64,000 nucleotides of DNA from an uncultured bacterium. Its GTDB lineage: Bacteria; Zixibacteria; MSB-5A5; CAIYYT01. The notes beneath the pieces are model-generated. The model saw nothing but the letters and a program-made list of their open reading frames with translations. It was not told the DNA's origin and did not search any database. The translations under genes and the position numbers were made by a program. The stretch is from positions 608,001-672,000 of the forward strand of contig CAVSCK010000003.1 in NCBI GenBank assembly GCA_963726455.1, in the 5' to 3' direction. This document shows positions 1 through 64,000 of the stretch, in pieces. Positions within the stretch are counted from its first letter, which is position 1; the number at the start of each line of letters is the position of its first letter.

Positions 1-620
1 ACCCCGGCATGAGAATCAAACCCGGCTCGATGGGCAAACCGTTTCCGGGAATCACGGCGACTGTCGTTGACCTGAAAACTTTCGAGCCAATTACCCGCAA
101 GGGTATTGTCGGACTGATCGCGATCAAACCGGGCTGGCCGTCGATGTTTCGCACCTACTGGAACAACATCGAGACCTACCGCTCGAAGTTCAAGAATGGC
201 TGGTACATTTCCGGCGATCGCGCCTCATTGGACGAGGAAGGATATTTCTGGTTTGTCGGACGCGACGACGATGTTATCAATACTGCCGGCCATCTAGTAG
301 GGCCATTCGAGATCGAATCGGCACTGCTGGAACACCCGGCCGTCGCTGAGTCGGCGGTGGTCGGAAAACCCGATCCGGTCAATATGGAAGTGGTCAAGGC
401 GTTTGTCGCGCTTAAGCCCGGATTCGAGGCATCAAGAGACCTCGACCTTGACATCATGAATTTCGTGCGCAAGAAACTGTCGCCGCTGGCTATGCCGCAG
501 GAAATCGAATTCGTCAAGTCACTTCCCAAGACACGCAGCGGCAAAATCATGCGTCGGGTGCTCCGCGCCAAGGAATGGGGCGAGGAAATCGGCGATACGT
601 CAACATTGGAAAATGATTAG
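1..620 (+). CDS. AMP-dependent acetyl/acyl-CoA synthetase, C-terminal part (5' end outside window)
   Basis: Motifs WYISGD, GRDDDVINTAGHLVGPFEIES and LPKTRSGKIMRR of AcsA-type adenylating enzymes. Confidence 0.9.
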   Translation, partial: PGMRIKPGSMGKPFPGITATVVDLKTFEPITRKGIVGLIAIKPGWPSMFRTYWNNIETYRSKFKNGWYISGDRASLDEEGYFWFVGRDDDVINTAGHLVGPFEIESALLEHPAVAESAVVGKPDPVNMEVVKAFVALKPGFEASRDLDLDIMNFVRKKLSPLAMPQEIEFVKSLPKTRSGKIMRRVLRAKEWGEEIGDTSTLEND

Positions 621-713
621 TCTGTAATTTCGTGTGATTCCCGTCGCATTGGGAATTGCTTTCGCTGTTCGGATTTCTTACACTCCGGCAGGTAAAATGA
701 CAAGGAGACAAGC

Positions 714-965
714 ATGGCAGATCTGAGAGATGTGATTCTTACTTACGTCAAGAACGAATATGTCGAGGAAGGCGATGATCTGGAGATCACTTACACCACG
801 CCACTGATTTCGGGCGGGATCGTTGACTCGTTTTCGATGGTGTCACTCAAGCGCTTCCTCGAAAACAAATACAATATCCAGATACCGGATGCCAAGGCCA
901 CGCCGAAGGCATTTGACTCGATAAACAACATTATCCAACTGTTGAAGGAATTCAACATTCAGTAG
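714..965 (+). CDS. Stand-alone acyl carrier protein
   Basis: 83 aa acidic protein with GIVDSFSMV phosphopantetheinylation Ser motif; AAGGAG SD upstream. Confidence 0.85.
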   Translation: MADLRDVILTYVKNEYVEEGDDLEITYTTPLISGGIVDSFSMVSLKRFLENKYNIQIPDAKATPKAFDSINNIIQLLKEFNIQ

Positions 966-973
966 GATCAACT

Positions 974-2221
974 ATGTCATTTCAAGAGACCGTTCGGGAT
1001 ATCTATAAACAGGAACTCAACACGCTGCGTTCGGGCGGCATCTTCAAGGAAGAGCGCATCATCTGTGCGCCGCAGGGCTCCGAAATCGAAGTCGAGTTCC
1101 CAATAGGGGCTGCCAAGAAGAAGGTCATCAACATGTGTGCCAATAATTACCTCGGGTTGTCGTCTCATCCCGATGTAATTGCCGCCGCGCGTGAAGGGCT
1201 CGATCGTCGCGGCTACGGCATGTCATCGGTGAGATTCATTTGCGGCACCCAGGACATCCACAAACAACTTGAGCAGAAACTCACCGAGTTTCTCGGCACT
1301 GAGGACACGATTCTATTTCCGTCCTGCATGGATGCCAACGCCGGTGTGTTCGAGGCCGTACTGACCGATCAGGACGTTATGATCGCTGACCGACTGGTGC
1401 ATGCCTCCATCGTTGACGGCATGCGTCTCTGCAAAGCTCAACAGGATACCTTCAAGCACTCCGATATGGGACACCTCGAGGAGAAACTGCAACTTCATCA
1501 AAGTGCCCGGCTACGACTAGTCATCACTGACGGATCGTTCTCGATGGACGGTGATCTGGCACGGCTGGATAAGATCGTGGAGTTGGCGGAAAAGTACAAT
1601 TCAATGGTGTTTGTCGATGACTCTCATGCCAGCGGCTTTATCGGCAAGACCGGTCGTGGCACGCACGAACACTTTGGCGTCGTCGGTAAGATCGATATTA
1701 TCACGACCACGCTGGGCAAGGCGCTGGGCGGTGCTTCGGGCGGCTGCGTATCAGGCCGTCGCGAATTGGTGGAAATGTGCCGCCAAAAAGCCAGACCTTA
1801 TTTGTTTTCCAACACAATTCCGCCCGTTGTTGTTTCCGGTGCGCTACGAGTTTTGGAAATCATCAGCGCTACCACGGAACGCCGCGACAAACTCGAACGC
1901 AATACCGAGTTTTGGCGCAAGGGTCTGACTGAAGCCGGCTTCATTATCAAAGAAGGCGAGACGCCGATCGTGCCGGTGATGTTGTTCAATGCCAAGTTGT
2001 CTCAGGACGTCGCGAAGGATTTGTACGACGAAGGCATCTACGCCGTCGGTTTCTTCTTCCCGGTCGTTCCCAAAGGACAAGCGCGAATCCGCACGCAGCT
2101 CTCCGCAGCACACGAGATGCATCATCTGGAAAAAGCGCTGGCGGCATTCATCAAAGTCGGCAAGAAATACGGCATCTTGCACAAGTCGAAACAGGAAATC
2201 ATCGACACCTTTGGAATGTGA
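974..2221 (+). CDS. kbl: Glycine C-acetyltransferase (2-amino-3-ketobutyrate CoA ligase), alpha-oxoamine synthase family
   Basis: NMCANNYLGL, SSVRFICGTQ, DDSH, TLGKALGG (PLP Lys) and ARPYLFSN motifs. Confidence 0.9.
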   Translation: MSFQETVRDIYKQELNTLRSGGIFKEERIICAPQGSEIEVEFPIGAAKKKVINMCANNYLGLSSHPDVIAAAREGLDRRGYGMSSVRFICGTQDIHKQLEQKLTEFLGTEDTILFPSCMDANAGVFEAVLTDQDVMIADRLVHASIVDGMRLCKAQQDTFKHSDMGHLEEKLQLHQSARLRLVITDGSFSMDGDLARLDKIVELAEKYNSMVFVDDSHASGFIGKTGRGTHEHFGVVGKIDIITTTLGKALGGASGGCVSGRRELVEMCRQKARPYLFSNTIPPVVVSGALRVLEIISATTERRDKLERNTEFWRKGLTEAGFIIKEGETPIVPVMLFNAKLSQDVAKDLYDEGIYAVGFFFPVVPKGQARIRTQLSAAHEMHHLEKALAAFIKVGKKYGILHKSKQEIIDTFGM

Positions 2222-2258
2222 TCCTCAGTACACGGTCGGCAAGTGATTGAGGGGCGAC

Positions 2259-3143
2259 TTATTTCGTCGCCCCTTTGATTTTGTCCGATGATTCCTCCGA
2301 AGCAAGGTCCACTTGCGTCTTTCCTTTGACAAACCGTGACAGCAACGCTACGATCAAGAGGATTCCGATCAGCGAGGCGATGATCATTGGGCCGGTCGGC
2401 CTGTCGAAAGTGACCGACAGCACTAAACCTATAAGTGCTGCCGGCATGGCCAGCGCCCAGCCAAGCACGAGCCGCCAGAATTTGGACCGCGTTACCAGCA
2501 ACGCACTCACCGGTGGTATCACAAGTAACGAAAACACCAGCAAGACTCCGGCGACGTGCACGGACGATGTTACCACCATGCCGAAGCTGGCGTAGAAGAG
2601 GAAATCCCACAACAGCACTTTGGTTCCTTGCGCAATTGCGCGCGATCGGTCTTCGGAAATCATAAAGAACTGGCGGCGGAACAGGTAATGAAACAGACCG
2701 ATTCCCGAATAGAGCAATGCGATGACAACTAACTCGCGGGGTGAGCAAGTCAACAGCGACCCGGCCAGCATGTGCTCCAATTCCTCCATGCCCTGTGGCA
2801 ACCCGGCGAGCAAGATTACAGCCAGCGCAGAGAATCCTGCGTAGACAATTCCGATGAAGGCCTCCTGGGGGACGCGATTATCCCTGGTTCGCGAGAGCGA
2901 AATGATCAACGCCGCAAGCAACGTAAACGCAAGCGAGACGAAATACTCACTTCCCGTGTGGGGTTGGATCCCCAGTATGATCGCCACCACTGATCCAAAT
3001 GCGGCAGCCTGTGCCAGCGACAGATCAACGAAAATCACACCCCGGCTCACGACATGAAATCCGAGATAGGCGTGAATGCCTGCCAGGATCAGTCCAGCGA
3101 CTGCCGCCAATAAGACAAATGGCTCAAGAAACGTGTGCATCAT
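2259..3143 (-). CDS. Metal (Zn/Mn) ABC transporter permease, ZnuB/MntB family
   Basis: Hydrophobic; GFHVVSRGVIFVDLSLAQ and AGVLLVFSLLVIPP; start trimmed to ATG at 3143 overlapping the upstream stop (ATGA). Confidence 0.85.
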   Translation of the reverse strand: MMHTFLEPFVLLAAVAGLILAGIHAYLGFHVVSRGVIFVDLSLAQAAAFGSVVAIILGIQPHTGSEYFVSLAFTLLAALIISLSRTRDNRVPQEAFIGIVYAGFSALAVILLAGLPQGMEELEHMLAGSLLTCSPRELVVIALLYSGIGLFHYLFRRQFFMISEDRSRAIAQGTKVLLWDFLFYASFGMVVTSSVHVAGVLLVFSLLVIPPVSALLVTRSKFWRLVLGWALAMPAALIGLVLSVTFDRPTGPMIIASLIGILLIVALLSRFVKGKTQVDLASEESSDKIKGATK

Positions 3144-4030
3144 GGGGTCGCCTGGCCTTCGCTGAGGGTCTTGAGAATTACATCGAACAGAGCAAAGTAG
3201 TCTGTCGCCTCGGGTACTCCGCCGACGGATGGAGGAAGTATCACGACCTTCGCCCCCGTTTCGCGCGCGATCGTGTTGGGTGCACGGTCGGAAAAATAGG
3301 GTTCGCGACAAATGAGCTTGATATTTCGCTTCTTGACGAGATCGATGATATCAGCCGTATGTGACGGCGACGGTTCGATACCCGGCTTCGGTTCAACAAA
3401 GCCGTCGACCTTGATCCCAAAAGCATCGGCAAAGTAGGGCCAGCTCTCATGATAAGTTATGATTTCGAGACCCTGCAATGTGGCGGCTGCCGTCTTCCAC
3501 GCGGCCAGTTTTTCGGCCAGCTTCTTTCCAAATACCTCGCGATTCTTGCGATAGGTGTCCGCATTCTGAGGATCGACAGTCACCAGGCCGTCGAGAATAT
3601 TGTCGGCAATGATCAGGCCGTTGGAGGGATTGAGCCAGTAATGCGGGTTGCCCTGGGGATGAACATCACCCATAGACGCATTAACAGTCTGAGTCGGTCT
3701 TTCCAAGACATCGATGTTCTTGGAACAGTCGACGACGACCAATTTGCCGTTGCGCGATCCGTCAATAATCGGCGCGGCCCAGCTATCTAGTTCCAATCCC
3801 ACTTTCAAATACAAATCTGCTCTGCTGACTTTGAGCATATAACTGGGCAATACTTCGACAGAGTGGGGATTTGCCGTGCCGCGATTGAGAGATTCCACCT
3901 TCACCAAATCGTCGCCGATCATTTCCGCAATAGAAGCAAGATCGGAAGTGGAAGTCACGATCATGATCTTTCCTAAAGCGGATGCCGCGCAGCAAAGCAC
4001 CAGGGTCAGCAACAGTATTACGTTCTTCAT
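3140..4030 (-). CDS. Metal ABC transporter substrate-binding protein, ZnuA/TroA family
   Basis: Signal peptide; NPH, GDVHPQGNPHYWL, YHESWPYF and EPKPGIEPSPSH motifs. Confidence 0.9.
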   Translation of the reverse strand: MKNVILLLTLVLCCAASALGKIMIVTSTSDLASIAEMIGDDLVKVESLNRGTANPHSVEVLPSYMLKVSRADLYLKVGLELDSWAAPIIDGSRNGKLVVVDCSKNIDVLERPTQTVNASMGDVHPQGNPHYWLNPSNGLIIADNILDGLVTVDPQNADTYRKNREVFGKKLAEKLAAWKTAAATLQGLEIITYHESWPYFADAFGIKVDGFVEPKPGIEPSPSHTADIIDLVKKRNIKLICREPYFSDRAPNTIARETGAKVVILPPSVGGVPEATDYFALFDVILKTLSEGQATP

Positions 4031-4038
4031 GGCTCCTC

Positions 4039-5211
4039 CTAAAACTGATGTGGCTTGTGCGGACCCATACTGAATATAACCTGCAGCCCCACCAGAAATT
4101 GCGATTTCTTGGAAGTCTCGTTCGGGTTCGCCAGCAACGATGAATCGTGAATATTGAATTTCATATAACGTCCATATAATCGGATCAGGGTTGTTTCTTC
4201 GACTAAGGCGAATCCGGCAAACCCCGTTAGTGCGAGCGTGGAGTTCTTATTGTCGAATCTGCCGAGCGGTGTGTTGTTGCCGACTGATGGACCGGTGTCG
4301 TAGGTGTCACCCGCTTCGTAGTCAAAGACACCCGGCGCGTAATCAATCATTCCTCCGGCGTTGTAACGTTTCAGGAAACGCCAGTCAACATATCCGTAAC
4401 CGCCATGATTGCTGACCGATCCTGTTCCCGCGCTGTTGAGAATGTCACGCCTGTTCCAGAGCCACTCTCCCTGGACCACGACAGCCGTGTAGTCACTTGG
4501 GCGGTACTTATACTTGAAGTCGATATTAACCATCGTGGCATTGAGACTATGTCCGCCGGAAAGCGGCGAGTTGCTTCCGAGATAGATCCCTCTAAGTCCG
4601 CTTACGCCGACGTCCACATTGCCGAATTCGCCCACCGGCAGAAAGGCGTTGAGGCGTCCGACCGCGATCGGTCTTTGGGTTCCCCGATCCAAACCGTCGA
4701 ATTCGAGCGACTTTCCGCTCAAGACATTCAACGATAGCTTCGAGTAGAAACCCACGGGCAGCAATGTGCTCAGATCGAAGCCGACATCGTTGAGACCGTC
4801 GGCCCCGATCAACATGCGATAAACCAGCGGTCGATCAACGAATGACCAAGCATGAGGATGCTCCTGATTCAGCTTGCCAAAGTCCACAAGATATTTCCCC
4901 ACTTTGATATTCAAGTTCCACGGCAGCCCGCGAACAATGGTGGCGCTGGCCTCCTCGATTTCGAAATTATCGCCGCTGCTGGTGACGATGGCGTTGCCGA
5001 CGGCAAACGGATTGAGATAACCTTGAATGGCGATCTCAAGTTCTTCGAAAGCGAGATTTAGGTTATTTCTCTTCGCCGAACTGTCTATGTTTTGAGTAAA
5101 AGCTCGGAAATCGCCTATCGCGCTCAAATCGGCGGGAGCGAGCGCTAGAGCTGACCCGCTAGTTACCATAATCGCGAGCAGACAGAAAGCTAGGAAGAAT
5201 CGCAGCTTCAT
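4039..5211 (-). CDS. Outer-membrane beta-barrel protein associated with metal uptake
   Basis: Signal peptide, FGKLNQEHPHAW motif, amphipathic strands, C-terminal GPHKPHQF; AAGGAGG SD. Confidence 0.7.
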   Translation of the reverse strand: MKLRFFLAFCLLAIMVTSGSALALAPADLSAIGDFRAFTQNIDSSAKRNNLNLAFEELEIAIQGYLNPFAVGNAIVTSSGDNFEIEEASATIVRGLPWNLNIKVGKYLVDFGKLNQEHPHAWSFVDRPLVYRMLIGADGLNDVGFDLSTLLPVGFYSKLSLNVLSGKSLEFDGLDRGTQRPIAVGRLNAFLPVGEFGNVDVGVSGLRGIYLGSNSPLSGGHSLNATMVNIDFKYKYRPSDYTAVVVQGEWLWNRRDILNSAGTGSVSNHGGYGYVDWRFLKRYNAGGMIDYAPGVFDYEAGDTYDTGPSVGNNTPLGRFDNKNSTLALTGFAGFALVEETTLIRLYGRYMKFNIHDSSLLANPNETSKKSQFLVGLQVIFSMGPHKPHQF

Positions 5212-5324
5212 TGCCAGCCTCCTTGTTTAAGTCAGTTTTTCGAACGCAATCGCGATCGGTTGCTACCTCTTGATGTGCGAGGTTGAAACTCACGCGACGG
5301 CGCGTCAGCAATTTGAGAACAAAG

Positions 5325-5630
5325 TCAAGTAAGCAGCCAATTAGGTGGCGAGCGGGAGTTGCGATGCTGAACAGTATCGATCTCGGGGGCAATATCGGCC
5401 CACGCTATAGCAAAACCGACGGCGACCATAGGCTCAGGCGCTGTCGCCGGCGCGATCGGCAGATTGACGAATCCAGAGTGGCAGAGGTTGCAATGGTCGG
5501 AATCATCGTGATGCACAGACAAGTGAACGAGTAACGCGACGCAAGTGACGAACAGAATGCTGACCGCAAACATTGTCCAGGAATTGCCATGCTTCCGAAA
5601 TCGTCGCATCAGATCAGTACCCTTTGACAC
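5325..5630 (-). CDS. Small His/CxxC membrane protein with C-terminal RSPP, DUF2946-like putative leader
   Basis: One TM segment, HHDDSDHCNLCH, Pro/Ala linker, RSPP five residues before the stop; exact start uncertain. Confidence 0.65.
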   Translation of the reverse strand: MSKGTDLMRRFRKHGNSWTMFAVSILFVTCVALLVHLSVHHDDSDHCNLCHSGFVNLPIAPATAPEPMVAVGFAIAWADIAPEIDTVQHRNSRSPPNWLLT

Positions 5631-5806
5631 AAGGTTCCAGTCATTGCCAAGATCGAGTCAGCAGGCCGGTGACGTCCGGTCGCCGGCGATCCTGCTCATC
5701 TATTGATACGCAAGTTATGCCGACGTTAACACATGCTGCTGATCAAATGGGCTGCCGGCGACAAAGCCGGTAGCCCAAAATGAATCGGATAATTGAACTC
5801 GGCCGG

Positions 5807-6586
5807 CTATTGTCCGCCACCTCCGGGACCACCTTGGCCACCACCCTGGCCACCACCCATTCTTCCCATCATGGCTTTCAGTGAATCAATCGGCAGTGCG
5901 TTCTTGGGCATAACAAAAATCGAGTCTGGAATCGCCGGGTTCACCAGAATGGTGTCGATAGTTGCCATCGCCGACTGCGACGCCGCCGAGATATTGATCT
6001 TATGCGGCATCATCAGGCCGCCTTCTTTTCTGTAGTCAGATAATGAAATTGTCGTCTCCCCTGATTTCTGTTTGATAACGTAGTAAGTGGTGGCGTCGAA
6101 GAAGAAGACGGTCGTGTCGTTGGCAGCACTTACAAATTCCAGCTTGTATGCCTTGGCTCCCTTCACGAGATCTTCACCAAGATACTTCACCTTGGCCCCG
6201 GACTTCTTGTAATTGACCAGGGGGAACCGGTCGGCCTGGCTCAAGGTCTGCGCCTTGTCTTCTCCGGTAAGATAATAGGTACCCATCGGCAGCTTAAACC
6301 AGGCATCCGTGCCGTTGGTCCCGATGGACTGCATAGGCATTCCGCCCATCAGCATTTCGGTGTAGCTCTTGTTGGGCATCACGTACTGGATCTTCATATC
6401 CATCGTCATTTGGCCGGTAATCGTGCTTCCCTTAAGAATCAGGGACTTCAGGGAGGCGAAACTCTGTTCACCTCCGCTTGCCGCAATGTACTTGCCGATC
6501 AAGTCATCGGCAGTCATTTCGGCACCGATTAGAGGTGCAGCCAGTCCAAACAATAGTGTTGCTGCTAGAATAAGTCGTCTAATCAT
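5807..6586 (-). CDS. Secreted LolA-like / outer-membrane lipoprotein-sorting family protein with Gly-rich tail
   Basis: Signal peptide from MIRRLIL (ATG 6586, AAGGAG SD); 'KYIAASGG', 'FFDATTY', 'SDYRKEGGLMMPH' and 'VNPAIPDSIFVMP' pattern. Confidence 0.6.
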   Translation of the reverse strand: MIRRLILAATLLFGLAAPLIGAEMTADDLIGKYIAASGGEQSFASLKSLILKGSTITGQMTMDMKIQYVMPNKSYTEMLMGGMPMQSIGTNGTDAWFKLPMGTYYLTGEDKAQTLSQADRFPLVNYKKSGAKVKYLGEDLVKGAKAYKLEFVSAANDTTVFFFDATTYYVIKQKSGETTISLSDYRKEGGLMMPHKINISAASQSAMATIDTILVNPAIPDSIFVMPKNALPIDSLKAMMGRMGGGQGGGQGGPGGGGQ

Positions 6587-6777
6587 TGGTTTCTCCTTGA
6601 GTAAAAAGTGACTCCATCTGCGTGGGCTCAATAACGAACATTTTCCGAACCGACGCAACAGTTTTGGGTCTGTAAGCGCCTTGTTTTTGTTGCTTTAGTT
6701 TTACACTTGACTCATAATCCTGACTAAGAGAAAAGCAGCCGAAGAGGGGCTGCACCGACTTAACAACCGGAGGAATT

Positions 6778-7368
6778 ATGAAATTGAGGATCTTCCTGCT
6801 GACTCTGCTTGCGGCGATGTTCTTGATCCATCCGCTGGCGCAAGGGTTTCGCTTTTCCGTCGGCGCATTCGGGGGAATGAATTTGCCGATTGCGCAATCG
6901 GACACGAAGTCCGGAACCGCGATGGGACTCAAGGCGCGAATACCCATCATGACTTTTATCGCCGTAGAACCAAATTACACCTACCTGAAGAACGGCGACG
7001 GCCAGGTAAGTGTCGAGGACGGCTGGAACACCACCATGAAGCGCGAAGGCGGCAAATTCACTTCCTTTGGAATTGACCTTGCCATCGGCGGCGTGTCCGG
7101 TTTCAAGGGATTCAACGCTTACGCCCTGCTCGGAATTGCTTCAGCGAAATACGCCAAGAAAGGGCTGCCGGATATGACCAAGGGTTCCTACTGGCTCGGC
7201 GTCGGCTTTGAATATGGCATCACGGATTTCCTTTCCGCCGAAGTTCGCGCAAAGGGTTTGATCTTCCCTTATAAGGATGACGCCTACAGCAAAGGAGACA
7301 CCGGCTCGCGTAAGAACGGAGTGATCAGTCTCGGCCTGAACTACTTTTTCACGGTAGGGGAGAAATAA
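6778..7368 (+). CDS. Outer-membrane 8-stranded beta-barrel (OmpA/porin-like) protein
   Basis: GGAGG SD, signal peptide, alternating beta strands, C-terminal SLGLNYFF. Confidence 0.7.
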   Translation: MKLRIFLLTLLAAMFLIHPLAQGFRFSVGAFGGMNLPIAQSDTKSGTAMGLKARIPIMTFIAVEPNYTYLKNGDGQVSVEDGWNTTMKREGGKFTSFGIDLAIGGVSGFKGFNAYALLGIASAKYAKKGLPDMTKGSYWLGVGFEYGITDFLSAEVRAKGLIFPYKDDAYSKGDTGSRKNGVISLGLNYFFTVGEK

Positions 7369-7371
7369 GCC

Positions 7372-7911
7372 ATGAAGAAGACATCAATTATCGCTCTCAA
7401 GGTAGGCCTGGGCATCCTGGCGCTGCTATTTACGCTCGGCAACAACTGCATCACGTCCGGCAACGTGGTTGTCGTGATGGATCTGGATCCCGTCAACGGA
7501 CAGACCGAGCAGCATTTCAATCCCGTGTCGGTCGATCTCAAGACCAATTCTGACTGGAACGATCATAAGGAACAGCTTAATAGCGTTGACGACATCGGCT
7601 TTGCCTGCAAGATCACGAATAATACCTCGTCGGTAGCGACCGGGCAGGTCTGGATTTCTGAGAAGAGCTACACCACGCCGGCGGACGTGCAGGAACATGC
7701 GGTCAAGATACTCGATGGAATCGTCGTACCCGCAGACGGAATCAAGACTGTCAATTGGGGCGAATCGGCAGGGTATCTCTCCAATTTCAACCTGGCCAAG
7801 GCGATTGTCTACGGTGAAGTCTTCTACCTGTATTTCATGGCCGAAAACGTGCCGTTCGACATCAACGTAACAGACATCGTGCTGTTCTTATCGATCAACG
7901 GCAAGCCATAA
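7372..7911 (+). CDS. Hypothetical exported protein / lipoprotein
   Basis: N-terminal hydrophobic signal followed by Cys (LGNNC); coupled to the upstream gene. Confidence 0.65.
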   Translation: MKKTSIIALKVGLGILALLFTLGNNCITSGNVVVVMDLDPVNGQTEQHFNPVSVDLKTNSDWNDHKEQLNSVDDIGFACKITNNTSSVATGQVWISEKSYTTPADVQEHAVKILDGIVVPADGIKTVNWGESAGYLSNFNLAKAIVYGEVFYLYFMAENVPFDINVTDIVLFLSINGKP

Positions 7912-7933
7912 GAATTTCCCGCAGCAAAAGAAT

Positions 7934-7966
7934 AAGGGTGACTGGACTCAGTCACCCTTTGTTTTA
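7934..7966. terminator. Bidirectional intrinsic terminator
   Basis: AAGGGTGACTG-gact-CAGTCACCCTT stem with T/A tracts, between convergent genes. Confidence 0.8.
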
Positions 7967-7986
7967 TCTGCCCATCGAATAGAGTC

Positions 7987-10267
7987 TCAGGTACGCAGCA
8001 GGTACTGCAATTTGAGAAAATACTGGTGTCCGGTCTTCGTCCAGTTATTAAGGAGACCACTTCTCCCTTCCGGCTGTTGGAATCCACGCGTGGCGCCGAA
8101 ATAGAAGATCGTGAAGGGGTTCAGTTTGTAGCTTAGCAGCGGTTCGAGCGACATACTGCGGTTGAAGTTGTCATACTGAACTACCAAACGCAGAAACCAT
8201 TCGCGCGAGAATTGATAGTTGATGCGCGTCCGCGTGACGTACCCGCTGTAGATCTCCGTGCCATCGGGATAATCCAATTTCTCATAAGCGTATTCCGGAC
8301 TGATCACCAGACTCCGCCAAAAGCGCAGAGACGCCGCGGCCGAGAAACTGGTGGCACGTCCCAACACCGGCACTTCAATATTGCGGGCGATAAGTCGACC
8401 ATGCATCAGGAATAAGTCAACTGTTACGGGCTTCGCAGGGCTACTTTCTATGTTTAGTGTCCAGCGCTCAATACCAGGCAAATAGACGTTCCGATATGTC
8501 TCACTGCTCCACAGGTAACTGACCTCCACCATTGTCTGCCGCTTGAACAACACATTGAGTTGCGGCATCAGCCATTCATCTTTACGTGGACCGGCAAAAT
8601 TCCAGACGCGCCCGACATACATCGATGGCGAGATTTCGTCGATCAGTTTCGTGTTGGGGCGGAAATACAGGCCGTTCCAGATTTCTGCCTGTCGCCGGTC
8701 GTTACGCTCCAGGTATCCGTTATCGACTCTGAAAGTCGGACTCAACTCGTCATACGTGATCGAGCTGTTCCACAGTCTGGCATCGCGCATCAGGGCCAGG
8801 TGCAGCGCATGACCCCAGTATGATTCGCCGTCGAAAGCCGAAGTATGCCGACCGCGCTCGAAGGTGGCCGAATTGAGGCCCTCCGTCATCATCGTATCAT
8901 TCGGCTCGGCCGTACGGCTCCCCAGCAGTCCAACGGCGAAACGGTAATTTGTCAGAAACCGCAGCGAGGCATCTACTCCAATGTCACTTCCTGCGCCGCC
9001 CGCATCCAGCCGTCGATCGGTGACGAGCGCACCGATGTATGAGTCATCCAGCAAGGTTTGCTTGACACGAACGATATTCGAGAAACTCTTGCCGACCTCC
9101 AATTGCACCGAGTGCTCTTCGAAAGGCATCACCAGCGGCGTGGTCCGATCGCGGGCGCCGATATATCCAATCGCGGTGCGGTTGATACGGCCGGTTAGTT
9201 TGGCGGCAGTCAATGGATCATTGATCGAACGCGTGTAGACGGCGTTGACGTACGTCTGAAAGAGATCGGCGCCTTCCTGAAAGAAGGGGCGCTTCTCCGG
9301 ATAATACAGTGCATACGGCGTGTTGACGTCGATCTGTGCGGCGTCGGATTCAATCTGGCTAAAATCGGGATTGTATGTAGCATCGGCCGTGAAATTCGAA
9401 GCCATCAAGTAGCGCAAATTCAGCGATGCCTCCGCCTTGATCGGATCACTTCTTCAGGCCCGATCCCAGATCATAGGGATCGCGCAATTGCGTTGTTTGA
9501 TAAGATATCAGTGAAGGCAGGATTTCGTATTTGCCGGCTGGCTTGGCGTCTGCCATTCCTCTGAGAGTACCCCACTGGCATAAGTTGCAGGGAACATCGC
9601 GATTAATGGCCGCCCAACTGTACCGCTCGCGACTTGATCGTGGACGATTGCGCCAGAAGTTGGCTTTCCATTCCTGGATTGACTTGTTGGGAAACCGCAG
9701 ACTAGCGAAAGGAATTGCCACCTCGACCTGGTAGCCGGTATCAGTCACTTTCCCTTTGGAATAGAAGACAATGTCGAATTGCCCATCTTCCTGCCCATCA
9801 GTCGTCAATTTCACGTCACCCTGGCAGCCGAGCGGGTTGACAAATATCTCATAAGCCCACGAGGCGTCACCATAAGTGTCTAACAGGATACCAACATAGT
9901 CGTCAGAAAATATTTCATCGCGATCGCGCATGGTGGCGCGAACAGCCGCCGAATCGTCTGAACAAATGAAACCGAGATAGAAATTATCGTTATCATAGGT
10001 CACCAGCACTTCCGTTTCGACCGGCGGCTTGGTGCGATCGCCTGGGCTGGTTTCCGAAAAATTGGTGGCCTTGGCAGCATCCCGCCAGCCCGCGTCGTCA
10101 AAGTCGCCGTCGATCTTGATCGGGCCGGAGGCACGATTTATCATTAACTGTGGTTTATCGTTGGGAACAAAAGCAGTCTGCGCGCTGGCAGAGTTAGTCT
10201 GGCTTACAATGACGAGCGATACCAGAATATTCAGAAGGCGGAGCAAGTCGTTCTTACCAAGGTGCAT
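7987..10267 (-). CDS. CBM9-like / DUF5916 outer-membrane protein, split by one frameshift near 9446
   Basis: N-part IKIDGD..DAGW, YDNDNFY, RDRD; C-part NPDFSQIESDA and YPEKRPFFQEG; the frames join as ..GLK-SDPIKAEASLNLRY. Confidence 0.8.
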
Positions 10268-10381
10268 CTTATATCCAACTACGGCGAAATATAATCAATG
10301 GTTTCCGAGAATGCACGTGTTCTCTTAGTCCGGCGAAATCTCGCAGGTTTAAAGGAAATGACGTCAATCGACACAAACTGC

Positions 10382-10416
10382 AAAAAATAAACGAGCGGGC
10401 CGAAGGCCCGCTCGTT
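10382..10416 (-). terminator. Intrinsic terminator of the nucleotide-sugar operon
   Basis: AACGAGCGGGCC-gaa-GGCCCGCTCGTT stem followed by a U tract on the minus strand. Confidence 0.8.
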
Positions 10417-10449
10417 CGATTCCGTTGGAGATGGAGAAGGTTCGCTTTT

Positions 10450-11759
10450 CTAGAGTCTCTCGATCTTGTTGCGATTAGTCTTGACACGCTTGGTGGCGTT
10501 GCGTGTGTCGAAGATAAGCTTCGCATGCTTGGCAATCGTGGCGTAGTCGTAGCAACTGTGATCGGTCAGGATCACTACCAAATCGGCCGCTCTGAGCAAG
10601 GCCGGTGTCAGATTGGTCGAGTGCAAGTCCTTCTCGCCTTCTTCCATCTTGATCAGCGGCGCGTAGGGATCATTATATTGCACTTTGGCGCCCTGCTTCT
10701 GCAGTAGTCGGATGCAGTCGATGGCCGGCGATTCCCTCAAGTCGGAAATGTCGCGCTTGTATGCAACTCCCAGCACGACGATGCGCGAGCCCTTGATATG
10801 TTTCTGATGTTTGTTCATCAGTCGCGTGACTCGTTCAAGCACGTATTCCGGCATGTGCGAGTTGATATCTCCCGCTAATTCAATAAAGCGCGAGTAATAA
10901 TTCAGACTCTTCAGTTTCCATGACAAATAATGTGGGTCAATTGGAATGCAATGTCCTCCCAGACCGGGACCGGGGTAAAACGGCATAAAGCCGAACGGTT
11001 TGCTCGACGCCGCGTCGATAATCTCCCAGACATTGATCTTCAGACGGTCGCACATCAGCGCCACTTCGTTGACCAAGCCGATATTGACCGAACGAAAAGT
11101 GTTCTCCAGCAGTTTAACCATCTCGGCGGCCTGGGTAGAACTGACCAAATGAACATCACTGATTGCTTGTTCGTAAAACAGCTTGGCCATTTTCAGGCAT
11201 TTCGGAGTATGCCCTCCGACGACGCGCGGAGTATTCTTGGTGCCGTACTTGGCGTTTCCCGGGTCGACGCGTTCGGGACTGAACGCCAGGTAGAAATCCT
11301 TGCCGGTCTTCAAACCCGTTTTCTCCAAGATTGGCAGGATCAACTCTTCCGTCGTTCCGGGATATGTTGTCGACTCAAGAATGACGAGCATTTCCTTGTG
11401 GACATACTTCTGCAATTCCTCGACGGCTCTCAGGATGAACGAGACATCAGGGTCCTTGGTTTTCGACAGCGGGGTCGGCACGCAAATAGCCGCTACGTCA
11501 CACTGTTTCAGCAACGAGAAGTCAGACGTTGCCTTCAGGAGCTTCTTGTTGATGGCATTCTTCACCTGAGCACTGGAGACATCACCGATGTCAGACTTGC
11601 CGGAGTTGACCAGCTTGATTTTCTTTTCCGAAATCTCGAATCCGATGCAGCGAAATCCTTTCGCGCAAAACTCGATCGCCAACGGCAGCCCGACATAGCC
11701 GAGCCCGAAAATACCGATTACGGCACTGTGATTATTCAATTTGTCAGCTAATGTATGTT

Positions 11760-11763
<4 letters not shown>
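10450..11763 (-). CDS. Nucleotide-sugar 6-dehydrogenase (UDP-GlcNAc dehydrogenase WbpA/WecC-like)
   Basis: GLGYVGLP, CVPTP, ESTTYPGTT, PGPGLGGHCIP and YKRDISDLRESP. Confidence 0.9.
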
Positions 11764-13727
<1,964 letters not shown>

Positions 13728-13799
13728 GCTTTTGACACAATCGCTTGCTCGGCCATTTTGCCTTGTCGCCGTCGGCTTCAATCGTTATATACCCTCCCT

Positions 13800-14201
13800 A
13801 TGTTTAAGTTCGGTAAAAACCTGCTCTATTATAAGGCGCCGCCGGTGCTATATGCGGCGCTCATCATCTACGTTTCAACAATGTCGCAGGTAGCGCCTCC
13901 TGATCTCGGCGTCACCTGGACCGACAAGATCTATCACTTCGGTGAGTACTTCGTGTACGCACTGCTGATCTTCCGCGCCTTTCCCAGTGTGCGCAACTCG
14001 CCCAGGAAGGCGCTCTATTACACGCTGCTATTTACCTTCGGGCTTGCCTACGGCGGCATCGATGAACGCGTGCAGTACTACATCCCCGGCCGCGACTCCT
14101 CAGTTTTCGACTGGATGGCCGACGCCGTCGGTTATCTCGTCGGAGGAACGTTGTTTGTGTTGTGGAGACATCGCTGGGCGCGCCGCACCAATTCTATTTG
14201 A
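13800..14201 (+). CDS. VanZ family membrane protein
   Basis: DKIYHFGEY and DE..QYYIPGRDSSVFDWMAD motifs; start trimmed to ATG 13800. Confidence 0.85.
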   Translation: MFKFGKNLLYYKAPPVLYAALIIYVSTMSQVAPPDLGVTWTDKIYHFGEYFVYALLIFRAFPSVRNSPRKALYYTLLFTFGLAYGGIDERVQYYIPGRDSSVFDWMADAVGYLVGGTLFVLWRHRWARRTNSI

Positions 14202-14233
14202 CAATCATTCTCCTGCCGATAACTTAAGCCGTT

Positions 14234-15484
14234 ATGAAATATCAGCGCATCAAGGGCACGGTTGACATTCTGCCCGGTGAATCCGGGAAATGGATCTTTC
14301 TCGAAGAAATCATCCGTGGCGTCATGGCGCGATTCAACTACAAAGAAATTCGCGTACCCGTTTTCGAGATGACCGAACTGTTCGCGCGCGGGATAGGTGA
14401 AGCAACGGACATCGTCAACAAGGAGATGTACACCTTCTCCGACATGGGCGGCCGCAGTGTTACGCTCCGGCCTGAAGCTACGGCGTCGGTAGTCCGCGCC
14501 TTCATCGAGGAATCACTCGGCAAGAAAGCGCCGCTTACGAAAGTCTACTATATCGGGCCGATGTTTCGTCAGGAAAAACCTCAGAAAGGACGCCAGCGCC
14601 AGTTCTATCAATTCGGCGCGGAAGCAATCGGCTCCTCCGATCCGCGCATTGATGCCGAGATCATCGCAGTGAGCGTGCAGGTACTGCGCGACTGTGGCAT
14701 CGACAAGTTTTCCGTTGCGCTGAATTCCGTCGCCACCCCACAGGTGCGCGCCAAACATCGCGAGAAGTTGCTGGAATTTGTCAAGCCGATCACCGAACAA
14801 TTCCCCGAAGTCGACCGCGACAAGATTGGCCGCAATCCTTTGCGACTATTTGATAGCAAACTTGAAATCACCCAGAAACTACTCGTAGGCGCACCGCTGC
14901 TTGAGCAGTTCTATGATGACGATGTCCGCCGTGACTTTGACATCGTGAAGGAAACACTGACTCAGCTTGGCATCCCGTTTACTCTCGATCCGCGGCTGGT
15001 GCGCGGATTGGATTATTACACCAGGACTGCGTTCGAAGTCAGATCGTCGCTGCTCGGTGCACAGGATGCACTTTCAGGCGGAGGACGTTACGATCTTCTG
15101 ATTGAGGAACTCGGCGGCTATTCGACACCCGCAGTCGGTTTTGCGGCGGGAATGGAACGAGCCTTGCTCGCGATGGATGCCGTCGGCTTGAAGGGATACG
15201 AGGAACCGCCCCTGGATATTTTCATCATTGCCGAATCTGATACGGAACGGAAGCAGGCGCTCACGCTCGCACAGAAGTTACGTGAATCGGGCAGGACGGT
15301 TGACCTCGACTATCTCGGTCGCTCGCAAAAAGCGCAGATGAAAGAGGCCTCGCGCCAGAACGCGCGTTTTGCGTTGTTCGTTTTCGCAGACGATATCCCC
15401 GGCGGCAAATTCCAATTCAAGAATCTTTCAACCGGCGATCAGCAGAAGCTATCTATCGACGAGATCCTGCTCCCCATCGCGTAG
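14234..15484 (+). CDS. hisS: Histidine--tRNA ligase
   Basis: LRPEATAS, PQKGRQRQFYQ, LVRGLDYY and GGGRYD. Confidence 0.97.
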   Translation: MKYQRIKGTVDILPGESGKWIFLEEIIRGVMARFNYKEIRVPVFEMTELFARGIGEATDIVNKEMYTFSDMGGRSVTLRPEATASVVRAFIEESLGKKAPLTKVYYIGPMFRQEKPQKGRQRQFYQFGAEAIGSSDPRIDAEIIAVSVQVLRDCGIDKFSVALNSVATPQVRAKHREKLLEFVKPITEQFPEVDRDKIGRNPLRLFDSKLEITQKLLVGAPLLEQFYDDDVRRDFDIVKETLTQLGIPFTLDPRLVRGLDYYTRTAFEVRSSLLGAQDALSGGGRYDLLIEELGGYSTPAVGFAAGMERALLAMDAVGLKGYEEPPLDIFIIAESDTERKQALTLAQKLRESGRTVDLDYLGRSQKAQMKEASRQNARFALFVFADDIPGGKFQFKNLSTGDQQKLSIDEILLPIA

Positions 15485-15500
15485 TCTAGCCCCTTGTGGG
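15484..15500. repeat. Short extragenic repeat, third copy of GTCTAGCCCCTTGTGGG
   Basis: Identical 17-mer to 25843-25859. Confidence 0.6.
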
Positions 15501-15533
15501 AGTCATTCCATCAAAATGCGACAATAACAAAAT

Positions 15534-15559
15534 CGGGGATCGATTTTCACCGATCCCCG
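15534..15559 (-). terminator. Intrinsic terminator between the convergent RRM gene and hisS
   Basis: CGGGGATCG..CGATCCCCG stem with a U-rich tail on the minus strand. Confidence 0.65.
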
Positions 15560-15602
15560 CGTGATCTTCAAACTTATGCCCTTTCAGGCATTTGTCATTC
15601 GA

Positions 15603-15935
15603 CTACCAGCCGCGACGTCCGCCGCCACCACCGCCACCGGGGCGTCCACCACCGGGACGACCACCGCCACCGCCACCTCCACCCGGGCGATTTTCGCGCG
15701 GGCGAGCTTCGCTAACGTTCAACGTACGACCCTGCAGTTCCTTGCCGTTCATGCCGCTGAGCGCAGCCATGGCTTCGGTCTTGTTGGCCATCTCCACGAA
15801 TCCAAAACCCTTGGACTCACCACTGAATCTGTCAGTGATGACCGTGGCCTTGGTGACCGCGCCGAATGCTTCAAAAGCCTGGCGAAGGTCTTCTTCTGTC
15901 GTTTCACGCGACAGATTGCCGACGTAGATGTTCAT
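15603..15935 (-). CDS. RRM RNA-binding protein with Gly/Arg-rich tail
   Basis: RNP2 IYVGNL, RNP1 KGFGFVEM, VSEARPRE; AGGAG SD. Confidence 0.95.
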   Translation of the reverse strand: MNIYVGNLSRETTEEDLRQAFEAFGAVTKATVITDRFSGESKGFGFVEMANKTEAMAALSGMNGKELQGRTLNVSEARPRENRPGGGGGGGGRPGGGRPGGGGGGGRRGW

Positions 15936-16221
15936 TCTACTCTCCTAAGTTGTCCGCCACTTACAGAATACACCTGTGACCCGGCAAGGAACGGACCAGT
16001 TGATGCGCACCATTGCGCCTATTTCCGTATTAATTCTTTTGCTGAGATTAATGCTTACCTGCAAACCCTACTTAAGCTAAAGGAGCTTCATTGACCTGCC
16101 CAATATACGCAATTCAATACTATGCGACCAAATTATTTTTGGAGATTTCGGACTTTCTTCCCCAATAATGCCATGTTGCCCACACGTTTCTGACCGCCGC
16201 CTGATTCGCACGGCACAAACT

Positions 16222-17682
16222 TCAGCACCCTCCACACGGCGGCAGGCCACCGGAAAAAATATACGCGATCAGGTACACTGCATCGGAAATATCAACAGCA
16301 GCGTCGCAAGAAGCATCACCCGCCGTAACGGGATCGGGTCCCGGACCTCCGGAGAAGATGTACGCGATGAGATAGACCACATCAGAAATATCGATGGCAC
16401 CGTCGCCGTTGGCGTCTCCGCGCTTGAGCGAGCTCGTGGTGCCGCTGATGAACTGCGCCCAGCTTGTCGTGGAGGCAATGGGCAACTGCCAGTAATGCGC
16501 GTTGTATTGTGACGTCTCATAAGGATAGTAAATCGCGATGCCGTGCGACCAGGAATAGTCGGGCGCGGCCGAATATCGATTATGCGTGACCGCATTACCA
16601 ACCGCCGCCATGACTTCGCCGGCTGACACGTGCAGATCATACGGGAAATACGCACTTGTATAGATCACCTCGGCGAAACGATACAGATCGGTGTGTTCCA
16701 TATAAAGATAAGATTGATTCGAAGTAATTAGATCCCAGCGAAGGTTGTAGATGTACTGCTTTAACGTCGGATTTTCCGAAGCAGCTCGCAGCTTGCAGGC
16801 AAAATTGCTGACGGCCGTTGTGACCCCGCCGACGCGGGAGAGATCGACACACGACATAGTGTTGAGCGTGCTGCCGTCGATGGAGGCATTGGCAACCGCG
16901 GCTCCAAGTTGCGGCGCCGTCATTGCCGGATTGCTGTTTAGCGCCTGCACGTACAATGTATGATTCCAACCCTCCAGGTATTCGGCCTCCTCCGAGCCGA
17001 CCAGATAGTCAGCATAGTGCGAGGAAATATCCTGAACTTCCCACATCTGCATCAGGCAGGCGTCAAAACCGAGCAGGTCGATCTTCCGGCCCAGATGATT
17101 CGTGATTGCGCTCAACGCAGTTGCATACTCACCGTTGGCAACGCCTATCTGGTTACTGTCGGGAGTGCTCTGGTCGACACCGAACCCCTTGAACAGCGGT
17201 TCGCGGGACGGCGTGCGTTTGTACCAGCCGTCGCCATGATTCCACGCGAACACCGCATACCGTCGCGCCGGAAAATTATCAACGCCCCAGTTTACGAAAT
17301 CGATCAGAGTTTGCGGATCGCCCATGTCGAGTTCACCGAGTGGCGGCAACGTATCGAGGCGGATTGAATTGATGAGGTTCGGATCAGTATCATGTGTGAC
17401 ATAGTAGCGTCGCGTGTCGCTCCAGTTGCCGTCGCTGTTATCATATGCGGGATGGCGGTCAAATTGGACGACCACGTTAACCTGCGGCGAGGAGCCGGCC
17501 ACCTCCATCTCGTTGAAATCGACAAGCGCCCAGTGCTCGAGATCGTTGTCGGCTGCCAGGTAGACCAGCACGGTCCACGCCGCCGTATCAGTGGAGTTGG
17601 GCTGCATACGCCCGTTTTCCGCGATTGCGGATGCACAAAGAAGCGACGACAGAATCACGAAGGCGGCCAGTCTGGATATCAT
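16222..17682 (-). CDS. Secreted clostripain-family (C11) cysteine peptidase with C-terminal dockerin-like domain
   Basis: WTVLVYLAADNDLE, WNHGDGW (His), FDACLM (Cys); two GDA..D...DISD.VYLI.YIF repeats. Confidence 0.9.
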   Translation of the reverse strand: MISRLAAFVILSSLLCASAIAENGRMQPNSTDTAAWTVLVYLAADNDLEHWALVDFNEMEVAGSSPQVNVVVQFDRHPAYDNSDGNWSDTRRYYVTHDTDPNLINSIRLDTLPPLGELDMGDPQTLIDFVNWGVDNFPARRYAVFAWNHGDGWYKRTPSREPLFKGFGVDQSTPDSNQIGVANGEYATALSAITNHLGRKIDLLGFDACLMQMWEVQDISSHYADYLVGSEEAEYLEGWNHTLYVQALNSNPAMTAPQLGAAVANASIDGSTLNTMSCVDLSRVGGVTTAVSNFACKLRAASENPTLKQYIYNLRWDLITSNQSYLYMEHTDLYRFAEVIYTSAYFPYDLHVSAGEVMAAVGNAVTHNRYSAAPDYSWSHGIAIYYPYETSQYNAHYWQLPIASTTSWAQFISGTTSSLKRGDANGDGAIDISDVVYLIAYIFSGGPGPDPVTAGDASCDAAVDISDAVYLIAYIFSGGLPPCGGC

Positions 17683-17739
17683 CTGAGACTCCCGGATAAG
17701 ATCCTATCAATATCTTAGTATTGTTTTCGATGCGATGCT

Positions 17740-17768
17740 AACGTAACCAATTGTGTCCGGAATGTCAA
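17740..17768 (-). promoter_or_regulatory. Putative sigma70 promoter of the clostripain gene
   Basis: TTGACA-17 bp-TACGTT on the minus strand. Confidence 0.5.
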
Positions 17769-17823
17769 GAACTAACTCCGACCGAGATCGGCCGCTACTG
17801 ATTGTTCGTCGGCCACAAAAACA

Positions 17824-17849
17824 GAAGCCCAACCAGTCGGTCGGGCTTC
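17824..17849 (-). terminator. Intrinsic terminator
   Basis: GAAGCCC...GGGCTTC stem followed by TGTTTTTG on the minus strand. Confidence 0.65.
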
Positions 17850-17885
17850 CACACGAGTCTGTCTTGCGTAATTGTCGGGAATCGC

Positions 17886-18179
17886 TTAGAAATTGACGAA
17901 GAAATCCCAGTTGGCGCAGATTTCACGCGCCTTGCCGACCGGAGTATACGGATCGTCGCTGATCTTCGTGACGAAATTCTGATCGGCGCTGCAGACGGTG
18001 ATCATCGGGCTATGACCCGGAGCGAGGCCGTCCTCGGGAACGCGATAAAGCCAGCCGGACTGATGGCAATAGTAGCAGCCGGGCTCGTTCATCTCGTTAA
18101 ACGGAACGGTGACGTTCTTGCGGGTTGTCTTGGTCGTGTCAAAATTTGCCTGATAGGTGCCTGTGCGTCTTCCTGCCAT
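17886..18179 (-). CDS. Small hypothetical protein
   Basis: GGAG SD, own terminator, host-like codon usage; family not recognised. Confidence 0.75.
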   Translation of the reverse strand: MAGRRTGTYQANFDTTKTTRKNVTVPFNEMNEPGCYYCHQSGWLYRVPEDGLAPGHSPMITVCSADQNFVTKISDDPYTPVGKAREICANWDFFVNF

Positions 18180-18378
18180 ATTTCCTCCACTTAGGATTCA
18201 GTAGTTAACAGTATCTGTGTGTCGAACGAATGACAGCACTCGTGTAGTCAACTATCGGCAGGAATGGAAATAATCTTGACGGAAAAGGTGGGATATGATG
18301 AATTTTGTATGAACGGCGGGGAGGGGCGGGTGTTTCAAGAAGAAGTATTAAGGCTGCGGGAGTGGCCCAATCCCCTGG

Positions 18379-19411
18379 TTAGAGCAAGAAATGGATTTCT
18401 GGCTCTAGTGTCTTGGGACAATGTAGCTTGTCGCCGTCCCCGTCCCAAGCAATCAGGATTTGTCTGTCAGAAATCAAATAGTCAGCCATCCATGAGAGAT
18501 CACGTGTGAGCGGGTTTTCCAATAGCAGAACCAGCTTCGCGTACGGCGCATTTTGAAGATAGCGGTACTCGTAAAGTTGCGAAATGCCGCGCCTAATCTG
18601 GTCACGCAGATTGTCCTCGGTTGTGGATTTGACCTCGAACAAGTAATGATTGGCGTCGATCGTCGCTGCAGAGATCAACTAACTTATTGCTTTTTGGCAC
18701 GCCTCCGGCATTCCGCACTCGAGCAGCAACAAGATTCGTCAGTCTCCGATGAGATTCAGTAGCCCTTTCACGAGCAACGTTATCAATAGTGAAAGTTATG
18801 AATTCCAGGGCCTTCTCCGCACGAAATGCCACTTCCATGTAGTCTTTCAGGTCGTACCGAGTAGGCACGAGAGGTTCTTCCACTGACTCGTAGGAAATGA
18901 CCTCTGCTGGTAAGTCTGAGAAATTGGCATAGTATTTTCGTTCAACCTCTGTAACCAAATTTGCGTACTTCAACCATGCGATGATTGTGGAAGTGCGACG
19001 TCCAATCATGGAATTCGTCGTATCGGTGGTGGCTCTCAGAAACTCCTCCAGTTGGGCACGCGAACAGCCGGCATCTTTGTTTCGCTCGAGAAACGGCAGA
19101 AGCCGTTGAAAGAGTTGATTCTGTAGCAAGGCCTTGCTGATAAGTGAGAGATACTCGCCGCCTTTCGCTTTCGCTATTGCGGAGCCAAGAGGAGTGAGAA
19201 TCGATTCGTTTCGCTTGACCCCTTTTGCAACAATCCCGAGGTTCTCGGCTGCCTTGCGATAATATCTTCCCTGCCGTTCAACCGTCCCGATTTCGCGAGC
19301 AATTGCCTGATAGGTCACTTTACCTTTCGATACGGCGCGAGCAACACCTACCACTTTCTCCAGCGTATCCGCCTGAGAAATCTCGCTCGTGTCAAGCTTA
19401 ATTTCGGCCAT
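18379..19411 (-). CDS. Putative restriction endonuclease (N-terminal HTH-like domain plus PD-(D/E)xK nuclease), frameshifted near 18668
   Basis: SQAD..EKV and RQGRYY..AA..LG N-domain; VDL / LFEVKS / GISQLYEY nuclease motifs span two frames; follows two methylases. Confidence 0.7.
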
Positions 19412-19413
19412 TC

Positions 19414-20466
19414 CTACCTCGCCACAAAAAGATATTCTGTAACGTCGTTATTATTGTCGCCAACCTTATGGCGGTGGTTACCGAAACTATACTTGTGTGG
19501 CGTTTCAAACACAACAACGTTCTTCTTGAATTGGCGAAGAATCGCAACCATATCATCCCGATTCGGTATTCCGTTAGAACTGTAGGAAACTACAAGAATG
19601 CTCTTCCTGAAGTGTCTAAACAATCGTAGGAAAGCCGATCTTACGGTAGTCGGAGTACTAAAATCCGTTTGATAAGAGCGAAACTTTTTCGTGGTTGTTC
19701 CGGCCTGAATTTCGAGATCTTTCCAGTAAGTGCATAGGCCTTCGACAAAGTGATACCTGCGGGTATAATCGCAATCAGAGTGTTTCGAAACGTATGGCGT
19801 GTCAATATAGACCAGATCAATGTCGTTCGTCACCGTATCAAACACGTCGAGACATGTGGCGCTGTTTCGCTTCCCATTTGTGAACACTGCGCCGTTGAAG
19901 AGGTCGACCGCGTCAAGGAATTGTTGTCTCATGGTGAGTTTAAGATCGCGCCGACCATCCCACCCCTTGTGACCGGTGAAAGTGAAAATGCCCCTGGGGC
20001 GCTTTTTCATACATGCGCGGCACAATGCTGCCAGGGCAATTGATCTGCTGTTTCGGCCAGGTAATTTATCGATATTTGTCCGCACGTTATCGATAAACTC
20101 GCAGTCCTCTTCACTGAAAAACACATCGACATAATTTCGCCTGACAAAGTCACCGGCCTGCCTATTCTGTTTCAGGAGAAGGGCCACGTCGTTCGGCGAT
20201 AAGAAAATGGTATTATTTTGGATTGTCGCTGCTGCTATGTGATAGGCGAACTTGAGAAAATCGTTGGCCACTACTCTCTTGTTGCGGAGCTTCATGGCGT
20301 AACTCACGCAAGCGGAACCGCTGAAAGCATCCATTACCGAATCGAATTCGATTCGGTCAAGTGATCGCATAATGAACGGGAGAAGCGCCTGCTTGCTTCC
20401 CATGTACTTAGTACTAGGAAATGATGGAGCTAGAATCGAATTCGTAGTTTGCAATAAGTAATTCAC
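19414..20466 (-). CDS. N6-adenine DNA methyltransferase (D12 class, FokI-like)
   Basis: KYMGSK, DAFSGS and DLVYIDTPY (DPPY variant), RRYHFVEGL. Confidence 0.88.
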   Translation of the reverse strand: MNYLLQTTNSILAPSFPSTKYMGSKQALLPFIMRSLDRIEFDSVMDAFSGSACVSYAMKLRNKRVVANDFLKFAYHIAAATIQNNTIFLSPNDVALLLKQNRQAGDFVRRNYVDVFFSEEDCEFIDNVRTNIDKLPGRNSRSIALAALCRACMKKRPRGIFTFTGHKGWDGRRDLKLTMRQQFLDAVDLFNGAVFTNGKRNSATCLDVFDTVTNDIDLVYIDTPYVSKHSDCDYTRRYHFVEGLCTYWKDLEIQAGTTTKKFRSYQTDFSTPTTVRSAFLRLFRHFRKSILVVSYSSNGIPNRDDMVAILRQFKKNVVVFETPHKYSFGNHRHKVGDNNNDVTEYLFVAR

Positions 20467-21301
20467 TAATCTTGCCCCTTCCAGTTGGTCTGCAATTTAT
20501 CTGCCTGCTGGCATCGACCACCAGATGATAATGTCCTTTATATAGGGACAAAATGTCCTCATGATAGGCGTTGCTCAACAACGCCAGCACTCCCACTTCG
20601 GCGAAATCATGAAAGAGTGCTGCCAGCCTTCGGTGGTCATTCACACTGAAGAATTCCTTCGTGTATCGCTTAAAATCAGAAAACTTGCCAACGGGCAGGT
20701 ACGGAGGATCCAAATAGACAAAATCGCCTCGCCGAAGAAACCTGGCTGTCTCTTCAAAATCGCCGCAAAATAAAACGGAATCCTTCAATAGTGTTGAAGC
20801 TGCGCGGACCTTCTTTAGGTCAATGATTTGCACGTCAGTCTTTCCGCAGAAGGGAGTATTGAACTCTCCGCGACGGTTGACTCGATGCAAACCATTGTAA
20901 CAGAGTTTGTTCAGATAGACGAACCTTGCGGCCCTGTCGATAGTACTTAGGCAAGCAGGAACACCTGCCCGGATCTCGTAGTAGGCATCCTTCGAGACCG
21001 GAAGGGACGTTGCAGCCTGGAAGAGTTCCTGAGGATAATCTCGCACAACTTCATAGAAGTTAATCAACTCGAAATTGCTATCAGCAACCACACTACCGGG
21101 CAGCGCGAGGTGCCAGAAAAATGCACCCCCACCCACAAAAAGTTCCGCGTACCGATTGAAAGCTCTTGGCATGGCTTTTTCGAGATGGGGAATGAGTTGC
21201 GACTTTCCGCCGGCCCACTTAAGCAGCGGCCTGACTCCGAAGCTCTTCACTTCTGCGTCAAGGCTAAGGAGACCTTGGGCTATGCACTCTTGGTTCATCA
21301 T
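20414..21301 (-). CDS. Dam-family N6-adenine DNA methyltransferase
   Basis: LKWAGGK, ELFVGGG, YNGLHRVN..GEFNTP and YLDPPY. Confidence 0.92.
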   Translation of the reverse strand: MMNQECIAQGLLSLDAEVKSFGVRPLLKWAGGKSQLIPHLEKAMPRAFNRYAELFVGGGAFFWHLALPGSVVADSNFELINFYEVVRDYPQELFQAATSLPVSKDAYYEIRAGVPACLSTIDRAARFVYLNKLCYNGLHRVNRRGEFNTPFCGKTDVQIIDLKKVRAASTLLKDSVLFCGDFEETARFLRRGDFVYLDPPYLPVGKFSDFKRYTKEFFSVNDHRRLAALFHDFAEVGVLALLSNAYHEDILSLYKGHYHLVVDASRQINCRPTGRGKISELLIANYEFDSSSIIS

Positions 21302-21361
21302 GCAGCATACAACCTTTGACCGGTCACTGTGTCAATCATTTTTCGCAATAAAGTTTCCCCC

Positions 21362-21964
21362 TCAAAACTCCACCCTCCCCTCCAACGCTTTGGCCAACGT
21401 TTGGCTGTCGGCGAATTGGAGGTCGGTGCCGACGGGGAGGCCGCGGGCAATGCGGGTGACTTTGACGCCCAGCGGATGCAGAAGCTTGGCAATGTAAATC
21501 GCGGTGGCTTCGCCTTCGGTGTCCGGGTCGGTCGCCAGAATGATTTCGTCGACCTCGCCTCGCACCCGTTCGAGCAGTTGCCGGATTTTGAGATCATCCG
21601 GGCCGATACCGTCCAGCGGCGACAACACTCCGCCGAGGACATGATATACGCCGCGATAACCCTCGCCTTTTTCGAGTGCGATCAGGTCGTTGGCTTCCTC
21701 GACCACGCAGATTTGTTTCGGGTTGCGTTTGGCATCGACGCAGATGCGGCAGGGGTCGGAGTCGGTCAGGTTGAAGCAGATATGGCATTCCTTGACCTTG
21801 GTCTTGACATCGAGGATCAGTTGCGCGAGTTCATCCGAGTCCTGTTTGGGGAGTTTGAGGATATAGAATGCCAACCGCTGCGCCGACTTGCGGCCGATTC
21901 CCGGCATCCGCGACAGCCGGTTGGTCAGTTTCTCCAATGTGTCCGAGGAAGTTGCTGCTTTCAT
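21362..21964 (-). CDS. recR: Recombination mediator RecR
   Basis: PGIGRKSAQR, C4 zinc finger, YHVLGG, TEGEATA and RIARGLPVG. Confidence 0.97.
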   Translation of the reverse strand: MKAATSSDTLEKLTNRLSRMPGIGRKSAQRLAFYILKLPKQDSDELAQLILDVKTKVKECHICFNLTDSDPCRICVDAKRNPKQICVVEEANDLIALEKGEGYRGVYHVLGGVLSPLDGIGPDDLKIRQLLERVRGEVDEIILATDPDTEGEATAIYIAKLLHPLGVKVTRIARGLPVGTDLQFADSQTLAKALEGRVEF

Positions 21965-21985
21965 GGTTTACCTCTATTATATCAT

Positions 21986-22012
21986 CTGGATTCCCGCCTT
22001 CGCGGGAATGAC
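21986..22012. repeat. REP-like palindrome
   Basis: CTGGATTCCCGCCTTCGCGGGAATGAC, a widespread REP-type hairpin. Confidence 0.7.
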
Positions 22013-22232
22013 ATTCCACCCGCCGGTGTTGTACGCGTAGCGGCAAGGTCTCCTTGTCCATACGCGTGAGTCTGACTCTACGTCGTCAAAGTATGAATCC
22101 GTCGCCTAATGGGCAACAGCGCATTTTCTATCCATTGCGCCTGAAACATCCAATGAAACTTGGGGGTCTAAGATTTCGTAGGAAACTATATAGGTCGTGA
22201 GAATAAGTTTTCCCGATAGATCGAGGTAATGC

Positions 22233-23327
22233 ATGAAAAAGATTGTTCTGGGAGTAATAGTCCTGGCCGTGGTCGTGGTGGTGATCGTACTCGCCTTCGG
22301 CAACGGCAAATCAAGCAAGCAAAGCGATATCAAACTTGCCAAGGTCGAGCGCGGCGAGATCATCGAAAAAGCGATGGCGATCGGCACCATCCAGCCCTAC
22401 CGCGAAATCCAGGTCAAATCCAAAATCTCCGGCATCGTTAAGAAACTTTACGTCGAGATCGGCGACTCGGTCAAGGAAGGCGCCCTGTTGTTGGACATTG
22501 CTCCGCAGCCGACACCGATGGAATTCACCGAGGCCAAACGCGCGGTGGAAATCGCGCAGGTCAATTTCGACAATAGCAAATTGACTTATGACCGCAGCAA
22601 GGAACTGCACGACAAACAGCTTATTTCCGATTCCGAATACGACCAGCGCAAGACCGAATATGATCAAAGCCAACTGCAACTCAGACTGGCTCAAGAGAGG
22701 TTACAACTGACGGAGCAGGGATCGCTCAAGACTGCCAATCTGAGTGTAGAAAGCACCGTCCGTTCTCCCATCACGGGTTCGGTGCTTTCGAAAAATGTCA
22801 ACGAGGGTGATCCGGTTGTGCCCCTCACATCCTATCAGGATGGTACGGCGCTGATCACCCTCGCTGATATGCACGACCTGATCTTCCGTGGCACCGTTGA
22901 TGAAATCGACGTCGGCAAGCTTAAAGAAGGCATGCCGGTGACGATCAAGATCGGCGCCCTTCCCAACGACACAGTGTCCGGCTCGCTCTACAAGATTTCC
23001 CCCAAGGCACGCAAGCAGGAACAGGCGACGGTCTTTGATGTCGAAGTCAAACTGCCCAATTCCGAAAAGACCCGTCTGCGCGCGGGTTATTCCGCCAATG
23101 CCGAAATCATCATCAAACAGGCAAAAGACATCCTGACTATTCCCGAACGCGTGGTAGACTTCCGAGGCGACTCGGCGTTTGTGATGGTGCAGGACTCGAT
23201 GGGCAAACAGGAACGCCGCTTTGTGGAAACCGGACTGTCGGACGGAATAACCATCGAAGTCACCAAGGGCGTGAAAGAAGGCGAAACTATCGCCGAGAAG
23301 CCGGTCAAGAAGGGCATGTTTGAGTGA
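22233..23327 (+). CDS. MacA-like periplasmic adaptor (membrane fusion protein)
   Basis: N-terminal TM, VKSKISG..V..GD.V, coiled coil, VRSPITG and GLSDG. Confidence 0.9.
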   Translation: MKKIVLGVIVLAVVVVVIVLAFGNGKSSKQSDIKLAKVERGEIIEKAMAIGTIQPYREIQVKSKISGIVKKLYVEIGDSVKEGALLLDIAPQPTPMEFTEAKRAVEIAQVNFDNSKLTYDRSKELHDKQLISDSEYDQRKTEYDQSQLQLRLAQERLQLTEQGSLKTANLSVESTVRSPITGSVLSKNVNEGDPVVPLTSYQDGTALITLADMHDLIFRGTVDEIDVGKLKEGMPVTIKIGALPNDTVSGSLYKISPKARKQEQATVFDVEVKLPNSEKTRLRAGYSANAEIIIKQAKDILTIPERVVDFRGDSAFVMVQDSMGKQERRFVETGLSDGITIEVTKGVKEGETIAEKPVKKGMFE

Positions 23328-24559
23328 CCTCGATCACCCTCTATCTCAAGCAGTTCCTGCATGACCTGCAGGCACAAAAACTGCGAACTTTCCTGACTTT
23401 GATCGGGCTCACCTGGGGCACAGTTACAGTCATTTGCCTGCTGGCATTTGGCTATGGCATGCAGAAACAACAGGAAGAGTCCTTCAAAGGTCTGGGCGAT
23501 GACATTGTGATCATGTGGGCGTCGCGTACCAGCAAACCGTTCGCGGGCTACCCCAAAGGGCGCTGGTTTGGATTCCAGCAATCCGATGTCGACGCACTCA
23601 AAAAGAATGTCTCCGAACTTGAGTATGTCTCGGGCGAATATCAACGTTACAGCGCCTCGGTCCGTTATGGCCGCCGCTCCAAACTAATTCAGATATCGGG
23701 CGTCAGTCCTGAGTTTTCGTCGATGCGCACGATTGTACCCGAATACGGAGGCCGTTTCCTCGACGAAGAAGACCTTAACAACAAGAAGCGCACCATTTTC
23801 ATCGGCAACGAACTTCGCGACGAAATCTTCGGCGAGAATTTCGATCCCGTGGGCAAAATCCTGCTTGTCGATGATGTCCCGTTCACGGTCGTCGGCGTCA
23901 TGGTGAAAAAACCGCAGGATTCGTCATACAGCGGCCGCGACAAGGACAAGGGATTCATACCGATCACGACATTTCAGACCAAGTATGGTAACCGCTATCT
24001 CGAGAACATCGTGTGGAAAGCCAACGACCTGACCGTGCATCCAGTCGCCAAGGAACGCATTCGCGAAGTGCTGGCCGCGAAGAATAAATTTGATCCCACC
24101 GATACTGAAGTCCTGATGATGTGGGACACCGTGGAAAGCAATCAGTTCCTGCTGTTCTTCGTCGCCGTCCGCTGGTTCGTCGGCTTTGTCGGCTTCATGA
24201 CTTTGCTCGTGGGTGGCATCGGCCTGGCAAATATCATGTATGTCGTCGTCGAGGAGCGCACCAAAGAAATCGGCGTGAAGATGGCTCTCGGCGCTAAGAA
24301 GCGATTTGTGCTGATGGGATTTATCTTCGAGACCCTGCTGCTGACTGCCATCGGTGGCGGCGCCGGTTATGGCATTGCTTCCGGCATCATAACCGTGGCA
24401 TCCAAGTTCAATTTGAAGGATTACATCGGCGTACCCGGATTGTCCAGCTTCGACAAACTAACAGTCATCGCAATCCTCGGCCTCATCGGCGTTCTCGCTG
24501 CTTATTTCCCGGCTCGTCGCGCTGCTAACATGAACCCCGTCCAGGCGCTGAAACTGTAA
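23324..24559 (+). CDS. MacB/FtsX-like ABC permease
   Basis: RTFLTLIG, GRFL, GGIGLANIM..VEERTKEIG and PARRAA. Confidence 0.9.
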   Translation: MTSITLYLKQFLHDLQAQKLRTFLTLIGLTWGTVTVICLLAFGYGMQKQQEESFKGLGDDIVIMWASRTSKPFAGYPKGRWFGFQQSDVDALKKNVSELEYVSGEYQRYSASVRYGRRSKLIQISGVSPEFSSMRTIVPEYGGRFLDEEDLNNKKRTIFIGNELRDEIFGENFDPVGKILLVDDVPFTVVGVMVKKPQDSSYSGRDKDKGFIPITTFQTKYGNRYLENIVWKANDLTVHPVAKERIREVLAAKNKFDPTDTEVLMMWDTVESNQFLLFFVAVRWFVGFVGFMTLLVGGIGLANIMYVVVEERTKEIGVKMALGAKKRFVLMGFIFETLLLTAIGGGAGYGIASGIITVASKFNLKDYIGVPGLSSFDKLTVIAILGLIGVLAAYFPARRAANMNPVQALKL

Positions 24560-24571
24560 AGGACGCGACCA

Positions 24572-25822
24572 ATGATGCAATCTCTCTTATTCGTCCGGTT
24601 GTTTTGGCGCGACTTCAAAGCCAACAAGAAGCGCATGTCGCTGACCCTGCTGGCGGTTCTCTGGGGCACGCTTTCGATCGTACTGTTGCTGGCGTTTTCG
24701 GAAGGCATCAAGCGAGAGTTCGCGAAGAATCAGGCCGGATTGGGCGAAGGAATTGTCATCATCTGGGGCGGCCAGACCACGATTCCTTATGAGGGCCTCG
24801 GCAAGGGGAGGCCGATTCGTTTCTATCCGGAAGACCTGGAGGAAATTCAAAAGCTGATCCCCGAAATCGAAAAAGTCGGGGCCGAATATAACATGTGGGG
24901 CACTTCCATCTCGTACAAGAAGAAATCCGTTTCCCAACGTGTTAACGGGGTGTTTCCCAGTTACGAGACCATGCGGGCGCATTGGGCCAAACCAGGCGGC
25001 CGCTTTATCAATCAGATTGATATGGAGAATCGTCGCCGCGTCACCTATTTGGGAACGAAATTGTCAGAAGATCTTTTTGGCAATGAAGATCCGGTCGGGA
25101 AAATGGTAACGATCAACAATATCCCCTTCACCGTCATCGGGGTGATGGAAAAGAAACAGCAGATGGGGATGTACAACGGCCCGGATGATTCCAAGGCAAC
25201 CATTCCCGCGACGACTTTTTCCGCAATCTATGGCTGGCTGCAATACGACAACATCGTCGTGAAACCCAAAGACGTCAACCAGGTGGAATTGGTCAAACAG
25301 CGGCTGTATGAAGTCATCGGCAAACGTCAGAAGTTCGACCCGAAGGACAAGAGTGCCCTGTCGATCTGGGACGTGATCGAAGGCCAGAAGATGATGGACA
25401 AGATCATGCTCGGGCTGCAATTCTTCTTCGGTATTATGGGATTCTTCTCGCTGTCAATCGCCGGCGTCGGTGTCGCGAATATCATGTATGCGGCGGTCAA
25501 AGAACGCACCACTGAGATCGGCGTCAAAATGGCACTGGGCGCCAAAAAGCGCCAGATCATGGGACAATTCGTATTGGAAGCGGTTTTGATAGCCGCGATT
25601 GGTGGTGGACTGGGACTAATCCTGGCGCAGTCTGCCTGCACGGCTTTCAAAAGTGTCAATCTCAATAATGAAGTTCTGACCTGGCTGGGCAAGCCAACGA
25701 TTTCGACCGTTATCGGCATTGTTACCGTGACAATCCTGACCCTGATCGGACTGGTCTCGGGCTTCTTCCCTGCCAGACGTGCCGCGTCAATCAGCCCCGT
25801 GGAGGCGCTACGTTATGAATAG
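24572..25822 (+). CDS. MacB/FtsX-like ABC permease (second paralogue)
   Basis: GVGVANIM..VKERTTEIG and PARRAASISPVEALRYE. Confidence 0.9.
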   Translation: MMQSLLFVRLFWRDFKANKKRMSLTLLAVLWGTLSIVLLLAFSEGIKREFAKNQAGLGEGIVIIWGGQTTIPYEGLGKGRPIRFYPEDLEEIQKLIPEIEKVGAEYNMWGTSISYKKKSVSQRVNGVFPSYETMRAHWAKPGGRFINQIDMENRRRVTYLGTKLSEDLFGNEDPVGKMVTINNIPFTVIGVMEKKQQMGMYNGPDDSKATIPATTFSAIYGWLQYDNIVVKPKDVNQVELVKQRLYEVIGKRQKFDPKDKSALSIWDVIEGQKMMDKIMLGLQFFFGIMGFFSLSIAGVGVANIMYAAVKERTTEIGVKMALGAKKRQIMGQFVLEAVLIAAIGGGLGLILAQSACTAFKSVNLNNEVLTWLGKPTISTVIGIVTVTILTLIGLVSGFFPARRAASISPVEALRYE

Positions 25823-25843
25823 GCAATCATTCACAGCTTGTGG

Positions 25844-25897
25844 TCTAGCCCCTTGTGGGCGTTTCCGTTGCATTCTAGCCCCTTGTGGGCGTTTCCG
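25844..25897. repeat. Tandem 24-bp direct repeat, 30-bp period
   Basis: TCTAGCCCCTTGTGGGCGTTTCCG at 25844-25867 and 25874-25897. Confidence 0.85.
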
Positions 25898-25909
25898 AGG
25901 TGATAAATC

Positions 25910-26602
25910 ATGATCATTATGAAAGGCATTCGCAAAATTTACGACACCGGCAAAATCCGTGTCGAAGCGCTCAAAGGGCTTGACCTGCATCTGGAAGCCG
26001 GCGAGTTTGTCAGTATTGTTGGACCATCCGGCTCGGGCAAATCAACTCTGATGAACATTTGCGGTTGCCTCGACATCCCCTCAGAAGGAGAATTCGTTCT
26101 CGACGGTGAACGCGTCGACACTTTCGATCACAATCAGCTTGCCGAAGTGCGCAATCACAAAATCGGATTCGTATTCCAGAACTTCAATTTGCTGGCTTAC
26201 GCAACCGCCTACGAAAACGTCGAACTCCCTCTGATCTTCGCCGGCGCTCCCACCAAAGTTCGTAAAGAGCGCGTCACGATGCTGCTGTCGCGTGTCGGTC
26301 TCGGCGACCGCATGGATCACAAACCGACAGAGTTGTCCGGTGGTGAGATGCAGCGCGTCGCCATTGCCCGCGCCCTAGCCAACAGTCCCAAGCTGGTGCT
26401 GGCCGATGAACCGACCGGCAACCTCGATAGTAAGTCGGGGCGCGAAATCATTGATATCTTCGAGGAACTCTGGAAATCAGGAACGACCATCCTGATGATT
26501 ACTCACGACCCCAATATCGCGAAGCGCACCAAGCGCACCATATTGCTCAAGGATGGCAACATAGTCCATTCGCTCAATGGCAACGGGAACGGCGAGCATT
26601 AG
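25910..26602 (+). CDS. ABC transporter ATP-binding protein (MacB/LolD-like)
   Basis: [16 protein letters not shown] and ADEPTGNLD. Confidence 0.95.
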
Positions 26603-26642
26603 ACAGACTGTTCCCGGTGCTACCCCCCCGACAAATAGTAGC

Positions 26643-26668
26643 GCCGTCAGGAATCCTTTCCTGACGGC
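26643..26668 (+). terminator. Hairpin (terminator or REP-like) after the ABC operon
   Basis: GCCGTCAGGAA-tcct-TTCCTGACGGC. Confidence 0.55.
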
Positions 26669-26763
26669 ATTCTTGTATTGTATGATGTGTGCTTCAGTCA
26701 TCCTCGCCTGCCGCGACCGAATAACCCCTTTCGTCTCACCGTTATTCCGCGTATAATCCCCCC

Positions 26764-27321
26764 ATGCCTATTCGCATCATTGCCGGTGAACGGCGCGGAT
26801 TGATTCTCAAGACCGTCGAATTCGAGGGTTTCCGGCCGACTCTGGCCAGAGTCCGGGAGTCGCTCTTCGGAATCTTGACGCCGATAATCGAAGGCGCCCG
26901 CGTTCTCGATTTGTTTGCCGGATCGGGTGCGCTAGGATTGGAGGCCATCTCTCGCGGGGCGGCTTCGGTATTGTTCGTGGACGATAACCGCTACGCAATC
27001 AAAACGATAGAGGCCAACGTCGCCAAGTGCCGCTGGCAGGATCGCTGCCGCGCCTTCCTCGGCGACTATGCCGATGCCGGAAAAAGGGTTGCGCGCGGCG
27101 AGCAATTTGATTTAGTTTTCGCCGATCCACCCTATCTGCAGGGTTACCCGCAGCGGGTGGTCGACCATCTCAAAAGCGGCAACCTGCTTGCAGCCGAGGG
27201 GGTTGTCTGTATGGAGATGGACGGGCATGAAACGAAGGATTTGGATATCACCGGATTTCGGCTGATTCGCGACAAGAAATACGGCAACACGGTGATCTGG
27301 ATTCTCAGGAGGGATTTCTGA
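26764..27321 (+). CDS. rsmD: 16S rRNA m2G966 methyltransferase
   Basis: RIIAG, RPT..RVRESLF, LDLFAGSGALGLEA and DPPY. Confidence 0.93.
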   Translation: MPIRIIAGERRGLILKTVEFEGFRPTLARVRESLFGILTPIIEGARVLDLFAGSGALGLEAISRGAASVLFVDDNRYAIKTIEANVAKCRWQDRCRAFLGDYADAGKRVARGEQFDLVFADPPYLQGYPQRVVDHLKSGNLLAAEGVVCMEMDGHETKDLDITGFRLIRDKKYGNTVIWILRRDF

Positions 27322-27800
27322 AACGCGCTGTCTATCCGGGTAGCTTCGACCCGATCACCAATGGTCATGTGGACCTGGTCAAAAGAGCGGCCATGCTGTT
27401 CGATGAGGTGTTGGTGGCGATCGCCGACAACCCGAACAAGCAGGCACTCTTCTCCCACGCTGAGCGTATGGAAATGGCCCAGCAATCGCTGCTCGACGTT
27501 CCGACTGCAAAAGTCATCGTCTTCCGGGGACTGCTGGCTGACCTTTACAAGAAAGAAGGCTGCTCTGCGATCATTCGCGGTCTGAGAGCCGTTAGCGATT
27601 TTGAATACGAGTTCCAGATGGCCCTGATGAACCGCAAACAATTACGCGGCGTAGAAACCGTGTTTCTCATGCCGTCCTTGCGCTGGGTCTACTTGAGTTC
27701 GAATCTTATCAAAGAGGTGGCCCGGCATAATGGCGCCATCAAAGACCTGGTGCCGGAAGTCGTCTACCGCAAATTGAAAGCCGCCTTCGGTCACCCGTAA
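27318..27800 (+). CDS. coaD: Pantetheine-phosphate adenylyltransferase (apparent CTG start)
   Basis: In-frame extension upstream of the ORF-track start reads KRAVYPGSFDPITNGH; RGLRAVSDFEYE; AGGAGG SD 5 nt before CTG. Confidence 0.95.
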   Translation: MKRAVYPGSFDPITNGHVDLVKRAAMLFDEVLVAIADNPNKQALFSHAERMEMAQQSLLDVPTAKVIVFRGLLADLYKKEGCSAIIRGLRAVSDFEYEFQMALMNRKQLRGVETVFLMPSLRWVYLSSNLIKEVARHNGAIKDLVPEVVYRKLKAAFGHP

Positions 27801-27850
27801 ACGCTCAGCCAATCCTCGACTCGGAATGGATTGCACAGGAAGGACACTTA

Positions 27851-29318
27851 GTGAGCGACAATATCGCTGATCAACATCACGTAAGAATACAGAAGCTGCA
27901 AGCGCTGCGTGAAGCGGGTATCGAACCGTTCGCCTATCGCTTCGCCAAAACGCACAACACTCAACAGCTCCTCGCCAACTTCGACGCCATGGTTGCGTCC
28001 GGCGAATCGGTCAGTCTTGCCGGCCGGCTTAATGACGATCAGGGTCATGGGCAAGTCAGTGTTCGCTCACATGCAGGATGAGTTTGGACAAGTCCAGATT
28101 TACGTCAAGAAGGATAACGTATCCGAGGACGCCTGGAAGCTCTTTGACAAGGCCGACATCGGCGACATCTTCGGCGTCAGCGGCACACTGTTCGTCACGC
28201 ATAAAGGCGAACGCAGTATTGCCGTCAAAGAACTGGCGTTGCTCGCCAAAAGTTTGCGTCCGCTTCCGGAAAAATGGCACGGCCTTCAGGACAAGGAAAC
28301 CCGCTATCGCCGGCGCTACCTGGACATGATCGCCAATCCCGAAGTCAAAGAAATCTTCCGCAAACGCAGCCAGCTTATCCGTGCCGTGCGTGACTTCCTC
28401 GATGACGAGGGATTTCTCGAAGTCGAAACTCCGGTGCTGCAGCCAATCTACGGCGGCGCCGCTGCCAAGCCATTTGTCACACACCATAATAAGCTCGATG
28501 TTGATCTCTATATGCGCGTGGCCGACGAGCTTTATCTCAAGCGCCTGATTGTCGGCGGATTCGAAAAAGTGTGGGAATTCTGCAAGGATTTCCGCAATGA
28601 AGGCATGGATCGCAATCACAATCCCGAATTCACTATGGTCGAATTGTATTGGGCGTACGCCGACTACAATGACGTGATGGATCTCTATCAGCGCATGATA
28701 TTATCAGTCGCCCAACGTGTCCTCGGAAACACAACTCTCCAATTTGAAGATCACACCATCGAACTTGCCGGCGACTGGAAACGAATTCGCCTCCTCGACA
28801 GTATCAAAGATGCCGTGGGTGAGGACATTTCCGCGATGAGCGAGCCAGATTTGCGAAAGTTTTGCGAACGCATCGGCGTCAAGGTTGAAGGCGTGGTCGG
28901 CAAGGGCAAATTGATTGACGAGCTCTTCAGCGAACGCGTCGAACCGCATCTGATTCAACCGACATTCATCACCGATTACCCGGTCGAACTCTCACCTTTG
29001 GCCAAACCGCACCGCTCGATGCCGGGCCTTACGGAAAGATTCGAGGTGTTCATAGCCGGGATGGAATTGGGCAATGCCTTTAGCGAATTAAATGACCCGA
29101 TCGACCAAAAGGAACGGTTCCTCCGTCTGATCGAGATGGCTAAAGCGGGTGACGAAGAGGCCCCCGCAGTCCTCGATGAAGACTATATTTTCTGCCTCGA
29201 ACATGGCATGCCCCCGACCGGCGGCCTCGGATTTGGTATCGATCGCCTCGCGATGCTGCTCTTAAATCAGCACTCAATTCGCGATGTCATTCTCTTCCCT
29301 CAAATGAAACCGGAGTAG
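27851..29318 (+). CDS. lysS: Lysine--tRNA ligase class II (one frameshift near 28030)
   Basis: N-part ..VSLAGRL joins MTIRVMGK..; RYRRRYLD, FRNEG..HNPEF and GMPPTGGLGFGIDR. Confidence 0.95.
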
Positions 29319-29320
29319 AC

Positions 29321-30548
29321 TTGGGATTCGAAATATTCATTGCCAGACGCTATCTCAAGAGCCGGCGGCGTGAAAACTTCATCTCGTTCATCTCCCTGAT
29401 TTCCATTGTAGGCATCGCTATCGGCGTCGCCACACTCGATTTTGTGCTGTCGATGATGAACGGCTTTGAGACCGAAATCCGCCAGCGAATTATCAATACT
29501 ACCGCGCATATAACGGTTTACACGTACAACGGCGAAGGATTCTCCGACTGGCAGTCATTGGCACAACAAGTGCAGCAGGTACCGGGCGTCATCGGCATGG
29601 CGCCGAATATCTTCTACAAATCCGTCATTGGGTCTGATCAGGCCAATGATGGAGTCTTTGTTAAGGGGATCATTCCCGATGAGGAAGTCAAGGTTTCTAC
29701 TCTGAAAAATAGCATCGTAGCTGGCAAACTTATGTTCGAAGAACCGAACGACAGCTTTCCCGGCATCATTATAGGAAGGGAATTAGCGTCGACTTTGGGA
29801 GTCAAGCTCAAGGATGAAGTCGTTTTAGCATCTTTGAAGGCAAAGAAAGTTATCGATTACTTTGCAGCCAAAGTATAAACGTTTCCGCGTGACCGGTATT
29901 TTTGAGACAGGAATGAACGAGTATGATGCGAATCTCGTCTATATCTCAATGCCTATGGCACAGGATCTGTTCAATTTGAACGGCCTGGTAACTGGTCTGG
30001 AAGTGAAAGTAAACGATTTCTACCGCTCGCGTGAAATTGCCCGCCAAATCGAAGAACATGTCGGACAACCCTACTACGCCGTTGATTGGTCTGAGCGCCA
30101 CAAGAACCTCTTTGGCTGGATGACCCTCGAAAAATACGGCATGTCGATCGTCGTCGGCCTGATCATCGCCGTCGCCGCCTTCAATATTGTTTCCACACTC
30201 ATTATGCTGGTATTGGAAAAGCGCAAAGATATCGCCATCCTAAAATCAATGGGGTCAACACGTAACCAGGTAATGAAGATCTTCGTATATCAGGGAACGC
30301 TGCTGGGAGTAGTCGGAACGCTGGTAGGGACGGCACTAGGATTCATCGTATGCTGGATACAGGAGACATTCCATCTGGTCTCGATTCCCGGAGAGATTTA
30401 TTTCATCAACACGCTGCCGATAGACACCCGGTTGCATGAGTTTGTTCTGGTGGCTGTGGTCAGCATGTTAATTTCTTTCTTGGCAACACTTTATCCTTCA
30501 CGCCGCGCTTCGTATCTCTTCCCGGCGGACATTCTTCGCCATGGTTAA
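29321..30548 (+). CDS. lolE: Lipoprotein-releasing ABC permease LolC/E (frameshift near 29847)
   Basis: FIARRYL, VLSMMNGF; second frame VTGIFETG..EYD, VAAFNI and DIAILKSMG. Confidence 0.88.
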
Positions 30549-30627
30549 CTATCGGCGTGGTTTGAGGTTAAAGAATCTCGTGTTTGTGGCGACAATTAAG
30601 GTATAGATAGGATACGAGTCAGGCGAA

Positions 30628-31310
30628 TTGGAGAACGTCATCTTAGAGACAAAAGACCTCCAGAAGAGTTTCCCCACCGCAGACGGAGAACTTAAGATTC
30701 TCAGGGGAATCGACCTAACTGTACGCAAGGGGAATTCGTCTCGATCACCGGTGCTTCGGGAGTCGGCAAGAGCACATTGTTGCATCTTTTAGGCGGACTC
30801 GACCGGCCCACTGCCGGCACAATGACGGTGGCGGGCGAAAGAATCGATCAACTGAGCGAGGTACAGCTCTCACAATATCGAAATAAAAGATGCGGATTCG
30901 TATTTCAGTTTCACTACCTTCTTGAAGAGTTCACGGCGCTGGAGAACGTCATGATGCCATTGCTGGTACGTGGCGACTCTCGGAACAAATCAGCAGAGGT
31001 CGCGTTAAAGCTGTTGGAAGAAGTCGGTTTAGGCGACCGATCCGGTCACCGGCCGGCGCAGCTTTCAGGCGGCGAGTGTCAGCGCGCGGCGGTAGCAAGA
31101 GCAATGGTGGGGTCACCGGAGATCTTAATCGCCGATGAACCGACGGGAAATCTGGATCACGAGACTGCTCAGACCCTGCACGACCTCCTCGCGCGCTTGA
31201 ACTGCGATAAGAAAATGACGATTATAGTAGCGACACACGATTTGTCGCTGGCGGAACGCGCTCCGAGGCAGTTCAAGCTGCTCGACGGAGTTCTGGTAGA
31301 AAAGAGTTAA
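30628..31310 (+). CDS. lolD: Lipoprotein-releasing ABC ATPase LolD (missing base in the G run near 30730)
   Basis: TTG start at 30628; ILRGIDLTV joins EFVSITGASGVGKST; FVFQFHYLL and LSGGE. Confidence 0.88.
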
Positions 31311-31315
31311 CGACT

Positions 31316-31834
31316 ATGCTTTGTGAAGACTGCCGGAAACAGGAAGCCACAGTTCACTTCTCACAGGTGGTTAACAACCAGTCAGTGGTTCTCAACCTTT
31401 GTGCCGCCTGCGCGAAAAGACGCGGTTTCTCAAATCCGCTTAAGAATATACCGTTTCCGCTGGCTGACTTCCTGACTTCGATGGTCAGCGAATCTGCGGC
31501 CAAGGCCGACGGCCAGCTTACCGAACTGACTTGCCCAGTTTGCAAGTTGTCGTACGACACCTTTGCCAAAACCGGGCGGCTCGGTTGCGGAAACTGTTTT
31601 GAGGCGTTTCGTCAGCCATTGGCGGACCTATTGCGCAAAATTCATGGTTCCAACCTGCATCGCGGCAAACGCCTTCGCGGCGGCGCCCTGGTGATGGAAC
31701 CGCTCAAAGAAGAGGCGCGGCTGCGGGACGAGCTGAAACGCGCGATTGAATCAGAAGATTTTGAACGCGCCGCCCAGTTGCGCGACTTAGTTAAGGAATT
31801 GCAAGAGAAACTGCAGGCGACTTCAGATGTTTGA
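31316..31834 (+). CDS. mcsA: Protein-arginine kinase activator McsA
   Basis: Four CxxC motifs, GRLGC..C, IHG..H.GK and C-terminal UVR motif EDFERAAQLRD. Confidence 0.92.
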   Translation: MLCEDCRKQEATVHFSQVVNNQSVVLNLCAACAKRRGFSNPLKNIPFPLADFLTSMVSESAAKADGQLTELTCPVCKLSYDTFAKTGRLGCGNCFEAFRQPLADLLRKIHGSNLHRGKRLRGGALVMEPLKEEARLRDELKRAIESEDFERAAQLRDLVKELQEKLQATSDV

Positions 31835-32879
31835 ACAAATGGCGAAAAAAGCAAGCTCGTGGCTAACCGCCGAAGGCGATGAAGCCGCTATCGTAATGTC
31901 GTCCAGAGTGCGTCTGGCCCGCAACATCCGCGGCTTCACCTTCCCGCCCTTCGCCGACGCCGAGACGAGAGACAAGGTTGTTCATTTCGCCCAGGCGGCG
32001 ATCGACAAGAGCAAAGAGTTGGAGAAAGGCAATTTCTTCACTGCTGAGGAAGTCAACGACTTCAATCGCGCGTTCTTGATCGAGCGGCATCTGATTTCTC
32101 CGGAGTTTATGCGCGATCATGACGCGGGAGCACTTTATGTGTCGCCCGACGAGAAGATCGCCATCATGATTAACGAGGAAGATCACATCCGCATCCAGGC
32201 GATCAGCTCCGGCCTGTCGCTAATGGACACGCTGAGTCGCGCGATGAAGATTGATGACGACCTCGCAAACTCTCTGGAATTTGACTACGACACCGACTTC
32301 GGTTTCCTGACATCCTGCCCGACCAACGTCGGCACCGGCCTGCGCGCATCGATACTCATTCATCTGGCCGGCCTGGTATTGACAAAGGAGATCGATTCGG
32401 TTATCGATCACATAAACAAACTCGGGCTGGTCGTACGCGGCTTCTATGGGGAAGGCACCGATGTCTGGGGCAACCTGTTCCAGATTTCGAACCAGACGAC
32501 TCTGGGACGTTCGGAAATGGACATCACGGAGTCACTGGAAAAGATCACCCGGCAGATAATTGAATTCGAAAACAAGTCTCGCGATCGCCTGCTCAGCGAA
32601 GCGCGCGACGAAATTGCGGATAAAATCTGGAGAGCGTACGGCATTCTCAGGCATGCGCGCGTATTAACATCGGAAGAGGTCATGAATCTTCTGAGTGCAG
32701 TACGGCTTGGCGTGGCGCTGGGAATATTGGACAAGGTGTCGATCGGTGTCGTCAACAAGCTCTTGATTCTCAGCCAACCGGCACACCTGCAGAAGTACAT
32801 GGGCGTGGAATTGAGTCCCGGTGACCGTGATGTCGCCCGCGCCAAACTGGTCAGAGACACTCTGGCCGACTTGCCTTAG
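31827..32879 (+). CDS. mcsB: Protein arginine kinase McsB
   Basis: SSRVRLARN, INEEDH, TSCPTNVGTGLRAS and FQISNQ. Confidence 0.95.
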   Translation: MFEQMAKKASSWLTAEGDEAAIVMSSRVRLARNIRGFTFPPFADAETRDKVVHFAQAAIDKSKELEKGNFFTAEEVNDFNRAFLIERHLISPEFMRDHDAGALYVSPDEKIAIMINEEDHIRIQAISSGLSLMDTLSRAMKIDDDLANSLEFDYDTDFGFLTSCPTNVGTGLRASILIHLAGLVLTKEIDSVIDHINKLGLVVRGFYGEGTDVWGNLFQISNQTTLGRSEMDITESLEKITRQIIEFENKSRDRLLSEARDEIADKIWRAYGILRHARVLTSEEVMNLLSAVRLGVALGILDKVSIGVVNKLLILSQPAHLQKYMGVELSPGDRDVARAKLVRDTLADLP

Positions 32880-32904
32880 GAGATTTGACTTAGCGGAGGT
32901 ATAG

Positions 32905-35361
32905 ATGAACGAGATGTTTACAGAGCTCGCGCGCAAAGCAATCGAGTACGCGCGGGACGAAGCAGCGAGACTACGGCATGATTACATCGGTACCGAGCAT
33001 CTGCTGTTAGGTCTGATTCGCCTGGGGGAAGGACGGGCAATTGAGATTTTCCAAAACATCGGTTTGGATCTCAATGAGTTGGTGACTTCGGTTGAGGAAG
33101 TAGTGCAACCGGCGGGCGGAACGATGACCATGGGACAGCTTCCGCTAACCGCTCGCGCCAAGAAGACTCTCGAGGTCGCCGGACAGGAAGCGCGCGCCCT
33201 CAAGTCGAAAGAAATCGACACCGAACACATCCTCCTCGCCTTGTTGAAGGACGAAGAAGGCGTCGCCGCCCAGGTGATGTCGATGTTTGATGTCGACTAT
33301 AAAGACGTCTACGAGGAACTGAAAAATATCCAGAGCGGACAACCCTCCGCTTACGGAAAGAAGCGCAAGAAATCCAAAACGCCGGCGCTCGACCATTTCG
33401 GCAGAGACCTGACCGAGTTGGCGCGCCGTGGCAAGCTCGATCCTATCATCGGCCGTGACAACGAAATCGAACGCGTATCGCAGATTCTCTCGCGCCGTAA
33501 GAAGAACAACCCCGTTCTGATCGGCGAACCGGGCGTTGGCAAGACCGCGATTGTCGAGGGACTGGCTCAACGAGTCGTCAGCGGACAAGTCCCGCAAGTT
33601 CTGGAGAATCGTCGCATTGTCATGCTCGACATGGCTTCCCTGGTCGCCGGAACCAAGTACCGTGGCCAGTTCGAGGAACGCCTCAAGGCCGTAATGAATG
33701 AGATCACGAATTCACAGGATGTCATCATCTTTATCGATGAGCTGCATACCATCGTCGGCGCCGGTGGCGCCGAGGGTTCACTCGATGCGTCGAACATCTT
33801 CAAACCGGCGCTTTCGCGCGGCGAGTTGCAGTGCATCGGCGCAACGACCTTGAACGAGTATCGCAAATACATCGAGAAGGATGGCGCCCTCGATCGCCGT
33901 TTCCATACGGTGATGGTCGAGGAACCGTCGCAGGATGACACGATCCGAATCCTGCTGGGACTGCGCTCCAAGTACGAAGAGCATCATCAGATAGTGATTT
34001 CCGACGAAGCCATACGGGCCGCCGTGACTCTATCTGATCGTTACATCACCGGCAAATTCCAGCCCGATAAGGCCATCGACATCATTGACGAGGCCGGTTC
34101 GCGCGCTCATCTTTCGACTTATACCAAGCCGAAAGAGTTTACCGACATGGAGAACGAAATTGCCGGTATCGCGGTGCGCAAAGAGGATGCGGTCAAGAAC
34201 CAGGAATTCGAGAAAGCAGCCAAGCTGCGCGACGACCTCAAGTTGAAGAAGGAACAGTACGAGCAGATGAAGCGCGACTGGGAAGTAGCGCGACAGAACG
34301 AAAAGATCATTCTGCAGGAAGAGCACATCGCGGAGATCGTGGCCAAAATCACGGGCATTCCGCTGTTCCGCCTCGAGGAAAAAGAATCGAAGCGCCTGCT
34401 GAGGATGGAAGACGAACTAAAGAAGAAGATCATCGGCCAGAAGGAAGCCATCATGGCGCTCACGCAGTCAATTCGGCGCGCCCGCGCGGGACTCAAAGAT
34501 CCGCATCGCCCGATCGGTTCCTTCATCTTCCTCGGCCCCACCGGTGTCGGCAAGACCGAACTGGCGCGGGTGCTGGCGGAGTTCCTGTTTGAAAACGCCG
34601 ACGCGCTCGTCCGCATCGACATGTCCGAATACATGGAGAAGTTTGCGGTCAGCCGTCTGATCGGCGCGCCTCCGGGATACGTCGGTTACGAAGAGGGCGG
34701 ACAGCTTACCGAGAAAGTTCGCCGTCACCCCTATTCGGTGGTACTGCTCGACGAAATCGAGAAAGCGCATCCGGATGTGTTCAATATCCTGCTGCAACTA
34801 CTCGACGACGGCAATCTCACTGATTCGTTCGGACGCAAAGTTGATTTCCGCAACACGGTAATCATTATGACCTCCAACGCCGGCACGCGCGAAATCCGCT
34901 CGGGCAAGACGCTGGGGTTCGCCTCCGCGAGGATGGAAGAAGACTACGAAGAGATGAAGAAGTCGGTGCTCTCGGAAATGAAGCGCATCTTCAATCCCGA
35001 GTTGCTTAACCGCATTGACGAAGCCATCATCTTCCATCCGCTGGCGCTGGATCATATCGTTCAGATTATCGAAATCCAACTGGCAGAAATGGCCAAACGC
35101 CTGGCGGAACGCGGCTTGAGCATCCACGTCACCGACGAAGCCAAGAAGTTCATCGCCGAGAAGGGTTATGACCCGTTGTATGGTGCGCGTCACTTGAAGC
35201 GCGCCCTGCAGAAGCACCTGGATGATCCGCTTGCGGAAGAAATTCTGCGCGGCCAGTTCCATGGCGACTGCAACATTCTGGTCGACATGTCGGCGGAAAA
35301 GGACAAGTTGCATTTTTCGATCGATGTAACAGCGGAAACACCGAAGAAGGCGCCGGTTTAG
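32905..35361 (+). CDS. clpC: ATP-dependent Clp protease ATP-binding subunit ClpC
   Basis: Clp-N repeats, [11 protein letters not shown] middle domain and GPTGVGKT. Confidence 0.97.
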
Positions 35362-35392
35362 ACTCGACTGACATTTCGAGATGCCCAAATAT

Positions 35393-35428
35393 CCGGGGCG
35401 GGTCCTTTGCCCGCCCCGGCTTGTTTTT
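35393..35428 (+). terminator. Intrinsic terminator after clpC
   Basis: CCGGGGCGGG..CCCGCCCCGG followed by TTGTTTTT. Confidence 0.8.
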
Positions 35429-35606
35429 GGGGTAGTCTGGATATCACTACACTACTGCACGAAAGTAATGTTGCTCGACAGTCTCGTCGTCTGAAAACGG
35501 AACGCCGGAGAAACCGCTTGTCGTGAAGGATCACGCGGATAACAACTTGACAATCAACATATTACGCTGGCATCGCCTTGTCGGCAGGCACGCCTCAAGA
35601 ATTTCC

Positions 35607-35634
35607 TTGACGATTTGGCGGCAGTGATTATAAT
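35607..35634 (+). promoter_or_regulatory. Putative sigma70 promoter of rpmA
   Basis: TTGACG-16 bp-TATAAT. Confidence 0.65.
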
Positions 35635-35697
35635 AAGTGACTTGATTGGGATTCCGGCGCTCCGGAGCCCGCTGAACTTGATTGATCGGAGGAGATT

Positions 35698-35949
35698 TTG
35701 GCACATAAAAAAGGTTTAGGTTCATCGAAGAACGGACGGGACTCGAATTCCCAACGGCGTGGCGTTAAGCGTTACGGCGGCGAGGCGGTACTAGCCGGCT
35801 CGATCATCGTCCGCCAGTGTGGCACCAAAATGCTCCCGGGACGCAATGTCGGTATCGGTCGTGACAACACGCTCTTCGCCATGATCACCGGCGTCATCGA
35901 GTACGCCGACAAGGGCCGCCACAAGAAGGTCGTCCATGTCGTTCCCTAG
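35698..35949 (+). CDS. rpmA: 50S ribosomal protein L27
   Basis: [16 protein letters not shown]; GGAGG SD, TTG start. Confidence 0.97.
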
Positions 35950-35974
35950 CGATTGCCATTAGCGATGAATTGTG

Positions 35975-36003
35975 AAACCGGCCCGCTTGCGGGCCGGTTT
36001 TTG
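35975..36003 (+). terminator. Intrinsic terminator after rpmA
   Basis: AAACCGGCCCGC-tt-GCGGGCCGGTTT plus T tract. Confidence 0.85.
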
Positions 36004-36134
36004 TGTTTGTGCGACGTGGTTAGCTAGAGAATTCATAGGATCGGGTATTTAGTAATCGTTACCCCCTCACGTATTCAGATAATACGGGATAACTCTTGAC
36101 TTGGCCCACTACCGTCTTGATCTTACGCCTTACT

Positions 36135-38359
36135 ATGGAGCATCACGTGGAACACATCTACCTCGACTATAACGCAACCACCCCGATTCATCCGGAAGTT
36201 GCCGATGCCATGACTCCCTTATCTGCGGCAGCACTTCGGCAATCCCTCCAGTTCGCATTGGTTTGGTGTGCAAACGCGCAAAGCGGTCGAAAATGCGCGC
36301 GCCCAGGTAGCGGATATGCTGAAGTGCGAACTCGACGAAGTGGTTTTCACTTCGGGTGGCAGCGAGTCGAACAACTTCGCCATCAAGGGTTATGCACTTA
36401 AGCATCGCGACAAAGGTAATCACATCATTACCTCGCAGGTCGAACATCCGGCGGTGCTGGAGGTCTGCGAGTATTTCGAGACTCTCGGTTTTGAGATCAC
36501 TTATCTGCCGGTTGATGAATTCGGCCTGGTTCATGTTGACGATGTCGCCAGGCGCAATTCGCCCCGACACGATTCTGATCTCGATCATGCAGGCCAACAA
36601 TGAAGTCGGCACGATTCAGCCGATTGCGGAAATCGCGGACTTGGCGCACAAACGTGGAATTGTGATGCACACCGACGCCGCTCAGGCCGTCGGCAAGATT
36701 CCCGTGAACGTACCCGCGACTTGCGCGTGGACATGATCAGCATCGCCGGACACAAACTGTATGCTCCCAAAGGCATCGGTGCACTCTATATCAAACGCGG
36801 CATTCAACTGCAAAAAATCATCCACGGCGCATCACACGAAAGAAACCTGCGCGCCGGTACTGAGAATGTCCTCGAAATCGTGGGGCTTGGCAAGGCCTGC
36901 GAGATCGTCGCACGTGATCTCGAACTCAATCATCGCCACACGAAAACGATGCGCGATCTGCTGGAAAGTAGGTTGAAAGAACTCCTCCCCTTCTGCCGCA
37001 CAAATGGTCATCCCGAAAAGCGGCTGCCAAATACACTGTCGATTTCTTTTCCCGGCATTGAGGCCAACACGATCATCTCAGAACTGGAGCAGGTCGCCTG
37101 CTCGCCGGGTGCTGCATGTCATTCCGACAAAGTCATCATGTCCCATGTTCTGAAAGCTATGGGCATACCGGTCGAATTTGCGATGGGCACGATTCGTTTT
37201 TCCACCGGCGCCATGACCACGGAAGCCGAAATCGAGCAGGCGGCGGATGCGATTGTATCAACCGTCAGTCGTCTTTCCCCGACTGCCAAGAAGATTGTCC
37301 GTCAAGACCGACGCTGACGAAGACAGTCCGCTTGACCAAATACACTCATGGACTCGGCTGCGCGTGCAAACTTCGACCTCAGGAGCTGGAGAAAGATTCT
37401 GGCGTCTCTGCCGCGTTCGACTGATGCGAATGTTCTGGTCGGCGCCGAATCCTCCGATGATGCCGCCGTCTATCGAATAAGCGACACGCTCGCCATTGTG
37501 CAAACCGTCGATTTCTTTACGCCGATCGTTGACGATCCCTATCACTTCGGTGCTATCGCTGCCGCCAATTCCTTGAGTGACATCTATGCGATGGGTGGCA
37601 AGCCGCTCTTTGCGTTGAGTATCGTCGGCTTTCCGTCCAATCGCTTGCCGATGAGCGTGCTCCAGCGAATCCTCGCAAGGCGCTGCCGACAAGGCAAAGG
37701 AGGCCGGTATCAGCATCATCGGCGGCCACACCGTCGATGACACCGAACCCAAATACGGACTGGCTGTGTCCGGCGTGATCGATCCCAAACGAATTCTGAC
37801 CAACAACAAGGCACGTGTCGGCGACAAGCTGATTCTGACCAAACCGATCGGAACCGGAATCATAAGTACCGCCATCAAACGTCAGATGGCTGATACCACA
37901 CTTTCCAAGACTGTGATCGAAATTATGAGCCGTTTGAACAACACCGCCGCGGAAACGATGCTGAACTACGATGTTTCCGCAGTGACCGACGTCACCGGAT
38001 TCGGGCTGCTGGGACACCTCAAGGAGATGTCTGTCGGCAGTAAGGTCGATGCGCAAATTGACTCACAGCAGGTACCCCTGATACCGGGTGTTGCTAATTT
38101 TGCCTCATCGGGCGCAATCCCCGGTGGTACCGAAAACAACCTCGATTACGTTAGCCCGTACGTTCAATGGCGTGAAGATATTCCCAAAGTCACGCGACTT
38201 ATCCTCTGCGATGCTCAGACCTCAGGCGGATTACTAATTGCTGTGAATCCCCGCGATGCCGAAAAGCTTCTTGCGGAACTGAAGGCAAAAGGCATAGCCG
38301 AGGCGGCCATCATCGGCGAGATTACGCAGACAGGCACAGGTAAAATCGAGGTCGTCTAG
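36135..38359 (+). CDS. selD: Probable NifS/IscS-type cysteine desulfurase - selenophosphate synthetase fusion, several frameshifts
   Basis: [42 protein letters not shown]; then [39 protein letters not shown] and DAQTSGGLL; start ATG 36135 or GTG 36147. Confidence 0.8.
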
Positions 38360-38402
38360 TTCGGCTCGTTACCTCTCTTTGCAAGCCAATCATCAAAGCA
38401 AA

Positions 38403-38430
38403 CGGCCGCCGGATTTTCACCCGGCGGCCG
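38403..38430. terminator. Hairpin terminator between convergent genes
   Basis: CGGCCGCCGG-8 nt-CCGGCGGCCG. Confidence 0.7.
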
Positions 38431-38465
38431 CTGTATTATTGGTCGCACAATTTCGCTTGACTGAG

Positions 38466-40390
38466 CTAGGGACAACTTGCACAGGGAGCCGGACCGCCCG
38501 AGAAGATGTAGCTGATGAGATAGACGACGTCCGAAATATCAACTCCGCCGGCACAATTCGCATCGGCTCTCGCGATCGGATTCGGCGCCGGGCCGCCCGA
38601 GAAGATGTACGCAATTAGAAACACACCGTCCGAAATATCGACCGCACCGGAAGCATCGGCATCACCACAGGTGTAAGGCGGCGGCGGCGCATCGGTAATC
38701 TTCATACTGCAACTCATTGTATCGACCTTGGACGGCACGCTGGCATCAGCGGTGGCGATTGTGAAGTAATAGGTCGCTTTGTAAGTCGGCGTGCCGGTGA
38801 TTGTTCCTTCGGTGCCGCCGGTAAAGGTCAGACCGTACGGCAGATCGCCGCCGACAAACGACCATTCATACGGCGCTGCGCCCCCGACTACCTGTAACTG
38901 GTAGGAATAGGGAACTTCTTTGTACCCATCGGGAATCTGATATGAGATGATATGCACTTCACCGTCGCAGTGGTCACCAATGCCGTTGTCATCTTCGTCT
39001 TCCTGGAGTGGGTTATAAACGTACGGACAGTTGTCGCATGCATCTCCCAGACTGTCATTGTCGCTATCCGATCTGCGAGGCATTACTCGCAAGCAGGCAG
39101 TTATCAACCGTATTCGGGATGCCGTCGCCGTCGAAATCATTCGTGTTGGCAATCGTCATCAACCATGCCACTGACGCCTTTACCATCCGCGTCATATACT
39201 CGAAATTCATGTGGGTCGTGCTGTCGCGTGGGCCGTGATAGTAAGTTGAAAAAGTGTACTCTGCCAGGAAAATGCCGTCATATCCCAACTGCGTGAACGG
39301 GAAATGATCGGAACCACTTGACCATCCCGCCAGATGACCGGTTATGCCGACCAGCGGCTGCGCAATGTTGATCCATGTTTGCGCGTAGCGGCTGCTGCTG
39401 CCATAGTAAAGATTGGAGTGCGCATTGTTGGACTCATGCGCGATCATATCCATATTGAACACCACCAGAATCTTGTCATGCCGGCCAGCGGCTTCCTGGG
39501 CAAAATGCGTCGAGCCGTTCAATCCCGTCTCTTCGGCATCGAATGCGACAAACAACACGGTCACGTTCAGAGTGGAATCCTTGAGCACGCGCGCCATTTC
39601 CAACACTCCCGCCGTTCCGGAGCCGTTATCGTCCGCGGCCGGACTGGCTGACACGCCGTCATAGTGACCGCAGACTACTACATAGACATCCGGGAGATAC
39701 TGCTCCGACTTTTTTCGCGACGACATTGAAGCCCGGCTTGGTCGTGCTCCCGACCTGAAAATCGAACGCATCCAGCGTCACGTCGTCATAACCGAAGCGA
39801 TGGAAACGCTGTACGATCGTGTCACGCGCGGCGTAAATGTTCGGCGTTCCGGCAGCGCGGCGATAAAACGCCTGCAATTGCTGCACGTAGTGCGTCAATG
39901 AATCCTGGTTGACCTGCTCCATGACGCCCTTCAGTCTTGCCAAATCGATACTGATCTTCTCCTGAACCACTGACGGCCGGTACGTGATAGCAATCGGCAA
40001 TCGCGGCACCGGCATAACATCCGTGGCTTCGGTGCCCTGTGCCAACACACCCGGGTCGACTTTGAACAGCCGCAATTGTTCCTCAGAAAACACGAGCTGG
40101 TATCGACTCACATTGAATTGATCCATTCGATGATCCAGGGCGAGTTCGTCACGACGGACATTCGCCGCCAGCAATTGCGTCGCCAGCCCGGACTGATTGA
40201 GCTTGGTAACCGCTGTCGGATCGGCTAGTACCAAATACCCGTCGCGCACCGCCACAATCGGCTCGGCGCCGACACTCACCAGCTTTTCGGCGTCAATTTG
40301 GCTTTGAACAGTAACCTTATAAAGATCGGCGGCCCCCGCAGAGGATACAAAGAGAAGAAAGAACGACAGAATCAGTAGAAATTGTCTCAT
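38466..40390 (-). CDS. Secreted M28 aminopeptidase with TSP3-like Ca-binding repeats, Ig-like domain and dockerin-like domain (frameshifts near 39705 and 39070)
   Basis: Signal peptide MRQFLL; GHYD, ADDNGSG, AEETGL, NMDMI, SDH; GDACDNCP; GDLPYGL; two DISD.V.LI.YIFSGG repeats. Confidence 0.85.
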
Positions 40391-40568
40391 ATGTTGATGC
40401 TCCAACAAAGGATGACGTGCTTTGGGCAAGTACCATTTTTCACAATATATCATAAAATTCTCGGTCTGTAAAGCTCATATATTGGCACGGTATGCCTTTT
40501 CGGATGTCGTACTGATTAGGTCGGCATTTGCGATCAGAAACTGACAGCTCTTGAAAGCGAGATGACTC

Positions 40569-40910
40569 ATGAACTCGTTCGATTGGACAAACGGATTCCC
40601 GGCGGCCATCACGGTCTGCGATAACGAAGGCATCATTCTCTCGATGAATGCCCGGTCTATTGAGACGTTCGCGAAGGATGGTGGCGCCGCGCTCATTGGA
40701 AAGAGTATTCTCGATTGTCACCCCGAACCGTCGCGCACTAAACTTCGCGAGCTCCTCGCCGCCGAGCGCAGCAACTGCTACACGATTGAGAAGAACGGCG
40801 TACACAAATTGATCTACCAGTCGCCCTGGTATCAGGATGGCAAGTACGCCGGCCTCGTCGAAATCTCGATGGAGATTCCGCACCCTATGCCGCATTTCGT
40901 CCGCACCTGA
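40569..40910 (+). CDS. Stand-alone PAS domain protein
   Basis: ITVCDNEGIILSMN and LIGKSILDCHP. Confidence 0.8.
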   Translation: MNSFDWTNGFPAAITVCDNEGIILSMNARSIETFAKDGGAALIGKSILDCHPEPSRTKLRELLAAERSNCYTIEKNGVHKLIYQSPWYQDGKYAGLVEISMEIPHPMPHFVRT

Positions 40911-40951
40911 TTCTGCGGCTTGCGAATCGCGCCACTAGTTCGGTGCCGGAA

Positions 40952-41026
40952 CGTAACTTGCGCAGAAATCTATCCGCTTCTTCAGCGGCGGATGGTTGTA
41001 CTCCCAGAACTCGATAAACGCCGACG
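40952..41026. repeat. Left copy of 75-bp direct repeat (duplicated 3' end of the M48 peptidase gene)
   Basis: Matches 43655-43729 with 2 mismatches. Confidence 0.92.
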
Positions 41027-41068
41027 ACATTTTGTTGGAATGGTTGCTCGTCTTCACAAAGAAAGGGC

Positions 41069-41097
41069 TTGACAAACAACGTACGGCATTATATGAT
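41069..41097 (+). promoter_or_regulatory. Near-consensus sigma70 promoter of the radical SAM cassette
   Basis: TTGACA-17 bp-TATGAT, followed by GGAGG SD before ATG 41125. Confidence 0.7.
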
Positions 41098-41124
41098 TTA
41101 TGGGGCTAGGGGAGGCAGAGTGGT

Positions 41125-42516
41125 ATGACGACAAATCGGTGGGCTGTTTCTTCCTTCAATTTCATTGTTCCCGTTTCTGACGAGAAGCACGTGGCGTACA
41201 ACGCGTTTTCGGGTGCACTCGCGGAGTTGGACGCCAAACAACTCGCCACTTTCAAAGACATATTGCAGGACCCAGAGGAGTATCTTCAACGTGCCGACGC
41301 GGACACATCCCTCTTTGCATCGATCGTCACTGCAGGATTCATCCATGATGCCGCAGTAAATGAACTCGATCTTATCAAGACAAAATCCGCACTCAATAGA
41401 TTCAATACCGAGCAATTTCATCTCACGATAATGCCGACTTTGGCCTGCAATTTCGAATGCCCATATTGTTACGAGAAGCAGGAACCAATCCTGATGTCAG
41501 ACAGCACTGAAGACGCCCTGGTGAGTTGGGTACAAAAGCGTGCAGAAGTTGCCCGAATCTTCACAGTCGCTTGGTTCGGTGGAGAACCATTATTGGCCTT
41601 AGACCGCATAGAGAGCACATCAAACCGCTTTCGAGCAATTTGTGAACGGCGAGGCATAAACTATTGTGCTAGCTTAACAACTAATGGCTACTTGCTCAAT
41701 GATCACGTGTGTGATAGACTCGCAGAACTTGGTATAGTGGGCGTACAAGTGACTATAGATGGCCCCAGGCATATTCACGATGTTCGCCGATATCTTCGCG
41801 GACGGGGTCCCACATTTGATCGCATTGTCAAAAATGTAGAGCACTTAGTCATCACACGACCTGAAATCGCCGTCTGGATACGAGTCAATTGCGATGAGAG
41901 CAACATTGACGAAGTCGGCCAAATCTTTGACCAGCTACCGTCACTGCTGGTGCAGCGAACAGATATCTATTTTGCCTTTGTATATTCCTGCCAGAGCTTT
42001 CTGGGCAACGCGGAGGATGTTGACGCAGCATCAACATGTGATCCTCATGGGAGCGCTGACTTGGAATTTAGGAAGAAACTTCGCGCCCTCCAATTGGAGA
42101 GTGTGAGAAGGAGGCGGGCCGTGAATCCATCGCCCGTCACGAAATTTGTGTTCAGGCCTCGCTGGGCCTATTGCGAAGCCGACTATGCGAACAAGTTCGT
42201 GGTTGATCCCAGGGGAGACTTGCATAAGTGCACTGTCTCATTCAGCCCGGAGTTGCGTGTTGGTAGGCTACTTCCGAACGGCGACGCGTTGTTTGACTTG
42301 CCCAAGCTTTCGATTTGGCTATCAAAGGACGCCTTCTCCTCTCCAAAATGCACCTCCTGCAAAGTACTTCCACTTTGCCTCGGTGGATGCCGCTCCGCGA
42401 CCTTACAGAATATTTCGGAAGGTAGATGCGCGACCTTACTCACGCCGGAGGAAGTTGAAAGGAGTCTGGGCTCCCTTTACGAACTTGTGAAATGCAGTTC
42501 CGGGGGGTCTGTATAG
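41125..42516 (+). CDS. Radical SAM/SPASM enzyme, probable peptide maturase
   Basis: CNFECPYC, WFGGEPLL, TTNGYLL, QVTIDG; SPASM C..(GDLHKC)..CTSCKVLPLCLGGC..C; ~90-aa N-terminal extension (YNAFSGA). Confidence 0.92.
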   Translation: MTTNRWAVSSFNFIVPVSDEKHVAYNAFSGALAELDAKQLATFKDILQDPEEYLQRADADTSLFASIVTAGFIHDAAVNELDLIKTKSALNRFNTEQFHLTIMPTLACNFECPYCYEKQEPILMSDSTEDALVSWVQKRAEVARIFTVAWFGGEPLLALDRIESTSNRFRAICERRGINYCASLTTNGYLLNDHVCDRLAELGIVGVQVTIDGPRHIHDVRRYLRGRGPTFDRIVKNVEHLVITRPEIAVWIRVNCDESNIDEVGQIFDQLPSLLVQRTDIYFAFVYSCQSFLGNAEDVDAASTCDPHGSADLEFRKKLRALQLESVRRRRAVNPSPVTKFVFRPRWAYCEADYANKFVVDPRGDLHKCTVSFSPELRVGRLLPNGDALFDLPKLSIWLSKDAFSSPKCTSCKVLPLCLGGCRSATLQNISEGRCATLLTPEEVERSLGSLYELVKCSSGGSV

Positions 42517-42627
42517 CAGCAACCGCCCCCTTGGAACCAATTCGGCAGAAGCAATGCAAGACTATGTGGGTGGAACAAGATGTTCCGCCTGATTCTAGAC
42601 TCCTAAACACCGAGGGAGGTGAAACAC

Positions 42628-42741
42628 ATGAATCTCATGTTGCGTCCTCAATCATTGGAAGTGTGCGAACTCGTTGAGTTGCAGCCCATCATGGCACTCA
42701 ATATCTTGCTCTGTGGGCTGTGCTGCGTTAGAGTGACTTAG
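42628..42741 (+). CDS. 37-aa Cys-rich peptide, candidate RiPP precursor (MNLMLRPQSLEVCELVELQPIMALNILLCGLCCVRVT)
   Basis: Translated by hand; strong GGAGGTGA SD ending 5 nt before ATG; lies just after the rSAM gene; followed by a hairpin. Confidence 0.75.
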   Translation: MNLMLRPQSLEVCELVELQPIMALNILLCGLCCVRVT

Positions 42742-42773
42742 CGATTCGGCACACACTCCGAAGCCGAGTGACA

Positions 42774-42799
42774 GCGGCGCAGCTGTGGGGCTGCGCCGC
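42774..42799 (+). other. GC-rich stem-loop after the peptide gene (mRNA stabiliser or attenuator)
   Basis: GCGGCGCAGC-tgtggg-GCTGCGCCGC perfect 10-bp stem, no U tract. Confidence 0.6.
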
Positions 42800-42896
42800 G
42801 TACTAAAGAGAGAGATCAGGTGATGTCATCGCGAGCCCGTAGTACAGTCGCAAATAGGTCTTGCCTCAGTTGCTCTAATCACGGGACATTGGGGAA

Positions 42897-43550
42897 TTGT
42901 CAGTGAAAACTCAGGTTGTCATAATCGGAACTATCCATCTCAGCGCATCCCTCTTTCCTCATTACGGTTCTTGGGTCCGGCAATCCGTAAAGAGATTGCA
43001 CCCCGACATAGTCTGTGTGGAACTCTCCCCTGAGCAGCTTGCAGGCGAAACAAGCATGGATTCGAAACCTGAATACTCTTCAGCCATTTTGCCGTCTGCG
43101 CGTGAAATAGGCGCAATCTTGGTTCCCATACAGCCTGTTACATCAGTAGGAGAGGAGTTTGAGCGGGTTAAGCTTGAATTTCTGGAGTACATAGCGTCCG
43201 ACAATCTTGAGCGGGAGCGGTGGGAAGTGTTCTGCCAATTAGAATCTGCCTGGCTGACGGGACTTACGGTTTGGCTGCAAGACGTACCGTCTATAATTGA
43301 TTTGCAGGACATCCGGCTAGACACGCTACTCTTTGAGCCGTGGTACTCCACGTTGTCAAGATTCTTTCCGGGCTTCGAGGCATTCTGGCGACCATGGAAT
43401 CAAGAATTACTTGGAGCTACTATCCAGGCCGTGCGAAGTCATCCTGGAAGACTCATACTCATAACAGTGGGAATGGCACACAGGTATTGGTTGCGCAAAG
43501 GTCTGCGAGCTCAGGAAGAGGTCGAGTTGCGTGATCTAAGGGAGTTTTGA
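42897..43550 (+). CDS. TraB/GumN/Tiki-superfamily-like protein, putative metallopeptidase
   Basis: IIGTIH, PDIVCVE and ITVGMAH motif pattern; no signal peptide. Confidence 0.55.
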   Translation: MSVKTQVVIIGTIHLSASLFPHYGSWVRQSVKRLHPDIVCVELSPEQLAGETSMDSKPEYSSAILPSAREIGAILVPIQPVTSVGEEFERVKLEFLEYIASDNLERERWEVFCQLESAWLTGLTVWLQDVPSIIDLQDIRLDTLLFEPWYSTLSRFFPGFEAFWRPWNQELLGATIQAVRSHPGRLILITVGMAHRYWLRKGLRAQEEVELRDLREF

Positions 43551-43631
43551 GCCAGCACAATCGCTTCTTGATTTACTCAGTGGAGGCGGCTTAGAAATGT
43601 GTCGGATTCTCTCGAAACAACACTCTCCCCA

Positions 43632-45053
43632 TCAAGGTTTGCTATTGATAGTCTCGTAACTTGCGCAGAAATCTATCCGCTTCTTCAGCGGCGGATGGCT
43701 GTACTCCCAGAACTCGACAAACGCCGACGGTTGCGGATTGGACAGATTCTCATTCGCCATCTTGACGAACGCCGAAATTCCGCTCGCCGGATCGTGTGTT
43801 AGGTCGAGCGCAAATCTGTCGGCATCATGTTCGATCTTGCGGGAAAAGCCGTTTATCACCGGATCCAGAAGGAACAGCATCAATCCCAACATGAGCATCA
43901 ACAACGGCAGACTGGCGATGTCCCCGACCGCTGAAAATCCGAAACTCGCTCCGAATTTCGCCATTACCCATCCGATCGTCTTGAAGACAATGAACAACAA
44001 AATCAGAAATATGACACTGAACAGCGCGATGCCGATCCAGATATGGTTGAGAACGTAGTGCCCCATCTCATGGGCCATCACAAACGCAACCTCATCAGGG
44101 GTCAACTTCTTGATCGTTGTGTCCCATAACACAATTCGCTTGGAGCCAAACAGCCCCGTCACATAGGCATTTATCTTCTGCGTCTGCGAGCTCATATCGA
44201 CTTGATAGACACGGCCGCCCGAAATTCCGGCTTTTTCCGCCATGCCGAGAATTCTGGCTGACAGCACCTGATCCTGCAGAGGTTCGAACTTGTTGAACAT
44301 CGGTTCGATGAACACCGGCAGAATTACCATGACGATTATCATGATCGGAATCGCGGCCACACCGATCCAGAGCCACCAATCACGCGCGCGCCTGCGAATG
44401 CCCCAGTAGGCGAACGTCACCAGCACCGTCAATGAAAGCGTCATTAGGTAGCTCGATTTGATCGTGTCGGCCAGCCAGTTCCCGAATGTTTGCGTCGACA
44501 GATTGAAATGGTGTTCGATCACGAAATCGCGATAGTACGACAGCGGCAGCCCCACCACTTGCAAAATCAACGTCAGTATGACGATGAAGAACACTTGCAC
44601 AGCAAGACCGCGATGCCGCCCGGCAAGCATCCCCACGACGCCCCAGGCGACTGCTATGAAAATCCCCCCCGCCCCTACCGGCTGCTTGTCGGTCGCGCTC
44701 ATGAATGCCAACAGCAACGCAATCAGCAGCGCCAGACCTCCTCCGAGCCACATCGGCGCCGATTGTTGGTGCAATTTGTCCGTCAGCTTCTCGGAGACGC
44801 TCCGTATTCTGCGCGAAAAACCAAACCAGAGAATACCCGCCAACACCAGCAGACTAAACGCAGTCGAGAAGAAATACCAACCGTCCCTGAAGTTCGAAAA
44901 TATAATTGCCTGCTCGACCTTGTCGGGTGTCAGCACCGACGTAATCTCGCCTGGAACTGTGCTCAGGTCGACGCTCTTGTCAATCCCGATCGTGCTGATG
45001 CCAAAGATCAGAAACAGCAGCATCAAAAGTACTGGCCAAATAACCTTCTTCAT
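43632..45053 (-). CDS. M48 (Ste24-like) membrane metallopeptidase
   Basis: NAYVTG, RIVLWDT, AHEMGH (HExxH), EHDAD and SHPP. Confidence 0.92.
   Translation of the reverse strand: MKKVIWPVLLMLLFLIFGISTIGIDKSVDLSTVPGEITSVLTPDKVEQAIIFSNFRDGWYFFSTAFSLLVLAGILWFGFSRRIRSVSEKLTDKLHQQSAPMWLGGGLALLIALLLAFMSATDKQPVGAGGIFIAVAWGVVGMLAGRHRGLAVQVFFIVILTLILQVVGLPLSYYRDFVIEHHFNLSTQTFGNWLADTIKSSYLMTLSLTVLVTFAYWGIRRRARDWWLWIGVAAIPIMIIVMVILPVFIEPMFNKFEPLQDQVLSARILGMAEKAGISGGRVYQVDMSSQTQKINAYVTGLFGSKRIVLWDTTIKKLTPDEVAFVMAHEMGHYVLNHIWIGIALFSVIFLILLFIVFKTIGWVMAKFGASFGFSAVGDIASLPLLMLMLGLMLFLLDPVINGFSRKIEHDADRFALDLTHDPASGISAFVKMANENLSNPQPSAFVEFWEYSHPPLKKRIDFCASYETINSKP
43655..43729. repeat. Right copy of 75-bp direct repeat, inside the M48 gene 3' end
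   Basis: Matches 40952-41026 with 2 mismatches. Confidence 0.92.
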
Positions 45054-45219
45054 ACAATATCCTCGATTCGCATTTTCGCGCCTTTTCGCATATCTAAACT
45101 ACGCATTGAAACCGCTCGCCGCAAGAATCCGTGTGCCCGCCGCGTAGTATTTTCGTCCAGGAACGTTTGCGCGTGCAATGCGTTAAAACGTGCGTATCTT
45201 ACTTTTGGAGGTATGCGAC

Positions 45220-47664
45220 TTGACCAATCACAACACGACCATTACTGACAAGGGGATTCGCCGTGTAACAGTGCCGATTGCGGGAATGACCTGCGCCGGC
45301 TGCGTGGCGCGCGTCGAAAGCGTGCTGAATAACATTGACGGCGTCGCCGAGAGTCGGGCCAACCTTGCCAACCATCAGGTCAGCATCGCGTACAATCCAA
45401 ATCGCGTCGATATTTCCAAGATCGCTCACGAAATGGAAATCGTCGGCTATCCGATTAGTTTCCAGGAGACCCATATTAACATTACCGGCATGCACTGTGC
45501 CTCTTGTGTCCTCAACGTCGAAAAGCACATCTCCTCCATCGCCGGAGTGGCCGAAGTCGAAATCAACTTTGCCGCCGGTACCGGGGTAATCAAACATGTT
45601 GACGTCGATGATCTGCCCGGGCAATTACAGACGTTGTTCGCCGGTAGCGGCTACGATGTCGCCGTCGAAGGAGAAACGTCACAGGCAATTGACCCGCTGC
45701 TCGTCGAGATCAACCAACTCAAGCGCCCGCTTATCTTCAGTATATTTGCGTCCGTCATCGCCCTGGCAATCATGATTGGTGATTATGTTCATTTCGCCGG
45801 CATTGATATGGCAAGCTCGGCCTACATCCAGTTCGCCTTGGCTACGGCGGTCTATTTCTGGGGCGGGCTGAGATTCCACAAAGGCCTCTGGCATTCTATC
45901 AAACGGCGCTCCGCCGACATGGACACTTTGATTTCGCTCGGCACTTCGGCTGCGTACTGGTACAGTGTGATCATGCTTTTCGCCCCCAGCTTCTTCCACA
46001 GTGCCGGCGAGATGCCCGAATACTACTTCGACAGCGCCATTATGATCATCGCGCTAATCTTGCTGGGACGGTATATCGAGACCCGTGCCAAGTCACGAAG
46101 CTCCTCGGCGATCACCGGGCTCTTGAAGGCGCGTCCTGATAAGGCCTCCGTAATACGAGACGAAGTTGAGACATCTGTCGCTTCAATGTCACTTGCACCC
46201 GGTGATATCGTCCGCGTTCGTCCCGGTGAGCGCGTGCCTGCAGACGGAAAGATCATCAAAGGCAGCGGTTCCGTCGATGAATCCATGTTAACCGGCGAAG
46301 CCCTCCCTGTCGAAAAAGAGATCGGCAGTGAAGTGACCGGCGGCACGATTAACGTCAGTGGCAGTTTCGACTTTGAGGTCACCAGTTCACAGAAAGACTC
46401 GCGACTCTCCAAAATTGCCGACATGGTTTCGGCGGCGCTCAGCTCCAAGCCGGCTATTCAAAAGATGGTTGATCGTATCGCCTCCGTTTTTGTTCCGATC
46501 GTTATTGGTCTCGCAATTCTCACCCTGGCCGTCTGGCTTATTGTAGGCGCACAATTCGCCTTCGCCCTCAAGAGTTTCATCGCCATCATGATCATTGCCT
46601 GCCCATGCGCACTTGGGCTGGCTACACCGATGGCGGTAATGGTCGGTGTCGGCAAGGCCGCATCACTCGGAATTTTGTTCAAGAGTGGCGACACGTTCGA
46701 GCAGATCGCCGGATTGAAAACGCTCTTCTTCGACAAGACCGGCACGCTTACTCAGGGACGATTCGAAGTCGTGGAAGTTAAGCCGTTCGGCAATGCTGAC
46801 ACATCATTCCTCCGCCTAGCCGGAGCGGTCGAGAAACTCTCCGAACATCCACTTGCCAAGGCCGTGGTCTCTTACGCCGAATCTCAACAGGTAGCTCTTC
46901 CTCAGTGCGATGACTTCATGTCGCTCGCCGGAGCTGGCGCCTCCGGTATTGTGGAAGGCAAGAATATCCTGCTGGGCACTCTGAAATTGATGCAGGCGCG
47001 CAAAGTCGACATAACCGCACTCGGGCCGGAATCCGCAATCAAGAACAATGACGGTCGAACTTTGATCTACGTGGCAGTCACCGGAATTCTGAACGGCTAC
47101 ATCGCACTCGCAGATACAGTCAAACCCGAAGCTGCGAGTACGATTTCGCAAGTTCGAGCGCTTGGTATCGATCCCGCCATCATCACCGGCGACAGCATGT
47201 CAGCCGCCCGGCGGGTCGGAAACGAACTGGGGATTGATCAGATCAGCGCCGAGTTACTGCCGCAACAAAAACTGACCGCCATTCGCGAACGCAAAGCTTC
47301 GGGCGAAAGAGTCGGCATGGTCGGCGATGGCATTAACGATGCGCCGGCACTCGCGCTCGCCGATGTCGGTATCGCTTTATCCTCAGGCACCGAAATCGCC
47401 GTTGAGTCGGCGTCGGTCACCCTGACCGGCCACCAAATCGACCGCGTGCCGACCGTGATTCGGTTGGCGCGCGCAACTCTGCGCAACATCAGGCAGAATC
47501 TTTTCTGGGCGTTCTTCTATAACGTCGCCGCCATTCCACTAGCTGCAGGATTGTTCTACCCCCTCTATCACGTTCAATTGTCGCCGATCATCGCCGCCGG
47601 GGCGATGTCTTTCTCTTCGCTGTTTGTCGTGATGAATGCGCTGCGATTGCGCCGATTTCGCTAG
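45220..47664 (+). CDS. copA: Cu(I)-translocating P1B-type ATPase
   Basis: Two GMxCxxC HMA domains, [21 protein letters not shown] and MxxSS; TTG start after GGAGG. Confidence 0.93.
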
Positions 47665-47674
47665 TGGAAGGTAA

Positions 47675-48946
47675 CTAAACTTTATTGGTGTGATGCAGCG
47701 TGATTCTGACCTTCTCGATACGCTGCCCCGAAACTTCCTCGACTACATAATCAATTCCATCGACACTGACTCGCTGGCCCACCTGTGGCAGTGAACCGAC
47801 CAGGTCGTAGATGTAGCCGCCGACGGTTTCGAAATCCTTTTCCTCAAGATTAAGATTCAGCTTCTCGGAAAGATTCTCCATCGATAGGTTGGCAGACACG
47901 ATATATTCCCTCTCGGACACCTGAACCACATCAGTTTCCTCAACATCATGTTCATCCTGAATATCGCCAACTATCAGTTCGAGCAAGTCTTCGAGTGTCA
48001 CCAATCCCGCCGTGCCGCCGTACTCATCGACAACTATGGCAATGTGAATCTTCTTCGACCGAAATTCCTGCAACAGACTGTCGAGTTGCTTCGATTCGGG
48101 GACGAAGTACGCCTGCCGAGCCAGCAGCGTCAGATCAGCTTCGGTATCAGCAATTGGAAACTTCTGGAACAGATCTTTGACGTATAGCACGCCTTTAATG
48201 TTGTCCAGATCGTCGTCATAAATCGGATAGCGCGAATGGCCGGTTTCGCTCAAGAGTCTTTGTACGTCGGCCAAAGTCGCACCTTTTTCCAGCGCCACTA
48301 TTTTGATTCGCGGCACCATTACTTCGCGAACTTCTGAATCGGCGAGATCAAATATGTTGCCGATCATTTCCTTGACGCCATCTTCCATCAGTGGTTCGTC
48401 GATACCGGCTGAATCGGCCAGCGATTCTATCGCGCGCTCGACGATTTCTTCTTTCTTCTCTTCCAGATCCTTCTTGTCGATCATCCTTTCCTTCTGGGGC
48501 ATCAGGAAAATGACCAGCGGACTTGTCACAAGCATGATCAGCCGCACCAGCCACCAGCGCGACTGCACGACCATAAGCGCTTTCTCTTGCTTGACATTAG
48601 GCGCAAACACCTCGATCAACGACAGAAAGATGAACCAGCCGAACAGCATCAATATGACCTGCAGCGTAAATCTGCGGATGACCGGCAATTCCAAATGCTG
48701 CGCCAGCAGGAACCAGCCGATCGTCGTCAAGATCAGCGCCGCCGACTGCACTACCGTGGCGGTGGCAGCAACGCGACGCGGATTCTTTAGCAGGTACGTG
48801 AGGTATTCTTTCTTGCGGTGCGACAACGAGTTGATGAATTTCTCTTCGTCGTGATCGGACAGATACAGACCGCCCGCCGTGATACTTAGCAGGTAGGAGA
48901 TATAGTATGCCAATCCGATGGCAACCAGCAACGCCAGTTCAATCAT
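47675..48946 (-). CDS. Hemolysin/CorC-family CBS-domain membrane protein
   Basis: TM N-terminus, VREVMVPR, HSRYP, VVDEYGGTAGLVTLED and CorC_HlyC tail; ATG 48946 overlaps the ybeY stop. Confidence 0.9.
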   Translation of the reverse strand: MIELALLVAIGLAYYISYLLSITAGGLYLSDHDEEKFINSLSHRKKEYLTYLLKNPRRVAATATVVQSAALILTTIGWFLLAQHLELPVIRRFTLQVILMLFGWFIFLSLIEVFAPNVKQEKALMVVQSRWWLVRLIMLVTSPLVIFLMPQKERMIDKKDLEEKKEEIVERAIESLADSAGIDEPLMEDGVKEMIGNIFDLADSEVREVMVPRIKIVALEKGATLADVQRLLSETGHSRYPIYDDDLDNIKGVLYVKDLFQKFPIADTEADLTLLARQAYFVPESKQLDSLLQEFRSKKIHIAIVVDEYGGTAGLVTLEDLLELIVGDIQDEHDVEETDVVQVSEREYIVSANLSMENLSEKLNLNLEEKDFETVGGYIYDLVGSLPQVGQRVSVDGIDYVVEEVSGQRIEKVRITLHHTNKV

Positions 48947-49377
48947 CGTTTCCTGCTCTTTTCCAATTTGCTGAGGTATTGATCCTCCAACCGGTTCATA
49001 TACGAACGTGCCCTGGCGTTCGCATGGTGAATCCCGCACAGATGCAAGAGTCCGTGCGAGACAAGTTGCAGGATTTCCTGGTTTACTGTTCGTCCGAAGC
49101 GTGTGGCATTTCGCGCCGCTTCGTTCACGGAAATATAGATCTCACCGAGCAGAGGGTCAGCGTCTTCCTCCATCGCAAACGACAACACGTCGGTAGTCCT
49201 GTCTTTGCGGCGGAATTTATGATTCAGTTGCCGCATCGTCGTATCTTCAACCAGCACCAGATTCACAGTTCGCGATTCTTTCTGCGACCGCAAAATAATC
49301 TCCGCTAACTTTGTCATGCGCGATCTCGGCACGCGATAACCGGCGACGCTGTTGAACAATCTCACCTGCGTCATCAA
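48943..49377 (-). CDS. ybeY: rRNA maturation endoribonuclease YbeY
   Basis: LN..FR..D.TTDVLSF, LGEIYIS and HGLLHL.G..H. Confidence 0.92.
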   Translation of the reverse strand: MMTQVRLFNSVAGYRVPRSRMTKLAEIILRSQKESRTVNLVLVEDTTMRQLNHKFRRKDRTTDVLSFAMEEDADPLLGEIYISVNEAARNATRFGRTVNQEILQLVSHGLLHLCGIHHANARARSYMNRLEDQYLSKLEKSRKR

Positions 49378-51622
49378 CCGGCGACCTCTTGCTCGGGCTG
49401 AGGATAGTCAATGCGATTGTGAAATGCGCCGATCAACACCATCACGAACGCGTCTTCGATCTTCTGCAAATCCGCCAGGGTCAGCGTCGATTCGGAAAGC
49501 TGCTCGGCTTGATATTTGTCATTGATGATGCGTTTGATCAGACTACGAATGCGCGACGGTTTGGGATCATCCAGTGTGCGTGAGGCCGCCTCGACCGAAT
49601 CGGCGATCATCAGGATCGCGGTTTCTTTCGATCGCGGCTTCGGCCCCGGATAGCGGAACTCCGCCTCCGACATGTCGCCGTTGAGGTTCTGCTCCTTGGC
49701 CTTGTTATAGAAGTAACTTATCAGCGACGTGCCATGATGCTCTTCAATGAACTCGATGATCCGATCCGGCAGGTCGTATTCTTCGGCCATCTCACGTCCT
49801 CGCTTGATGTGCGACACAATTACTAAGCGCCGACATCGACGGCGCCAATTCATCATGCTTGCTCTTGACTCCGAACTGATTCTCGACGAAGTATTCGGAG
49901 ATTTCCATCTTCCCGATGTCGTGATAATACGTCCCGACTCTGGCCAGCAGCGGATTGGCGCCGATCGCCTTGGCGGCCGCTTCGGTCAGACTGAACTCAG
50001 CACCAGCGAATGATGATAAGTGCCCGGAGCTTCAATCGCCAGCCGTTTCAGCAAGCGGATGATTCAGGTCGGACAGTTCCAAAAGCGTAATATTCGTCGT
50101 GAACGAGAAAAATGATTCGAACAACGGCAGCAGCGCCATGGCAATGAAGGTCGAGCCGACGGCATTGACAACACCATAGCCGCATTGCCTCATAACCAGA
50201 TTAGTGCTCTGATAGCTTCAGCGATCTCCAACAGCAAATTACTCGACAGCCAGCGCAATCGACAGATGACAGCGCACAGCGATAAAAGTCCGTTCGTTTC
50301 TGTACGACTCGCATCGCTACTGCCGCCATAACTCCGGCGATAATCGCCCGAAAACCGGTCTCAAAATCGAATTCAAATACGATGCCAAGCAGCAGCGCCA
50401 CCGCCACCGTTGTTAAAGTCGCCACCTGCAAATCATAGAGTATCGCCACGAGAATAATGCCCGCGGCAATCGGAATCAGGGTCGTACGGCAGATGCCCCT
50501 GCTCGGTGACCAGATATGCCGCCAGCATTACCATCATGATGATCAACAGCAGCGGCACTATGCGGCTGAAACAGAATTCACTTCTGGGTCGCAGATGATA
50601 CAGAGCATAGAGAAAGCTGAAGAATACGAACGACACGAACGCGACGCGCGCCACTATCGGCAACAGGAACTGCCAGGCGCCTTTTTCGGTACCGAGTGTC
50701 GAGCGATACTGAGCCATTGCCGTCAGCCATTCGATGTGAGTCCGGTGATCGGCTCATTGCGCGCCACCATTCGCTGTCCCGCTTTGATAATCAGCTTTTC
50801 CCGCGGAATCGCCGCCAGCGTCTTCTCGCGGCGCTGCTCCGTCTCCGTCAGGGAGAAAACGTCAGATTTGGCAGCCAGAAACTCGCTGCGCGATGGCATA
50901 CAGATCGTGGACATCATCAATGAAGTCTCCCGAATGAATCTGAATGTCATCCAGCAATCGTTGTCGCGCCGCTGCAAACTCAGCACCTGATCGGCAGCAT
51001 AGACTGCTTCCTTGCTCGGGTGAACCACCACTACCTCGTGATAATTCGATGGAACAACGCTGTCGGCGCGGGCAATTCCCACGATGTAACGATCCCTCAG
51101 TGCATTATCAATCACCATCTTTCGGTTAGACAAGACTGTCCCAGCCGGCCAGCTTCATCAGCACTTCAAGTTTGATCTGCGGGAAGAAGAGTCGCAACCG
51201 ATCGGCGACGCGACTGCGATTGCCGATGACTGATTTCAGACTATCGGTCAGATAAAACAATCGATCGATCGACCGAAGAACGAGTATCGACCATATCTTC
51301 TGATTGTATAACAGTACCGCCGGCAATGCCGCCAGCACTGCTGCGCGTCTCGTTGTCCAGTTCGGCCTGGCTCTTGTAAACCGGAAAATCAAACGGCGCA
51401 ATGACATCCTCAGTGGCAACTTCGCCGACATCCGGCGTCGAAATCGGCGCAAACAATTGTGCCATCGGGAACAGAAACGACGAAAACAGAATCGCAAAGA
51501 TGACGACCACATCCCATCCAGAATCGGTTGTAGCTCGGTTTGTCCTGCTCCAGTCGACGCGCGCTGTACTTGCGGACCCGCCGTCTGATCGCCCTCTTGA
51601 TATTGCGTAGCAATTCGTACAT
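49374..51622 (-). CDS. 7TM-HDIG phosphohydrolase (PgpH-like), heavily frameshifted
   Basis: Fragments: DVIAPFDF extracellular domain, TM helices, EAPGT/YHDIGK region, [13 protein letters not shown] and ADSVEAA. Confidence 0.8.
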
Positions 51623-51625
51623 CGG

Positions 51626-52592
51626 CTACCGTCGCCCCTCTTCGTAACGCTCAAACGCGCGAATAATATCCTTTGACCAGCCGATGTCGCACGACATCCT
51701 TGTCGCGTCAGGTAACAGAACTTGATCTCCGGTATATTCCGCAGGATCTTCTGAATCGCGATCAGTCCCGACAGCCGTTTGCGGTCAAGATCGATCTGCG
51801 TGACGTCTCCCGTAATGACCGCCTTGGATCCCTCGCCGATGCGCGTGAGGAACATCTTCATCTGCGGCACCGTCGTGTTTTGCGCTTCGTCAAGAATGAC
51901 GAATGAGTTGTTCAGCGTCCGACCGCGCATAAACGCCAACGGCACGATTTCGATTACACCCAGTTCCATCAGCTTCTTGATCTTGTCGGCCGGCAACATA
52001 TCATGCAGCGCATCATAAACCGGCCGCAAGTATGGATCGACTTTGGCGCGAATGTCACCCGGCAGGAATCCGAGCGATTCGCCTGCTTCTACCGCCGGCC
52101 GCACCAGGATGATGCGATTGTAATAGCTTTGTTCTTCAGTCCGGCAACTGCCTCGGCAACTGCCAGATAGGTCTTGCCGGTACCGGCCGGCCCGATGCCG
52201 AAGACGATATCGATATTTCTCGATCGCCTCAATGTATGCCTTCTGCCCTACCGTCTTGCGGCCGGACATCCAGCTTGACGACCGTCGACAGCTCGGATGA
52301 CAATTCCAACTCTGTCGCCGGTCCGCGACCTGATTCCTTGATGAACGAAATCGCATAAGGACAGATACTGCTCGGAGATTTCACCGTGCAGTCGCAACCG
52401 CTCGAACAGGTCATAGAACAACGTTTCGACCAGCGCCGATTCGTCGCCGGTAATCAAGATTGTGTCGCCGCGCGCTACAATCTGCGCATCGAAGCTGGAC
52501 TCTATGCTTTTGAGGAGATTGTGGTTGCTGCCGAATAAGAGTCGCGGGTCAATATTCTTGAGTTCGATCTTTTTGCTGTTTTGATCACTCAA
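51626..52592 (-). CDS. PhoH-family ATPase, frameshifted
   Basis: [33 protein letters not shown] and GDVTQIDL. Confidence 0.9.
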
Positions 52593-52609
52593 TTAGTTGT
52601 GTCGACACC

Positions 52610-54501
52610 TCATCTTAAGAAACAAGCGGCACGAGTCAACGTGCCGCGATACATCAAAGCTAAGACAGTTACTTCGCTCTTGTCAATATTTATCGACAAA
52701 TGCAGCTCCGCCAATTGCCCCGGTTCGATCTCTGTGGGCGAACCGTCCATAAGCGATTGTGCGGCAGTGGTTTTCGGGAACGCGATTACGTCACGGATCG
52801 AATCCGAATCGGTCAAAATCGACATGATTCGGTCAAGTCCGAGCGCAATTCCGCCGTGTGGCGGTGCGCCGTACTTTAGCGCCGTCAGCAGAAATCCAAA
52901 CATTCGTTCGGCGCGGGCATCGTCCATACCCAGAATGTTGAGGATTTTCTTCTGCATATCGGAACGATGATTGCGGATTCCACCTGATGCCAACTCAAAT
53001 CCGTTGCAGACCAGATCGTATTGATTGGCGCGCACCTTCGCCCACGGATGTTCGGGATCGGAATTGGCGAGCTTGCTCGTGAAACCGGCCTCCAGTAATT
53101 CGACGATCGGTCTCCTTCGGTGAAGTGACGATATTGTGCATCGCGTCAAAACGATCGCGTCTCCGGATGATACTCAAATAGCGGGAATTCGCGTCACCCA
53201 CAGAAATGCCCATTTCGACTTGTCAATCAGTCCGAATTTCTTGCCGCAGTATGATCGCACCCGACCGAGTATTCCTTCGGTAGCGAGTTTCTTGCCGGCA
53301 GCCAACAAGAGCAGATCGCCCTTCTTGATGCTGCCGGTTTCGCGCAGGCGAGAGATGTTGCATCATCAAGGAACTTCTTGATGGACGATCTGATCTTCGT
53401 CGCCAAACGCCACCCATGCCAATCCAGACGCTCCGGCAAGTTTGGCTTCCTGCTCGATCTCGTCAAGCTGTTTACGCGACAACCCGGCCTGACCGACGGC
53501 CACCAGCCCCTTGATCACGCCCCCGATCTGGCGGCCTCGGCAAATGGCTTGAATTCGCTCGTTGCCAACACGCCGAGTGAAATCTATCAGCTTCATTTCA
53601 AAGCGGAGGTCAGGTTTGTCGGAACCGTAGTTGCTCATGATCTCTTGATACGGATGGCTGCGGAAACGGAGTCGGCAACCGTAACCCCCAGGACTTTCTT
53701 GAGCATATGTGCCATCATCCCCTCGACCACCGTGAATACGTCATCCTGGGTAACAAATGACATCTCGATATCGATTTGAGTATGCTCCGGTTGACGGTCA
53801 GCGCGCAGGTCCTCGTCGCGCAGGCAGCGGGCAAGCTGATAGTAGCGGTCAAACCCGGAGATCATCAGAATCTGTTTGAACAATTGCGGTGATTGCGGCA
53901 GTGCATAGAACTTTCCCGGATGCACGCGCGACGGTACCACATAGTCACGCGCGCCTTCCGGAGTCGAACGCATCATCAGCGGCGTTTCGATTTCGAGGAA
54001 CTTCTGCCTGTCAAGATACTCCCGAACCGCCCCGGCGACATGATGACGCATAATGATCTTGTCCTTGAGCACCTTCCGCCGCAAGTCCAGATAGCGATAG
54101 GTCAGTCGCAGATCTTCGCTGGCCGTGGTTTCATCTTCGATTTCAAACGGTGGCGTCTCGGATTCGGCCAGCACCTCGAAATCATGTGCCTCGACTTCAA
54201 TCTCGCCGGTCTTCATATTCTTGTTGATCATTCCGTCGGGACGGCGGTTCACTTTGCCGGTGACACTGATCACGAACTCGGCGCGCAGATGCGCTGCGAT
54301 TTCCATCTTTTCGGGCGCAAAATTCTCGGGATGAAAAACCACTTGGGTAATGCCATAACGATCGCGCAAGTCGACAAACAAAATGCCGCCATGATTGCGA
54401 TAACGTTTGACCCATCCGTTAAGTGTGACCGTCTGGTCTGCCTGCGCGGCATTCAATTCACCGCAAGTATGTGTGCGACGCAATTGCGAAAAAGGTCTCA
54501 T
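52610..54501 (-). CDS. aspS: Aspartate--tRNA ligase, multiple frameshifts; exact stop uncertain
   Basis: [47 protein letters not shown] and [14 protein letters not shown]. Confidence 0.93.
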
Positions 54502-54643
54502 CTGTCTCCCTTGCCGCTCACTCGCGAGGTTCACCTTGCGACGGCCGGCAAAGGTGCAAATATAACCTCCCCCTCGATGATTTCAAGAGAATAGTTGGCT
54601 TTCTCGCGGCGTTCCGTAGAGCGACTCGTGGCCTCCCGGCCTG

Positions 54644-55306
54644 TTACTTGCGCATACAGGGCAGCGGACCGTTCGCAAAAATATACCTGACGAGATAGAC
54701 GGCATCACCGACAGTCACCTGGTTGTCGCAATCTACATCCGCCGCCGACAGTGGATCAGGTGCGGTGCCGGAAGCGAATATGTATGAGATCAGGTAAGTC
54801 GCATCGGCGATATTGACTATGCCGTCGTTGTTGGCGTCTCCGGATTTATGGCCGATGATAGTGACCGTACCCGGCACAGAAAAAGGGACGGCGTCGGCGA
54901 ATTGTCCGGCAACAGTGTACAGCAGGTCATTGCTGTCCCAGAGCACACCATAGCCCTGGATAAACCCCTTGACCGGGAAATGCACTTGCAGCACCTCACC
55001 GGAAAAGTCGCCATAGGACGGCAATAAGCTGACGGAAGTTGGCACGATCGTATCATTAACTACGATCGAAGCATTATTGATATCGGTGAGCACGTGCCCG
55101 TCCAACAGAAAATTGCCCAGGTAGATGTCAACAAACATGGGGTTTATCTGATTGGCAAAGTAGACGTACAGTGTTTCCGGCTGAATCTCGATCTTCGCAT
55201 TCAAAACGGATAGCGCTGACCCCAGCGCCGTAGTTTGTTGAATACCCGTCACTGGCAGTATCAGTAGTATTATCCCAATCAATGATCCGAGTAACACGTT
55301 CTTCAT
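54644..55306 (-). CDS. Secreted hypothetical protein with C-terminal dockerin-like domain
   Basis: AGGAGG SD, signal peptide MKNVLL; GDANNDGIVNIADATYLISYIF and ADVDCDNQVTVGDAVYLVRYIF. Confidence 0.8.
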   Translation of the reverse strand: MKNVLLGSLIGIILLILPVTGIQQTTALGSALSVLNAKIEIQPETLYVYFANQINPMFVDIYLGNFLLDGHVLTDINNASIVVNDTIVPTSVSLLPSYGDFSGEVLQVHFPVKGFIQGYGVLWDSNDLLYTVAGQFADAVPFSVPGTVTIIGHKSGDANNDGIVNIADATYLISYIFASGTAPDPLSAADVDCDNQVTVGDAVYLVRYIFANGPLPCMRK

Positions 55307-55429
55307 ACTTCCTCCTGGTCTGAAAACATGTGGCAGTACATCGGCGGTCAAGACACACAAAGCGGCTGCGCTGGAGAAGGCAGTCGGGTTCATAATCTTC
55401 TGTTGGATTGTCTTGACTCTACTTGGTAC

Positions 55430-55457
55430 AATATAGCTCGGATTGGCGCCCAGTCAA
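55430..55457 (-). promoter_or_regulatory. Putative sigma70 promoter
   Basis: TTGACT-16 bp-TATATT on the minus strand, same form as the gmd promoter. Confidence 0.45.
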
Positions 55458-55585
55458 GCGAGAAAACGGGCGAGTCTGCGGGGTTACTGCCAGGGGCTTT
55501 GTGTAAGTTCACGCTTTTGTCAGGTCTGGCGCACGGCAAAGTCGGGCATATGACCTGACTCAACAGATTGATAGTCGAATTGAAA

Positions 55586-55610
55586 CCCGGACGAACGTCC
55601 GGGCCACCCG
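55586..55610. repeat. REP-like hairpin
   Basis: CCCGGACG-aa-CGTCCGGG followed by CCACCCG. Confidence 0.45.
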
Positions 55611-55875
55611 TACGAAAAATGATTGCCACCGCTCAAACTGTATCTTAACTTTCAGCACTCAAAGTCCAAATTCATTTGACGATATGCATTCGCATTTCAT
55701 GCCAAACGAGTTGACAAGTCGGTGATTGACCGAGTAATACAGAGCTTTCTAGCTGGAGTCGAATGAAGGAAGTGACGGAATCCCACTTGAGACTGATGTT
55801 GCAGCCATCGAGAGAAGAACCCACACGCAGAAAGGTTCTGGGTGGGATACAAACTTCTGAGGAATCGTACAACTG

Positions 55876-57132
55876 ATGAATCATAGACTCTGGATCCTGA
55901 CCTTGCTTTCGATTCTCTGCCTTGTTTTGCCGCAGGGCTGCGGATCTCGATCCGATGACGAATGGAAACGGATGGTGGAAGCGGGCAACAAATGCTATCA
56001 CGAGGGCGATTATGCAGGAGCTGAGCGCTGGGCAAATGAGTCTTTGGTCTATGCCGAAAGTCAGTTCGGTCCCGTAAGCTCGGAGGTCGCATTTGCACTC
56101 ACTGATCTGGCTAGAGTCGCCGACAAACAACGTCAATCGCTTCGAGCCGATAGTCTTTACGCCAGTGCCGCGGATGTCTACAAACAACTAAAGCTGCCGC
56201 CAGATATCGTTTTTGCGAATTTCTGCTACAGCCGCGCTGAGCATTATCGGGTCCTGGCAAAGTGGAGCGAGGCTGAAGATTGCTTTGCCTTAGCACTGAA
56301 GCTGCAACTCGAGTTCCTCGGAAGAGATGATCATTTCGTTGCGTTGACGTATGCCGGATTGGCAGAAGCAGAAACACGAAACGGCAACCTGAAGGAATCG
56401 GTGCGCAACTATTCAGAGGCGATACGAATCAACAGGAATCTGGCCACCCCTCAAGCCACGAGCAATCTGGCGACATGTCTCAGTCAGTTAGCCGACAATT
56501 ATTCTCGATTGGGAGACTCAACCAAAGCGTTTAAATGCTTTCGTGAGTCACTTTCGCTTACAGAGGCAGTGAATGGCTTAGAGCCCGCCTTCGTCTTTTC
56601 ACTTCGAAATCTCGCAGCCTACTATCTAAGACTCGGCAGGATGCGCGAAGCAGACTCCTGTTACATCGTAGCGAACGCAATCGCCGAAAAGCATCTGAAC
56701 CGAGGTGATCCATCTCTTGTAATCGTCCACATCGGCGCTGCTCGAGCATTATTGCGGCAAGAAAAGTACGCGGAGGCAGAGACACTCATTGGCCGGGCTA
56801 TGAGTCTGAGCGAGTCTCGGCCGGGAAGTGATCCTGGCGATCACAGCTTAGCATTGGCGTGGCAAGCGCAGATATTCTACAAGACTGGTAGGTATGCTCT
56901 GGCGCTGGAGACAATTAAGAGAGCTATAGCCGGCATTGAAGAGGCGGGGCCGACGCAAAAGGAATTCATGCTCCCTGATCTCGGTTTAGCTGCTAAATGC
57001 GCCGATAGCCTCGGGCGTCGGGAGGACGCTCGCGAGTACGCTCGAGATGCTTGGGAGCTTGCGAAAGGTCTATACGGGGAAAAGGACAAGCGGACTCTCG
57101 AATACAAGAAGACGTGCGACATGCTTAGGTAG
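55876..57132 (+). CDS. TPR-repeat lipoprotein (kinesin light chain-like 42-aa repeats)
   Basis: Lipobox-like LPQGC; repeated 'G..h..vA..l..LA..y...G.y.eAe' units. Confidence 0.8.
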   Translation: MNHRLWILTLLSILCLVLPQGCGSRSDDEWKRMVEAGNKCYHEGDYAGAERWANESLVYAESQFGPVSSEVAFALTDLARVADKQRQSLRADSLYASAADVYKQLKLPPDIVFANFCYSRAEHYRVLAKWSEAEDCFALALKLQLEFLGRDDHFVALTYAGLAEAETRNGNLKESVRNYSEAIRINRNLATPQATSNLATCLSQLADNYSRLGDSTKAFKCFRESLSLTEAVNGLEPAFVFSLRNLAAYYLRLGRMREADSCYIVANAIAEKHLNRGDPSLVIVHIGAARALLRQEKYAEAETLIGRAMSLSESRPGSDPGDHSLALAWQAQIFYKTGRYALALETIKRAIAGIEEAGPTQKEFMLPDLGLAAKCADSLGRREDAREYARDAWELAKGLYGEKDKRTLEYKKTCDMLR

Positions 57133-57318
57133 TCAAGCTGGCAGGGTGGCCGGGGGGCTTTCTCTTGGCCTGCAAATTCGCCATTCTCAATCGGCGCAAT
57201 GTCATCACATCAAAGAATTAGCTCGAGATAGACACTATGTGGTGTTGTCAAAACGACTGCCGGTAATCGCGTGCGGTTTCATCTTGGCGGAATGTGGGCA
57301 GTTAGTATATTTCGCACA

Positions 57319-59472
57319 ATGAAATCGCTGGCAGGTTCGAAACGGTTCTGGATGATCTTGGCTGCGGCGGTGCCGTTGCTTGTCTACCTGATAACACTGT
57401 GTCCATCTGTATTTCCCGGCGACGGCGGCGAATTGGGGTTGGCAGCGACTAATCTGGAGATATCACATCCTCCCGGATATCCGCTCTTGACTAACGTGGG
57501 GCATGTCTGGACCGTGCTGTTGTTCTTCCTCAGGCCGATCCTGGCGTTGAACTTCTTGTCGGCGTTGTTTGCGGCGCTGGCTTCTGCGGTACTGTTTGTC
57601 ATCCTGATGTCACTAAGCGGCGGCGAATCGCGAGCCAATTACCTGATCAATTTCACGTTGTCGGTGGCGTTTGCGTTTGGGCAGACACTCTGGAGCGTCG
57701 CCACCAACTACGAAGTCTATTCACTGGCGGCGCTGATGGCCACCATGTGCATTGTCATCATGTTGAAGTTTCTTTGGACCGGCGACAGGCGATGGTTTCT
57801 CGCGGGCTGGTTCGTGTTCGGGCTGGCGCTCTGCAATCATCTGTCGGTTGGTTCGGTGGGACTGATGATGGTGCTGGTCACGTGGTATCGAAGAAAGGAT
57901 CTGGCGATTGGCGACTACCTGTCCGGGTTGCTGCTATTCGGATTGGCATTGACATTCTACTTCTACATTTATATCCGAGGGGGACAGAACATCGTGCTGC
58001 ACTGGTACGACCCGCGCACGACACAAGGGTTCGAGGGTCACATCCTGGCGCAAAGCTACCGGCATTATGTCGGCACGCCGCGTCTGGTAGATATCGTCCC
58101 TTATTTCGTCGAATTGTGGCGGCTGTTCTCGCATGAGTTTGTGATTCCCGCTACCTTGCTGGCACTACCGGGAGCGGTCGTTCAGTGGCAACGGAATTCC
58201 AAAGTTGCAGCTCTGATGTTGTCGATTGTCCTTCTCAATTGGGTGGTCAATTTCGACTATCTCATTCCCGATATCATGCCCTATTTCCTGCCGTCGATGC
58301 TGGTGTTCGTGATTTGGATGGCGGAGTTTCTCAATTGGATGACAAAGAAATCGCGGGCATGGTTGATTGTCGCGGTATCGATCGCCGTGGGAATCGTCAT
58401 CACGACCGCGGTCGGAAATTACGCAAAATCTGACCTGAGTAAACGTCGTAGTGCGGAGCTGTATGCCAAGGATTTGTTCGAGCGAGTTCCGCAGGGCGGA
58501 ACGATCTTCTGCAGCAGCGACTACTCGATGTTTCCGACACTGTACTTTCATTATGCCGAGAATTACCGGCCGGACTGCAAGGTATATGGTGACCGGCCGA
58601 CCCTTGCGCGGTTGAAAACTGATCTTGGACTTAGCGCGGCGCCGGGCTACACAGATTTTTCCCAAATACTTAAGTACGTCATCGAACGTGAAGGAAAACG
58701 AGTCGTATTTGCGCGCGAAACGTGGCAGACCTTTGACTATTTCAAGACGTTGATTCCAACTCTCTACCCCAGCGGCCTGGTATGGTACACTGATTCGGCA
58801 TCACAAATAGCGGTCGGTCGTCAGAATTTGGACTGGAGAAATCCACCAAGACTTTATGACGTAAAAGAGGCGCGGTTATACGTCATGTATGACTTACTGT
58901 ACGGTGAAGCGCTGAACAAGGTTGGCGATCCCGAGGGTAAGCAACTCTGGCGGGAGGCAGCAAAGATTGTTCAGCAGCAGGAGAATTACGCGTTGACGAG
59001 TGAGTTGGGGGCCTACCTTCTCGGCTTCGATCAAAGACTGGCTCGCAAGGCGCTCGAAGACGGTTTGAAGTCACCCGGCCTTCGACTAGAGCAACGGATG
59101 AAATTGCTGACTCTGCTGGGAAGTGTGGCGATCGAATCTGGAGACCTGAATCAGGCCAAGGAAATACTTGGAAAGGTCATCGCGGTGGAGCCGGACAACT
59201 CTGTCGCGAAGTATGATCTCCTGAGCATTTCCGCGCGTGAGGCCGAGGACGCAAAGCAGTTTCCGAAAGCCATCGCGATATATCATGATATGCTGAAATC
59301 ATTTCCTGATCAAAGGGATGCCAATCTGCAGCTTGGTCGGCTCCTGCTTGCGACCGGCGATACAGCCGTTGCGCGGGAGATGCTGGAGACGTGTATCAGA
59401 GACGGTTATCAAGCAGATTATGCGCGCCAGCTTCTGTTGCAGTTTGCGGGTCAAGAAAAGCGCTCTCCCTGA
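57319..59472 (+). CDS. DUF2723 (TMEM260-like) GT-C glycosyltransferase with C-terminal TPRs
   Basis: TLCPSVFPGDGGEL, HPPGYPL, W..A...EVYSL, NH; multiple TMs; start uncertain (57271 or 57319). Confidence 0.85.
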   Translation: MKSLAGSKRFWMILAAAVPLLVYLITLCPSVFPGDGGELGLAATNLEISHPPGYPLLTNVGHVWTVLLFFLRPILALNFLSALFAALASAVLFVILMSLSGGESRANYLINFTLSVAFAFGQTLWSVATNYEVYSLAALMATMCIVIMLKFLWTGDRRWFLAGWFVFGLALCNHLSVGSVGLMMVLVTWYRRKDLAIGDYLSGLLLFGLALTFYFYIYIRGGQNIVLHWYDPRTTQGFEGHILAQSYRHYVGTPRLVDIVPYFVELWRLFSHEFVIPATLLALPGAVVQWQRNSKVAALMLSIVLLNWVVNFDYLIPDIMPYFLPSMLVFVIWMAEFLNWMTKKSRAWLIVAVSIAVGIVITTAVGNYAKSDLSKRRSAELYAKDLFERVPQGGTIFCSSDYSMFPTLYFHYAENYRPDCKVYGDRPTLARLKTDLGLSAAPGYTDFSQILKYVIEREGKRVVFARETWQTFDYFKTLIPTLYPSGLVWYTDSASQIAVGRQNLDWRNPPRLYDVKEARLYVMYDLLYGEALNKVGDPEGKQLWREAAKIVQQQENYALTSELGAYLLGFDQRLARKALEDGLKSPGLRLEQRMKLLTLLGSVAIESGDLNQAKEILGKVIAVEPDNSVAKYDLLSISAREAEDAKQFPKAIAIYHDMLKSFPDQRDANLQLGRLLLATGDTAVAREMLETCIRDGYQADYARQLLLQFAGQEKRSP

Positions 59473-59661
59473 CAGCAGGCGATAATAGCTGCGGCGTAAT
59501 GCCACGTTGGTAGATTAGCTCCAGACAAACTGTCCTCAGTGCGTTCTTTTCCTCTTCCTTAGGCCAATCACATAAAGCATTCTTGACAAATCGAAACTGA
59601 GCAGGCAATGTTTCGTATTCATGGCATGGGATATGAGTTCCAAACGGACGCGGGTGAGCGA

Positions 59662-60135
59662 ATGGAATTGAAACAAGTATTCAGCGACAGCGAAATCGAG
59701 ACCGCTCGCACCCTATTTCTTGAATATGCGGCGTCGCTCGGGTTCGATCTCTGCTTCCAGAACTTCGATCAGGAATTGCGGGACTTGCCGGGAGATTATG
59801 CCCCACCAGCGGGGCGGCTTCTGATAGCAATGGACGGCGACCAAGTTCTGGGCTGCATTGCGCTAAGACGAATCGATGCTGAAACGTGCGAAATGAAGCG
59901 ACTCTACGTGCGGCCCGCAGCGCGAGGTCGCAGGCTGGGACGGACCTTGTCACAGGAGATAATTACGGAAGCACGTAGTATTGGATATCTTCGCATGCGG
60001 CTTGACACAATGCCAACCATGACGGAGGCAATCTCTTTGTATCAGTCACTCGGCTTCAAGGATATTACCCCCTATCGATATAATCCCATGCCGGGGGCAA
60101 TCTATATGGAGTTGGACCTCACAGTGGGAAGTTGA
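59662..60135 (+). CDS. GNAT family N-acetyltransferase
   Basis: DLCFQNF..EL..LPGDY, CEMKRLYVRP..RG..LG and LDT. Confidence 0.9.
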   Translation: MELKQVFSDSEIETARTLFLEYAASLGFDLCFQNFDQELRDLPGDYAPPAGRLLIAMDGDQVLGCIALRRIDAETCEMKRLYVRPAARGRRLGRTLSQEIITEARSIGYLRMRLDTMPTMTEAISLYQSLGFKDITPYRYNPMPGAIYMELDLTVGS

Positions 60136-60161
60136 TCAGTATTTCATTCCAGGAGAACTTT

Positions 60162-61049
60162 ATGAGCAGACCGACATTCTATATTCTTGATGTATTTGCC
60201 CAGCAGCGTTACGCCGGCAATCAACTGGCGGTATTCCGAAACGTGGCTGGAGTATCGGACACGGAAATGCAGCAGATTGCCAGAGAGGTCAATTTCTCCG
60301 AGACGACATTTATTCTGTCGGAACAACCGGAATCCGGGGGCTATCCGGTGCGCATCTTCACGCCCGGCCAGGAAGTACCGTTTGCCGGACATCCCACAAT
60401 TGGCACGGCCTTTGTCATACAGCAGGAGATCATCGGCAGACAGGTCGAGACAGTGCCATTGAACTTGAAGGTCGGCCAGATTCCGGTGTCGTTTAGCTAC
60501 TCCGGTGCTGACGTCGAGCTGATGAGGATGAAGCAAAACCAACCGACGTTCGGAGAGACGCACTCGGCATCTGACCTTGCTCCCATGCTCGGCCTGAGTG
60601 AGCAGGAACTTGACTCACGATATCCGATTCAGGAAGTCTCGACCGGACTGCCGGCGTTGATCGTGCCGTTGAAGAACCTGAAAGCATTGCAGAAAGCACG
60701 TGTTGACCGGCAGAAGTATTTCGAATTGGTGAACAACACTGAAGCAAAGGCCGTATTGGTCTTCTGCACGGAAACACGGAGCAACACAAATCAGGTCAGC
60801 GTGCGCGTCTTTGTCGACTATTTCGGTATTCCGGAAGACCCGGCGACCGGAAGTGGCAACGGTTGTTTGGCGGGGTATTTGGCGAAATACCGAATCTTCG
60901 AGAGCAATAAGATCAGCGTCCGCGTCGAACAGGGATACGATATGGGCAGGCCGTCATTATTATTCCTGGAGGCAGAGGATCGCGGACACGAGATAGACGT
61001 CAACGTCGGCGGCAATGCGATTCTGATTGCGAGAGGAGAATGGAAGTAG
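60162..61049 (+). CDS. PhzF family isomerase
   Basis: DVF....GNQLAV, NFSETTF, EVPFAGHP and EDPATGS; AGGAG SD. Confidence 0.92.
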   Translation: MSRPTFYILDVFAQQRYAGNQLAVFRNVAGVSDTEMQQIAREVNFSETTFILSEQPESGGYPVRIFTPGQEVPFAGHPTIGTAFVIQQEIIGRQVETVPLNLKVGQIPVSFSYSGADVELMRMKQNQPTFGETHSASDLAPMLGLSEQELDSRYPIQEVSTGLPALIVPLKNLKALQKARVDRQKYFELVNNTEAKAVLVFCTETRSNTNQVSVRVFVDYFGIPEDPATGSGNGCLAGYLAKYRIFESNKISVRVEQGYDMGRPSLLFLEAEDRGHEIDVNVGGNAILIARGEWK

Positions 61050-61081
61050 ATTCGCAGCTATTCGGAGCTGCCGCGATCTGC

Positions 61082-61110
61082 TTGACTTTCAACGGCTAAG
61101 ACAGTATCGT
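61082..61110 (+). promoter_or_regulatory. Putative sigma70 promoter
   Basis: TTGACT-17 bp-TATCGT upstream of 61128. Confidence 0.4.
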
Positions 61111-61127
61111 AGCGGTTCGATATCGCT

Positions 61128-62042
61128 ATGACCAAAAGGCAATTCTTCAACCGCTTCCTGCAACTGGCGCTGCTGGCGCTGATATGTTACTTCTTTGCGC
61201 CGAGCTTTATTGACAGCTTCAAAACCTTCAATCCATCAGCATGGAAGATCAACTATCCCCTGTTGATTGCGTCGCTGCTGTTAATGCAGGTTGTGCTTTA
61301 CGCACAGTCGGCGATCTGGTCAACGATCATTACCTTCTTTGACAAGAAGGTAAGCTGGAACAAGGCGTTCAAGATCGCCTATTTGTCGCAATTGGGGCGC
61401 TACCTGCCGGGTCGAATCTGGCAGCTATTCGGGATGATATATCTGGCTGCGAAAGAGGGCATAACCAAGGAAGAAGCGACGGTGTCGTTTATCCTGAGTC
61501 AGATCTTTACAACACCGCCGGGATTGTTGATCGTGGTCGTATACCTTTTCCTGCTGGAAACAGCCGAGAAATACCATCACTATTCTGCGTTTGCCTGGAT
61601 CGGTGGGGCAATCTGTATCGTGTTTTTGGTGATCTATTTCATGCCCCGATTGTTCAAGCAGATGATTAATCTGGCTACGCGCCTGCTGCGACAACCGCAA
61701 GTGGAATTCCGATTGGAAAAAAAGGTGGGATTGCAGGTGCTGTTGTTTTATTTTGTCACCTGGAATTTGTACGGCGTCAGTTTCTACCTCTTTCTGAAGT
61801 CGATTCTACCAGGGGTCGAATTCAATTTGGTTGAGATCATAGGCGCCTGGACACTGGCCTATCTGGTCGGCTATTGGGCGATCGTGTTGCCCGCCGGGAT
61901 AGGCGCGCGCGAAGCCGCGTTGATTGTTTTGTTGGCGCCAATTGTCGGGAATGATCGTGCCGGGGTGGCTGTAATCGGCGCCAGAGTCTGGTCGATGCTG
62001 GGCGAGTTGATTTGCACGGTGCTGGCATGGAGAGTTAAATAG
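61128..62042 (+). CDS. Lysylphosphatidylglycerol synthase TM / flippase-like membrane protein
   Basis: SQLGRYLPG.IW and PAGIGARE motifs; polytopic. Confidence 0.8.
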   Translation: MTKRQFFNRFLQLALLALICYFFAPSFIDSFKTFNPSAWKINYPLLIASLLLMQVVLYAQSAIWSTIITFFDKKVSWNKAFKIAYLSQLGRYLPGRIWQLFGMIYLAAKEGITKEEATVSFILSQIFTTPPGLLIVVVYLFLLETAEKYHHYSAFAWIGGAICIVFLVIYFMPRLFKQMINLATRLLRQPQVEFRLEKKVGLQVLLFYFVTWNLYGVSFYLFLKSILPGVEFNLVEIIGAWTLAYLVGYWAIVLPAGIGAREAALIVLLAPIVGNDRAGVAVIGARVWSMLGELICTVLAWRVK

Positions 62043-62055
62043 AAATGGACATATC

Positions 62056-64000
62056 ATGGTAAAGCGCAAACCACAAGTTGCCTCGTCTGCTGCGAAAGCG
62101 TACGATTTCTTCAAGGAGTTGGAAGAGAATCAGAATTTCTACCTCTACTACGCCGCGGCCACACTGATATTCGTGATCGTGCTGTTCAACAAATTCATCT
62201 TCTCCAGCCAGATGCTGTATGGCTCGGATACGATACAGGCCGGCATCTTCTTCCGCGAATTGATGGTAAGCTATTTCAAGGCACACGGCAGCGTACCGCC
62301 CTGGGATCCTTACATCTTCTGCGGAATGCCGTTTGTCGACTCGTTCCACGGCGATATTTTCTATCTGCCAACGTTTATCATCAAGATGATTTTCCCGCTG
62401 CAGCGAGCGCTGGGTTGGGGATTGATTCTGCATATCTATCTGGCGGGTCTGTTCGGCTACATGTGTGCGCGGGGCTTTGGGGTTTCAAAAGTGGCGTCAG
62501 CGTTCGCCGGTGTGTCATACATGTTTGCCGGCTACTCGTATCGTTTGTCGCTCCCGGCCATGACGGCAAGATGTTTGTGACGGCGCTATTCCCGTTGGCG
62601 TTCCATTTTCTGAATCGCGGGACCCAGACGTTCAAGCTCAAGTGTTTTATCATGCTCGGCCTCACGATCACGCTGATCATCCTGACGCCCCATCCACAAA
62701 TGGCCTATTTCACGCTTTGGGGTCTTGGCGCTTTCTTCCTGTATCGGGTCGTGTTCATGTGGCGCGACAAGGTTGACAAGGTCAAGATGGCCCTGACGGC
62801 AGGCATGTTTGTGCTGGCGGTAATCATCGGGCTTTTCGGTTCAGCCATACAGTTCTATCCGGGCTACAAATACATTCAGGAATTTTCACCGCGAGCCGGT
62901 GAAGGCGCCGAGGGCCGAGGCGGCTATGAGTGGGCGACGTCCTGGTCGTTGCATCTGGAGGAATTGGTCGGACAGGTAGTGCCGTTCTTTGCCGGCGTCG
63001 ATGACCAGAAGGCAGAAGGCGGGTACTGGGGACGCAACGCGTTCAAGGACAACACCGAGTATACCGGCTTCGTGCCGTTATTGATCGGTATCGTGGGATT
63101 GGCGCTGTGGCGACGGCGAGAGAGCTGGTTCTTTGCCGGAATGGCGGCGCTGGCGTTGATCTATGCTCTTGGCGGTACGACACCCCTGTTCTATATCTTC
63201 TATGCCGTCGTTCCAAACGTGAGCAAGATGCGCGGACCGTCGATGATCATGTTCTTGTTTAGTTTCTCATTCGCCATGCTGTCGGCCTTCGGAATTGACG
63301 CGCTGATCAAGTTGCACAATGAATCCAAAGCAAGAATCACGGGGAAGTTGAGCAAGGCCTTGATGATCACCGCTGCCGTCTTGACGGTGTTGGCGGTGCT
63401 GTTTACGGTCGCCGGCAAATCCCTGATGTCGGTATACACTTCGATTTTTTATTCCGGAATCGGCGCCGACAATGTCCGCATGATGGACGGAAACTTGCCG
63501 ACGGTGATCATAAGCTTCTGGCTCATTGCCATGATCACGTGGCTCGCCACGTTTCTGATACGCGGGTATGTTACGGGCAAAGTCGGTAGAATCGCGCTTT
63601 ACACCTTGATATTCTTGAGTCTGGTGGATCTCTGGCGCGTCGATTTCCGCTTTATCAGCACGGTTGATTACAACCGCACGTTCCCGAACTTGCCGATTGT
63701 AGAAAAACTGAAGTCGGAGAAGGAACCGTTTCGCGTGATGGATTTGACAAGGCAGAGCTGGCAAGGCAAGGATTTCCTGGCGCTCAACGATATCGAGATG
63801 CTGACCGGTTACCACGGGGCACAGTTGAAAACTTTCGATGAGTTCCTCGGCGGTCTGACATTCTCACGACTGCGAAAAGGCCAGGGTCTTAATCTCAGGC
63901 CGTTTCATCTCACCGGCACCAAGTACCTTATACTAGACCGCGGTTCGCAATTTCCGGATGAATTGGGATTGAAAAAAGTGTACGACCAGGAAGTGGTAGT
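62056..64000 (+). CDS. YfhO-like GT-C membrane glycosyltransferase, frameshift near 62538, runs off the window
   Basis: PWDPYIFCGMPF; shifted frame continues SFVAPGHDGKMFV.., HPQMAY, YHG; no stop seen before 64000. Confidence 0.8.

Follow-up and report, generated by a model that had tools for sequence, protein, structure and literature searches.

The window analyzed here is a 64,000-nt stretch of DNA from an uncultured bacterium. Within it, three co-oriented genes, for a radical SAM (rSAM) enzyme, a 37-aa peptide and a protein with a predicted Tiki/TraB-like fold, form an inserted cassette, bounded by a 75-nt direct repeat and located in the 3′ end of a housekeeping M48 peptidase gene. The features are as follows (window coordinates, strand):

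40935–41075, −: remnant of the M48 3′ end, which contains the native tail along with the left repeat copy (tblastn, tail comparison)
40952–41026, no strand: left repeat copy, 75 nt, resembling an attL core (repeat family D1 and alignment)
41027–43654, +: inserted cassette, 2628 nt, with one repeat copy a unit of 2703 nt
41069–41097, +: candidate sigma-70-type promoter, TTGACA-17-TATGAT, 11 of 12 positions matched
41125–42516, +: predicted RRE-rSAM-SPASM peptide maturase, 463 aa (Pfam, NCBIfam, cysteine positions, AlphaFold model)
42628–42741, +: candidate precursor peptide, 37 aa, MNLMLRPQSLEVCELVELQPIMALNILLCGLCCVRVT (ATG start, GGAGG Shine-Dalgarno sequence upstream)
42774–42799, +: GC-rich hairpin with an 11-bp stem and no T run, 3′ of the peptide gene (RNA fold)
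42903–43550, +: small, putatively cytoplasmic hydrolase-like protein of Tiki/TraB/ChaN/Ere fold, 215 aa (homologue alignment, structural model)
43632–45053, −: Ste24-like M48 metallopeptidase, the target gene (PF01435 and PF16491 matches)
43655–43729, no strand: right repeat copy, 75 nt, within the functional M48 gene (repeat search and alignment)

The two repeat copies lie 2703 nt apart, are 97% identical and are the only copies in the genome. With just 2 mismatches in 75 positions, they suggest a recent event. The cassette is also single-copy in the genome, and its GC content is 0.502 compared with 0.529 for the window. The empty site is present in two genomes of the same genus (G002 and G003), where a PAS gene abuts and faces the M48 gene, and positions 40581–41039 of the window align in one piece with the PAS gene and the M48 3′ end of G002. 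The M48 protein shares 71% identity with its G002 and G003 orthologues over residues 1–467 of 473, while its final codons (ETINSKP) come from the insert, as seen by tail comparison. At the other end, M48 residues 429–466 match the remnant at 74% identity in tblastn, its tail ...FCASYVPAPN is similar to those of the same genus, ...YTPKSN and ...YTPKTN, and the remnant continues inside the insert with ~50 nt of diverged M48-like sequence. The cassette is flanked by direct repeats, one copy of which lies in the 3′ end of a target gene restored by the element, and close relatives have the empty site, as expected of a site-specific integrative element. An integrase or recombinase, also expected of such elements, is not among the three genes of the insert, and a genome search with PF00589 gave four matches, on contigs C2 and C4, and zero on C3.

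An earlier interpretation made from the DNA alone (the sequence-only reading) had described a mobile, repeat-bounded insert with a near-consensus promoter ahead of three co-oriented genes and without a sulfatase, transporter or other substrate gene. The repeat copies and the promoter are located as listed, the gene content is confined to the three genes, and mobility is borne out by the empty sites and the duplicated M48 3′ end for an insert carrying no mobility gene of its own. The promoter match alone is weak evidence, because 6 promoter-like sites were found in 40400–43800 against 3.2 ± 2.1 in shuffles. No terminator was found in a scan of the region. Genes for export, immunity or regulation are also missing from the cassette in the window, which may therefore be inactive.

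The rSAM/SPASM enzyme and its relatives

As claimed in the sequence-only reading, the first gene encodes a 463-aa rSAM enzyme with a CxxxCxxC motif and a Cys-rich SPASM domain. It matches PF04055 (E 6e-17), the motif cysteines are C108, C112 and C115, and the SPASM domain is matched by TIGR04085 over residues 350–429 (46.4 bits, cut-off 27). Seven SPASM cysteines (C350, C369, C409-x2-C412-x5-C418-x3-C422, C435) are conserved in alignment A1. Every equivalog cut-off was missed in the NCBIfam scan of the enzyme: the nearest model, TIGR04463 (CrpC), gave 268.8 bits over residues 11–426 (E 7.6e-80) against a cut-off of 525, and further scores were 246.1 bits for Clo7bot, 186 for CefB, 104.5 for PapB (NF047865; cut-off 340) and 71.8 for ScfB (TIGR03974; cut-off 425). 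All six best matches are peptide maturases, and several of them are named for Cys-rich or thioether peptide families.

The AlphaFold model of the enzyme (pLDDT 83.2) superposes best on CteB (5why_B; Z 25.9, rmsd 5.2 Å, 403 residues, model 9–456 on chain 1–448), which is also its best solved relative by sequence (E 2.1e-27). After CteB, the best structural match over the full length is TigE (Z 22.8, model 2–456), and anSME aligns only from residue 96. At the N-terminus, the model has strands in residues 6–36 followed by helices in 37–92. The presence of an N-terminal winged helix-turn-helix RRE, as proposed earlier, is supported by this predicted structure, which superposes on CteB from residue 9, whereas the Pfam scan gave no PqqD-type or RRE match at the N-terminal domain.

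By protein, the closest relatives of the enzyme are P0002–P0007 (43–57% identity). The three nearest homologues in genomes of the same phylum (G155, G159, G161) are 35–41% identical to it, and the rSAM searches returned 44 loci in genome contigs and 79 in metagenome contigs, with relatives at up to 39% identity. In a tree calculated without the frameshifted enzyme of G159, the enzyme of the window groups with those of G161 and G155 and with four metagenome proteins (P0002–P0005) at a support of 100/99, and the sister clade belongs to loci carrying other peptides.

The order rSAM gene, peptide gene or genes, TraB-like gene is the same in G155, G159 and G161. Locus L160 of G161 has two peptides and L173 of G155 six in tandem, and in both a DrrA-type ABC ATPase gene begins before the TraB-like gene has ended, with an ABC-2 permease gene next in line; L161 of G159 has the frameshifted rSAM gene, one peptide and the TraB-like gene. 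The G155 and G161 loci also carry a sigma-54 activator and an HTH gene. Because this order and the peptide pattern described below recur in three further genomes, the arrangement is more than chance. The sequence-only reading had named a lack of similar peptides beside homologous rSAM genes as grounds for refutation; the opposite was found, as G155, G159 and G161 each have peptides of the same family. Its term "minimal" applies to the version in the window, but not to the fuller relatives with ABC-2 transporter and regulators. A tblastn search of 139 loci for the peptide or the TraB-like gene returned only the locus of the window and a weak match in L034 (E 0.019). Hairpins were folded 3′ of the peptide genes also in L160, L161 and L173. 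For the sigma-54 −24/−12 pattern, a single regular expression found none upstream of the peptides of the window and these three loci, which is a weak negative. When G159 was tested for a G153-like M48 ... LepA synteny, LepA gave no match in L161.

The peptide family and the probable chemistry

The open reading frame of the 37-aa peptide, already a called gene in the original annotation (P0123), belongs to a family of 10 peptides from four genomes, all adjacent to rSAM genes. The peptides are 37–41 aa long, with a single core and 3–4 Cys each. In alignment A3, M1, P7, G30, C32 and C33 are the same in all peptides and T37 in almost all, giving the pattern M-x-[FL]-[MIL]-x-x-P at the start and G-x-CC-x-x-[VIL]-[TS] at the C-terminus. 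C-x4-[T/S] is found in 10 of 10 peptides and C-x-x-[Q/D/N] in 8 of 10, the exceptions being the peptide of the window and one G155 paralogue. In most of the peptides, aliphatic residues stand beside a conserved basic residue (CC-V-R-V-T). The peptide of the window is the most divergent member (16–30% identity to the others); it has neither the first Cys nor Q/D/N in register, and C29 occupies the position at which the others have Q/D/N.

A spurious open reading frame, with some other substrate for the rSAM enzyme, is an explanation we consider very improbable and close to refuted. Short open reading frames can arise by chance, and a search of 5.8 billion proteins with a 40-aa version found only the peptide itself. 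Against this stand the position, orientation, Shine-Dalgarno sequence, length and motifs kept in 10 peptides from four genomes; the peptide listings show a purine-rich GGAG/GAGG-type Shine-Dalgarno sequence upstream of all 10. Codons compared pairwise across the cores of the six G155 paralogues were identical in 64 cases, synonymous in 91 and non-synonymous in 70, and this excess of synonymous over non-synonymous changes points to selection on the protein. Judged by these sequence features, the 37-aa peptide is a real gene, in agreement with the earlier call, and most likely it is the substrate of the rSAM enzyme. The earlier claim that the precursor matches no recognized family was upheld as well: none of 13 peptides matched an NCBIfam model, the SCIFF family included, and the peptide of the window, the only one scanned with Pfam, had no match there.

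A complex prediction for enzyme and peptide gave a score of 0.32, whereas the highest of 3 controls reached 0.01; at least 57% of contacts agreed between runs, and the partner pLDDT was at least 45. The support is weak: 116 of 157 solved complexes reached this mark, and so did 2 of 215 mismatched pairs, and at scores up to 0.60 the passes were 18 of the 157 solved complexes plus both passing mismatches. The pass may also reflect the memory of the prediction model, because similar complexes have already been solved.

For the chemistry, we lean slightly towards thioethers. The CC pair is invariant in 10 of 10 peptides, CteB is the best match of the enzyme both by sequence and by structure, and the six best NCBIfam matches are peptide maturases, several of Cys-rich or thioether families (TIGR04463, Clo7bot, CefB, PapB). 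SPASM enzymes catalyze many different reactions. The enzyme might instead form a C-C crosslink, make cyclopropylglycine on the conserved Val/Ile/Leu beside the basic residue or act by epimerization, for which the aliphatic residues flanking that basic residue in most peptides and the full-length structural match to TigE, described as a cyclopropylglycine synthase acting on valine (PMC10878394), can be put forward; given the invariant CC pair and the nearest families, such chemistry is unlikely.

With a Ste24-like M48 gene next door, a CAAX box at the peptide C-terminus was considered but dismissed: at least four residues follow the last Cys, and G002 and G003 carry the M48 gene without the cassette.

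The Tiki/TraB-like protein

The third gene had been described earlier as encoding a 217-aa putative metallohydrolase. The gene is present and its product has a Tiki/TraB-like fold in the model, but alignment with homologues favors the GTG at 42903 as start codon, giving 215 aa, rather than the TTG at 42897 (217 aa). Two GxxH motifs and a conserved Glu reportedly define the Tiki/TraB superfamily, as set out by Sanchez-Pulido and Ponting and by Bazan in 2013, and the protein has GTIH at 9–12, E40 and GMAH at 190–193. Alignment A2 (40 sequences) shows strict conservation of G190 and near-invariance of T10, H12, E40 and H193; in the best homologue, P0124, D replaces the His of the first motif. The family comprises 143 cluster representatives. 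With PF01963 the protein reached 15.1 bits, below the gathering score of 26.8, and 9 of 40 family members matched at E up to 0.01 (best 6.7e-06); DUF5694 matches were weak too, and the ESM Atlas returned only unnamed clusters and DUF5694.

The structural model (pLDDT 95.9) matched ChaN (2g5g; Z 8.2, rmsd 4.7 Å, 159 residues aligned) and EreC (6xcq; Z 8.1, rmsd 3.0 Å, 149 aligned), at a Z of ~8, little higher than what the tool labels common. Further matches were 2qgm and 2rad (Z ~7), and Foldseek also returned EreC (E 0.01, probability 0.93). The top structural match was a subunit of the Tetrahymena respiratory supercomplex (8bqs_DQ, Z 10.6). Taken from the model, the protein shares its fold class with the solved Tiki-superfamily members ChaN and EreC. 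This superfamily also holds esterases (Ere) and the haem-binding ChaN. A role of the protein as a peptidase is possible, though we would not put it quite at even chances.

One alternative retains the RiPP cluster but assigns the TraB-like protein to self-protection or "shutdown": acting with the ABC-2 transporter, it would bind or degrade the mature peptide, and the leader would be cut by another protease, perhaps of the host. The coupling of the TraB-like gene to the ABC ATPase and permease genes in G161 and G155 fits this. So do loci L144 and L146, in which the TraB-like gene is followed by an open reading frame with an ATPase-like N-terminus (judged by eye) and no rSAM gene lies within 1.5 kb. 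A point against the pathway proposed below is that only four of 19 other TraB-like loci examined have an rSAM gene of this group nearby; some adjoin ABC transporter genes without one. PrgY is described in PMC7117660 as a degrader of endogenous pheromone; the same paper has it membrane-localized and thought to act extracellularly, whereas the closest members of the present family, that of the window included, have no signal peptide or membrane segment. As the minimal cassette of the window also keeps the TraB-like gene with no transporter, we regard self-protection as rather unlikely.

The proposed pathway and related systems

Taking the gene content, the conserved trio and the structural models together, we consider the locus to be probably a compact RiPP cluster, with a thioether-crosslinked product and the TraB-like protein as processing peptidase. 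One sigma-70 promoter would drive all three genes. The N-terminal part of the peptide (M-x-[FL]-[MIL]-x-x-P) would be the leader, bound by the winged-helix RRE of the rSAM enzyme (residues 1 to ~95), and the short hydrophobic C-terminal core ...NILLCGLCCVRVT would be the target of the rSAM/SPASM enzyme, which would join Cys sulfurs to carbons of nearby residues, thereby forming sactionine/ranthionine-type thioether rings. The cytoplasmic Tiki/TraB-like protein, as a metal-dependent peptidase, would remove the leader or trim the product. Fuller relatives would export the product via the ABC-2 transporter encoded next door, and the cassette of the window, without that transporter, would rely on host functions.

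The copy in the window could instead be an inactive passenger, a stripped remnant of a larger cluster that has lost exporter, regulator and part of the peptide core. It has no ABC-2 transporter, sigma-54 activator or HTH gene, unlike G155 and G161, its peptide is without the C-x-x-[Q/D/N] element, and the PF00589 search found no integrase in the insert or on contig C3. Three intact frames with good ribosome-binding sites behind a near-consensus promoter, intact catalytic and cluster-binding residues, and the recent event suggested by repeat copies differing at 2 of 75 positions make such a loss of function improbable.

For the compact RiPP cluster, the closest known systems are CteB/CteA (thermocellin) and Tte1186/Tte1186a, SCIFF-type ranthipeptide systems that, by full-length superposition of the model, appear to share the RRE-rSAM-SPASM architecture. 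Their precursors are likewise short with C-terminal Cys, and the C-x4-T spacing equals that of the Cys32-Thr37 thioether bond described as formed in both Tte1186a and CteA (PMC8172795). SCIFF systems differ in having six Cys instead of 3–4 and another leader, and the family of the window adds a TraB-like partner and, in relatives, an ABC-2 transporter. Also, SCIFF hosts are Clostridia, whereas the host here belongs to an uncultured phylum, probably Zixibacteria.

Among curated families, CrpC/CrpA of Methanococcus voltae (TIGR04463) scored best, though at about half the cut-off of 525. CrpC is described as an RRE-rSAM-SPASM enzyme installing ranthionine crosslinks, and the C-x-x-Q/D motif of its substrates CrpA and CrpB, noted there as suggestive of rSAM thioethers, resembles the C-x-x-[Q/D/N] of 8 of 10 peptides here (PMC13692751). 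In the large CrpA protein, a Cys motif of 17 residues occurs 10 times, and no such large repetitive Cys-rich substrate lies near the present rSAM genes, whose neighbours are single-core peptides of 37–41 aa; the available text of PMC13692751 mentions no TraB-like partner. TigE, as described in PMC10878394, makes a C-C bond (cyclopropylglycine) and not a thioether.

The third protein resembles TraB, PrgY and Tiki in its two GxxH motifs and Glu, its weak PF01963 and DUF5694 matches and its ChaN/EreC fold. The enterococcal PrgY and TraB act on short peptides and are thought to degrade a peptide pheromone (PMC7117660). The protein of the window differs in being much shorter (215 aa), without membrane or signal segment, in forming its own family and in its place in an rSAM RiPP operon. 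Tiki/TraB peptidases beside a RiPP maturase, sometimes with a SPASM rSAM enzyme, are reported for graspetide loci and proposed to cleave the leader or to mature the peptide (Makarova et al. 2022, PMC8939145); our literature search found this prediction and, within the text available, no demonstration of such processing peptidases. Graspetide loci encode ATP-grasp ligases and lactone/lactam peptides, whereas the sole maturase of the present cassette is the rSAM/SPASM enzyme.

No description of this cassette or peptide family was found in the literature, and with the enzyme below all equivalog cut-offs and the peptides unmatched, the earlier placement of the cluster outside described families stands. 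Only tentatively, we suggest it as the founding member of a new RiPP family, in which a ~13-residue hydrophobic core with a G-x-CC-x-x-[VIL]-[TS] end would be stapled by a distinct rSAM clade, a Tiki/TraB-fold leader peptidase would represent a previously undemonstrated class, and an integrase-less cassette from an uncultured phylum, probably Zixibacteria, would target and rebuild the 3′ end of a Ste24-like M48 gene.

Peptide maturases of the rSAM/SPASM type are a main source of new peptide chemistry. The locus defines a new enzyme clade and a new precursor family with a clear, testable consensus, and the three-gene cassette is small enough to be expressed as is. It would thereby also offer a clean case for testing small Tiki/TraB-fold proteins as RiPP processing peptidases. 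A candidate RiPP module that moves as a 2.7-kb cassette without its own recombinase is also relevant to the spread of such pathways among uncultured bacteria.

Cassette layout and insertion into an M48 gene

The window carries a compact cassette of three co-oriented genes, coding for an rSAM/SPASM enzyme, a 37-aa peptide and a TraB-like protein with a Tiki/TraB/ChaN/Ere-type, hydrolase-like fold. The following features of the cassette and its border were annotated:

40952-41026 and 43655-43729: 75-nt direct repeat flanking the three genes, copies 97% identical
41069 onward, + strand: sigma-70-type promoter, TTGACA-17-TATGAT, 11/12 positions matched
41125-42516, + strand: rSAM ORF, 463 aa
42628-42741, + strand: peptide ORF, 37 aa, with a GGAGG Shine-Dalgarno sequence upstream
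42774-42799, + strand: GC-rich hairpin with an 11-bp stem and no T run (RNA fold)
42903-43550, + strand: TraB-like ORF, 215 aa, GTG start at 42903 chosen by homologue comparison
43632-45053, - strand: Ste24-like M48 metallopeptidase gene (PF01435, PF16491)

The promoter match alone is weak evidence, because the promoter scan found 6 such sites in the cassette region and shuffled sequences gave 3.2 +/- 2.1. Strong hairpins lacking a T run occur 3′ of the peptide genes in all four genomes with such genes (window 42774-42799; locus L160 after 8995; L161 after 3799; L173 after peptides 3 and 6). These could be transcript-stabilising or attenuating elements, and the hairpin may raise the level of precursor message over that of the downstream gene.

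Both repeats lie in M48-type sequence, the right one within the 3′ end of the Ste24-like M48 gene and the left one as part of a 3′ remnant of such a gene. Only these two copies exist in the 3.64-Mb genome, and the insert itself is single-copy. In two congeneric genomes (G002 and G003), an M48 orthologue with 71% identity directly faces a PAS-domain gene; the same PAS-domain gene stands left of the insert in the window, and the arrangement in the two relatives is an empty site. By alignment and comparison of the C-terminal tails, the left repeat copy with its tail ...FCASYVPAPN is native (relatives end in ...YTPKSN and ...YTPKTN). The insert supplies the final codons of the functional M48 gene (...ETINSKP) and, immediately within its left end, some 50 nt of diverged M48-like sequence. 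The element would thus comprise 41027-43654 plus one core copy, i.e., 2703 nt. Recombination in the shared core by a circular element that itself bore a copy of the target's 3′ end would be expected to give this geometry. The insert contains no recombinase gene, and a PF00589 search of the genome gave four matches, all on contigs other than that of the insert. Its GC content is 0.502 vs 0.529 in the window. Neither the TraB-like gene nor a close rSAM orthologue was found in any of the 20 other genomes of the window's own taxonomic family.

Several neighbouring features were also recorded. An 824-aa ORF (45190-47664) adjoining the M48 gene outside the insert resembles, by eye, a heavy-metal P-type ATPase whose N-terminal part has two metal-binding motifs (GMTCAGC and GMHCASC). 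A 228-aa ORF on the - strand (38466-39152) shows, again by eye, calcium-binding, thrombospondin-type-3-like Asp-rich repeats and two dockerin-like repeats near its C-terminus. Ste24-like M48 genes divergently adjoin the related cassette in G159 (L161:508-1848) and a lone TraB-like gene in G153 (L179:2198-3517); this repeated association may have a functional basis, reflect a preference in targeting or be due to chance.

The rSAM/SPASM enzyme and its relatives

The enzyme has the rSAM cluster motif at C108, C112 and C115 and a full SPASM motif with seven Cys. Seventy NCBIfam models match it at E values up to 0.1, and the generic SPASM domain model is the sole one at or above its cut-off. Scores for specific families are listed below.

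NCBIfam scores of the rSAM enzyme (model: score; cut-off, in bits)
TIGR04463: 268.8; 525
Clo7bot maturase: 246.1; 600
CefB: 186; 600
Geopeptide maturase: 159.7; 400
FlmE/OhkG: 150; 500
PapB: 104.5; 340

Among solved structures, CteB is the best-matching relative by sequence (E 2.1e-27). The AlphaFold model (pLDDT 83.2) superposes on CteB over residues 9-456 (Z 25.9, rmsd 5.2 Å, 403 residues aligned) and on TigE over residues 2-456 (Z 22.8), whereas the alignment with anSME, an enzyme without an RiPP recognition element (RRE), begins only at residue 96. Because CteB and TigE superpose on the N-terminal region and anSME does not, the model assigns the N-terminal 95 residues to a CteB-like RRE fold; no PqqD-type Pfam match was obtained there. 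TIGR04463 is the family of CrpC, which was shown in 2026 to put ranthionine crosslinks on the Cys-rich protein CrpA (PMC13692751). TigE is a cyclopropylglycine synthase that forms a C-C bond (PMC10878394), and its full-length structural match to our model is a point for a less likely alternative chemistry in which the window's enzyme would make a C-C bond instead of a thioether.

Compared with the SCIFF/ranthipeptide and CrpC systems, the cassette is alike in architecture and probably also in chemistry; by NCBIfam scores it is a member of none of the curated families. Neither a description of the peptide family or of such an rSAM-TraB pairing nor a ranthipeptide report from Zixibacteria was found in a full-text library that lacks most subscription journals; the supplements of large rSAM RiPP compendia, e.g., PMC10288494, may list this rSAM clade.

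First scans of genome and metagenome collections with the rSAM enzyme returned distant loci only, none with the peptide or the third gene. By protein search the closest relatives are P0002 (53% identical), P0003 (46%), P0005 (44%) and P0004 (43%), together with the fragments P0006 (57%) and P0007 (48%), followed by a broad group at 39% or less. The TraB-like protein served as a second query. A full HMMER search gave a family of 143 cluster representatives, mostly of 205-250 aa, and a profile of 40 family members, run across 284 other genomes of the phylum, detected the gene in 27. Nineteen of these loci were examined with 1.5-kb flanks, the eight matches in G167-G173 and G234 being left out. 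A close rSAM homologue stands directly upstream of the TraB-like gene in G161 and G159 (2/19); in G155 peptides lie in the flank with the rSAM gene beyond them (1/19), and in G192 the TraB-like gene is located 1.7 kb upstream of a sister-clade rSAM gene (1/19). The other 15 loci have neither an rSAM gene nor such a peptide within 1.5 kb. Since G155, G159 and G161 are all members of a single taxonomic family (f12), two lineages are known to have the trio, f12 and that of the window, besides the looser case of G192. The rSAM orthologue of G159 (L161:2196-3556) is split by a frameshift near position 2864, which may reflect a pseudogene or an assembly error in a metagenome-assembled genome.

A maximum likelihood tree of 36 rSAM rows was calculated, omitting the interrupted genes of G159 and G200 and the fragments P0006 and P0007. 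The window's enzyme groups with P0002 and P0005, and P0003, P0004 and the enzymes of G161 and G155 form a second group; both make up one clade (support 100/99), which is sister to a clade of 20 rows (88/87). P0018, which in the tree does not differ from the G191 enzyme, is assigned by nr to Zixibacteria, the probable phylum of these genomes. Sister-clade loci comprise a DUF4097 gene, the rSAM gene, one to three genes for Cys-rich peptides, a 600-aa ABC exporter and a DUF5916/CBM9 protein, with domain assignments confirmed by Pfam for G191-G193 only. They were found at L172 (G193), L176 (G191), L177 (G192), L171 (G200), L178 (G153), L174 (G206) and L175 (G205). Their peptides mostly start with an MDF[LMI]I[QE]P-type sequence, those of G205 and G206 lacking such a start, and have cores such as ...CGCNMVQGCGCP.

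The probable precursor peptide family and fuller clusters

Between the rSAM and TraB-like genes, G159 encodes one peptide, G161 two and G155 six. In the alignment of ten peptides including the window's, residues M1, P7, G30, C32 and C33 do not vary and T37 is almost invariant; the consensus is MEFMTxPFLLxxxDxxLPxPELxGxCxVQLGCCCxxLTGS. A purine-rich Shine-Dalgarno sequence of the GGAG/GAGG type precedes all ten by our own reading of the listed upstream sequences. When the six G155 paralogues were compared pairwise over their final 15 codons, 64 codons were identical, 91 differed synonymously and 70 non-synonymously, which marks the peptide as translated and under selection. None of the 13 peptides scanned from the window clade and the sister clade matched an NCBIfam model.

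The window's peptide is the most divergent of the ten (16-30% identity to the others), and a word-based protein search found no homologue of it. At the position of its C29 the other peptides carry Q, D or N, and the upstream Cys is absent from it in register. A C-x-x-[Q/D/N] spacing occurs in 8/10 peptides and C-x4-[T/S] in 10/10. Spacing of the former type has been noted for CrpA and CrpB (PMC13692751), and a Cys32-Thr37 bond with C-x4-T spacing for Tte1186a and CteA (PMC8172795).

Two clusters of f12 are fuller according to Pfam:

G161: TPR sigma-54 activator, rSAM, two peptides, TraB-like gene, DrrA-type ABC ATPase, ABC-2 permease, ankyrin-repeat protein
G155: sigma-54 activator, HTH_11 protein, rSAM, six peptides, TraB-like gene, ABC ATPase, ABC-2 permease, DUF5916 protein

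The window has the core three genes only, behind a sigma-70 promoter and lacking an exporter gene, and its cassette may be inactive.

The TraB-like protein and a proposed pathway

On PF01963 the window's TraB-like protein scores 15.1 bits vs a cut-off of 26.8, and it has no NCBIfam match. Among 40 family members, at E values up to 0.01, nine match PF01963, eight DUF5694 and one the ChaN family. Conserved in the family alignment are GTxH, a GxxH close to the C-terminus and the Glu of an ELSPEQL stretch. For the model (pLDDT 95.9), Foldseek placed the erythromycin esterase EreC first (E 0.01, probability 0.93); a wide structural search gave ChaN (Z 8.2), EreC (Z 8.1) and BcR135-type proteins (Z ~7), with a Tetrahymena chain ranking above ChaN and EreC at Z 10.6. 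No signal peptide or membrane segment was detected, strand 1 of the model beginning at residue 3. PrgY/TraB, a member of this superfamily that resembles the Tiki metalloprotease, is thought to degrade a heptapeptide pheromone (PMC7117660). In graspetide loci, some of which also encode a SPASM enzyme, a role in leader cleavage or maturation has been proposed for Tiki/TraB peptidases (PMC8939145). In G155 and G161 the TraB-like and ABC ATPase genes overlap, and at L144 and L146 the TraB-like gene stands beside ABC-like genes, judged so by eye, without an rSAM gene; such contexts suit a role in export or immunity as well as one as a peptidase.

In the proposed mechanism, the leader's M-x-[FL]-[MIL]-x-x-P start would dock on the RRE and the peptide core would enter the rSAM active site, where thioethers would be formed from the invariant Cys pair, plus the upstream Cys where present. 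The TraB-like protein would most likely remove the leader after modification, and in G155 and G161 the ABC-2 transporter would export the product. The sequences also hold two points against this mechanism: the window's peptide departs from the family core, and P0124, the best TraB-like homologue (38% identical), has GTVD in place of GTxH and so lacks the first predicted metal-binding His.

A predicted enzyme-peptide complex scored 0.32 vs 0.01 for the best of three controls; contacts agreed by at least 57% between runs and partner pLDDT was at least 45. Among solved complexes 116 of 157 attain this score mark, among mismatches 2 of 215; at 0.60 or under, only 18 of the 157 pass along with both of these mismatches. 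The pass may come from the predictor's training, because similar solved complexes exist, and the prediction gives weak support to the pairing.

A second RiPP-like locus of the same genome lies outside the window on contig C1 (35477-38401; L002, L004). It contains two distant rSAM paralogues, each followed by a 33-aa peptide with an MRFIEQP or MKFIEQP start and a C-x6-C core, and related loci across the taxonomic family encode MKFIE[ST]P...KPCPCYK.LFLILPPLQD peptides. The M-x-F-x-x-x-P start is common to the C1 peptides and the window's peptide. Because the peptides of such distant paralogues have it too, this start is a leader signature of several rSAM peptide families in the phylum.

Follow-up and report, generated by a model that had tools for sequence, protein, structure and literature searches.

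A putative thioether-type RiPP precursor gene between a radical SAM/SPASM maturase gene and a TraB/Tiki-like gene in an uncultured bacterium

We describe here a 37-aa open reading frame (ORF) that sits in the 380-nt spacer between genes for a radical SAM/SPASM enzyme and a TraB/Tiki-like protein, in a 64,000-nt stretch of DNA from an uncultured bacterium of the Zixibacteria (the whole stretch is called the window below). It is likely, in our view, to be a genuine precursor gene of a thioether-type (sactipeptide- or ranthipeptide-like) RiPP whose product is the substrate of the adjacent enzyme, a reading based on the gene order, the homology of both enzymes, the peptide layout common to related loci and the boundaries of the insert in which these genes lie.

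Results

A 37-aa ORF with a strong ribosome-binding site and a downstream hairpin

The ORF begins 111 nt past the stop codon of the radical SAM gene, on the same strand, with its ATG at 42628 (start context ...GGGAGGTGAAACACATGAATCTC...) and a TAG stop at 42739-42741 (Table 1). An earlier note on this DNA had claimed a 37-aa peptide gene here, and both the coordinates and the translation match exactly. The composition it had read from the sequence was also correct: an acidic N-terminal half with prolines (E11, E14 and E17, P7 and P20) is followed by a hydrophobic half with a CxxCC motif (C29, C32 and C33). With C13 the peptide has four cysteines in 37 residues overall, and F, W, Y and H are absent throughout. 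The C-terminal 17 residues, with three of the cysteines, are strongly hydrophobic. The exact sequence already has an entry in a protein collection, as the product of the window itself; no second copy was found in its genome at E values up to 10, and no Pfam or NCBIfam model matches it. The nearest Protein Atlas clusters, SapB/AmfS-type lanthipeptide precursors, were rejected, their scores of 0.81-0.82 lying below the meaningful level.

Table 1 Positions of the features in and around the insert, in window coordinates
Feature	Position	Strand	Evidence or remark
PAS gene	40569-40910		left flank of insert
Left copy, 75-nt direct repeat	40952-41026	.	duplicates the M48 peptidase gene at its 3' end; left edge of insert
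Promoter-like TTGACA-17-TATGAT	41069-41097	+	11/12 consensus matches, 28 nt before the radical SAM start codon
Radical SAM/SPASM peptide maturase, 463 aa, RRE-like N-domain	41125-42516	+	Pfam, NCBIfam, AF2, Foldseek
Extended Shine-Dalgarno GGAGGTGA	42615-42622	+	5-nt spacer to ATG 42628
37-aa putative precursor peptide MNLMLRPQSLEVCELVELQPIMALNILLCGLCCVRVT	42628-42741	+	ORF translation, slot, terminal motifs
GC-rich hairpin, no T-tail	42774-42799	+	11 pairs (10 Watson-Crick and 1 G-U), 4-nt loop
TraB/Tiki-like protein, 217 aa	42897-43550	+	BLASTP, weak Pfam, AF2, fold matches
M48 peptidase gene	43632-45053	-	
Right copy, 75-nt direct repeat	43655-43729	.	falls within the M48 peptidase gene, at its 3' end
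Heavy-metal (copper-type) P-type ATPase gene	45190-47664		2.4 kb from the 37-aa ORF

The Shine-Dalgarno sequence proposed for the ORF is present, one base to the right of where a start at 42613 would have put it. Since the genome contains 117 copies of the 8-mer GGAGGTGA where 111 are expected, the 8-mer is by itself no evidence of a gene, and what marks the ORF as more than chance is its position and layout; 35 copies have a start codon nearby, and 11 of these open an ORF of at least 100 aa. The same 8-mer also lies upstream of peptides at five related loci (L002, L124, L128, L129 and L132).

Past the peptide stop, an 89-nt stretch folds with an energy of -37.9 kcal/mol (z = -3.28), equalled by 1 of 200 shuffles. 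The GC hairpin described earlier as having 10 bp lies at the place given for it, but one further pair, counting a G-U, brings it to 11. No T-run follows it on its 3' side, a terminator scan of 40300-43700 returned 0 sites, and Rfam gave no match in 40800-43700 at E values up to 1. Stable hairpins also lie 3' of several related peptide genes, comparable ones among them in L131 and L132, which supports the earlier reading of the ORF as a precursor gene. Possibly it marks the 3' end of the transcript or acts as a stabiliser or partial terminator.

The upstream gene encodes a radical SAM/SPASM peptide maturase

The 463-aa protein matches Pfam Radical_SAM (E 6e-17) and carries a SPASM domain (TIGR04085) that scores 46.4 bits, above the cutoff of 27. 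Its best full-length NCBIfam matches are all peptide maturases, each below its cutoff: TIGR04463, the best-scoring family (268.8 bits; cutoff 525), the Clo7bot maturase (246.1 bits; cutoff 600), CefB (186 bits; cutoff 600), PapB (104.5 bits; cutoff 340) and the SCIFF maturase TIGR03974 (71.8 bits; cutoff 425). Since the first of these scores is so far from its cutoff, the enzyme is not a TIGR04463 member. In an alignment of 29 homologues C108, C112 and C115 are invariant, as are seven C-terminal cysteines that include C409-x2-C412-x5-C418-x3-C422. Residues 12-70 form three strands followed by three helices in the AF2 model (pLDDT 85.8), and the modelled N-terminal domain is of RRE-like topology. 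The top Foldseek match over the full length was CteB (5WHY; E 1.3e-18), which is also the best solved-structure match by sequence. When the peptide was modelled together with the full-length enzyme, the predicted complex scored 0.21, against a mark of 0.32. The promoter-like site ahead of the gene is a consensus match only, the region holding 6 such sites where shuffles hold 3.0 +/- 1.5.

At the protein level, the closest relatives of the enzyme were P0003 (53% identity), P0004 (46%), P0005 (43%) and P0006 (44%), together with P0007 (57% over 64% of the query) and P0008 (48% over 69%). Searches of contig collections were more distant: genome contigs gave 45 loci, with best-segment identities of at most 39% for partial and at most 31% for full-length matches, and metagenome contigs gave 56 loci, the best at 32%.

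The downstream gene encodes a TraB/Tiki-like protein

BLASTP aligned the 217-aa protein over its full length, at 29% identity, with the genes lying behind the peptide genes in two related genomes, G175 (E 2e-35) and G169 (E 4e-30). Seven homologues all keep G11, H14, E42 and H195, and the protein has the motifs G-T-x-H and, as a second one, G-x-x-H, together with a conserved Glu, which may correspond to the catalytic motifs of PrgY and Tiki. Pfam PF01963 (TraB_PrgY_gumN) scores it at 15.1 bits, below the gathering cutoff of 26.8, and its homologues in G175 and G169 at 26.6 and 21.2 bits. The AF2 model (pLDDT 91.6) found a Tetrahymena complex IV subunit in the top rows of its fold matches (Z 11.3), as well as ChaN (Z 8.1), EreC (Z 7.8), HopBA1 (Z 6.8) and a toxin domain of the RRSP type (Z 6.9); given folds of the ChaN/EreC group at Z 7-8, a distant relationship to TraB is plausible. 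Two of the four non-self database homologues bear the JGI name 'pheromone shutdown protein TraB', and no membrane domain was seen in this protein of some 220 aa. It is a candidate leader peptidase or processing enzyme.

A profile of the TraB-like family matched 27 of 285 genomes of the phylum, G000 included. At 11 other TraB-like loci (L140-L148, L150 and L151), where large ORFs were judged by eye, filtering by motif out to about 1.5 kb yielded no peptide of this kind, so the family is wider than the cassette of radical SAM and peptide genes.

The genes lie on one insert of about 2.7 kb

A 75-nt direct repeat and the junctions in two genomes of the same genus, G002 and G003, show that the promoter-like site, the radical SAM gene, the 37-aa ORF, the hairpin and the TraB-like gene make up one insert of about 2.7 kb. 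The two repeat copies are identical at 73 of 75 bases and lie 2703 nt apart, and in G002 a single copy was found, at the PAS/M48 junction, where it forms the 3' terminus of the M48 gene. A DNA search of four relatives showed the PAS gene directly adjoining the M48 gene in G002 and G003, whose DNA has no match to window positions 41040-43664 except a 44-nt radical SAM motif in a paralogue. In G001 (84% complete) the PAS match adjoins the ATPase match and the cassette is absent, and the insert was not found in any of the three same-genus genomes searched. GC content is 0.48-0.53 in the insert and about 0.55 on either side.

The M48 peptidase and metal ATPase genes were considered as members of the cluster and rejected, since they stand beside the PAS gene in the cassette-free G002 and G003 and are thus ancestral flank. 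For an exporter, no ABC genes were found in the insert; G169 and G175 have them. Two genes 4-6 kb upstream are interrupted, so assembly indel errors are possible.

Cys-rich peptides occupy the same slot at related loci

Some match to the enzyme was found in 45 of 61 relatives, the best non-self one at 35% identity, and the three same-genus genomes gave only paralogue-level matches (E 2.9e-8, 3.0e-48 and 1.0e-47). The close subfamily (E at most 1e-70; 300-384 bits, 35-38% identity) is present in 10 of 285 phylum genomes, including G000, and at all nine other close-subfamily loci small Cys-rich ORFs with strong Shine-Dalgarno sequences lie downstream on the strand of the radical SAM gene. At seven of the nine, these ORFs carry M-x-Φ-Φ-x-x-P at or near the N-terminus, and the two f13 loci begin otherwise. 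ORFs on the 5' side of the enzyme gene in the window (40896-41124) were rejected as alternative precursors, having neither a Cys-rich tail nor this N-terminal motif; most of that interval is repeat copy or promoter-like site.

The gene order in G169 and G175, the two closest loci, is radical SAM, peptides, a TraB-like gene of 246-253 aa, ABC ATPase and ABC-2 permease, the peptides of 37-41 aa (for example MQLMTIPLLLTSDDVLMPMPELSGDCVIALGCCCKHLTVS) numbering six in G169 and two in G175. G173, one of the 27 genomes matched by the TraB-like profile, has an interrupted radical SAM gene, a 41-aa ORF ending ...WGNCCIHIS and then a TraB-like gene. Common to all three is therefore the order of a radical SAM gene, one to six Cys-rich peptides of 37-41 aa and a TraB-like gene. 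A quick maximum-likelihood tree of 26 radical SAM rows, from which a length filter had removed L124 and L049, grouped the window enzyme with P0003 and P0006 (SH-aLRT 98) as sister (96) to the G169/G175 clade.

The genome of the window has two further radical SAM clusters. On contig C1 the downstream peptides begin MRFIEQP, MKFIEQP and VRFIEQP, each behind GGAGGTGA, and on contig C4 two MIYLIDP peptides lie upstream. The M-x-Φ-Φ-x-x-P N-terminus thus recurs across this group of enzymes, with further examples in an Olsenella genome, a MAG of the Thermoanaerobacteraceae and elsewhere, and its sequence could plausibly serve for strand docking on the RRE. A profile search of 1.84 billion representatives gave five peptide-length matches, the window's own among them; both G175 peptides were missing from the library matches. 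NCBIfam matched none of the nine aligned peptides, and the papers listed by a full-text literature search on Clo7bot, OhkG, FlmE and Cys-every-fifth were all unrelated.

Is the window peptide related to these peptides?

The peptides of G169, G175 and G173, together with the database entries P0122-P0130, conform to M-[EQH]-[FL]-x-x-x-P ... C-x(3,4)-G-x-C-C-x-x-[LI]-[TS], and the layout that they have in common with the window peptide opens with M-x-[FL]-Φ-x-x-P and closes with G-x-C-C-x-x-Φ-T. Like them the window peptide is within the 37-41 aa range, lies in the slot between homologous radical SAM and TraB-like genes, and has a strong Shine-Dalgarno sequence and a downstream hairpin. In a nine-row MAFFT alignment that includes it, M1, P7, G30, C32, C33 and T37 are invariant. 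It differs from the set in several respects. Identity to the relatives is 16-30%; the counterpart of their invariant first core Cys is C29, which adjoins G30 instead of preceding it by 3-4 residues; three residues that hardly vary among the relatives, F3, L9 and L36, are replaced by L, S and V; a further Cys stands in the leader part, at position 13; and the cluster has a single peptide copy and no ABC exporter.

No local search reached significance. An HMM of eight relatives' peptides scored it at 1.5 bits, which 731 of 5000 shuffles reached, and did not include it among 1860 genome-wide matches; nor was it among the 1582 matches of a 12-peptide HMM. With hhalign nine C-terminal columns were aligned (P 0.0071, probability 5.5%). 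A short-query tBLASTn near homologous radical SAM genes, which the earlier note had suggested, was unproductive, finding across 132 loci (676 kb) only the window ORF itself.

The genome has 95,611 ORFs of 25-70 aa when counted from start to stop codon; the N-terminal motif (^M.[FL][IML]..P) occurs in 115 of them and the C-terminal motif (G.CC..[LIVM]T) in 6. Only the window ORF has both, against 0.007 expected by independence, a figure to be read with the motifs having been chosen and loosened after the data were seen. Moreover, when 37,524 ORFs were ranked by global alignment, which uses no motif, the window ORF came first by mean score, level with the runner-up, and tenth by best single score; when one best score per source genome was averaged it again ranked first, at 28.0 against 23.7, with its own alternative starts at ranks 3 and 6. 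Our main argument is one of sequence and place: the top-ranked ORF of the genome sits in the single 380-nt gap syntenic with the place of the relatives' peptides. The leader/core precursor reading put forward earlier gains from the adjacent radical SAM gene, the RRE-like domain and the Cys-rich peptides found in the same slot elsewhere, but the HMMER profiles do not pick out the ORF. The argument that a lack of aromatic residues speaks against cyclophane chemistry is reasonable but weak, since relatives carry F or W (G-W-C-C and G-F-C-C in G175).

Other explanations for the ORF

We regard it as improbable that this is a chance ORF in the spacer, with the Shine-Dalgarno-like 8-mer and the hairpin serving the flanking genes or nothing. 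Such an ORF would fit the expected genome count of the 8-mer, most copies of which start no long gene, the chance occurrence of the N-terminal motif in the 115 ORFs counted above, and the absence of a significant HMMER, BLAST or hhalign match to the related peptides. It would sit badly with first rank by global alignment in a syntenic slot and with two terminal motifs that coincide here only, and it would leave the inserted radical SAM gene without a substrate gene, as the ORFs of the upstream spacer lack Cys-rich tails and the N-terminal motif.

A relic of a real precursor gene, its exporter lost and its peptide drifted from the consensus and left unprocessed or useless, seems to us quite improbable. 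The insert has no ABC transporter genes, unlike G169 and G175, and one peptide copy where relatives have two to six; the core is shortened, nearly invariant residues are replaced, and interrupted genes lie nearby. Decay would nevertheless have had to spare the radical SAM and TraB-like ORFs, which are intact with all catalytic and cluster residues conserved, as well as the perfect Shine-Dalgarno sequence, the start codon and the six invariant columns of the nine-row alignment; and a variant N-terminus is likewise seen in the G173 peptide.

A real small hydrophobic protein with another role (a membrane peptide, an immunity factor or a CxxCC metal-binding peptide), as the hydrophobic, three-Cys C-terminus and the nearby heavy-metal ATPase gene might suggest, is very improbable, because the ATPase and M48 genes are ancestral flank and the layout matches peptides that always accompany a radical SAM gene.

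Discussion

Comparison with known systems

The reading of the ORF as a precursor gene invites comparison with the SCIFF/ranthipeptide systems (CteA/CteB, Tte1186a/Tte1186 and freyrasin/PapB), in which a short precursor, its leader N-terminal and its Cys-rich core C-terminal, likewise stands beside a radical SAM/SPASM enzyme with an N-terminal RRE, and one of whose enzymes, CteB, is the best solved-structure match of the window enzyme. The Cys-Thr thioether of SCIFF is reported as Cys32-Thr37 or Cys32-Thr34 (PMC8326336), and the first of these links, between residues five apart, has the same spacing as C32 and T37 of the window peptide. The window system differs in the low scores of its enzyme against the SCIFF maturase and PapB models (above), in having four Cys in 37 residues against six in forty-five, which places the peptide outside SCIFF, in the lack of CxxxD repeats, in the position of the peptide downstream of its enzyme and in the TraB/Tiki-like partner gene.

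Methanogens have in CrpC a true TIGR04463 member that builds ranthionine cross-links into Cys-rich proteins (PMC13692751), and TIGR04463 is also the best-scoring NCBIfam family of the window enzyme. The resemblance extends to a radical SAM enzyme with three [4Fe-4S] clusters and an RRE and to a substrate with a leader-like N-terminus and C-terminal Cys; the substrate CrpA, however, is there a large repeat protein with C-x-x-Q/D motifs, whereas the window encodes a 37-aa peptide with a single G-x-C-C-x-x-V-T.

The TraB/PrgY/Tiki family includes the enterococcal pheromone-shutdown proteins and Tiki, a Wnt protease. The 217-aa protein resembles this family in its two motifs (G-T-x-H and G-x-x-H) and conserved Glu, in its weak PF01963 match and in a fold that matches proteins of the ChaN, EreC and HopBA1 type; it differs in scoring below the Pfam cutoff and in that no membrane domain was seen. 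For graspetide loci in which SPASM enzymes are encoded as well, Tiki/TraB peptidases have been suggested as the enzymes that remove the leader (PMC8939145).

A proposed route from gene to product

Drawing on the CrpC, SCIFF and Tiki/TraB literature cited above for docking, thioether formation and leader removal, we infer the following scheme of expression, binding, chemistry and cleavage. The radical SAM and peptide genes would be co-transcribed from the promoter at about 41069-41097, the hairpin ending or stabilising the transcript, and the 8-nt Shine-Dalgarno sequence would allow efficient translation of the peptide. The extreme N-terminus of the peptide (M-N-L-M-L-R-P...) would then bind the RRE-like domain as an added beta-strand, and the enzyme, using its single radical SAM cluster together with two auxiliary [4Fe-4S] clusters of the SPASM domain, would abstract a hydrogen atom in the C-terminal core, so that Cys sulfur could be joined to carbon in thioether links of the sactionine or ranthionine type. 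The likeliest participants would be the family-invariant C32, C33 and T37 in G-L-C-C-V-R-V-T, and the TraB/Tiki-like protein encoded downstream would afterwards trim the leader.

A bolder proposal, which we hold to be unlikely though worth stating, is that promoter, radical SAM gene, one precursor gene, hairpin and TraB/Tiki-like gene make up a minimal and self-contained transferable RiPP cassette of 2.6 kb, flanked by a 75-nt duplication of its target, in which the TraB/Tiki-like protein is a dedicated leader peptidase, the product being a short hydrophobic signal peptide with a C-terminal ring formed through the vicinal Cys pair. TraB/PrgY proteins are linked to hydrophobic peptide pheromones in enterococci, and the proposed signal role echoes that link. 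To our knowledge a leader-peptidase role for the TraB/Tiki family on radical SAM-modified peptides has so far only been suggested.

Meaning of the finding

The 37-aa ORF is most likely a real gene, previously unnamed but not surprising, and a new member of the Cys-rich precursors of radical SAM/SPASM enzymes. Precursor genes this short are routinely missed, and a radical SAM cluster cannot be interpreted without them. Together with the related peptides it makes up a small, rare precursor set whose core has a vicinal Cys pair and whose TraB/Tiki-like partner recurs. The exact boundaries of the insert define a unit of about 2.7 kb that is ready for cloning and place the M48 peptidase and the metal ATPase outside the system. 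If the TraB-like protein cuts the leader, a protease family would be added to the known RiPP leader peptidases, and the recurrence of this partner, with so neatly delimited an insert, makes the locus a good experimental target.

Boundaries of the insert

The 2.7-kb insert that carries the rSAM/SPASM gene, the putative precursor peptide and the TraB/Tiki-like gene is bracketed by both copies of a 75-nt direct repeat. The M48 peptidase gene, on the right flank of the insert, has its 3' end duplicated in this repeat. No integrase or transposase gene was found inside the 2.7-kb insert. On the left flank, the PAS-domain ORF is kept in same-genus genomes. Two long ORFs overlap here on opposite strands, at 40569-40910 (+) and 40440-40895 (-), and the second, of 151 aa, has no family match and is probably spurious.

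Features of the window and related clusters in the same genome
Feature	Location	Strand	Detail
Class-V aminotransferase gene, two ORFs	36356-36736, 36721-37317	+	
AIR-synthase-related gene, N and C halves	37348-37740, 37766-38359	+	
ORF	38466-39152	-	He_PIG/dockerin/TSP_3
ORF	39064-39771	-	Peptidase_M28
ORF	39659-40453	-	no family
PAS-domain protein	40569-40910	+	PAS_4, E 2.8e-6
Direct repeat, left and right copies	40952-41026, 43655-43729		75 nt, 73/75 identical
Second RiPP-like cluster	contig C1 35444-38700		
Third cluster	contig C4 937082-940543	-	

Further upstream, two split genes lie within 36356-38359 (+); these aminotransferase and AIR-synthase-related genes are frameshifts, pseudogenes or assembly indels. 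They are followed by a run of three overlapping minus-strand ORFs across 38466-40453, which together look like a single gene for a secreted peptidase of several domains, interrupted by frameshifts.

Related rSAM-peptide systems

The same genome encodes two other clusters. The one on C1 runs from a 453-aa rSAM through MRFIEQPMPDVINKCPIYQWWCPFGYYPISPRD and a 344-aa rSAM to two further peptides of the type M/V-[RK]-FIEQP, with GGAGGTGA preceding all three of its peptides, while the one on C4 comprises a 416-aa and a 370-aa rSAM with two MIYLIDP... peptides upstream of these. Tandem copies of MIYLIDP-type peptides also occur in several same-family genomes.

In a sister rSAM subfamily, represented by the loci L125 (genome G207), L128 (G205), L129 (G206), L130 (G167) and L124 (G214), the peptides lie downstream and have leaders of the form M-[DE]-[FIV]-[LMI]-[IFL]-[QE]-P and cores of the G-C-x-C type. 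Of these five loci, the four compared (L125, L128, L129 and L130) share a conserved gene of ~280-300 aa 5' of the rSAM; L124 has an upstream ORF of 291 aa.

Finally, the peptide profile gave a further match (E 1.6e-5), to a 248-aa database protein, P0131, with four repeats containing G-C-C-C-P-P-L-A-A-K. This protein could be a Cys-rich substrate of the repeat type, or the match may have arisen by chance.
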